Part shown: piece after piece, positions 1 through 4,200 of the stretch
Layout: every line of letters starts with the position of its first letter
How positions within the stretch are numbered: position 1 is the stretch's first letter
IMG/VR virus record: IMGVR_UViG_2541047928_000001
Coordinates: 1-4,200 of that record
DNA: 4,200 nucleotides
Source of the DNA: a virus
Lineage: Duplodnaviria > Heunggongvirae > Uroviricota > Caudoviricetes
Direction: 5' to 3' (one strand)
Program-made: the position numbers and the translations under genes
The notes under the pieces: model-generated
Told to the model about the DNA's origin: nothing
Seen by the model: only the letters and a program-made list of their open reading frames with translations
Databases searched by the model: none

Positions 1-265
1 GCTTGTGAATTTGTATCGTCATGCCGCTTTGAGTGGTGACTACAACGACAGAACCAGGCTGAAGACTGTTAAGATTGAATGCTTCGTAAAACGAATCCAA
101 TGCCAGTGCTTTTTTATTCTTTCTGTTCCACCAACGCCATCCCTTGCTACAGGCTACACTGACAATCCACTGTCCACTCCTGTAAGCCATATAAAACCAG
201 ATGAGCAAAACCTGAAGGAAGGCTATCCAGTCAATAATCGTATATTTCGCGAAGGAGTCCATCAC
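1..265 (-). CDS. Partial CDS (N-terminal part only, continues past window start): small predicted membrane protein, MMDSFAKYTIIDWIAFLQVLLIWFYMAYRSGQWIVSVACSKGWRWWNRKNKKALALDSFYEAFNLNSLQPGSVVVVTTQSGMTIQIHK...
   Basis: Hand translation of the minus strand. ATG at 265-263 (second ATG at 262-260) overlaps the stop of the upstream gene at 262-264 (ATGA). A perfect SD AGGAGGT lies 4-7 nt upstream. This frame has no stop codon down to position 1. A roughly 20-residue hydrophobic stretch is followed by a W/K/R-rich segment. Absent from the ORF track, presumably because no stop lies inside the window. Confidence 0.5.
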   Translation of the reverse strand, partial: MMDSFAKYTIIDWIAFLQVLLIWFYMAYRSGQWIVSVACSKGWRWWNRKNKKALALDSFYEAFNLNSLQPGSVVVVTTQSGMTIQIHK

Positions 266-756
266 TTCACCTCCTGCGGCGGTTCCGGTAGCGGCATCCA
301 GTGGGTTACACCGCCAATTGGCTCATCGTCGTCGTACTCCAATGCTGCTATATAGAACCCGTCACGACGAGAATAAGAAATCCCTGACATTACAATGCCA
401 TCAGAAACAACAATAATGTCACCCGTTTCTTCCGGCATTCGATCACTACAGCTTATCCAACCATCCGGAGTTACCGGCACTGGCTTGGCGGTATAAAGCG
501 GTGTTATATCTGCCCGAAAATTACATGCTTTATGCAGCCGCACCCACCGTTCGACTTCTGCTTTGTCAGAATACATACCAGTGAACGTGTTATATTCACG
601 GTCAATTTGCGTGAAGGTTACCTTCCACGCCACCGGCTCTGCCTCAAGCGATGCCAGTGCAATCCGTGCCAGTTCCATTTGTTCGCCACGGGTAAGCCCG
701 TTTTCAAGCGGGTATTTAATGAACAATTCGATACGTTCTTTAGTGATAGTGCTCAT
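262..756 (-). CDS. DUF551-like phage protein (164 aa), function unknown
   Basis: Track ORF 262..798 trimmed to the internal ATG at 756-754, which has a strong SD (AAAGGAGAG, 5-nt spacer) and sits 1 nt after the stop of the upstream gene. The ATG at 798 has no SD and would overlap the upstream gene by 40 nt. The C-terminal half (GWISCSDRMPEE ... VTHWMPLPEPP) resembles the DUF551 motif as I recall it; not search-verified. Confidence 0.65.
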   Translation of the reverse strand: MSTITKERIELFIKYPLENGLTRGEQMELARIALASLEAEPVAWKVTFTQIDREYNTFTGMYSDKAEVERWVRLHKACNFRADITPLYTAKPVPVTPDGWISCSDRMPEETGDIIVVSDGIVMSGISYSRRDGFYIAALEYDDDEPIGGVTHWMPLPEPPQEVK

Positions 757-757
757 A

Positions 758-1402
758 TCACTCTCCTTTGATGCGAATGCCAGCGGCGCGGGAATCATTC
801 CATCGCTTTACTTCTTCACGAATTACGTCAATGCATTCTTTCGAATCCATTAGGTAATCTTCATCAAAAAGACGTTCCTGTTCGTTTTCTATCGCAACAA
901 TGATTGCTTCAACTAACTTTTGTGCCTGAGAACCACTTTCTAACTCTGCAATGCGCTTCTCTGCGGCCTCTGCCCTGCATTGTTCCCGTTGGAACATTTT
1001 GTGGGTGCGGTCGAGCGCCTCAAGTCTGGCTGCTGATGTTTTCTCTTCTGCTTCAAGCTCAACGCGCAGCTTCCCTACCGTTAGCGCAATATCCTCGTTC
1101 TCCTTGTCGCGGGATTTTATGTATTGCTGGTTTCTTTCCCGTTCATCCAGTAGTGCCAGCGCAACATTTGGATTAAAGGCAGCAATAAATTCAGCGTTTG
1201 CGTAAGCCTGAGCATCTGTTTCAACCAGGCAGTTAACATGACATTCTGCAATCACGCCACCGGGTTCTCCTTTCCATTTTTGACAAACAAAAACTCCTGT
1301 TAAATTGCCGTGCTGGTTAACAGATGTATGCCCTACGATGTAGCTTCCTTTAGTTGCTTTCTCTGCCTTTTCACGCAGTGCCTGATAGTTAATCTCGCTC
1401 AC
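758..1402 (-). CDS. ead/Ea22-like family protein (214 aa)
   Basis: Track ORF. GTG start at 1402-1400 overlaps the upstream stop (GTGA); SD GGAGG lies 7 nt upstream. The N-terminus ([19 protein letters not shown]...) and AAFNPNVALALLDE motif resemble ead/Ea22-like proteins of lambdoid prophages. The central region is charged and coiled-coil-like. Confidence 0.7.
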   Translation of the reverse strand: MSEINYQALREKAEKATKGSYIVGHTSVNQHGNLTGVFVCQKWKGEPGGVIAECHVNCLVETDAQAYANAEFIAAFNPNVALALLDERERNQQYIKSRDKENEDIALTVGKLRVELEAEEKTSAARLEALDRTHKMFQREQCRAEAAEKRIAELESGSQAQKLVEAIIVAIENEQERLFDEDYLMDSKECIDVIREEVKRWNDSRAAGIRIKGE

Positions 1403-1623
1403 TCTTCATCCTCCAAGTCGGCAACGGCGTCCATCACATCAGAACCGCGAATAACCTCAAAAGCACGGCAGGCCATTTGAAATACCAGTTGCTCTTGCGG
1501 GTGAGGAGACTCCCAATATTTGAAGCCTGGGCGATGCGTGTACCCCATCATTGAATAAAAATCACCAGCAAGCTTAATCGCGGCATCGACAAGCTCTCTG
1601 TTAGTCATTCTTTTTCCGCTCAC
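1399..1623 (-). CDS. Hypothetical small protein (74 aa as called), acidic C-terminus
   Basis: Track ORF 1399..1644 trimmed to an in-frame GTG at 1623-1621, preceded by SD AAGGAGG (6-nt spacer) and overlapping the upstream stop (GTGA). An alternative ATG at 1608 would give 69 aa. No recognisable family. Confidence 0.5.
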
Positions 1624-1787
1624 TGGTTGCCTCCTTTGCGCCACATCGCATTCAGATATTTGTTTTGATTCACTGACGGAAAAGAATTTCTCTTAAGCAA
1701 TTCCTCTCTCGATGGCATTGGCTTTACGCGTTGGCGAATAATCATTTCTGCCGGAAGAATGCCGGGATTGTATGCAAGTCCTCTCAT
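1620..1787 (-). CDS. Hypothetical small basic protein (55 aa)
   Basis: Track ORF 1620..1820 trimmed to the ATG at 1787-1785, which has SD GAGGA (7-nt spacer) and starts 10 nt after the upstream stop. The ATG at 1820 lacks an SD and overlaps the upstream gene. Net basic composition. Confidence 0.45.
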
Positions 1788-1797
1788 GGTAAATTCC

Positions 1798-2094
1798 TCA
1801 GTCATTACTGATAGCGCCATAGCGTGAGCGGTAATTACGCAGGCGCGGGTCGATATATTCAGGGAATTTGTCTATTGTCGCTTTTCGCAACGGTCTCATT
1901 GCTGTTTCGTTTGTTCGGTCCTTCTCCTGTTTTAGCGCGAGTTGTATATCGCGTCGGTACATCCGTTCTGCTTTTGTTTCTGGTGTCAGAGCAAGAAACG
2001 CGTCGAAATTGTTTTTGATATTCTCCAGCACCTCCGCCTTGGAGCTACCGGAGCAGTTGCGCGGGTCATCCGCACCATACAGAGGCGCTGGCAT
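1798..2094 (-). CDS. Hypothetical protein (98 aa)
   Basis: Track ORF. ATG at 2094-2092 with a weak SD (AAGG, 8-nt spacer), 23 nt downstream of the preceding stop. Same strand and tight spacing as the rest of the operon. No recognisable family. Confidence 0.55.
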
Positions 2095-2117
2095 AATGGG
2101 AGCCTTATTTTCAGTAA

Positions 2118-2705
2118 TCAGAAAGCAGGGTAATCGTTCTGGCTGTAACCATAATCATCTGCATGATTCTGGCTTACGTTTTTAGAGCGATTGTCTTTAT
2201 CTTTGAGGCTGGCAACCATGTCGGCGATAGTTTCTGGTTGCTTGCCTTCTGCCTTTTCTTTAAGGGTTTGACCTGTTTGTGCAATAAACGGGATGCGTAT
2301 TTCCATCTGGTAGCTGTCTGCGCCAGTCTTTTTGTTTGTGGTTAATACTTTCTGGAGCACTAACCCGATTTTCTTTCCATGAAATTCAGGTGCAACAAAT
2401 TTACTGGCGGAAACCATATGCTGCGTTAATTGTCCAATCCCGGCACACCCCATCATGGCGTGAACGACATTTGCGCCAAATTTGTTTTCCGTTCCGTCAT
2501 TTTTCTGAACACAAACGCTAAGATACTGGATTTTACGTCCGTCGTCGGATTCTCCAGAAAACTCAATAAATTTGGCTCCTTTTTCTGATTTCTTTAGTTC
2601 TGCTTCAGTAATGGTAATGATATGGGCGCCAGTTTCGTTAATAAAACCACCTTGCCCTGCGGTCAGTGCTGCTTCTTCGTTATAAGTAAAAATCACGTTG
2701 CTCAT
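2118..2705 (-). CDS. Putative ssDNA-binding partner of the adjacent ATPase (195 aa); possibly T7 gp2.5-like rather than a canonical SSB
   Basis: Track ORF. Its ATG overlaps the ATPase stop (ATGA), indicating translational coupling. The C-terminus ...ADDYGYSQNDYPAF is an acidic/aromatic tail ending in Phe, reminiscent of SSB and gp2.5 C-terminal tips. The N-terminus MSNVIFT loosely resembles T7 gp2.5 (MAKKIFT). There is no canonical SSB OB-fold signature. The functional call is an inference. Confidence 0.55.
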   Translation of the reverse strand: MSNVIFTYNEEAALTAGQGGFINETGAHIITITEAELKKSEKGAKFIEFSGESDDGRKIQYLSVCVQKNDGTENKFGANVVHAMMGCAGIGQLTQHMVSASKFVAPEFHGKKIGLVLQKVLTTNKKTGADSYQMEIRIPFIAQTGQTLKEKAEGKQPETIADMVASLKDKDNRSKNVSQNHADDYGYSQNDYPAF

Positions 2706-3382
2706 GCGGCGTTTTCCTTAATTTGATGAACATTATTGATGCCGTAGTAATCACAAACAGTGGCATCGACGAAAGAGAGATCGTTATCAATCTCATTGGA
2801 ATCAAACATTCCTATTGGGGATTTAACAGTGTCTGCACCGTTGTTTTTCGTGGTGAAAAAGAACTGGTCATCGCGGGTAAGGGTGCGAAGAACTATAGTA
2901 AACATGCCTTCGACAGTGATTTTCTCGTCCAGCATTTTGCCGATAGTCTTCATTTTCACACGCCCCATAGGGGTTTCTTCGGTGTGTGCGAGAAAATAGA
3001 CTCTCAGGTCATCAGGTGCATCCTGTGCAGCCTTAATCACCTCCCATGCGTGGCGGCCTATCTCAGTGAATTTATCAAACGATTTTTCTTCTGAGCGGCG
3101 CATAAACTCATTGCTCATCACATACTGGAAGTCATCAACAATAACGATTCTTTTCCCGTATTCGTGAGCACGCTTAATTACGGCAACTATTACGTCCCAT
3201 TTGTCAGTGGTAACTACGGTTCCTTTTTTTGCTCTGGCATCCCATGCCAGCCAGTCTTTTGATTTAAATGGAAGCGGCTTGCCTATTGGTTTTATAAGTA
3301 TTGCTTCCTCTGGATTGATATTTCTCATGCTGGTTGATTTTCCGGTGCCAGATTCACCGAGTATTAATGTCGCAGTTCCCAT
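2702..3382 (-). CDS. P-loop ATPase, probably Sak4-like (AAA_24 / RecA-like core) phage recombination protein (226 aa)
   Basis: Track ORF. Walker A GESGTGKST at residues 9-17 and a Walker B-like hhhhDD motif (RIVIVDD). Size and N-terminal P-loop fit the small RecA-like Sak4 family. It sits where lambdoid phages carry their recombination module, directly after kil. SD GAGG with a 6-nt spacer. Confidence 0.7.
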   Translation of the reverse strand: MGTATLILGESGTGKSTSMRNINPEEAILIKPIGKPLPFKSKDWLAWDARAKKGTVVTTDKWDVIVAVIKRAHEYGKRIVIVDDFQYVMSNEFMRRSEEKSFDKFTEIGRHAWEVIKAAQDAPDDLRVYFLAHTEETPMGRVKMKTIGKMLDEKITVEGMFTIVLRTLTRDDQFFFTTKNNGADTVKSPIGMFDSNEIDNDLSFVDATVCDYYGINNVHQIKENAA

Positions 3383-3390
3383 AATTTGCC

Positions 3391-3579
3391 TCAGAATGGT
3401 AATTCGGATGGGGAGGAAAGAAACTCACGCTCATTCATGCGCTCTCTTTGTGCCTGCCATAAGCAAAGTTGTTTCTTTGATTTATCTCCCGCTTTACGCC
3501 AGTAACGAGCCTCAGCAATGTGATATTCTCTTTTTAATCGACTTAACTCTGGAGTTTTCGCCAGTTCTACCGGAATCAT
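3391..3579 (-). CDS. Hypothetical small basic protein (62 aa)
   Basis: Track ORF 3391..3591 trimmed to the ATG at 3579-3577, which has SD GGAGGT (5-nt spacer) and overlaps the kil stop (ATGA). Lys/Arg-rich. No recognisable family. Confidence 0.5.
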   Translation of the reverse strand: MIPVELAKTPELSRLKREYHIAEARYWRKAGDKSKKQLCLWQAQRERMNEREFLSSPSELPF

Positions 3580-3689
3580 TTTGACCTCCATTTTCTGTAG
3601 GCTTCGACGGCCTCACGAAACATCTTTTCATCGCCAATAAAAGTGGCGATAGTGAATTTAGTCTGGATAGCCATAAGTGTTTGATCCAT
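3576..3689 (-). CDS. kil: Kil-like host cell-division inhibitor (37 aa as called)
   Basis: Internal ATG at 3689-3687 of track ORF 3576..3815, with SD AGGAG (8-nt spacer). The product MDQTLMAIQTKFTIATFIGDEKMFREAVEAYRKWRSK matches my recollection of the lambda Kil N-terminus. It starts 32 nt inside the cIII 3' end, the same overlap I recall for lambda. The upstream part of the track ORF is an artefact of the overlapping cIII frame. Confidence 0.7.
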   Translation of the reverse strand: MDQTLMAIQTKFTIATFIGDEKMFREAVEAYRKWRSK

Positions 3690-3822
3690 TTTTTGGGACT
3701 CCTGGCTGATTAAGTATGTCGATAAGGCGTTTCCATCCGTCACGTAATTTACGGGTGATTCGTTCAAGTAAAGATTCGGAAGGGCAGCCAGCAACAGGCC
3801 ACCCTGCAATGGCATATTGCAT
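3658..3822 (-). CDS. cIII: CIII, FtsH/HflB protease inhibitor that stabilises CII (54 aa)
   Basis: Not in the ORF track (54 aa). Hand translation from ATG 3822-3820 to TAA 3660-3658 gives MQYAIAGWPVAGCPSESLLERITRKLRDGWKRLIDILNQPGVPKNGSNTYGYPD, which matches lambda CIII as I recall it. SD AAGGAG at 3834-3829 with a 6-nt spacer. Confidence 0.85.
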   Translation of the reverse strand: MQYAIAGWPVAGCPSESLLERITRKLRDGWKRLIDILNQPGVPKNGSNTYGYPD

Positions 3823-3840
3823 GGTGTGCTCCTTATTTAT

Positions 3841-3871
3841 ACATAACGAAAAACGCCTCGAGTGAAGCGTT
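3841..3871 (-). terminator. Candidate intrinsic terminator or regulatory hairpin between the 97-aa ORF and cIII
   Basis: Minus-strand RNA: AACGCUUC, loop ACUC, GAGGCGUU (8 bp including one G-U pair), followed by UUUCGUU. It lies just upstream of the cIII SD. Likely read through under antitermination if this is a pL-type operon. Confidence 0.35.
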
Positions 3872-3894
3872 ATTGGTATGCGGTAACGCCGCGC

Positions 3895-4188
3895 TCAGGC
3901 GGCTTTGATAGTCATATCATCTGAATCAAATATTCCTGATGTATCGATATCGGTAATTCTTATTCCTTCGCTACCATCCATTGGAGGCCATCCTTCCTGA
4001 CCATTTCCATCATTCCAGTCGAACTCACACACAACACCATATGCATTTAAGTCGCTTGAAATTGCTATAAGCAGAGCATGTTGCGCCAGCATGATTAATA
4101 CAGCATTTAATACAGAGCCGTGTTTATTGAGTCGGTATTCAGAGTCTGACCAGAAATTATTAATCTGGTGAAGTTTTTCCTCTGTCAT
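3895..4188 (-). CDS. Hypothetical acidic protein (97 aa)
   Basis: Track ORF. Its ATG at 4188-4186 overlaps the TAA of an upstream gene that ends at 4188-4190 (TAATG). The composition is strongly acidic (about 16 D/E against 5 K/R), with a D-rich C-terminal region. No recognisable family. Confidence 0.6.
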   Translation of the reverse strand: MTEEKLHQINNFWSDSEYRLNKHGSVLNAVLIMLAQHALLIAISSDLNAYGVVCEFDWNDGNGQEGWPPMDGSEGIRITDIDTSGIFDSDDMTIKAA

Positions 4189-4200
4189 TACGTCATGGTC

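Follow-up and report, generated by a model that had tools for sequence, protein, structure and literature searches.

The DNA analyzed here covers positions 1 to 4,200 of a Caudoviricetes record in IMG/VR (IMGVR_UViG_2541047928_000001), and we refer to this whole 4,200-nucleotide stretch as the window. All genes of the window lie on the minus strand. Its segment 1399-2094 is located in the early-left (PL) operon of a lambdoid prophage and consists of three ORFs of 98, 55 and 74 aa, designated ORF-A (abc2), ORF-B (the DUF2737 family gene) and ORF-C. The features of the segment and of its flanking genes are, from high to low coordinates:

2702..3382, minus strand: Sak4-like single-strand annealing ATPase (HK620 HkaL), context gene; phrog_2872, 1e-107; AAA_24 (PMC5928155)
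2118..2705, minus strand: DUF669-type phage SSB (HK620 HkaK / SSB-2), context gene; phrog_743, 7e-66 (PMC5928155)
2103..2106, minus strand: SD of abc2, AAGG, weak, 8 nt upstream of the ORF-A start, found by sequence inspection
1798..2094, minus strand: ORF-A (ORF 1, abc2), ATG at 2094, TGA at 1800-1798, 98 aa
1795..1799, minus strand: SD of the DUF2737 gene, GAGGA, 7 nt upstream of ORF-B, overlapping the abc2 stop codon
1620..1787, minus strand: ORF-B (ORF 2, DUF2737 family gene), ATG at 1787, TGA at 1622-1620, 55 aa
1624..1639, minus strand: 16-nt linker GCAAAGGAGGCAACCA within the 3' end of the DUF2737 gene, carrying the ORF-C SD and marking a mosaic joint
1399..1623, minus strand: ORF-C (ORF 3), GTG at 1623, TGA at 1401-1399, 74 aa
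758..1402, minus strand: Ead/Ea22-like protein, 214 aa, context gene; PF13935, 3e-35; its GTG start overlaps the ORF-C stop

Reading the sequence bore out the layout given in a preliminary description of this DNA, which had reported three ORFs of these sizes with 10-nt and GTGA junctions and an SD for each. The ORF-A stop is followed by a 10-nt spacer (1797-1788, by sequence inspection) and then the ORF-B start; the ORF-B stop and the ORF-C start share a GTGA overlap (1623-1620), and so do the ORF-C stop and the GTG start of the Ea22-like gene (1402-1399). The SD of ORF-C is AGGAGG, 6 nt upstream of the start codon. The middle protein is, as had been stated, strongly basic (pI 11.0, with 10 K+R and 3 D+E), and the last one ends in an acidic tail (DLEDEE; pI 4.9).

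The 55-aa start of ORF-B coincides with position 1 of the Pfam model and with the PGAP call; a longer 66-aa form beginning at the ATG at 1820 was rejected on the start of the Pfam model, the SD position and the homologue alignments. An 81-aa longer version in the mechanical ORF list was rejected on the same grounds. Among 80 related loci, GTG occupies the position of the ORF-C start at 1623 in 43 and ATG in 37, and an SD lies 6-8 nt upstream in every one of them. PGAP places the start of ORF-C at an ATG at 1608, and the resulting 69-aa form is possible because this ATG is also invariant in the related loci.

Comparison with diverged alleles indicated purifying selection on all three ORFs, with dN/dS of ~0.4 for ORF-A, 0.09-0.5 for ORF-B and ~0.06 for ORF-C. 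We found no promoter-like or terminator-like site and no Rfam match within 1399-2094, no PHROG match for plus-strand ORFs overlapping the segment, and no Chi site in the window. The same DNA is present at 100% identity in a prophage of E. coli CE10, where it had already been annotated by PGAP. The identities, anatomy, selection, synteny and modularity of the three genes were observed directly, and we regard it as highly probable that these are three separate, genuinely translated PL-operon genes that belong to two mosaic modules, one made of abc2 and the DUF2737 gene and the other of ORF-C.

Sequence and profile searches of each protein identified Abc2 and placed the other two proteins in the DUF2737 and phrog_4132 families, and fold searches returned no informative match for ORF-C. 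Of three ORFs that had all been called unknown, one thus matches a protein of known phage function. By sequence, ORF-A is Abc2, an orthologue of the P22 anti-RecBCD protein 2. It matches Pfam PF11043 (Anti-RecBCD_p2) at 1.5e-35 (121.7 bits, cut-off 25), with residues 1-98 on profile positions 1-97 of 97, and phrog_656 ('abc2 anti-RecBCD') at 5e-45. Its match to the P22 Abc2 chain in PDB 8b1t_A (3.7e-32) aligns residues 1-98 to 1-97 with a single one-residue gap, and PGAP names the CE10 copy 'phage anti-RecBCD protein' (WP_001111288.1). Identity to P22 Abc2 is only ~61%, but the N-terminus, Pro68 and the C-terminal IDPRLR.YRSRY motif are all kept. Residues 66-70 of the window protein read MRPLR; in P22, P68 sits in the active site of PpiB and is needed for PpiB co-purification (PMC9836394). 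The window allele is 100% identical in Stx2a-converting phages.

The preliminary description had placed this gene between the recombination module and ea22. Gene order contradicts that placement: abc2 is the last gene of the module, which runs hkaM-like, Sak4, SSB, Abc2 and is of the HK620/HK75 type (hkaM-sak4-ssb-abc2; PMC5928155, PMC12315714). P22 abc2 also lies at the distal end of its recombination module and is also followed after 10 nt by a DUF2737 gene, but it is paired with Erf, Arf and Abc1, whereas window Abc2 is paired with Sak4 and a DUF669-type SSB.

We assign ORF-B, on profile matches, to the DUF2737 family, whose members are also known as P22 orf56, HK620 hkaI and HK97 gp38. The match to Pfam PF10930 (9e-32, 109.2 bits, cut-off 25) spans residues 1-51 on profile positions 1-51 of 53, and that to phrog_1117 reaches 2e-37. 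ORF-B carries the C-terminal core motif of the family, P-x-P-[ST]-R-[EK]-E-L-x-x-R-x-S-F ... N-K-[YW]-L-N; among aligned members from temperate and virulent phages, residues 23, R27, E29, R33, S35, F36 and L45 are invariant. The window peptide is 98% identical to HK620 hkaI and 77% identical to P22 orf56, and both counterparts share its length, its place after abc2 and the 10-nt spacer. The last few residues (KGGNQ) vary among DUF2737 alleles, since the 3' end of the gene contains the joint to the next module of the mosaic. An AF2 model of ORF-B was of low confidence (pLDDT 63, pTM 0.23) and too poor for a fold search; the low confidence would fit a peptide folding upon contact with its partner. 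A full-text literature search found no published function for DUF2737, hkaI or orf56 and a passing mention of DUF2737 in one phage paper; in two phage accessory-gene screens, the family appears solely in gene-neighborhood tables of the supplement.

The DUF2737 gene is closely tied to abc2. Of 203 sampled loci, 200 have a family member downstream of abc2, a count that exceeds the number of independent observations, as the sampled loci are interrelated. When the loci were divided into three Abc2 types that are 36-61% identical, a DUF2737 profile match was present downstream in 77/77, 77/80 and 46/46 of them, the profile used containing, for the mEp554-type loci, one of their own members. Against the independent Pfam DUF2737 model, the mEp554-type member scored 17.5 bits (E = 0.004), where the cut-off is 25; for the most divergent abc2 lineage, the assignment is weaker because of this below-threshold match and of the profile that included its own member. 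The spacer between the two genes is exactly 10 nt in 66 of the 77 window-type loci, and the same spacing is found in P22, HK629 and CE10. The phage collection contained 232 records with Abc2 and 221 with full-length DUF2737. Virulent Guernseyvirinae phages carry DUF2737 without Abc2, and the family is therefore not strictly dependent on Abc2.

ORF-C is a strongly conserved, acidic three-helix protein from an unnamed, widespread phage family and corresponds to the C-terminal domain of phrog_4132, which it matches at 4e-43 over profile positions 103-178 of 179. An exhaustive HMMER search with a reciprocal profile collected at least 408 cluster representatives of this family at E<=1e-3, most of them stand-alone proteins of 66-90 aa; the 179-aa phrog_4132 proteins have an extra N-terminal region that ORF-C lacks. 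The AF2 model of ORF-C (pLDDT 91.3) predicts helices at residues 8-25, 42-59 and 63-73. The same three-helix fold is predicted for the C-terminal part of U5PW22 from Acinetobacter phage Presley (TM-score 0.86 on the query, 25% identity). Sequence searches of Pfam, NCBIfam, PADLOC and PDB gave no match for ORF-C, and fold searches gave no informative one. The window protein has the family core L-A-x-x-F-Y ... G-[YH] ... H-P-x-E ... W-x-M-A ... G-T-D-x-x-D-A-L, followed by the acidic C-terminus. L18, A19, F22, Y23, G27, H41, P42, E44, A51 and A54 are invariant in a 10-sequence alignment that includes distant members, and only A19 and G27 are still invariant in a 53-sequence family alignment. Pfam and PHROG scans of 20 long family members revealed no informative partner domain; a MazG/DUF550-like N-terminus suspected in one protein (P0096) had no Pfam support. 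The closest named relatives, HK629 gp34 and phiV10 p47, are 97.5% identical to ORF-C, and we found nothing functional about them in the literature.

Several observations show that ORF-C is an independent, self-contained mosaic module with its own SD. In IMG/VR loci it is preceded by nine clusters of upstream genes and followed by four clusters of downstream genes, and behind most of the nine unrelated upstream clusters it is preceded by the linker GCAAAGGAGGCAACCA, with 1-2 substitutions in some loci. The identity of Stx-phage DNA to the query ends at approximately window position 1639. DUF2737 is the immediate upstream neighbor of ORF-C in only 3 of 80 related IMG/VR loci. HK629 has an HNH endonuclease gene and a 151-aa gene between DUF2737 and gp34, whereas nothing separates the two genes in the window, and in phiV10, p47 lies after replication genes, in a different operon. 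Moreover, at least 80% of an 801-base query (window 1350-2150) was found in one place in only 21 of 5,426 complete E. coli genomes. The idea of a fixed three-gene cluster is thus not upheld. Beyond these relatives, the family extends over five phyla, amid phage replication, methylase and antirepressor genes; the distant loci, which were located in genome contigs by a hand-made DNA pattern, showed no recurrent partner of ORF-C, the neighbors being generic phage early or replication genes.

The preliminary description had likened the three genes to the orf60a/orf63/orf61 segment of lambda and suggested that they might serve host takeover or anti-defence. Our data support the likeness in position, as the lambda genes also encode small early PL-operon proteins between the recombination genes and ea22, but not in sequence: when the three window proteins were compared with lambda orf60a, orf63, orf61, Ea22 and Gam by BLASTP, the best E value was 0.7. 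Lambda orf60a and orf63 belong to DUF1317 and DUF1382, neither of which turned up in Pfam searches with the three proteins at E<=0.1, whereas the window families are PF11043 and PF10930. By sequence comparison, the true counterparts are P22 abc2 and orf56, HK620 hkaJ and hkaI, and HK629 gp34 or phiV10 p47. A block of three exo-xis-like takeover or anti-defence genes, or in a weaker form a DUF2737 peptide and/or ORF-C that stand alone and are unrelated to Abc2, nevertheless has points in its favor. The operon position is shared with the lambda exo-xis genes, which influence the lysis-lysogeny decision (PMC7093339, PMC10834534); DUF2737 and ORF-C are both small, charged and, judging by position, early-expressed; the site between DUF2737 and the Ea22-like gene is an insertion hot spot that elsewhere holds HNH endonuclease, DUF4752 or DUF5405 genes; and the stand-alone form fits the presence of DUF2737 without Abc2 in virulent phages. 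Against it, besides the lack of sequence similarity to the lambda proteins, one of the three genes is the known abc2. An anti-defence or takeover role is thus borne out for Abc2, and a search of PADLOC-DB with the three proteins and three neighboring proteins found no family at E<=0.01, nor does any of the three match a named anti-defence protein. The very strong purifying selection on ORF-C also contrasts with the rapid evolution that characterizes many anti-defence genes. We consider this explanation, in either form, rather unlikely.

Alternatively, ORF-C could be a dedicated partner or regulator of the downstream Ea22-like protein, translationally coupled to it and acting in the lysis-lysogeny decision. 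The GTGA overlap of the two genes speaks for this, as do the description of lambda Ea22 as pro-lysogenic (PMC7093339, PMC10834534) and the finding that in 42 of 74 related loci the gene immediately downstream of ORF-C is Ea22-like, an arrangement also seen in phiV10 with its different operon. However, the next gene encodes an unrelated 103-aa protein in 29 of these loci and something else in the remaining 3, and family members in other phyla adjoin DnaB, methylase and KilA-N/ANT genes with no Ea22-like gene beside them. Suspected ORF-C/Ea22-like fusion proteins (P0117 and P0153) were not confirmed (BLASTP E = 0.07-0.4), and we judge a dedicated pairing with Ea22 to be quite improbable. Finally, it is very hard to believe that ORF-B, ORF-C or both arose by chance or are the remains of decayed genes, with ORF-C the unexpressed C-terminal half of a 179-aa phrog_4132 protein: partial coverage of that profile, a GTG start and the different starts chosen by PGAP and phage annotators would fit, but most family members stand alone at this size, the dN/dS values of both genes are low, the ORF-C start codon and SD are kept in all 80 related loci, and PF10930 covers ORF-B almost from end to end (residues 1-51 of 55).

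The separate-gene reading, with abc2 and DUF2737 in one module and ORF-C in another, leads to the following picture of function. By homology to the solved cryo-EM complex of P22 Abc2 with RecBCD (PDB 8B1T/8B1U; PMC9836394), window Abc2 would bind the Chi-recognition (inactivated helicase) domains of RecC and engage host PpiB through Pro68. RecBCD would then be reprogrammed rather than blocked, with loss of Chi activation, and the resected end would be handed to the phage annealing system, the Sak4 and DUF669-type SSB encoded just upstream. As an outcome, phage DNA ends would be protected and recombination-dependent growth supported. Window Abc2 is only ~61% identical to the P22 protein, and we infer its mechanism, including binding to E. 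coli RecC and loss of the Chi response, from that homology. Lambda Gam and T7 gp5.9 have the same target and the same end-protecting purpose (PMC9836394), but they bear no sequence relationship to Abc2 and act differently: they block the site where DNA binds and leave RecBCD without any of its activities, whereas Abc2 binds RecC and modulates the enzyme (PMC9836394, PMC12315714). How Abc2 redirects RecBCD towards phage recombinases was left open in the discussion of the structural study (PMC9836394).

The DUF2737 peptide is presumably made together with Abc2, and its most likely role would be that of a short peptide, folding on its partner, that targets a host factor of the DNA-end or RecBCD pathway in which Abc2 also works. 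The Abc2 studies consulted here did not include it: the RecBCD-Abc2 complex was purified and solved without DUF2737 (PMC9836394), and HK620 recombineering was tested using Abc2 without DUF2737 (PMC5928155). Since the complex was obtained in this way, the peptide is dispensable for RecC binding. ORF-C, given its extreme constraint, small size, acidic tail and early-operon position, may work not as an enzyme but by binding stoichiometrically to a conserved DNA-metabolism protein of the host or the phage. In their boldest form, these two separate readings would make DUF2737 an unrecognized third component of the Abc2-type hijack of RecBCD, acting on RecBCD, PpiB or the DNA end, and the ORF-C family a new phylum-spanning early protein that neutralizes a conserved host DNA-metabolism or defence factor. 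We think these bold readings unlikely; if true, a third-component role would account for the near absence of abc2 genes lacking a DUF2737 companion, across Abc2 lineages down to 36% identity.

Taken together, the segment is mostly ordinary, and the main effect of our results is to correct an annotation guess, as the leading gene encodes Abc2, a textbook RecBCD modulator. It offers two modest leads, DUF2737 as a partner of Abc2 and the role of ORF-C. The near-invariant pairing of DUF2737 with abc2, at a fixed 10-nt spacer, makes this peptide a candidate cofactor for Abc2 that is cheap to test, and the ORF-C family, strongly constrained and spread over several bacterial phyla, is a reasonable candidate for a new domain family.

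The window covers part of the early-left operon of a lambdoid prophage, and the minus strand carries every gene in it. The segment at 1399-2094 consists of the well-characterised abc2, a gene for the catalogued DUF2737 and a member of a widespread, uncatalogued family of small proteins. Its three ORFs were present exactly as the preliminary description gave them, in coordinates and starts. Reading of the sequence confirmed the junctions (a spacer of 10 nucleotides between ORF-A and ORF-B; GTGA overlaps between ORF-B and ORF-C and between ORF-C and the Ea22-like gene) and a separate SD for each ORF:

2094 to 1798, minus strand: ORF-A, ATG start, 98 aa; SD AAGG, 8 nt from the start codon
1787 to 1620, minus strand: ORF-B, ATG start, 55 aa; SD GAGGA, 7 nt from the start codon
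1623 to 1399, minus strand: ORF-C, GTG start, 74 aa; SD AGGAGG, 6 nt from the start codon
1624-1639, minus strand: 16-nt SD-bearing linker GCAAAGGAGGCAACCA, ahead of ORF-C (at ~2485-2500 in the compared loci L008-L087)

The middle protein is indeed basic (pI 11.0), and the last (pI 4.9) has the acidic tail DLEDEE. Pairwise comparison with diverged alleles gave dN/dS values of ~0.4 for ORF-A, 0.09-0.5 for ORF-B and ~0.06 for ORF-C, and we therefore conclude that all three are real coding genes. Plus-strand ORFs overlapping the segment had no PHROG match. Since neither promoter-like nor terminator-like sites were found within 1399-2094, the three genes are read within the long PL transcript.

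By its sequence matches, ORF-A is Abc2. It matched Pfam PF11043 end to end (1.5e-35), phrog_656 ('abc2 anti-RecBCD') and, over its full length, the solved P22 Abc2 chain 8B1T_A (3.7e-32). The window allele is identical to that of Stx2a-converting phages but only ~61% identical to P22 Abc2. It keeps Pro68, a residue that in P22 Abc2 sits in the PpiB active site and whose mutation abolishes PpiB co-purification (PMC9836394). If the mechanism is taken by homology from the P22 work, Abc2 would here pass the resected DNA end on to the annealase of the phage (PMC9836394, PMC12315714). Upstream of ORF-A lie genes for a Sak4-like annealase and a DUF669-type SSB and an hkaM-like gene. This set, abc2 included, is the hkaM-sak4-ssb-abc2 recombination module of HK620 described by Hutinet et al. 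(PMC5928155), and also corresponds to the 'HK75' functional type of Rec module, anti-RecBCD + SSB + SAP (PMC12315714). Given this order, Abc2 belongs to the recombination module and not beyond it, so the placement of all three ORFs between that module and ea22 fails for ORF-A.

ORF-B is likewise identified from sequence as DUF2737, with a match to PF10930 from residue 1 (9e-32) and a further match to phrog_1117; its counterparts are P22 orf56, HK620 hkaI and HK97 gp38. No function for DUF2737 was recorded in the literature and databases searched. Family-wide conservation is confined to a C-terminal motif of ~25 residues, P.P[ST]R[EK]EL..R.SF...NK[YW]LN, and the AF2 model of ORF-B was poor (pLDDT 63, pTM 0.23).

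The most notable result on DUF2737 is its synteny with abc2. When IMG/VR loci were scored for a DUF2737 profile match at most 1.5 kb downstream of abc2, one was found in 77/77 window-type, 77/80 P22-type and 46/46 mEp554-type loci, usually directly adjacent. The spacer was exactly 10 nt in 66 of the 77 window-type loci, as it is in P22, HK629 and CE10, and the gene upstream of abc2 was variable (window-like SSB in 42/77, another gene in 35/77). However, these loci are mutually related. The profile was built with one mEp554-type member included, and the independent Pfam score of that member falls short of the threshold (E = 0.004). In virulent Guernseyvirinae phages, moreover, DUF2737 is present without Abc2, and Abc2 binds RecBCD without DUF2737 (PMC9836394). 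For these reasons, we treat a functional partnership between DUF2737 and Abc2 as a lead rather than an established result.

Phage mEp554 (1462-1982 of its locus) and MagusPhagus carry, after Erf and SSB, a divergent Abc2 (36-38% identical) that matched no Pfam family at E<=0.1; 14 nt past it lies a gene for a 74-aa protein with the DUF2737 core motif (Pfam E = 0.004). The Guernseyvirinae gene (Salmonella phage Ent1, 2441-2596; K1ind1, ~2450-2599) has in common only the C-terminal motif. Lysis genes precede it, and DUF7336 and NinH-like genes adjoin it, with abc2 not nearby.

The preliminary description of three unknown ORFs is only partly right, as it does not hold for abc2. ORF-C had no match in Pfam, NCBIfam, PADLOC or PDB sequences and matched only the C-terminal part of phrog_4132; its closest named relatives, HK629 gp34 and phiV10 p47, are both annotated hypothetical. 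A word-based search gave 88 clusters from Enterobacterales, and an exhaustive profile search 408 cluster representatives at E<=1e-3. Most members stand alone and are 66-90 aa long; some proteins of 110-300 aa have the domain at the C-terminus, and two (P0089, P0132) have tandem double copies. No Pfam family matched the N-terminal parts of the members of 140-300 aa. A DNA pattern for FY...GY...HPQE, used to find distant members, yielded true ones in Nostoc, Chryseobacterium, Verrucomicrobia, SAR324, Hyphomicrobiaceae and several Enterobacterales genera, where the neighbouring genes are early phage genes of a generic kind (DnaB, IstB/DnaC-like loader, Dam and C5 methylases, KilA-N/ANT, NinX, integrase). 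The AF2 model of ORF-C is a confident three-helix fold (pLDDT 91.3) that places the conserved aromatic, Gly, His and Pro residues in the predicted loop joining helix 1 to helix 2. Searches of solved and viral predicted structures gave no informative likeness. Position 1623 is a start codon in 80/80 related loci (GTG 43, ATG 37), each preceded by a suitably spaced SD. PGAP starts from an internal ATG, which is likewise invariant; the 74-aa form is favoured.

ORF-C is a mobile mosaic unit whose junction with DUF2737 forms a hot spot for insertions. In the 80 related loci, the upstream neighbours of ORF-C fall into nine unrelated types, with DUF2737 directly ahead in only three loci. Downstream, an Ea22-like gene (42/74 loci) or an unrelated 103-aa gene (29/74) was found, and the identified gene always abuts or overlaps the ORF-C stop. 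The linker GCAAAGGAGGCAACCA moves together with ORF-C: it stands between ORF-C and most of the nine upstream-gene clusters and provides the last codons of each such gene (e.g. ...KGGNQ*). It has the look of a recombination joint of the lambdoid mosaic kind; one allele group has a different, CAGGAG-type leader. Stx phage identity ends at ~1639 of the window, within the 3'-terminal part of the DUF2737 gene, which accounts for the C-terminal variation among DUF2737 alleles. In HK629, the DUF2737 gene and the ORF-C homologue are separated by a gene for an HNH endonuclease and a second gene of 151 aa (3222-4281 of its locus), and other E. coli prophages have DUF5405 or DUF4752 genes at this junction.

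Across its full 4.2 kb, the window is mosaic. Its stretch at 1350-2150 recurs with 100% identity within a prophage of E. coli O7:K1 CE10 (NC_017646), and PGAP names the three genes there 'phage anti-RecBCD protein', 'DUF2737 family protein' and 'hypothetical protein'. Only 21 of 5,426 E. coli genomes hold at least 80% of this 801-base stretch in one place, and no complete E. coli genome searched held the full window at >=80% coverage. When window 1-760 was compared, CE10 identity started only at ~644, and ~0.77 kb of extra DNA in CE10 interrupts its alignment to the window. The Ea22-like gene of CE10 is annotated as a pseudogene without its C-terminus; the window copy is intact (214 aa). Other features of the window were:

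262-798: DUF551 gene, after the intact Ea22-like gene
3815-3576: Kil-family ORF, overlapping the cIII ORF
3822-3658, minus strand: cIII ORF, its 5' end covered by the RF01804 match
3777-3835, minus strand: full-length match to Rfam RF01804, lambda cIII thermoregulator RNA (88.5 bits, E = 2e-21)
3871-3852, minus strand: terminator-like hairpin, just upstream of the RF01804 match
3895-4188, minus strand: DUF2528 family gene at the promoter-proximal end, 97 aa (PF10800, 3e-42)

The Chi site GCTGGTGG was absent from both strands of window 1-4200; with ~0.07 expected by chance, this is uninformative.

The proposed correspondence to lambda orf60a, orf63 and orf61, which have published effects on the lysis-lysogeny decision, stands for position but not for sequence, as BLASTP detected no similarity to the window proteins. 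Taken together, our results confirm what had been observed in the segment and partly support how it was interpreted. The questions worth following are whether DUF2737 may act as a cofactor in the Abc2 pathway, and what the highly constrained ORF-C domain binds.

Follow-up and report, generated by a model that had tools for sequence, protein, structure and literature searches.

At positions 2118-3382 of the window, the whole 4,200-nucleotide stretch that was analysed, sak4 and ssb almost certainly form the center of a homologous-recombination ('Rec') module of the HK620 type, carried in the early-left operon of a mosaic, lambdoid E. coli phage or prophage. The unit is the complete four-gene HK620 module hkaM-sak4-ssb-abc2, of which the flagged span holds the two central genes. 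This type of module is already known: it was predicted in 2010, characterized by biochemistry and genetics in 2018 and catalogued in 2025. A preliminary description of the DNA had proposed that a Sak4-like ATPase and its coupled partner replace the lambda Red system as a two-gene pair. Both genes are what they were named, but the unit has four genes and the arrangement had been published before.

Gene layout of the early-left operon

Every substantial entry in the ORF list of the window lies on the minus strand, and kil and cIII mark the window as the early-left (pL) operon of a lambdoid phage. The features, in the order of transcription, are as follows.

3895-4188, minus strand: Ea10-like DUF2528 gene (Pfam and PHROGs profile searches)
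3658-3822, minus strand: cIII (PF02061 Lambda_CIII, E 1.5e-30)
about 3576-3689 (long ORF to 3815), minus strand: kil (gene order as in HK620, HK629 and the CE10 prophage)
3391-3591, minus strand: hkaM-like 66-aa ORF (phrog_1723, E 2e-33; 61/62 against HK620 HkaM)
2702-3382, minus strand: sak4 (hkaL homologue), 226 aa, RecA-core-only ATPase with a putative ssDNA-annealing role taken from the HK620 homologue
2118-2705, minus strand: ssb (hkaK homologue; 'SSB-2'; NCBI name DUF669), 195 aa, phage SSB, cognate partner of Sak4
2121-2138, minus strand: codons of the last six SSB residues, NDYPAF (NDYPPF in HK620)
1798-2094, minus strand: abc2 (anti-RecBCD protein 2), 98-aa ORF, last gene of the module (PF11043, E 1.5e-35)
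after abc2, minus strand, in this order: DUF2737 gene, 81-aa ORF, Ead/Ea22-like gene, DUF551 gene (Pfam and PHROGs)

The pair is thus flanked by kil/cIII (3576-3822) on one side and abc2 on the other, which is the recombination slot of the lambdoid early-left operon and the place that the preliminary description had given it.

The region around cIII carries some further features. A cIII RNA thermoregulator (Rfam RF01804; 3777-3835, minus strand; 88.5 bits with a gathering score of 50, E 2e-21) spans the start of cIII. Between the Ea10-like gene and cIII there is a terminator-like hairpin (3852-3871, minus strand), with an 8-bp stem followed by a T run on the coding strand, at the position where HK620 annotates tL2A and tL2B; readthrough of this hairpin would need N antitermination. 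Mechanical ORF calling gives kil as 79 aa (3576-3815), in another frame and overlapping nearly all of cIII. Kil is annotated as a short protein of 37 aa, from an internal Met (about 3576-3689), in HK620 and by PGAP, and in its long form in HK629.

The module opens with the hkaM-like ORF, which measures 66 aa from its first ATG; the HK620 annotation begins at Met5 and gives 62 aa, 61 of them identical (98%). Its TGA stop overlaps the GAGG Shine-Dalgarno sequence of sak4. HkaM was described as an orphan with function unknown, in a slot formerly called 'arf' by analogy with P22 (Hutinet et al., 2018, PMC5928155). Both phrog_1723 and RefSeq label the protein 'recombinase', a name that nothing in Pfam, NCBIfam or PADLOC backed and that is probably a carried-over annotation. 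NCBIfam returned no meaningful match for any of the four module proteins.

The last gene bears on the nuclease. The preliminary description had seen no exonuclease gene, and indeed the ten main ORFs of the window gave no match to an exonuclease family in Pfam or PHROGs; what can now be added is that this absence is explained by abc2, directly downstream of the flagged span, because its product would redirect host RecBCD. The encoded protein matches PF11043 over residues 1-98 and phrog_656 (E 5e-45), and it matches the solved structure of P22 Abc2 (8b1t) with E 3.7e-32. Abc2 binds RecC and alters RecBCD (PMC5928155; PMC12315714), and so the Rec modules of P22 and HK620 encode no nuclease (PMC12315714). 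By analogy with the work on P22, Abc2 would be expected to play the same role in the window module. A nuclease hidden among the small ORFs was also considered as the answer to the missing exonuclease; no support for it was found, and abc2 accounts for the absence.

The window Abc2 shares just 61% identity with its counterparts in HK620 and HK629, and protein identity falls sharply from ssb to abc2. Immediately upstream of abc2, over 2095-2200, the 3′ end of ssb and the spacer between the two genes differ from HK620 (L002) and HK629 (L001) by the one tail base only. The module has probably exchanged its abc2 allele.

The Sak4 ATPase and its SSB partner

The N-terminal Walker A and hhhhDD Walker B reported for the 226-aa ORF were located: GESGTGKS occupies residues 9-16 (3335-3358, minus strand) and IVIVDD residues 79-84 (3131-3148, minus strand). 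Residues G9, S11, G12, G14, K15, D83 and D84 are invariant in an alignment of 35 sequences of the Sak4 family. Among the profiles, phrog_2872, 'Sak4-like ssDNA annealing protein', covers residues 1-220 of the 226 with E 1.2e-107, and Pfam AAA_24 scores 29.8 bits, just over its gathering score of 27. The protein differs from HK620 HkaL/Sak4 at two positions only, D43E and I190M (224/226 identical). Given this difference of 2 residues in 226 from the HK620 protein, the window Sak4 would be an ATP-dependent ssDNA-binding and strand-annealing protein.

Since Pfam was silent on the SSB and the preliminary description had turned on fold and family, we predicted the structures of both proteins from family alignments. 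The ATPase was predicted to adopt a RecA/Rad51-core fold without extra N- or C-terminal domains, and fold comparison of the model ranked a solved Sak4 structure first, with RAD51 paralogues, RecA and RadB next. The Sak4 of a staphylococcal phage (ORF016; PDB 8rc5, in complex with SaPI2 Stl; PMC11846896) shares 14% sequence identity with that of the window. Searches of PDB sequences with Sak4 and with SSB gave no significant match, and the relatives were recovered by fold comparison only. If the 226-aa protein were some other P-loop NTPase, such as a kinase, a Zot-like, an ABC-like or an abortive-infection/defence protein, its SSB-like neighbour would be there by coincidence; with no kinase-specific match for the ATPase, this explanation is close to refuted and we leave it next to no probability. 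The defence-ATPase version was tried separately and rejected: PADLOC gave a match of 22 bits to the P-loop only (residues 1-23), together with a weak match to PDC-S19 (E 0.0015, residues 20-86).

An ssb gene follows sak4 directly, with a 4-nt overlap, and about 80% of sak4 genes have an adjacent ssb gene (PMC5928155). On the minus strand the junction reads ...AAGGAAAACGCCGCATGAGC, where the TGA stop of sak4 and the ATG of ssb share the ATGA at 2702-2705, and an AAGGA Shine-Dalgarno sequence lies 9 nt upstream of the ssb ATG, inside sak4. The same 4-nt overlap is annotated in HK620 and HK629. Furthermore, tblastn placed the start of ssb on the third base of the final sak4 codon, as in the window, in all 62 related IMG/VR viral contigs that carry the four module genes. 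The ATGA link drawn by the preliminary description is therefore there as an overlap, and from it we infer that the two genes are translationally coupled.

The 195-aa protein matches phrog_743, 'single strand DNA binding protein' (E 7.4e-66), is identical to HK620 HkaK/SSB-HK620 at 191 of its 195 residues, and was predicted to have an OB-type nucleic-acid-binding fold. Profile searches and structure prediction, both proposed in the preliminary description, hence agree with its naming of the two proteins: phrog_2872, AAA_24 and a RecA-core fold for the ATPase, phrog_743 and an OB fold for its partner, on which Pfam stayed silent. We found neither an ATPase of another P-loop family nor a partner without a nucleic-acid-binding fold, and the pair is 99.1% and 97.9% identical, respectively, to the experimentally tested Sak4 and SSB of HK620.

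The silence of Pfam deserves comment. Hutinet et al. assigned the SSB-HK620 family to DUF669 (PMC5928155), but a Pfam-A hmmscan with E up to 10 gave no family, DUF669 included, for either the window SSB or HK620 HkaK (L002, 4481-5068, minus strand). Because HK620 HkaK fails in the same way, the missing match is due to the model or the search filters and not to the window allele. NCBI names the cluster relatives of the SSB 'DUF669 domain-containing protein', and PGAP calls copies that are 98.7% identical either by this name or 'hypothetical protein', a mixed naming that suggests a borderline DUF669 model. Among solved structures, PrgE of plasmid pCF10 (PDB 8s4s; PMC11137577), an atypical OB-fold SSB, is 13% identical to the window SSB; PrgE comes from a conjugative plasmid and has no known recombinase partner, and the fold match is a moderate one that does not establish family membership. 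The HK620 SSB has been termed a 'distant homolog of SSB' in one paper (PMC5928155), and its weak likeness to classical SSB may account for the disagreement over it in the literature.

What the pair would do can be drawn from the experiments on HK620. There, Sak4 binds ssDNA and anneals complementary strands with ATP only (Hutinet et al., 2018, PMC5928155). Expression of sak4 alone raised oligonucleotide recombineering about 15-fold and that of sak4 with ssb about 210-fold, while an SSB lacking its last six residues (NDYPPF) lost about 10-fold of the stimulation and Sak4 no longer bound SSB-covered ssDNA; in the same assay, abc2 with sak4 did no better than sak4 (PMC5928155). In the mechanism that we propose, the phage SSB, with its atypical OB fold, would coat ssDNA and leave its C-terminal tail exposed, the tail would recruit Sak4, a P-loop ATPase consisting of the RecA core only, onto the SSB-covered DNA, and Sak4 would then anneal complementary strands in an ATP-dependent manner. 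Abc2 would bind host RecBCD and have the host enzyme make the recombinogenic ends, replacing lambda Exo and the RecBCD inhibitor Gam, and Sak4 with SSB would functionally hold the place of lambda Bet or P22 Erf.

Spread of the module and variation of the SSB tail

The 1,265-bp pair (2118-3382) occurs with 100% DNA identity in E. coli O7:K1 CE10 (NC_017646), in a prophage whose integrase gene lies beside torS, and in AR_0017. In these two genomes the similarity extends over positions 743-3881 of the window at 99.7% identity, while neither end of the window (1-640 or 3882-4200) has a match there; in CE10, the PGAP labels of the two genes are no more specific than 'ATP-binding protein' and 'hypothetical protein'. 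Of 5,426 complete E. coli genomes, 179 (about 3%) hold at least 80% of the pair, and 66 phage records carry it at 95-99% identity, including HK629, JEP4 and many Stx1a- and Stx2a-converting phages. Of the 73 IMG/VR contigs with the 3′ end of ssb in common with the window, 62 have all four module genes. Neither the complete E. coli genomes nor the phage records contain the 4.2-kb window as a whole, the best coverage being 77% among genomes and 65% among phages, because the window is a mosaic. Its Ea10-like DUF2528 and DUF551 genes come from other lambdoid lineages.

Relatives of the two genes are also found in other company. SSB-2 copies with 83-87% identity occur in 62 Stx/933W-like phage records, for example NC_019442 (TL-2011c), NC_049918 (ArgO145) and KU298437 (phiON-2011), and in the records shown they adjoin an annotated exonuclease instead of sak4. 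In TL-2011c, SSB-2 is paired with a different type of annealase (PMC12315714). In a few contigs, three IMG/VR loci and LC645439 (Stx2_16002), an SSB with 98% identity is found with a second, divergent type of Sak4 (about 51% identical); in the IMG/VR loci, 621 nt separate this sak4 from ssb with no overlap, and another gene may lie between the two.

The main task of the pair in vivo could alternatively be replication, either recombination-dependent or rolling-circle, with SSB serving the replisome and Sak4 restarting or priming forks. Lambdoid Rec modules have been implicated in the theta-to-sigma switch of lambda (PMC12315714). Near-identical SSB-2 genes stand beside other recombinases and exonucleases in Stx phages, so SSB is not exclusive to Sak4, and SSB-HK620 is reported to stimulate strand exchange by RecA in vitro (PMC5928155). 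The direct experiments on HK620, however, show annealing and recombineering (PMC5928155), and a replicative role concerns the biological purpose only and is compatible with the annealing mechanism. We consider it unlikely as the main job of the pair, though worth keeping in mind, and retain recombination by annealing as the preferred reading.

The SSB-like C-terminal tail noted in the preliminary description is present. The 195-aa protein ends ...DDYGYSQNDYPAF, with NDYPAF as its last six residues, and residues 177-195 have pLDDT below 50 in the predicted structure, as in a disordered tail. The tail of HK620 SSB has been likened to that of E. coli SSB, DDDIPF (PMC5928155). With respect to HK620, the window tail has Ala in place of the penultimate Pro (Pro194Ala), through a single base change from CCT to GCT, and keeps the terminal Phe. 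Across the 73 related IMG/VR contigs, 66 tails read NDYPPF, five NDYPAF (loci L006, L023, L034, L059 and L066) and two NDYPSF (L027 and L044). In an alignment of 38 members of the SSB family the terminal Phe is found in more than 90%, and the penultimate residue varies (P, D, Q or A, with endings such as FSAF). We had considered the PAF tail as the mark of a unique or broken allele and dropped the idea, as five of the 73 contigs have this tail and several residues are tolerated at the penultimate position in the family. In the mosaic of the window, the PAF allele sits beside the divergent abc2 allele.

These data bear on whether the genes, although correctly named, include a weakened allele, in which the Pro-to-Ala change impairs recruitment of Sak4 or of host partners and the prophage copy is a decaying module. 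The penultimate proline of E. coli SSB is the site of ssb-113 (P176S), a mutation with a defect in partner binding, which counts in favor of such weakening. So does the fact that the window departs from HK620 inside an essential hexapeptide, with an allele that is in the minority (5 of 73, against 66 with PPF); binding of Sak4 to SSB-covered DNA and most of the stimulation depend on these six residues (PMC5928155). Nevertheless, the four ORFs of the module are all intact, two independent complete genomes preserve the identical DNA, five viral contigs share the PAF tail, and it is the terminal Phe, not the naturally variable penultimate residue, that the family conserves. A weakened allele of this kind is, in our judgment, very improbable. 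The Pro-to-Ala change is probably neutral, as far as the alignments can tell, and the window SSB with its NDYPAF tail would act as the HK620 SSB does, by binding ssDNA and stimulating Sak4 through the tail. That Pro194Ala is more than neutral, a recurrent minority allele that retunes the choice of tail partners between Sak4 and host SSB-interacting proteins, seems to us quite improbable; if it were true, natural tail alleles would offer a simple handle on how a RecA-fold annealase is chosen by an SSB tail.

Comparison with known recombination modules

The closest characterized relative is the module of HK620 (NC_002730; hkaM-hkaL(sak4)-hkaK(ssb)-hkaJ(abc2); PMC5928155), in which gene order, the lengths of 226 and 195 aa and the 4-nt overlap are all as in the window, and which likewise lies downstream of kil and cIII. 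The differences are the tail, NDYPPF in HK620 against NDYPAF in the window, and abc2, with its 61% identity. Left of about 1640 the window matches HK620 only in patches, which marks it as a mosaic, and its gene upstream of cIII is the lambda Ea10-like DUF2528 gene. In RefSeq, the HK620 and HK629 genes are already called 'Sak4-like ssDNA annealing protein' and 'single strand DNA binding protein'. A survey of 325 lambdoid phages published in 2025 distinguished 13 types of Rec module (PMC12315714); HK620 serves there as a well-studied reference, with Sak4 as the strand-annealing protein and HkaK as 'SSB-2' (PMC12315714).

The practical use of the present analysis is in annotation: where PGAP gives such genes of E. 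coli the labels 'ATP-binding protein' and 'hypothetical protein' or 'DUF669', the names sak4 and cognate ssb can be assigned with confidence, and the lack of an exonuclease gene should be interpreted with the neighboring abc2 in view. Being common in E. coli and carried by many Stx1a and Stx2a phages, the pair bears on recombination in Shiga-toxin phages.

Finally, lambda Red (gam-bet-exo) and the arf-erf-abc1-abc2 genes of P22 occupy the same early-left slot and carry out the same task, annealing recombination together with control of RecBCD. No Rad52-like Bet/RecT, lambda-type exonuclease or Gam was found by Pfam and PHROGs among the ten main ORFs of the window, which shares abc2 with P22. 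The annealases themselves belong to different folds: lambda Bet and P22 Erf are Rad52-like, whereas that of the window is a RecA-fold ATPase that would need ATP and a dedicated SSB.

Follow-up and report, generated by a model that had tools for sequence, protein, structure and literature searches.

An HkaK-type single-stranded DNA-binding protein encoded beside Sak4 in the early-left operon of an HK620-type phage

An early-left operon of the HK620 type

The window (the whole stretch of viral DNA analysed here, 4,200 nucleotides in length) corresponds to the early-left (pL) operon of a lambdoid phage of the HK620 type. Its genes run along the minus strand in the order DUF2528, cIII, kil, hkaM-like, sak4, ssb, abc2, DUF2737, Ead/Ea22 and DUF551, which matches the HK620 order kil, hkaM, hkaL, hkaK and hkaJ (abc2). 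The features that concern us are, in the direction of reading:

3895-4188, minus strand: gene for a DUF2528 protein of 97 amino acids (phrog_646), 5′ of a terminator-like hairpin
3658-3822, minus strand: cIII, 54 amino acids, its start covered by a Lambda_thermo element
3576-3815, minus strand: kil open reading frame, 79 amino acids; its match to the Pfam Kil domain is confined to residues 44-74
3391-3591, minus strand: small hkaM-like gene, 66 amino acids, 5′ of sak4 (phrog_1723, E = 2e-33; position of hkaM in HK620)
2702-3382, minus strand: sak4, an allele of HK620 hkaL (224 of 226 residues identical to HkaL; phrog_2872; Pfam AAA_24)
2715-2719, minus strand: AAGGA, a Shine–Dalgarno-like motif 9 nt 5′ of the ssb ATG and within the 3′ end of sak4 (read from the sequence)
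2702-2705, minus strand: ATGA overlap between the stop of sak4 and the start of ssb (from coordinates and sequence)
2118-2705, minus strand: ssb, an allele of HK620 hkaK ('SSB-2'), 195 amino acids plus stop (open reading frame, HkaK alignment, phrog_743)
1798-2094, minus strand: abc2 (anti-RecBCD), 3′ of ssb in the same recombination module (Pfam Anti-RecBCD_p2, E = 1.5e-35; phrog_656; position of hkaJ)

The ssb gene is read from 2705 to 2118, with its ATG at 2705-2703 and its stop at 2120-2118, and its product begins MSNVIFT and ends NHADDYGYSQNDYPAF. The 195-residue frame and both termini are as an earlier note on this DNA had described them; the minus strand had been left unsaid. The ATGA overlap probably couples the translation of ssb to that of sak4. 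The sak4 gene matches phrog_2872, 'Sak4-like ssDNA annealing protein' (E = 1e-107), and its sequence points to a core-only RecA-like ATPase and single-stranded DNA (ssDNA) annealase, which would be the partner recruited by the tail of the SSB. The hkaM gene of HK620, the counterpart of the small gene 5′ of sak4, has been called an orphan (PMC5928155).

Farther upstream, the Rfam model Lambda_thermo (the lambda cIII thermoregulator RNA) matches over its full length at 3777-3835 on the minus strand (88.5 bits), across the cIII start, and a terminator-like hairpin lies just 5′ of it (3871-3852, minus strand). The 5′ part of the kil open reading frame overlaps cIII in a different frame, and the kil gene annotated in RefSeq for Escherichia coli AR_0017 is 114 nt long. 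The true start of kil is therefore probably an internal ATG. The DUF2528 protein may resemble lambda Ea10, sometimes labelled 'ssb' in old annotations.

The 588-bp ssb gene has copies of 100% identical DNA in prophages of E. coli AR_0017 and CE10, and some version of it is carried by about 5.6% of complete E. coli genomes (303 of 5,426). RefSeq labels the exact window protein 'hypothetical protein' (WP_000073093.1; positions 3741-4328 of the AR_0017 locus, L007), the Sak4 of AR_0017 'ATP-binding protein' and other ssb alleles 'DUF669 domain-containing protein'. In our database comparison no record spans at least 80% of the whole window, as is expected of the mosaic early regions of lambdoid phages.

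An allele of HkaK, the SSB of phage HK620

The protein encoded by the window ssb gene (the window SSB) is identical to HkaK of phage HK620 (SSB_HK620, Q9AZ30) at 191 of 195 positions (98%) in a pairwise alignment without gaps. The four substitutions, read from the window to HK620, are K39Q, E153V, D162N and A194P. The window SSB is assigned to phrog_743, 'single strand DNA binding protein' (E = 7e-66), and a tblastn search of phage genomes matched 142 records, among them HK620, in which the match lies over hkaK beside hkaL. The two loci are alike in the neighbours hkaM, sak4, ssb and abc2 and in the ATGA coupling to sak4, whereas their early-left flanking genes are mosaic. The tails of the two proteins are the same except for one residue, the tip being NDYPPF in HK620 and NDYPAF in the window.

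The HkaK and Sak4 pair of HK620 was studied by Hutinet et al. in 2018 (Front Microbiol 9:743, PMC5928155). HkaK was found to correspond to Pfam DUF669 and to be distantly homologous to the SSBs of N4, Lc-Nu and PhiAT3, and HHpred gave no direct match to E. coli SSB (PMC5928155). The purified protein has an apparent mass of approximately 95 kDa by size-exclusion chromatography, that of an apparent tetramer, and it shifts ssDNA in gels in two steps; both properties are shared with E. coli SSB, but the affinity for ssDNA is about four-fold lower (PMC5928155). HkaK lacks an annealing activity of its own, inhibits spontaneous annealing and blocks annealing mediated by RecA, but in vitro it boosts the ATP-dependent annealing activity of Sak4, and in vivo it boosts recombineering (PMC5928155). 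Deletion of NDYPPF lowered recombineering 10-fold, turned the stimulation of annealing into inhibition and abolished the supershift of Sak4 on SSB-coated ssDNA, with ssDNA binding and oligomeric state unaltered (PMC5928155). Because no complex of Sak4 and SSB was detected in solution without ssDNA (PMC5928155), a direct contact between tail and Sak4 is still a hypothesis, even in HK620. HkaK is classed as type 'SSB-2' in a survey of the recombination modules of lambdoid phages published in 2025 (PMC12315714).

These experiments bear directly on the earlier note, which had proposed an ssDNA-binding or annealing protein with a tail that recruits the neighbouring ATPase. Binding of ssDNA is borne out by the gel shifts of the 98%-identical HkaK, and recruitment by the loss of the Sak4 supershift on deletion of its six residues, the neighbouring ATPase of the window being 99% identical to Sak4/HkaL (PMC5928155). 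The alternative of an annealing protein is not supported, as the orthologue does not anneal and inhibits spontaneous annealing (PMC5928155). The truncation of the last six residues that the note had put forward as a check is the one published for the orthologue, with the supershift abolished (PMC5928155). The functional idea is thus right but was published in 2018; with the HkaK experiments, both the hypothesis and the truncation were already in the literature.

Sequence family and predicted fold

No Pfam model, PF00436 (SSB) included, matched the window SSB at E ≤ 0.1 or even at E ≤ 10, none of the NCBIfam models matched, and a sequence search of the Protein Data Bank (PDB) gave zero matches with either the single sequence or the family profile; the observation that the usual SSB motifs are missing is therefore right at the level of sequence. 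PF05037 (DUF669) likewise fell short of its gathering score, with nothing even at E ≤ 10 (HMMER). Among 35 close relatives, 13 touch this model weakly (best E 0.0067), and many homologues carry the NCBI name 'DUF669 domain-containing protein' despite the missing match of the window SSB.

The SSB of phage N4 (gp45), with the DUF669 proteins, is comparable in several respects: these are phage proteins with an acidic tail, and in N4 (gp44/gp45), as in the window, the gene adjoins a Sak4-like gene. N4 gp45 is longer, at 265 amino acids. Our family profile was built from 60 sequences with identities as low as 26%; when we aligned it to the single gp45 sequence with hhalign, 145 columns were aligned at an insignificant probability of 1.7%. 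In published HHsearch comparisons, HkaK passes the 95% probability cut-off with N4 gp45 (PMC5928155 Methods) and the N4 SSB reaches DUF669 at 98% probability (PMC4889955).

We modelled the window SSB with AlphaFold2 on a 35-sequence alignment (pLDDT 80.8, pTM 0.78). From the N-terminus, the model shows a strand (residues 3-7), a helix (10-15), a disordered loop (18-25), three strands (27-39, 45-53, 58-67), a second helix (75-88) and four strands (92-99, 102-104, 112-123, 130-140), followed by two short helices and a disordered tail. The core maps to the window as follows:

2286-2630, minus strand: predicted OB-fold core, residues 26-140 (three strands, the helix at 75-88 and further strands)

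Foldseek comparison of the model with the whole PDB ranked PrgE first (E approximately 1e-3, probability 1.0), followed by Bacillus subtilis SsbA, mycobacterial and Pseudomonas SSBs, and PriB. Against viral models (BFVD), the best matches (E 4e-12 to 2e-7, TM 0.56-0.65) were DUF669 proteins and annotated phage SSBs, the latter from Vibrio phage phi50-12 and Roseobacter phage RD-1410W1-01. PrgE, from the Enterococcus plasmid pCF10 (PDB 8S4S and 8S4T), has 13-14% identity to the window SSB, and alignment of the family profile to the single PrgE sequence gave an insignificant hhalign probability of 1%. The links to N4 gp45 and PrgE therefore rest on fold comparison and on the published profile–profile searches. 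PrgE is a protein of 144 amino acids that binds both double-stranded and single-stranded DNA and forms filaments through its N-terminal tail, and the part of its description consulted here mentions no partner-recruiting C-terminal tip. Residues 24-52 of the window SSB, ETGAHIITITEAELKKSEKGAKFIEFSG (2550-2636, minus strand), resemble residues 17-45 of PrgE (L113, 19064-19495), ELGTHAAVIEKVQKKRSQKGNDMFLLSL. This likeness between ETGAHIITITEAELKKSEKGAKFIEFSG and ELGTHAAVIEKVQKKRSQKGNDMFLLSL falls in the first two strands of the barrel and is insignificant by the same hhalign comparison, yet it is in line with the first rank of PrgE among the structural matches.

Classical SSBs such as that of E. 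coli (PF00436) share with the window SSB the predicted OB fold and a disordered, acidic, Phe-ended C-terminal tail, which recruits partners in the classical SSBs and probably does so here; the window tail is also aromatic, and its tip is YPAF where the classical tip is IPF. Identity in structural alignments is approximately 10%, and hhalign of the family profile with E. coli SSB gave a probability of 82% over only 20 columns, in the hairpin of strands 4 and 5. Beyond the classical fold, the model of the window protein has an additional N-terminal strand and helix and two helices after the barrel. According to a prediction by Kazlauskas et al. (2016, PMC4889955), the SSBs of the DUF669 and N4-like groups have acidic tails and OB folds that are highly diverged, and HkaK has been stated not to be homologous to bacterial SSB (PMC12315714). 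The model settles the predicted fold as a diverged OB fold that is nearest to PrgE and the classical SSBs and away from T7 gp2.5. The earlier note had implied a protein outside the OB class, and the fold predicted here is an OB fold rather than an unrelated one. The window SSB fits best in the HkaK/'SSB-2' clade, with a diverged OB fold and a position at the fringe of the DUF669/N4-like assemblage of phage SSBs.

An acidic, Phe-ended tail with a variant tip

The C-terminal end of the protein comprises two features:

2121-2177, minus strand: disordered acidic/aromatic C-terminal tail, residues 177-195, ending NHADDYGYSQNDYPAF (pLDDT <50; family-wide composition, terminal Phe)
2121-2138, minus strand: last six residues, NDYPAF, the counterpart of NDYPPF (HkaK alignment; carries P194A)

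Across 116 full-length close homologues (53-97% identity), the last 15 positions hold a mean of 3.1 acidic and 3.4 aromatic residues and 0.03 basic ones, and 106 of the 116 end in Phe (64 in Pro-Phe). An exhaustive profile search gave 660 cluster representatives at E ≤ 1e-3; among the 135 distant representatives of roughly full length, the C-terminal residue is Phe in 94, Trp in 8 and Tyr in 6. Many distant representatives end in DDDIPF, and the E. coli SSB tip is DDDIPF (quoted in PMC5928155). Overall, 200 of 251 family members have a terminal Phe. The acidic/aromatic, Phe-ended tail is more than chance, because it is conserved across the family, and the SSB-like tail that had been recognized from this one sequence is confirmed both by this conservation and by the low pLDDT (<50) of residues 177-195, which a flexible tail would be expected to show.

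The window tip NDYPAF shares five of six residues with NDYPPF of HK620, including the terminal Phe. The same Ala (P194A, giving PAF) is found in 7 of 72 HK620-type viral loci, in addition to 2 of 72 with PSF, and in the two E. coli prophages (AR_0017 and CE10) that have the identical gene. The penultimate Pro is not strictly constrained, as it is kept in 64 of the 116 close homologues and the terminal Phe in 106. P194A is most likely a neutral polymorphism, and the NDYPAF allele would act like the tested NDYPPF allele. Against this equivalence stand the four residues that differ between the two proteins, one of them the penultimate residue of the functional tip.

Directly before the disordered tail lies the motif LKDKDNR (residues 167-173; 2187-2207, minus strand), with a short modelled strand at 170-172. 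In the alignment consensus, LKDKD(N/E)R is kept family-wide, including in members with 26-50% identity. Oligomerization and docking of the tail are possible roles for it.

Genomic partners of related SSBs

We compared 80 viral and 25 bacterial loci, each classified by the gene upstream of the SSB. A scan of viral contigs gave mostly near-identical loci, and the diversity came from genome contigs. Sak4 is upstream in all 72 HK620-type loci (≥95% identity), with the −4 ATGA overlap in 69 of them, and most of the distant relatives in Enterobacterales (55-79% identity) keep Sak4 with the same overlap. The tails of these distant relatives vary widely; all are acidic/aromatic and most end in Phe. 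Sak4 is also paired with an SSB of this type in phage N4 (gp44/gp45) and in Aeromonas phage 4_D05. Retained in HK620-type loci, distant Enterobacterales and both of these phages, the Sak4–SSB pairing is old and widespread.

Three loci (L042, at 3376-3996, L043 and L068) have an open reading frame for a Cys-rich protein of 206 amino acids between a diverged sak4 allele of 218 amino acids and an HK620-type ssb, and this insertion breaks the usual ATGA coupling. The 206-residue protein has no match in Pfam; as a guess, it could be an inserted mobile element, for example a gene resembling those of homing endonucleases.

A clade of 84-87%-identical SSBs has a different neighbour. In nine of nine loci (L005 and L080-L087), the gene upstream is an exonuclease and Sak4 is absent; phage ArgO145 (L005, 1565-4088), for example, has the order gam, recT, exo, ssb. 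Gam–RecT–Exo modules of this type are typical of Stx phages. Since such close relatives reside in modules without Sak4, the SSB is not strictly specific to Sak4. The Exo-linked proteins have the tail ...GYWQYG(G/S)D(N/S)F, unlike the HK620-type tail, on a core that is approximately 87% identical.

Multiple copies of the SSB occur in two bacterial assemblies. A metagenome-assembled genome of Candidatus Phlomobacter fragariae (L103-L109 and L112) has at least eight copies on seven scaffolds, mostly without a recognizable Sak4 upstream, and Xenorhabdus sp. TCT-1 (L097-L099) has three copies with identical tails. This multiplicity suggests proliferation of prophages or mobile elements. A use of tail type as a specific code for the partner is unsupported, as tails vary widely among Sak4-linked relatives too.

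Proposed mechanism and alternatives

We consider it very probable that the window gene encodes the SSB of a Sak4–SSB–Abc2 module in an HK620-type E. coli prophage, with an OB core that coats ssDNA and a tail that recruits Sak4. The diverged OB-fold core (residues ~26-140) would coat single-stranded DNA, and the DNA-bound protein would expose its disordered acidic/aromatic, Phe-ended tail. Once released, the tail may contact and recruit the co-translated Sak4, a core-only RecA-like ATPase, and the resulting tail- and ATP-dependent loading of Sak4 on SSB-coated ssDNA would stimulate annealing, if the orthologue data extend to the window allele. Abc2, encoded just downstream, may modify RecBCD and thereby supply the resected ends.

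A broader role is compatible with that in Sak4 recruitment. The tail could imitate the host SSB tip in a general way, the protein being mainly a phage SSB for replication and recombination that serves the host SSB interactome or whichever recombinase its module contains (RecA or RecT/Exo), without being specific to Sak4. The many family members that end in DDDIPF, exactly as E. coli SSB does, are consistent with such mimicry, as are the stimulation of RecA-mediated strand exchange by SSB_HK620 in vitro and the 84-87%-identical clade that always follows Exo in Gam–RecT–Exo modules without Sak4. SSB-2 is also combined with another type of annealase (PMC12315714), and DUF669 proteins have been proposed to be replication SSBs (Kazlauskas et al. 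2016, PMC4889955). However, ssb is almost always translationally coupled to sak4 in HK620-type and distant Enterobacterales loci, the loading and stimulation of Sak4 specifically require the tail of the HK620 SSB itself (PMC5928155), and NDYPAF, the tip in the window, differs strongly from DDDIPF. On balance we regard general mimicry as rather unlikely.

It is also conceivable, although we think it improbable, that the tail is a fast-evolving module for partner matching, in which P194A and P194S tune the recombinase or host protein recruited. That the Exo-linked clade has a tail of its own is suggestive of partner matching, but it is no proof, because the tail evolves rapidly regardless of the partner. 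If true, the swapping of tails would redirect a single SSB scaffold between modules of the Sak4 type and those of the RecT/Exo type.

Alternatively, replacement of the penultimate Pro could have weakened the function of this allele of the HK620 SSB or shifted its choice of partner. In E. coli SSB, the equivalent of P194 is presumably P176, the site of the interaction-defective ssb-113 mutation. P194 itself is among the six residues shown to be essential in HkaK (PMC5928155). Nevertheless, the recurrence of PAF in seven of the HK620-type viral loci and of PSF in two, the identical gene in two E. coli genomes and the retention of the penultimate Pro in only 64 of 116 close homologues, as against the terminal Phe in 106, make a loss or shift of function quite improbable.

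T7 gp2.5 forms dimers and anneals DNA by itself. It is a phage SSB with an acidic, Phe-ended C-terminal tail for protein–protein contacts and superficially similar first residues, and the earlier note had read the window protein as possibly a divergent relative of it, which would make it a dimeric SSB that itself anneals DNA; with the acidic tail, the terminal Phe and the M..IFT start present in both proteins, that reading is nonetheless largely refuted, and we give it almost no credence. The N-terminal echo holds as far as the letters go (MSNVIFTY compared with MAKKIFTS) but does not reflect homology: the family profile has no sequence or profile similarity to gp2.5 (hhalign probability 3.3%). 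Descent from a gp2.5-like protein finds no support in the structural comparison either, gp2.5 being absent from the listed Foldseek matches of the model. The HK620 orthologue is, moreover, an apparent tetramer without annealing activity (PMC5928155).

Significance

The Sak4-recruiting SSB that we favour adds little new biology, since experiments published in 2018 had already characterized the 98%-identical orthologue, together with its partner and the function of its last six residues. The RefSeq annotation of WP_000073093.1 and of the alleles named after DUF669 could be upgraded accordingly. The predicted fold bears on a relationship to SSBs that has been left unsettled, diverged OB folds being predicted in one study (PMC4889955) and homology denied in another (PMC12315714). 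The pair of Sak4 and SSB may also be of some use in the design of recombineering tools.

What the first reader, a model, noticed from the sequence alone, without database searches (positions are those of the whole stretch)
3391..3579. Small basic protein in the gam position, translationally coupled to kil
The 62-aa Lys/Arg-rich ORF starts with an ATGA overlap on the kil stop and has a strong SD, so it is very likely expressed. It sits where lambda encodes Gam (the RecBCD inhibitor), immediately upstream of the recombination ATPase. It may be a nuclease inhibitor or an accessory factor of the annealing module, but has no recognisable family.
Basis: inference. Interest (0 to 1): 0.45.

Follow-up and report, generated by a model that had tools for sequence, protein, structure and literature searches.

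The report
Small SSB-tailed partner of phage recombinases
This is a real, conserved 62-residue phage gene (HkaM of phage HK620, function unknown) that always sits directly in front of the phage's DNA-annealing recombinase and ends in the same Pro-Phe tip that single-strand-binding proteins use to dock partners, so it is probably a recombination helper rather than a Gam-type nuclease inhibitor.

Summary
A 62-codon minus-strand ORF (3391-3579) starts in an ATGA overlap with the kil stop, has a GGAGG 5 nt upstream, and is basic (pI 9.6).

It is not family-less. It is HK620 HkaM (98% identical; PHROG 1723). The PHROG label "recombinase" is a positional legacy, and the only paper that discusses the protein calls it an orphan of unknown function.

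New here:
- Homologues, including remote ones, always lie 7-11 nt upstream of a single-strand annealing protein (SSAP) gene. That gene can be Sak4/AAA_24, ERF or Rad52-type. kil is often absent.
- In front of near-identical Erf or Sak4 genes, the slot holds either an HkaM-family gene or P22-type Arf, so the two are interchangeable cassettes.
- The predicted fold is a two-helix hairpin with a flexible tail. The tail ends in Pro-Phe in 39 of 40 distinct family sequences. In these modules only SSBs share that ending.

Best reading: an Arf-like accessory factor whose tip docks into an SSB-tail pocket, on the SSAP or on a host SSB client. A Gam-like role is unlikely because there is no homology, the protein is basic, and Abc2 is already present. 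HkaM was dispensable for oligonucleotide recombineering. The mechanism is inferred, not shown.

The parts
3391..3579 (-). hkaM-family CDS (62 aa plus stop), the finding itself
   Evidence: PHROG 1723, E 1.6e-33. 98% identical to HK620 HkaM. Under purifying selection.
3585..3589 (-). Shine-Dalgarno GGAGG for hkaM, 5 nt before the ATG, lying inside the kil 3' end
   Evidence: Read directly from the sequence.
3576..3579 (-). ATGA overlap of the kil stop and the hkaM start
   Evidence: Read directly from the sequence.
3433..3552 (-). Residues 10-49: predicted basic two-helix hairpin (H10-30, H33-49). It holds the invariant residues S13, A24, R28, G31 and E46.
   Evidence: AlphaFold2 block pLDDT 83-94. 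Per-site conservation in 40 distinct family sequences.
3394..3432 (-). Residues 50-62: flexible tail EREFLSSPSELPF. The linker varies and gains or loses residues. The FL motif is conserved, and the terminal Pro-Phe is invariant (SSB-tip-like).
   Evidence: pLDDT about 50. P61 in 40/40 and F62 in 39/40 distinct sequences. The P and F codons vary synonymously. Only SSBs share this ending in these loci.
3389..3392 (-). GAGG Shine-Dalgarno of sak4, overlapping the hkaM stop codon (TGAGGCAAATTATG)
   Evidence: Sequence. The same stop-plus-SD junction is found in front of Erf, Sak4 and Rad52-type genes.
2702..3382 (-). Sak4-type SSAP (HK620 hkaL homologue), the gene downstream of hkaM
   Evidence: PF13479 AAA_24 and PHROG 2872, E 1.2e-107.
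2118..2705 (-). SSB-2 (HK620 hkaK homologue). Its C-terminus NDYPAF (2121-2138) is the second PF-type tip in the module.
   Evidence: PHROG 743. In HK620 the last six residues, NDYPPF, are required to stimulate Sak4 (PMC5928155).
1798..2094 (-). abc2, the module's anti-RecBCD gene
   Evidence: PF11043, E 1.5e-35.
3576..3689 (-). kil (37 aa), the gene upstream of hkaM
   Evidence: PF06301. HK620 annotation.

Best explanation
The ORF is a genuine PL-operon gene of the HkaM family. It is translated by coupling to kil upstream, and it hands ribosomes on to the SSAP gene downstream.

The protein is a basic two-helix hairpin with a flexible tail that ends in an invariant Pro-Phe-COOH. It fills a conserved 'accessory slot' immediately before the phage SSAP. 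P22-type Arf fills the same slot in sister phages.

Most likely it is an accessory factor of SSAP-mediated recombination. The hairpin would bind DNA or SSB-coated ssDNA. The PF tip would insert into a pocket that normally accepts the SSB C-terminal tip. That pocket could be on the SSAP itself or on a host SSB-client enzyme such as ExoI, RecJ, RecQ, PriA or RecO. The effect would be to bias who gets access to the recombination intermediates.

Shown: gene reality, synteny, slot interchangeability, fold class and tip conservation.
Inferred: DNA binding, tip docking and the target.

Sub-probabilities:
- real expressed gene: about 0.97
- SSAP-linked, Arf-like accessory role: about 0.7
- SSB-tip-like docking: about 0.4
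For: 1. Synteny.
- The gene directly precedes Sak4+SSB-2+Abc2 or Erf+SSB+Abc2 in 80+ loci, with the HkaM protein 98-100% identical in both settings.
- In Citrobacter, Trabulsiella and Phytobacter, and in metagenomic remote homologues, it is still 7-11 nt upstream of an ERF, AAA_24 or Rad52_Rad22 gene, without an adjacent kil.

2. Slot interchangeability.
- Upstream of 80 near-identical Erf genes: 68 HkaM family, 11 Arf, 1 other.
- Upstream of 80 Sak4 genes: 73 HkaM family, the rest Arf-type or another acidic small protein.
- P22 Arf aids Erf recombination (PMC12315714, PMC9836394).

3. The tip.
- P61 is invariant and F62 is present in 39 of 40 distinct sequences, next to a variable, indel-prone linker.
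- Remote homologues at E about 1e-4 still end in ...FLGxxPF.
- The codons vary synonymously.
- Of 350 ORFs of at least 50 aa in 13 loci, the 18 that end in PF are 10 HkaM, 7 SSBs and 1 neighbouring small ORF.

4. Precedent.
- The last six residues of HK620 SSB (NDYPPF) are needed for Sak4 to bind SSB-coated ssDNA (PMC5928155).
- Redbeta binding to SSB requires SSB Phe177 (PMC6393309).

5. Fold. AlphaFold2 gives a confident hairpin and a disordered tail.
Against: - In HK620, sak4+ssb alone gave the same oligonucleotide recombineering as the whole module including hkaM. HkaM is therefore dispensable for ssDNA annealing in that assay (PMC5928155).
- The acidic residues typical of SSB tips are missing in one clade (GPCPF, GPAPF).
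- The conserved FLG motif has no SSB counterpart.
- There is no binding data and no complex model.
- Arf is acidic and unrelated in sequence, so sharing a slot does not prove sharing a mechanism.
- A single tail would bind weakly unless the hairpin oligomerises, which is untested.
Confidence: 0.45

Rival explanations
1. Gam-like inhibitor of host nuclease. The protein binds RecBCD (or SbcCD) and protects linear phage DNA, as lambda Gam does from the same map position.
For: It has the same position as lambda gam, between kil and the SSAP. It is small and early-expressed.
Against: - No similarity to Gam (hhalign probability 0.15%) and no Pfam hit.
- The family is basic, pI 9.0-10.4. Known RecBCD-blocking DNA mimics are acidic (established knowledge, and PMC9836394).
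- The module, and most related modules, already encode Abc2.
Confidence: 0.07
2. Anti-defence shield or decoy. The PF-tailed protein masks the phage SSAP or SSB, or the intermediates they make, from host immune systems that sense phage recombinases and SSBs.
For: It is tightly linked to SSAP and SSB genes of several families. It is interchangeable with unrelated small proteins in the same slot, a pattern typical of arms-race cassettes. Several defence systems are reported to target phage recombinases (abstract of PMC11846896, listed).
Against: No match in PADLOC. No literature link was found. Sequence evolution is conservative, with strong purifying selection, rather than diversifying.
Confidence: 0.12
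3. Small DNA-binding regulator, or a Kil/cIII-associated factor. The basic hairpin would bind DNA, or would modulate Kil toxicity, independently of recombination.
For: It is basic and helical. It has an ATGA overlap with kil. kil and hkaM form a shared mosaic block of about 400 bp between Sak4-type and Erf-type phages.
Against: kil is not adjacent in the Citrobacter, Phytobacter, Trabulsiella and metagenomic homologues, while the SSAP is always adjacent. No HTH or other DNA-binding domain was detected.
Confidence: 0.1
4. A mere translational-coupling leader. Only the act of translating the ORF matters, to deliver ribosomes to the SSAP start, and the peptide itself has no function.
For: The stop codon overlaps the SSAP SD in every locus examined.
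Against: pN is far below pS. Residues spread over the whole protein are invariant. The terminal Pro and Phe are kept through synonymous codon changes.
Confidence: 0.03

Closest known systems
HkaM of phage HK620 (NP_112046; PHROG 1723; also ST64T orf-66 and ES18 gp50)
   Same: 98% identical protein with the same neighbours, kil upstream and sak4 downstream. The Salmonella phage homologues are 66-69% identical.
   Different: Nothing substantive; this is that gene. Its function is unknown in the literature (PMC5928155). The database label 'recombinase' comes from its position, after the original 'arf' annotation.
Arf (accessory recombination function) of Salmonella phage P22
   Same: A small protein encoded immediately upstream of the SSAP and coupled to it. 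It occupies the very same slot in front of near-identical Erf or Sak4 genes. Arf aids recombination but is not essential, which parallels HkaM being dispensable for oligonucleotide recombineering.
   Different: No sequence similarity (hhalign probability 0.2%). Arf is 47 aa and acidic (pI 4.1) and ends in GYYS. HkaM is 62 aa and basic (pI 9.6) and ends in PF.
Gam of phage lambda (RecBCD inhibitor)
   Same: The map position between kil and the SSAP gene. Early PL-operon expression.
   Different: No homology. Gam is 138 aa. HkaM is basic and therefore an unlikely DNA mimic. Anti-RecBCD activity in this module is provided by Abc2.
C-terminal tip of bacterial and phage SSBs (E. coli DDDIPF; HK620 SSB NDYPPF)
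   Same: A flexible tail that ends in a hydrophobic or acidic residue followed by Pro-Phe-COOH. In these loci only SSBs and HkaM end this way. The tip residues are the ones known to matter for SSB partner binding (PMC5928155, PMC6393309).
   Different: HkaM has no OB fold and no SSB domain. Acidic residues before the tip are not conserved in all clades. A conserved FLG precedes the tip. Binding to any SSB-tip pocket is untested.

Membership tests
HkaM family (PHROG 1723) | Full-length profile match | tested here: met
   PHROG 1723: E 1.6e-33, residues 2-59 against profile positions 1-58 of 58. 98% identity to HK620 hkaM.
HkaM family (PHROG 1723) | Located immediately upstream of an SSAP gene | tested here: met
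   There are 8 nt between the stop and the sak4 ATG. The same arrangement holds across the family.
Lambda Gam (host nuclease inhibitor) | Sequence or profile homology to Gam | tested here: not met
   No Pfam hit at E<=1. hhalign against lambda Gam gives probability 0.15%.
Lambda Gam (host nuclease inhibitor) | Acidic, DNA-mimicking surface | tested here: not met
   Net charge +4, pI 9.6. Family pI range 9.0-10.4.
Lambda Gam (host nuclease inhibitor) | Binds and inhibits RecBCD | not testable with these tools
   Needs biochemistry or genetics.
P22 Arf | Sequence homology to Arf | tested here: not met
   hhalign probability 0.2%. PMC5928155 reaches the same conclusion.
P22 Arf | Small gene in the slot directly 5' of the SSAP | tested here: met
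   Arf and HkaM alternate in front of near-identical Erf or Sak4 genes.
P22 Arf | Stimulates SSAP-dependent recombination or phage growth | not testable with these tools
   The only data are negative: no added effect on oligonucleotide recombineering in HK620 module constructs.
SSB proteins (OB-fold with C-terminal tip) | OB-fold ssDNA-binding domain | tested here: not met
   No PF00436 hit. AlphaFold2 predicts a two-helix hairpin.
SSB proteins (OB-fold with C-terminal tip) | Flexible tail ending in Pro-Phe-COOH | tested here: met
   ...SELPF in the window. PF ends 39 of 40 distinct family sequences. The tail has pLDDT about 50.
SSB proteins (OB-fold with C-terminal tip) | Run of acidic residues before the tip | tested here: inconclusive
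   One or two D/E residues in clade 1 (SELPF, DDLPF, DDGKIPF). None in clade 2 (GPCPF, GPAPF).
Recombinase / SSAP (the label attached to PHROG 1723) | Any recognised SSAP or recombinase domain | tested here: not met
   No Pfam or NCBIfam family. No PDB sequence or fold match. At 62 aa it is too small.

The most novel reading that the evidence does not exclude
HkaM-family proteins are natural, virus-encoded mimics of the SSB C-terminal tip carried on a non-OB mini-scaffold. By plugging the SSB-tip pockets of host genome-maintenance enzymes, or of the phage SSAP, they would rewire the SSB interaction hub during infection. Together with Arf they would define a generic 'slot' of interchangeable modulators placed before every type of phage SSAP.
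Probability: 0.3. Interest if true: 0.75.

Novelty: new variant of a known kind. Interest (0 to 1): 0.5.

Why it matters
Phage SSAP modules are the basis of recombineering, and their dependence on the SSB C-terminal tail limits portability between hosts. A small conserved partner that carries its own SSB-like tip would be a new, easily testable component of these modules. It is found in front of Sak4, Erf and Rad52-type annealases and in many Stx-converting prophages. It could explain what the long-enigmatic P22 Arf slot is for. If the tip targets host SSB clients, it would be the first natural protein mimic of the SSB tail. If nothing comes of the tip, the gene remains an ordinary conserved phage ORF of unknown function, already catalogued as HkaM.

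Tried and rejected
- Pfam, NCBIfam and PADLOC scans of the 62-aa protein: no hits.
- PDB sequence search with the family profile: only noise, E >= 0.34.
- Foldseek of the AlphaFold2 model against PDB and BFVD: nothing at E <= 0.001, only generic helical hairpins.
- hhalign against P22 Arf, lambda Gam and the PF-ending ORF upstream in L008: no similarity.
- Exhaustive HMM search of 1.84 billion representatives: only 21 hits, all small phage or prophage proteins or decay fusions, with no link to a characterised family.
- Beta-clamp-binding motif (QLxLF type): considered and rejected by eye, because no conserved Gln or Leu spacing is present in the tails.
- Literature searches for hkaM, its protein accessions and natural SSB-Ct mimics found only PMC5928155 for this protein and no described natural mimic.
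- The promoter and terminator scan found no promoter or terminator inside the gene. The weak terminator 'tL2D' that HK620 annotates inside hkaM was not reproduced.

Full report
**1. What is in the window**

All genes of interest are on the minus strand and form a lambdoid early-left (PL) operon segment:
- a DUF2528 gene (3895-4188)
- cIII (3658-3822)
- kil (3576-3689)
- the 62-codon target ORF (3391-3579)
- a Sak4-type ATPase / single-strand annealing protein (SSAP) (2702-3382; PF13479; PHROG 2872, E 1.2e-107)
- an SSB-2 / HkaK-type single-strand-binding protein (2118-2705; PHROG 743)
- abc2, the anti-RecBCD gene (1798-2094; PF11043, E 1.5e-35)
- small ORFs, then Ead/Ea22-like and DUF551 genes

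Over 3300-3700 the DNA is 97.5-99% identical to phages JEP4, HK620 and HK629, and 96.8% identical to many Stx-converting phages.

**2.

The ORF translates to MIPVELAKTPELSRLKREYHIAEARYWRKAGDKSKKQLCLWQAQRERMNEREFLSSPSELPF.
- Its ATG (3577-3579) overlaps the kil TGA (3576-3578) as ATGA.
- GGAGG (3585-3589) lies 5 nt upstream.
- The alternative in-frame ATG at 3591 has no Shine-Dalgarno sequence (SD). Homologues that lack kil start at MIPV.
- K+R make up 13 of 62 residues, net charge is +4 and pI is 9.6.

The gene therefore appears coupled on both sides.

The ORF is a real gene. Against ten homologues, synonymous sites are saturated (pS 0.63-1.0) while pN is 0.19-0.54. It is present in 229 of 5426 complete E. 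coli genomes, where RefSeq calls it 'hypothetical protein'.

**3. Identity**

It is HK620 hkaM (98% identical). It matches PHROG 1723 end to end (E 1.6e-33).

The PHROG label 'recombinase' has no basis in sequence. HK620 genes were first named arf/erf/abc1/abc2 by position relative to P22. Hutinet et al. 2018 (PMC5928155) state that the protein is an orphan with no homology to P22 Arf, renamed it HkaM, and list it as of unknown function.

They also report recombineering results. The whole module (sak4, ssb, abc2, hkaM) gave 210-fold oligonucleotide recombineering. sak4+ssb alone 'restored completely' that level. HkaM is therefore not needed for ssDNA annealing in that assay.

No other paper in the library mentions the protein. 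A 2025 survey of lambdoid Rec modules does not treat it (PMC12315714).

**4. Family and synteny**

The family is small.
- The word-indexed search gave 19 clusters.
- An exhaustive profile search of 1.84 billion representatives gave 21 hits. All are 54-73-aa proteins or decay fusions.

In 88 loci, an HkaM protein 98-100% identical to the window's lies directly before either Sak4+SSB-2+Abc2 or Erf+SSB+Abc2.

More distant members keep the SSAP neighbour but not kil:
- Citrobacter (L006): an ERF-family gene follows.
- Trabulsiella (L007): an Erf gene follows.
- Phytobacter (L008): a 290-aa AAA_24 Sak4-like gene follows.
- Metagenomic remote homologues: ERF (L094, L097, L100, L101) or a Rad52_Rad22 gene (L090-L093) follows.

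The gap is always 7-11 nt, with the junction CCN TTY TGA/TAA GG(T)GA...ATG. kil is adjacent only in the E. coli and Salmonella lambdoids. The conserved partner is therefore the SSAP, whatever its fold family.

**5. The slot**

I fetched 80 viral contigs that carry an Erf at least 91% identical to ST64T Erf. The gene immediately upstream was:

| Upstream gene | Count |
|---|---|
| HkaM clade 1 (one copy with the tip mutated, PF to PC) | 23 |
| Divergent HkaM clade (MSLATTVKES...YFLGPCPF) | 45 |
| P22-type Arf | 11 |
| Other | 1 |

For 80 contigs with HK620-type Sak4 (85-100% identical), the upstream gene was HkaM clade 1 in 70 and the divergent clade in 3. In the rest it was a P22-type Arf or another acidic small protein.

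HkaM and Arf are thus mutually exclusive, interchangeable cassettes in one slot, independent of SSAP type. P22 Arf is reported to aid, without being essential for, Erf recombination; its mechanism is unknown (PMC12315714, PMC9836394). This is the best evidence that HkaM has an Arf-like accessory role.

The two proteins are nonetheless chemically opposite. Arf is 47 aa with pI 4.1. HkaM family members have pI 9.0-10.4. They are unrelated in sequence.

Because identical HkaM proteins serve with Sak4 (RecA-like) and with Erf (Rad52-like), a co-evolved interface between the hairpin and the SSAP is unlikely. The target is more probably generic: DNA, SSB-coated ssDNA, a host factor, or a feature shared by SSAPs.

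**6. Structure and the C-terminal tip**

AlphaFold2 with a small alignment predicts two helices (10-30 and 33-49; block pLDDT 83-94) and a low-confidence tail (about 50). There is no significant fold or sequence match in PDB or BFVD.

Across 40 distinct family sequences:
- Invariant positions are M1, S13, A24, R28, G31, E46 and P61.
- F62 is present in 39 of 40.
- F53, L54 and N49 are conserved at 0.93 or higher.
- Linker positions 55-60 vary and carry indels.

Remote homologues still end in ...FLG-x-x-P-F (GEPPF, GPCPF, GPAPF, GETPF, GNCPF, DKDMPF). The Pro and Phe codons vary synonymously (CCA/CCG, TTC/TTT), so selection acts on the amino acids, not on the overlapping SD.

As a background check, I took 350 ORFs of at least 50 aa, in six frames, from 13 loci. 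Eighteen end in PF: 10 HkaM proteins, 7 SSBs, and one small ORF next to hkaM in L008. The 7 SSBs include the HK620 SSB (NDYPPF), bacterial-type SSBs (DDEIPF, DSDIPF), and a 126-aa protein without a Pfam hit that ends in FDDSIPF.

A terminal Pro-Phe-COOH on a flexible tail is the hallmark of the SSB C-terminal tip. In HK620 the last six SSB residues are required for Sak4 to bind SSB-coated ssDNA and for stimulation of annealing. Redbeta binding to SSB is lost in the SSB F177A variant (PMC6393309).

**7. Mechanism proposed**

HkaM is an accessory factor of the SSAP module. It pairs a basic hairpin (nucleic-acid or SSB-ssDNA binding, inferred from charge) with an SSB-type tip (docking, inferred from conservation and analogy). 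The tip could occupy the SSB-tip site on the SSAP. Alternatively it could compete with SSB for host clients such as ExoI, RecJ, RecQ, PriA or RecO. Either way it would bias who processes phage recombination intermediates. I cannot discriminate between these targets.

Weaknesses:
- HkaM was dispensable in oligonucleotide recombineering.
- Acidic residues before the tip are missing in one clade.
- The conserved FLG motif has no SSB counterpart.
- There is no interaction evidence of any kind.

**8. Rivals**

- A Gam-like RecBCD inhibitor is unlikely. There is no homology, the protein is basic, and Abc2 is present.
- A Kil-linked role is unlikely because kil adjacency is not conserved.
- A pure coupling leader is contradicted by purifying selection.
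- An anti-defence shield for SSAP or SSB remains possible. The cassette-like slot fits it, but nothing else supports it.

**9. Verdict**

The gene itself is already catalogued, with unknown function. What is new is the family-wide SSAP linkage across three SSAP families, the interchangeability with Arf, and the invariant SSB-like PF tip. Interest is moderate. The hypothesis is directly testable and bears on the unexplained Arf slot and on SSB-hub biology, but it rests on comparative inference only.

Noticed in passing
L183-L261 (Sak4 loci), for example the ORF ending 1 nt into sak4; P22-type Arf (…EEFIALISPEIEEEVEQQINL…WQEFAGYYS) also occurs directly upstream of HK620-type Sak4. So does a second acidic small protein (MIDPDMYFIEMMQAILEPV…). 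Arf is therefore not Erf-specific, contrary to its usual description as an Erf cofactor.
   Followed up: partly
L008 3301-3489 (Phytobacter ursingii prophage): A second 62-aa ORF lies immediately upstream of the HkaM homologue and also ends in …EFTNCPF, followed by an SD and ATG. hhalign detects no homology to HkaM. It may be a divergent tandem paralogue or a convergent PF-tailed protein.
   Followed up: partly
L100 4287-4667: A 126-aa protein downstream of Erf has no Pfam hit but ends in …NSNQFDDSIPF. This looks like an unrecognised SSB.
   Followed up: no
L006 2488-3492, L008 2254-3285, L007 263-1234, L090 462-1400: Where kil is absent, the gene upstream of hkaM is a 312-343-aa protein with a long charged, coiled-coil-like Ala/Glu/Lys/Arg-rich region. 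The two copies tested (L006, L090) have no Pfam hit. It may be another conserved member of these recombination modules.
   Followed up: no
P0009 (87 aa) and P0019 (109 aa): Natural fusion ORFs. In P0009, HkaM residues 1-39 are joined to the C-terminal part of Abc2. In P0019, HkaM residues 1-30 are joined to Sak4 from residue 5. These are probably deletion derivatives in decaying prophages.
   Followed up: no
window 3576-3815 (-): A 79-aa ORF extends kil upstream across cIII in another frame and matches PHROG 2461 ('Kil', 89-position profile) at E 1.8e-50. The Pfam Kil domain covers only residues 44-74, and HK620 annotates a 37-aa kil. PHROG 2461 probably contains over-extended kil calls.
   Followed up: partly
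window 3852-3871 (-): A terminator-like hairpin (AACGCTTCACTCGAGGCGTT followed by TTTCGTT) lies between the DUF2528 gene and cIII. It is near where HK620 annotates the tL2A/tL2B terminators. The weak terminator tL2D that HK620 annotates inside hkaM was not detected in the window.
   Followed up: no
window 3658-3822 (-) versus L001 4383-4523: cIII is intact here (54 aa). The HK620 record notes a shortened cIII caused by an internal stop.
   Followed up: no
window 2121-2138 (-): The SSB-2 C-terminal tip here is NDYPAF. HK620 has NDYPPF, the hexapeptide shown to be essential for Sak4 stimulation. This is a natural variant at the penultimate-but-one position.
   Followed up: no

Follow-up and report, generated by a model that had tools for sequence, protein, structure and literature searches.

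A lambda-type cIII gene in the leftward early region of a lambdoid mosaic

The window, by which we mean the whole stretch of 4,200 nucleotides analyzed here, carries all of its credible genes on the minus strand. In the order of transcription these are ea10, cIII, kil, a gene for a 62/66-aa protein of PHROG 1723, and genes for a Sak4-like ATPase, an SSB-like protein and Abc2, followed by two small proteins, an Ead/Ea22-like protein (214 aa) and a DUF551 protein (178 aa; 262-798, minus strand). The gene ea10 (DUF2528) is represented by its 3′ part (3895..4200, minus strand), which matches PF10800 with 143.7 bits over profile positions 11-104. The listed 97-aa ORF corresponds to residues 26-122 of the 122-residue lambda Ea10, and the gene runs off the window end. 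Farther downstream lie the Sak4-like ATPase (226 aa; 2702-3382, minus strand; PHROG 2872 and Pfam AAA_24), the SSB-like protein (195 aa; 2118-2705, minus strand; PHROG 743, annotated as DUF669 in APC_JM3.2) and the anti-RecBCD protein Abc2 (1798-2094, minus strand).

Between ea10 and kil, the ORF listing of the window contains a minus-strand reading frame that runs from ATG to TAA at exactly 3658..3822 (54 codons plus the stop) and encodes the product MQYAIAGWPVAGCPSESLLERITRKLRDGWKRLIDILNQPGVPKNGSNTYGYPD. The first-pass annotation had placed a 54-codon ORF at these positions without giving a strand and had read its product as lambda CIII. Both statements proved correct, with the minus strand now added: pairwise alignment with lambda CIII (NP_040620; lambda 33299..33463) showed 100% identity over 54 of 54 residues (E 2e-41). 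The DNA differs from lambda cIII by a single synonymous change, AAA in place of AAG at Lys44. The product matches the Lambda_CIII family (PF02061) with 105.4 bits (E 1.5e-30; cut-off 25.7 bits) over all profile positions (1-42 of 42) and PHROG 550 (phrog_550) with 109.4 bits. The similarity search against lambda CIII suggested earlier was carried out with both the pairwise alignment and tblastn, the latter revealing the CIII of the window in 324 phage records, including 117 with at least 99% identity, which span Escherichia, Stx-converting, Salmonella, Yersinia and other phages. Searching PDB sequences with the 54-aa product gave chance matches only (E > 0.4), and no solved CIII structure. A frame of only 54 codons, overlapped by other ORFs on both strands, might be taken for a chance small ORF of no coding significance, but its 100% identity to a characterized protein, together with matches in three independent libraries at E values no higher than 1e-30, disposes of this explanation completely. 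Both the gene and its setting are confirmed as already known ones. A plus-strand ORF (3716..3865, 49 aa) runs antisense to cIII and was treated as a shadow on the ground that conservation lies with the cIII frame.

As the first-pass annotation had remarked, cIII falls below the size threshold of the ORF track: the default of 60 aa omits the 54-aa frame and shows an overlapping 79-aa ORF (3576..3815) in its stead. It had also regarded the 79-aa ORF as a spurious extension of the kil frame that partly masks cIII, and this was borne out by the Lambda_Kil family match (PF06301, 73.8 bits), which spans no more than residues 44-74 of this ORF. The kil gene proper occupies 3576..3689 on the minus strand (37 codons plus TGA; identified by PF06301, PHROG 3924 and the RefSeq/APC_JM3.2 annotation) and shares 32 nt with the end of cIII, read in a different frame, an overlap of equal length being present in lambda. 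Its translation is MDQTLMAIQTKFTIATFIGDEKMFREAVEAYRKWRSK, which matches PHROG 3924 with 93.7 bits over Kil residues 1-37, and a kil gene of 114 nt is annotated at the corresponding place in RefSeq AR_0017 and APC_JM3.2. In lambda, RefSeq and APC_JM3.2, kil starts at the internal ATG, which is position 3689 in the window, and therefore the 42-codon N-terminal extension (3690..3815, minus strand) is an out-of-frame read through cIII; a Pfam search found no family match over it.

The opposite reading, in which the 79-aa ORF is a real gene for a long Kil and the 54-aa frame is incidental, draws on the 79-aa ORF being the longest one listed across 3576..3822 at the default threshold, on one public gene-call set of the related prophage in CP024886 that has a 79-aa Lambda_Kil product in the place of cIII, which is absent, and on the existence of a PHROG 'Kil' profile with 89 positions (phrog_2461). 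This reading has a negligible probability, given that the Pfam Kil match is confined to the region downstream of the internal ATG, that the 37-aa product matches PHROG 3924 over its full length by itself, and that lambda Kil is a 47-aa peptide made from the homologous internal ATG (PMC11762379). In addition, ATG 3689 has its own Shine-Dalgarno (SD) sequence, AGGAG at 3699..3703, 9 nt upstream, while ATG 3815 lies 13 nt from the cIII SD, and it is the cIII frame that is conserved at the protein level across the P22, HK75 and Yersinia phages. The 79-aa ORF was rejected as a gene, with the Kil domain and the kil SD both fitting the internal ATG at 3689. The profile phrog_2461 itself matches CIII at its positions 2-39 and Kil at its positions 43-78, which suggests that it was built in part from fused or mis-called cIII-kil ORFs.

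The short Kil of the window shows the traits of its family, namely a short peptide with a helix-turn-helix core and a C-terminal RSK/RSSK motif. It ends in KWRSK, which is the HK629-type tail. A Kil with this type of ending is active and blocks division (PMC11762379).

The first-pass annotation had ascribed a strong SD to cIII, and the sequence AAGGAG (plus-strand CTCCTT) was indeed read at 3829..3834 on the minus strand, separated from the cIII ATG by a spacer of 6 nt and identical in lambda. The SD lies within a cIII mRNA translational control element (3777..3835, minus strand), on which the first-pass annotation is silent and which was identified by cmscan as RF01804 (Lambda_thermo, "Lambda phage CIII thermoregulator element") with 88.5 bits over model positions 1-59 of 59. 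The gathering score of this model is 50 bits, and it gave the single Rfam match in a scan of the whole window. The same score (88.5 bits) was obtained for lambda, HK75, a Stx2a phage and the AR_0017 E. coli prophage, and 83.4 bits for ES18; in the cmscan of relatives, P22, APC_JM3.2 and the Yersinia phage fell below the gathering score. The minimum free energy fold of the leader is the RF01804 consensus hairpin, with the SD and AUG paired with codons 10-14 (-27.5 kcal/mol, z -2.4). A temperature-dependent switch of lambda cIII between an occluded and an open ribosome-binding site (RBS) is credited to Altuvia et al. 1989 in a passage of PMC6524683. Nearest-neighbour folding of the 92-nt leader of the window did not reproduce this published two-state switch: in constrained ViennaRNA calculations, the best open-RBS fold was about 9-10 kcal/mol less stable than the occluded hairpin at 25, 37 and 45 °C. 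Thermoregulation of cIII in the window may be supposed solely from its sequence identity with lambda.

A hairpin resembling an intrinsic terminator and followed by a T-run (AACGCTTCACTCGAGGCGTT TTTCG) was detected by a terminator scan at 3847..3871 on the minus strand. The hairpin itself (3852..3871) lies 30-49 nt upstream of the cIII ATG and is identical in lambda. N-modified leftward lambda transcripts pass terminators of this kind. In HK75, the homologous hairpin differs in two loop bases and bears a terminator label from its depositors, and annotated terminators are also present upstream of the cIII genes of P22 and ES18. Neither of the lambda records J02459 and NC_001416 has annotated named lambda terminators. 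The whole upstream stretch (3823..3899, 77 nt) is lambda DNA except for three bases beside the ea10 stop. The hairpin upstream of cIII may be part of the tL2 cluster (Luk and Szybalski 1983).

These features belong to a block of lambda-like DNA, which blastn delimited to 3587..4200 (lambda 33228..33841), with 98.4% identity over 614 bp, 10 mismatches and no gaps. The CIII protein (54 of 54 residues), SD, RNA element and terminator hairpin are those of lambda, and the gene order is also shared in having ea10 upstream and an overlapping kil downstream. Within cIII, the codon for Lys44 differs from lambda, and past kil codon 34 lambda has gam, bet and exo and the window has another recombination module. 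No further match was found by blastn of the rest of the window against lambda 31000-35700. The lambda homology ends at 3587-3591, at an ATG that starts gam in lambda and comes first in the 66-aa ORF of the window; the junction between the two modules coincides with a gene boundary. The C-terminus of Kil therefore differs, ending in KKWILILKLRSSKSIH in lambda and in RKWRSK in the window. Over 2118-3591, the lambda Red genes gam, bet and exo are replaced by the PHROG-1723, Sak4-like and SSB-like genes, then Abc2. This non-lambda module with the Sak4-like ATPase, SSB-like protein and Abc2 is seen in E. coli prophages and Lederbergvirus-type phages.

The genes ea10, cIII and kil keep their position on one strand, with cIII immediately upstream of kil, and P22, HK75 and ES18 are arranged alike. 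According to the first-pass annotation, cIII anchors the entire window as a lambdoid early-left operon. To the extent that all genes share one strand and are ordered as in a pL operon, this claim can be retained, but lambda-like DNA is restricted to 3587..4200. We consider it nearly certain that 3658..3822 is an intact lambda-type cIII in a pL-type leftward early operon belonging to a lambdoid phage or prophage of an enterobacterium, most probably E. coli or a close relative.

A second mosaic breakpoint is located at 3881. Many E. coli prophages, including AR_0017 and CE10, are 99.5% identical to the window over 644..3881 and then continue with an Nmad5-family gene, in contrast to ea10 here. 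Among the phage records and complete E. coli genomes searched, none covered at least 80% of the window, and the junction 3857..3900 had no exact match in a pattern scan of species-representative genomes. The 178-aa DUF551 protein had no exact match in a collection of 15 billion proteins, and a look-up of the 214-aa Ead/Ea22-like protein led to related E. coli prophages adjoining torS. The window is one more lambdoid mosaic.

A mosaic that none of the searched phage records or complete E. coli genomes contains in full, and whose DUF551 protein is without an exact public record, could also belong to a defective prophage, with cIII being intact in sequence but a silent remnant that has no present function. 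The occurrence of relatives with premature cIII stops, at codon 47 in many and at codon 29 in ES18, points in the same direction. We judge such a remnant improbable, as all ORFs of the operon within the window are open and match their families over the full length, and the SD, RNA element and terminator are all intact. Moreover, mosaicism is normal among lambdoid phages and is no sign of decay.

CIII proteins of related phages and prophages differ in length, with 41 aa in HK75, 43 aa in the Yersinia phage, 46 aa in AR_0017 and the Stx2a phages, 52 aa in P22 C3, and 54 aa in the window. The 46-aa CIII of E. coli prophages and Stx2a phages (WP_001198858, titled 'protease FtsH-inhibitory lysogeny factor CIII') shares residues 1-46, the leader and the RNA element with the protein and transcript of the window, but has TAA at codon 47, where the window has TCA (3682-3684), with the loss of the residues SNTYGYPD. 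Codon 47 of cIII is also codon 3 of kil, and the C-to-A change appears in the overlapping frame of these relatives as Kil Q3K. Among the extracted loci of relatives, variation at codon 47 was observed in L003 (5305-5445), L009 (401-565) and L010-L015 (about 3700).

More distant members of the family, P22 C3 and the CIII of HK022/HK75, are likewise encoded upstream of kil and behind a terminator and contain the ESLL(E/D)RITRKLR.GWKR core; P22 C3 and HK75 CIII differ from the protein of the window in overall protein identity (62% and 80%, respectively) and in their N- and/or C-terminal segments. The last eight residues of CIII are probably dispensable, because close relatives stop at codon 47, and a dispensable tail is in line with the sufficiency of the core formed by residues 14-37. 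The ES18 homologue of cIII (401-487 of its extracted locus) is cut short by a stop at codon 29, and its annotated product is the 28-aa gp52. This homologue could be a pseudogene, or else a minimal form with only half of the 14-37 core. The junction combination of the window, ea10-cIII-kil joined exactly at the gam start codon to the Sak4-like, SSB-like and Abc2 genes, was not found whole in the collections searched. There is a slim chance that the 54/46-aa polymorphism tunes CIII stability or Kil potency. If true, the variation between 54 and 46 aa would represent a small natural switch in the balance of lysis, lysogeny and host killing.

The core of the window's CIII (residues 14-37, PSESLLERITRKLRDGWKRLIDIL) is identical to the lambda core, R32 included. 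It is the best-conserved segment in an alignment of six members (the lambda-type protein, the 46-aa AR_0017/Stx2a form, APC_JM3.2, HK75, P22 and Yersinia). Its hydrophobic moment (muH) is 0.67, compared to 0.25 ± 0.13 in shuffled sequences, 0.2% of which reach 0.67. Lambda CIII is a 54-residue peptide in which residues 14-37 are both essential and sufficient for activity (PMC1838920). It forms an oligomeric amphipathic α-helix, which competitively keeps CII off FtsH and is also a substrate of this protease, and the R32A mutant protein is dominant negative (PMC1838920). The inhibition of FtsH (HflB), with stabilization of CII and sigma-32, was established experimentally for the lambda protein, which has the identical sequence (PMC1838920). 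Bacillus SpoVM acts in a similar way: this short peptide with an amphipathic helix inhibits FtsH and is also degraded by this protease (PMC1838920). In contrast to the phage lysogeny factor CIII, SpoVM is a host sporulation peptide, and the likeness refers to the mode of action, with no sequence kinship claimed.

By identity with the characterized lambda protein, the copy in the window would be expected to inhibit FtsH and to promote lysogeny. In such a scheme, cIII would be transcribed from the minus strand by N-antiterminated transcripts that pass the upstream hairpin terminator, and its translation would begin at the strong SD, access to which would be governed by the alternative structures of the RF01804 mRNA element. 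The 54-residue product would then form an oligomeric amphipathic helix through its core residues 14-37 and competitively block the membrane protease FtsH (HflB), by which it would itself be degraded. The transient protection of the activator CII by CIII would push the infection toward lysogeny. This prediction presupposes a functional phage with a CII to protect, as pL, N, cII and all other parts of the phage are beyond the window ends.

The value of the cIII finding lies in annotation and orientation only, and no new biology follows from it. Once cIII is recognized, the window can be oriented and identified as a leftward early region of lambdoid type, and the border between the lambda-type block and the non-lambda recombination module is marked. 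ORF tracks with a length threshold, and some gene callers as well, routinely drop or mis-call genes as short as cIII (54 aa) and kil (37-47 aa), and the mis-calls give an out-of-frame ORF of 79 or 89 aa in place of the two genes. Labels in public records also vary. In GenBank J02459 (J02459.1), the cIII CDS at 33299..33463 is labelled 'kil(host-killing;54)', and in several phage records the cIII stretch bears only the label 'Kil protein' or 'host-killing protein'. The record MW057783.1 ('Campylobacter phage CJLB-4', 48,361 bp) encodes a CIII that is 100% identical to that of lambda at 33222-33383, a lambda-like coordinate, and may consist of lambda DNA rather than that of a Campylobacter phage.

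Follow-up and report, generated by a model that had tools for sequence, protein, structure and literature searches.

A hairpin between ea10 and cIII in a lambdoid prophage probably corresponds to the weak lambda terminator tL2b

The RNA hairpin that separates ea10 from cIII in the stretch of viral DNA analysed here (4,200 nucleotides, positions 1 to 4,200 of IMG/VR record IMGVR_UViG_2541047928_000001, hereafter the window) most probably corresponds to lambda tL2b, a weak factor-independent terminator of the pL operon located between these two genes; we put the probability of this reading, which is based on sequence comparison, at roughly 80%. The stem-loop, AACGCUUC-ACUC-GAGGCGUU, occupies positions 3852..3871 of the minus strand and consists of an 8-bp stem and a 4-nt loop, with the U-rich tail UUUCGUUAUGU (3841..3851, minus strand) directly 3′ of the stem. 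It is an ordinary, already described feature and means little as a discovery, because textbooks have included it in the lambda pL operon since the early 1980s; that the hairpin had already been named and mapped in lambda was missed by the first-pass annotation of this DNA. Its value lies in annotation: the lambda records in GenBank and RefSeq (J02459 and NC_001416) carry no terminator or other feature in the region of the hairpin.

The long reading frames of the window lie on the minus strand throughout. The 3′ part of ea10 (ssb-like; 3895..4200, minus strand) encodes 101 residues that are 100% identical to residues 22-122 of lambda Ea10. The gene is cut by the window edge, with its start lying beyond the window; the ORF list gives it 97 aa, counted from an internal ATG at 4188, but the frame continues without a stop as far as 4200 and its match to lambda Ea10 starts at residue 22. 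The first gene downstream of the hairpin, cIII (3658..3822, minus strand), encodes 54 aa that are 100% identical to lambda CIII, so that the first-pass identification of both genes proved correct. Between the ea10 stop at 3895 and the cIII AUG at 3822 lies a 72-nt gap that holds the hairpin, whereas all other neighbouring genes of the window either overlap or have fewer than 25 nt between them; for the window, then, the gap had rightly been called the only sizeable intergenic one. Downstream of cIII are kil and a recombination module of the Sf6/HK620 type (ATPase, DUF669, and Abc2 or anti-RecBCD genes). Because ea10, cIII and kil occur together with Sf6/HK620-type recombination genes, the window is recognized as part of the early leftward (pL) operon of a lambdoid, Stx-like prophage, and by its sequence the ea10-cIII segment of this prophage is essentially that of lambda. 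As one contiguous piece, the window was absent from the complete E. coli genomes and phage records searched. It ends inside ea10, and N and nutL, which are found at 35,037-35,534 in the lambda record, fall outside it. A promoter-like match, TTGATA-18-AATATT (3905-3934, plus strand), which is a consensus match only, runs antisense to the 3′ end of ea10; promoter-like matches in the window are fewer than in shuffles.

The hairpin and U-run described in the first pass at 3841-3871 are present on the minus (coding) strand, as both the fold and a consensus scan agree. In the stem, A3871-C3864 pairs with G3859-U3852 through four G-C pairs, three A-U pairs and one U·G wobble, with ACUC (3863-3860) forming the loop and an XhoI site, CTCGAG, falling inside the hairpin at 3857-3862. 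The five-U run spans 3853-3849 and thus includes U3853-U3852, two residues that the AA at the foot of the stem can pair with; it is followed by CGUUAUGU to 3841, is interrupted by CG, and brings the U content of 3853-3841 to 8 of 13 bases. The folding-energy calculation that had been proposed as a check indicates a stable fold: -9.4 kcal/mol for the stem-loop alone and -11.6 kcal/mol with its flanks (z = -3.9; none of 200 shuffles was as stable). The flanks CAUAC and GUUAUG can lengthen the hairpin into an extended helix of ~15 bp with three interruptions. In the consensus scan the hairpin was the best minus-strand terminator-like site; the window holds nine such sites versus 4.2 +/- 2.4 in shuffles, so that the terminator-like pattern alone is weak evidence. 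No other terminator-like site lies in the one true intergenic gap, and the hairpin is located on the transcribed strand, where the chance expectation of a terminator-like site in 72 nt is ~0.04 (by arithmetic from the scan). Read on the plus strand, the stem has a C·A mismatch in place of the wobble, the fold weakens to -5.5 kcal/mol and the U-run is missing; on account of the mismatch and the missing U-run, we rejected a plus-strand function. Two sequence hallmarks of intrinsic terminators are found at this site, namely, a stable GC-containing stem-loop on the transcribed strand and an immediate U-tract, although the latter is short and interrupted. With only five U, and these interrupted, the hairpin is predicted from the sequence to be a weak terminator, and a rough d'Aubenton-Carafa-type score is borderline. 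The statement that the structure abuts the Shine-Dalgarno sequence (SD) of cIII was roughly right: 17 nt separate the SD (AAGGAG, 3834-3829) from the base of the stem, and 6 nt separate it from where the U/A-rich tail ends. We also considered a cIII promoter in the TATAAAT that immediately precedes the SD and rejected it, because the scan gave no match there and a transcript starting from it would be devoid of the SD.

Alignment with lambda revealed 100% identity over 3823-3881. The hairpin, tail and SD region correspond exactly to lambda 33,488-33,512, and the start of cIII is identical as well, so that the suggested comparison with the lambda ea10-cIII intergenic sequence ended in base-for-base identity of the hairpin. 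In lambda coordinates the stem occupies 33,512..33,493 and the five-U run 33,494..33,490, and the single XhoI site of lambda in this region (33,498) falls in the hairpin loop and 3′ arm. Only 3 nt of the 72-nt gap differ from lambda, all of them in a second hairpin at the ea10 stop codon. In the HK620 record (AF335538), the homologous 22 nt are annotated as 'terminator tL2B', with tL2A placed on the hairpin just upstream of it and tL2C inside kil, and the phage L record has a predicted, that is, prediction-based, terminator feature exactly on the homologous extended hairpin. Together with the lambda identity, these annotations support the intrinsic terminator among the two functions suggested in the first pass. 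In lambda, tL2a lies between ral and ea10 and forms the 3′ end of the Hfq-bound small RNA LPR1 (bioRxiv 10.1101/2024.10.31.621285). We placed the lambda tL2a hairpin at 33,950-33,925, and the next site of the tL2 series falls where the window hairpin is, which supports the tL2b identity. Luk and Szybalski reportedly mapped tL2a-d between ral and bet in 1983. Positions 33,930 and 33,494, which we take to be the lambda coordinates of tL2a and tL2b, respectively, are the first U of the two computed U-runs. The tentative assignment of the name tL2b to this hairpin, and not to the one at the ea10 stop, rests on the HK620 GenBank annotation and on the latter coordinate.

For termination at the hairpin and read-through dependent on N, we infer the following course. 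Judging from lambda biology, unmodified RNA polymerase molecules that escape tL1 and tL2a would transcribe the hairpin; a stem of 6-8 bp would form in the exit channel while the active site holds the five-U run in a weak rU-dA hybrid, and some of the complexes would be released, probably near 3849-3845. Termination is expected to be partial because the hairpin is modest (-9.4 kcal/mol) and its U-run interrupted. The hairpin would act as one member of a tandem series of terminators, by which cIII-kil and the recombination genes would be kept low until N is made, and polymerase modified at nutL by N and Nus factors would presumably read through.

The hairpin was compared across 160 IMG/VR loci, collected through two cIII alleles, and several reference phages; CIII is too short and diverged for a locus search by protein alignment. 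Many phages match the window in BLAST over only ~40 nt around the hairpin. This conserved 40-nt block, GCAUACCAAUAACGCUUCACUCGAGGCGUUUUUCGUUAUG (3842..3881, minus strand), carries the hairpin and has mosaic junctions on both sides, with homology breaking at ~3881 and ~3842. Across the comparison set it is represented by 25 distinct versions and has 61 distinct upstream contexts; its general form is (G)CAUACCAAUAACGCUUC-NNNN-GAGGCGUUUU(U)CGUUAUG. The block stands behind at least seven different upstream modules, including ea10, the LPR1/tL2a hairpin, a P22 gp17-type gene and an epsilon34-type terminator, and ahead of at least three cIII alleles, being followed by lambda-type, HK542-type, HK022-type and phage-L-type cIII genes. 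At 3881 the best matches to the window among E. coli genomes come to an end, as do several among phages, and the cIII alleles diverge immediately 3′ of GUUAUG. In other alleles the U-run is one U shorter. The hairpin block is thus a module junction widely shared by lambdoid and Stx phages.

Within the 25 distinct versions, the stem is 97% paired and the loop is hypervariable, with three of its four positions varying freely to yield nine loop variants; when the 3′ partner is slid along the sequence, pairing falls to 27-70%. A compensatory change from C-G to U-A was found in mEpX2 and two further loci (L113 and L136), with one-sided intermediates in L156 and L161. It is the only compensatory pair, present in 2 of the 25 distinct rows (three loci), and the observed covariation score was reached by 28 of 500 shuffles, modest statistics that result from the close relatedness of the sequences. 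This pattern of conservation fits an RNA hairpin selected on the transcribed strand, at the junction of exchanged phage modules. One could argue instead that the block is a linker for the recombination of lambdoid modules, preserved by recombination history, with the hairpin being incidental. Indeed, the mosaic junctions coincide with both edges of the block (~3881 and ~3842), and upstream module, U-run length and cIII allele are found in hybrid combinations. However, the concentration of variation in the loop of a stem that stays paired, the compensatory change, and a wobble pair that works only on the transcribed strand are not what a pure DNA linker would show, making this explanation very improbable on its own, even though the linker and RNA-function ideas are not mutually exclusive.

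The surroundings of the block vary in ways that we record here as separate observations. In phages without ea10, of the HK620, HK022 and HK542 types, and in many IMG/VR loci, the LPR1 body and the tL2a hairpin lie ~10 nt upstream of the block, forming a tandem pair of terminators, and ea10 gives the impression of having been inserted between tL2a and tL2b. Phage APC_JM3.2 has a 969-nt gene for a 'TolA-like cell envelope' product (6862-7830) between its ea10 homologue and cIII; because of this insertion, the ea10-cIII gap is seen to be able to take up extra genes. Phage P22 itself is devoid of the conserved block. In P22 240-360, a hairpin consisting of GCCGCCUGAGUGCGGC and U5 is kept after gene 17, and an unrelated 9-bp hairpin precedes c3. 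Finally, IMGVR_UViG_3300001149_000060, a metagenome-derived 'viral' contig, looks like a cloning-vector construct: its hairpin breaks off at the XhoI site, where it is joined to a poly-C run and a PstI-like site.

The second function suggested in the first pass, modulation of cIII translation by mRNA structure, was not borne out. The cIII mRNA thermoswitch (Rfam RF01804, Lambda_thermo), including the SD, was identified at 3777..3835 of the minus strand with 88.5 bits (gathering score, 50; E = 3e-22), that is, approximately from -13 to +46 when counted from the AUG. The hairpin, at -30 to -49, lies outside the model, the match to which starts 16 nt downstream of it, and Rfam searches at a permissive threshold gave no match on the hairpin itself. 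The interval from -13 to +46 is the cIII element of Altuvia and colleagues, as cited in PMC4908349. In folds of the lambda context, the hairpin is an independent domain with a probability of ~0.95. Deletion work by Altuvia and Oppenheim is said to have found the short cIII region (-13 to +46) sufficient. Because the cIII switch begins downstream and excludes the hairpin, a weak intrinsic terminator is the best reading of the latter.

A broader form of the translational idea casts the hairpin as a 5′ leader of cIII that insulates the A/B switch, stabilises a processed 5′ end or provides an RNase III site that raises translation. The block accompanies cIII rather than the gene upstream of it, being found 16-30 nt before the SD of at least three cIII alleles and behind the diverse upstream modules enumerated above; its flanks are near-invariant, beyond the need of a bare terminator, and extend the helix; and cIII translation is reportedly enhanced by RNase III (Altuvia 1987, 1991, as cited in PMC9032294 and PMC5371410). 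However, in addition to the exclusion of the hairpin from the curated switch and the reported sufficiency of the short region, P22 c3 is without the block, the outer helix has no covariation, and ~15 interrupted bp are short for an RNase III substrate, for which ~20 bp or more of near-continuous double-stranded RNA would be needed. We thus consider a leader of this kind unlikely. Beyond a possible minor leader effect, a role of the hairpin in cIII translation is not supported, because it lies outside RF01804, folds independently and is extended to only ~15 interrupted base pairs.

A hairpin of sequence GCCGC-CUGAGC-GCGGC plus GUUAC (3883..3903, minus strand) spans the ea10 stop codon and is arranged in tandem with the putative terminator. 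In lambda this hairpin is followed by UUUU, whereas the window allele has lost the U4 run and has gained GGCGUUA, which is complementary to the 5′ arm of the terminator (GGCGUUA:UAACGCU). For transcript prefixes of 59 and 109 nt, the predicted probability of the terminator hairpin in the window allele is 0.19-0.26, whereas in lambda (~0.95) and all other contexts it is ~0.9, the drop being limited to the GCGUUAC allele family; in derivatives with GCGCUGC or GCGCAGC the predicted probability is ~0. These folds raise the idea that the tandem hairpins form a translation-sensitive attenuator, in which translation of ea10 would tune termination via alternative pairing. Pairing is possible between the 5′ arm of the terminator and both the 3′ arm and the tail of the ea10-end hairpin; for stretches of 59-171 nt from the window allele, the minimum-energy fold adopts this alternative; and the ea10 stop codon sits in the loop of the upstream hairpin. 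Nevertheless, the alternative pairing is confined to a single allele family, there is no leader-peptide logic, and a ribosome at the ea10 stop would mask the competitor together with the upstream hairpin, which favours termination in either case; we find the attenuator barely credible and rejected it as allele-specific. A further hairpin, AUCGCCA-CUUUUAU-UGGCGAU (3630-3650, minus strand), lies inside kil and is identical to tL2C of HK620; no U-run follows it.

The neighbourhood of LPR1 suggests one more role, compatible with the terminator reading, namely, that the hairpin is mainly a 3′-end module that protects ea10 mRNA from 3′ exonucleases or defines the 3′ terminus of a small RNA that binds Hfq and originates from the 3′ region of ea10. 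Besides the precedent of tL2a, the conserved, predicted single-stranded CAUACCAAUAA that precedes the hairpin could serve as a seed. Hfq binding at a 3′ end usually needs six or more U, and the run of five U present here falls short of this. The lambda RIL-seq study, however, reports only LPR1, LPR2 and 6S RNA and none from the ea10-cIII gap; those of its supplements that were examined contain no entries for ea10 or cIII RNA, and cIII and ea10 are not mentioned in the main text of the EHEC Hfq-CRAC paper. A predominant 3′-end function is accordingly decidedly unlikely. Combining several of these elements, we also entertain, as a highly improbable scenario, that the 40-nt block is a portable 'cIII leader cassette', in which CAUACCAAUAA and the hairpin would give rise to a small RNA (LPR1-like) or to a processed end capping the cIII mRNA, and the competitor helix of the Stx-type allele would tune the product. 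Because the neighbouring tL2a has recently been shown to make a functional small RNA, RNA ends at tL2b could be informative.

Compared with known systems, the window hairpin, as read here, belongs with the intrinsic (Rho-independent) terminators, with which it shares a GC-containing stem-loop, a directly following U-run, an intergenic location and placement on the transcribed strand; it differs from the generic ones in its short stem and interrupted five-U run, and in its position inside an operon, where it would be meant for read-through. The lambda cIII thermoregulator (RF01804), which neighbours the hairpin on a shared mRNA and is present in intact form in the window, is a separate element, and the hairpin is not part of its two alternative structures. 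Lambda tL2a is of the same operon and class, a GC stem with a U-run and a partial site upstream of cIII, but differs in sequence (GCCCUCC...GAGGGC and U6) and has a documented Hfq-bound RNA product, with none known for the window hairpin. The closest counterpart is lambda tL2b, which has the same hairpin, U-run and SD sequence, the same flanking genes (ea10 and cIII), the same strand and the same position in the operon. The two differ in the upstream ea10-end hairpin, GAGUGCGGUUUUAC in lambda and GAGCGCGGCGUUAC in the window (three substitutions), and in the downstream genes, which are gam-bet-exo in lambda and, past kil, of the Sf6/HK620 type in the window.
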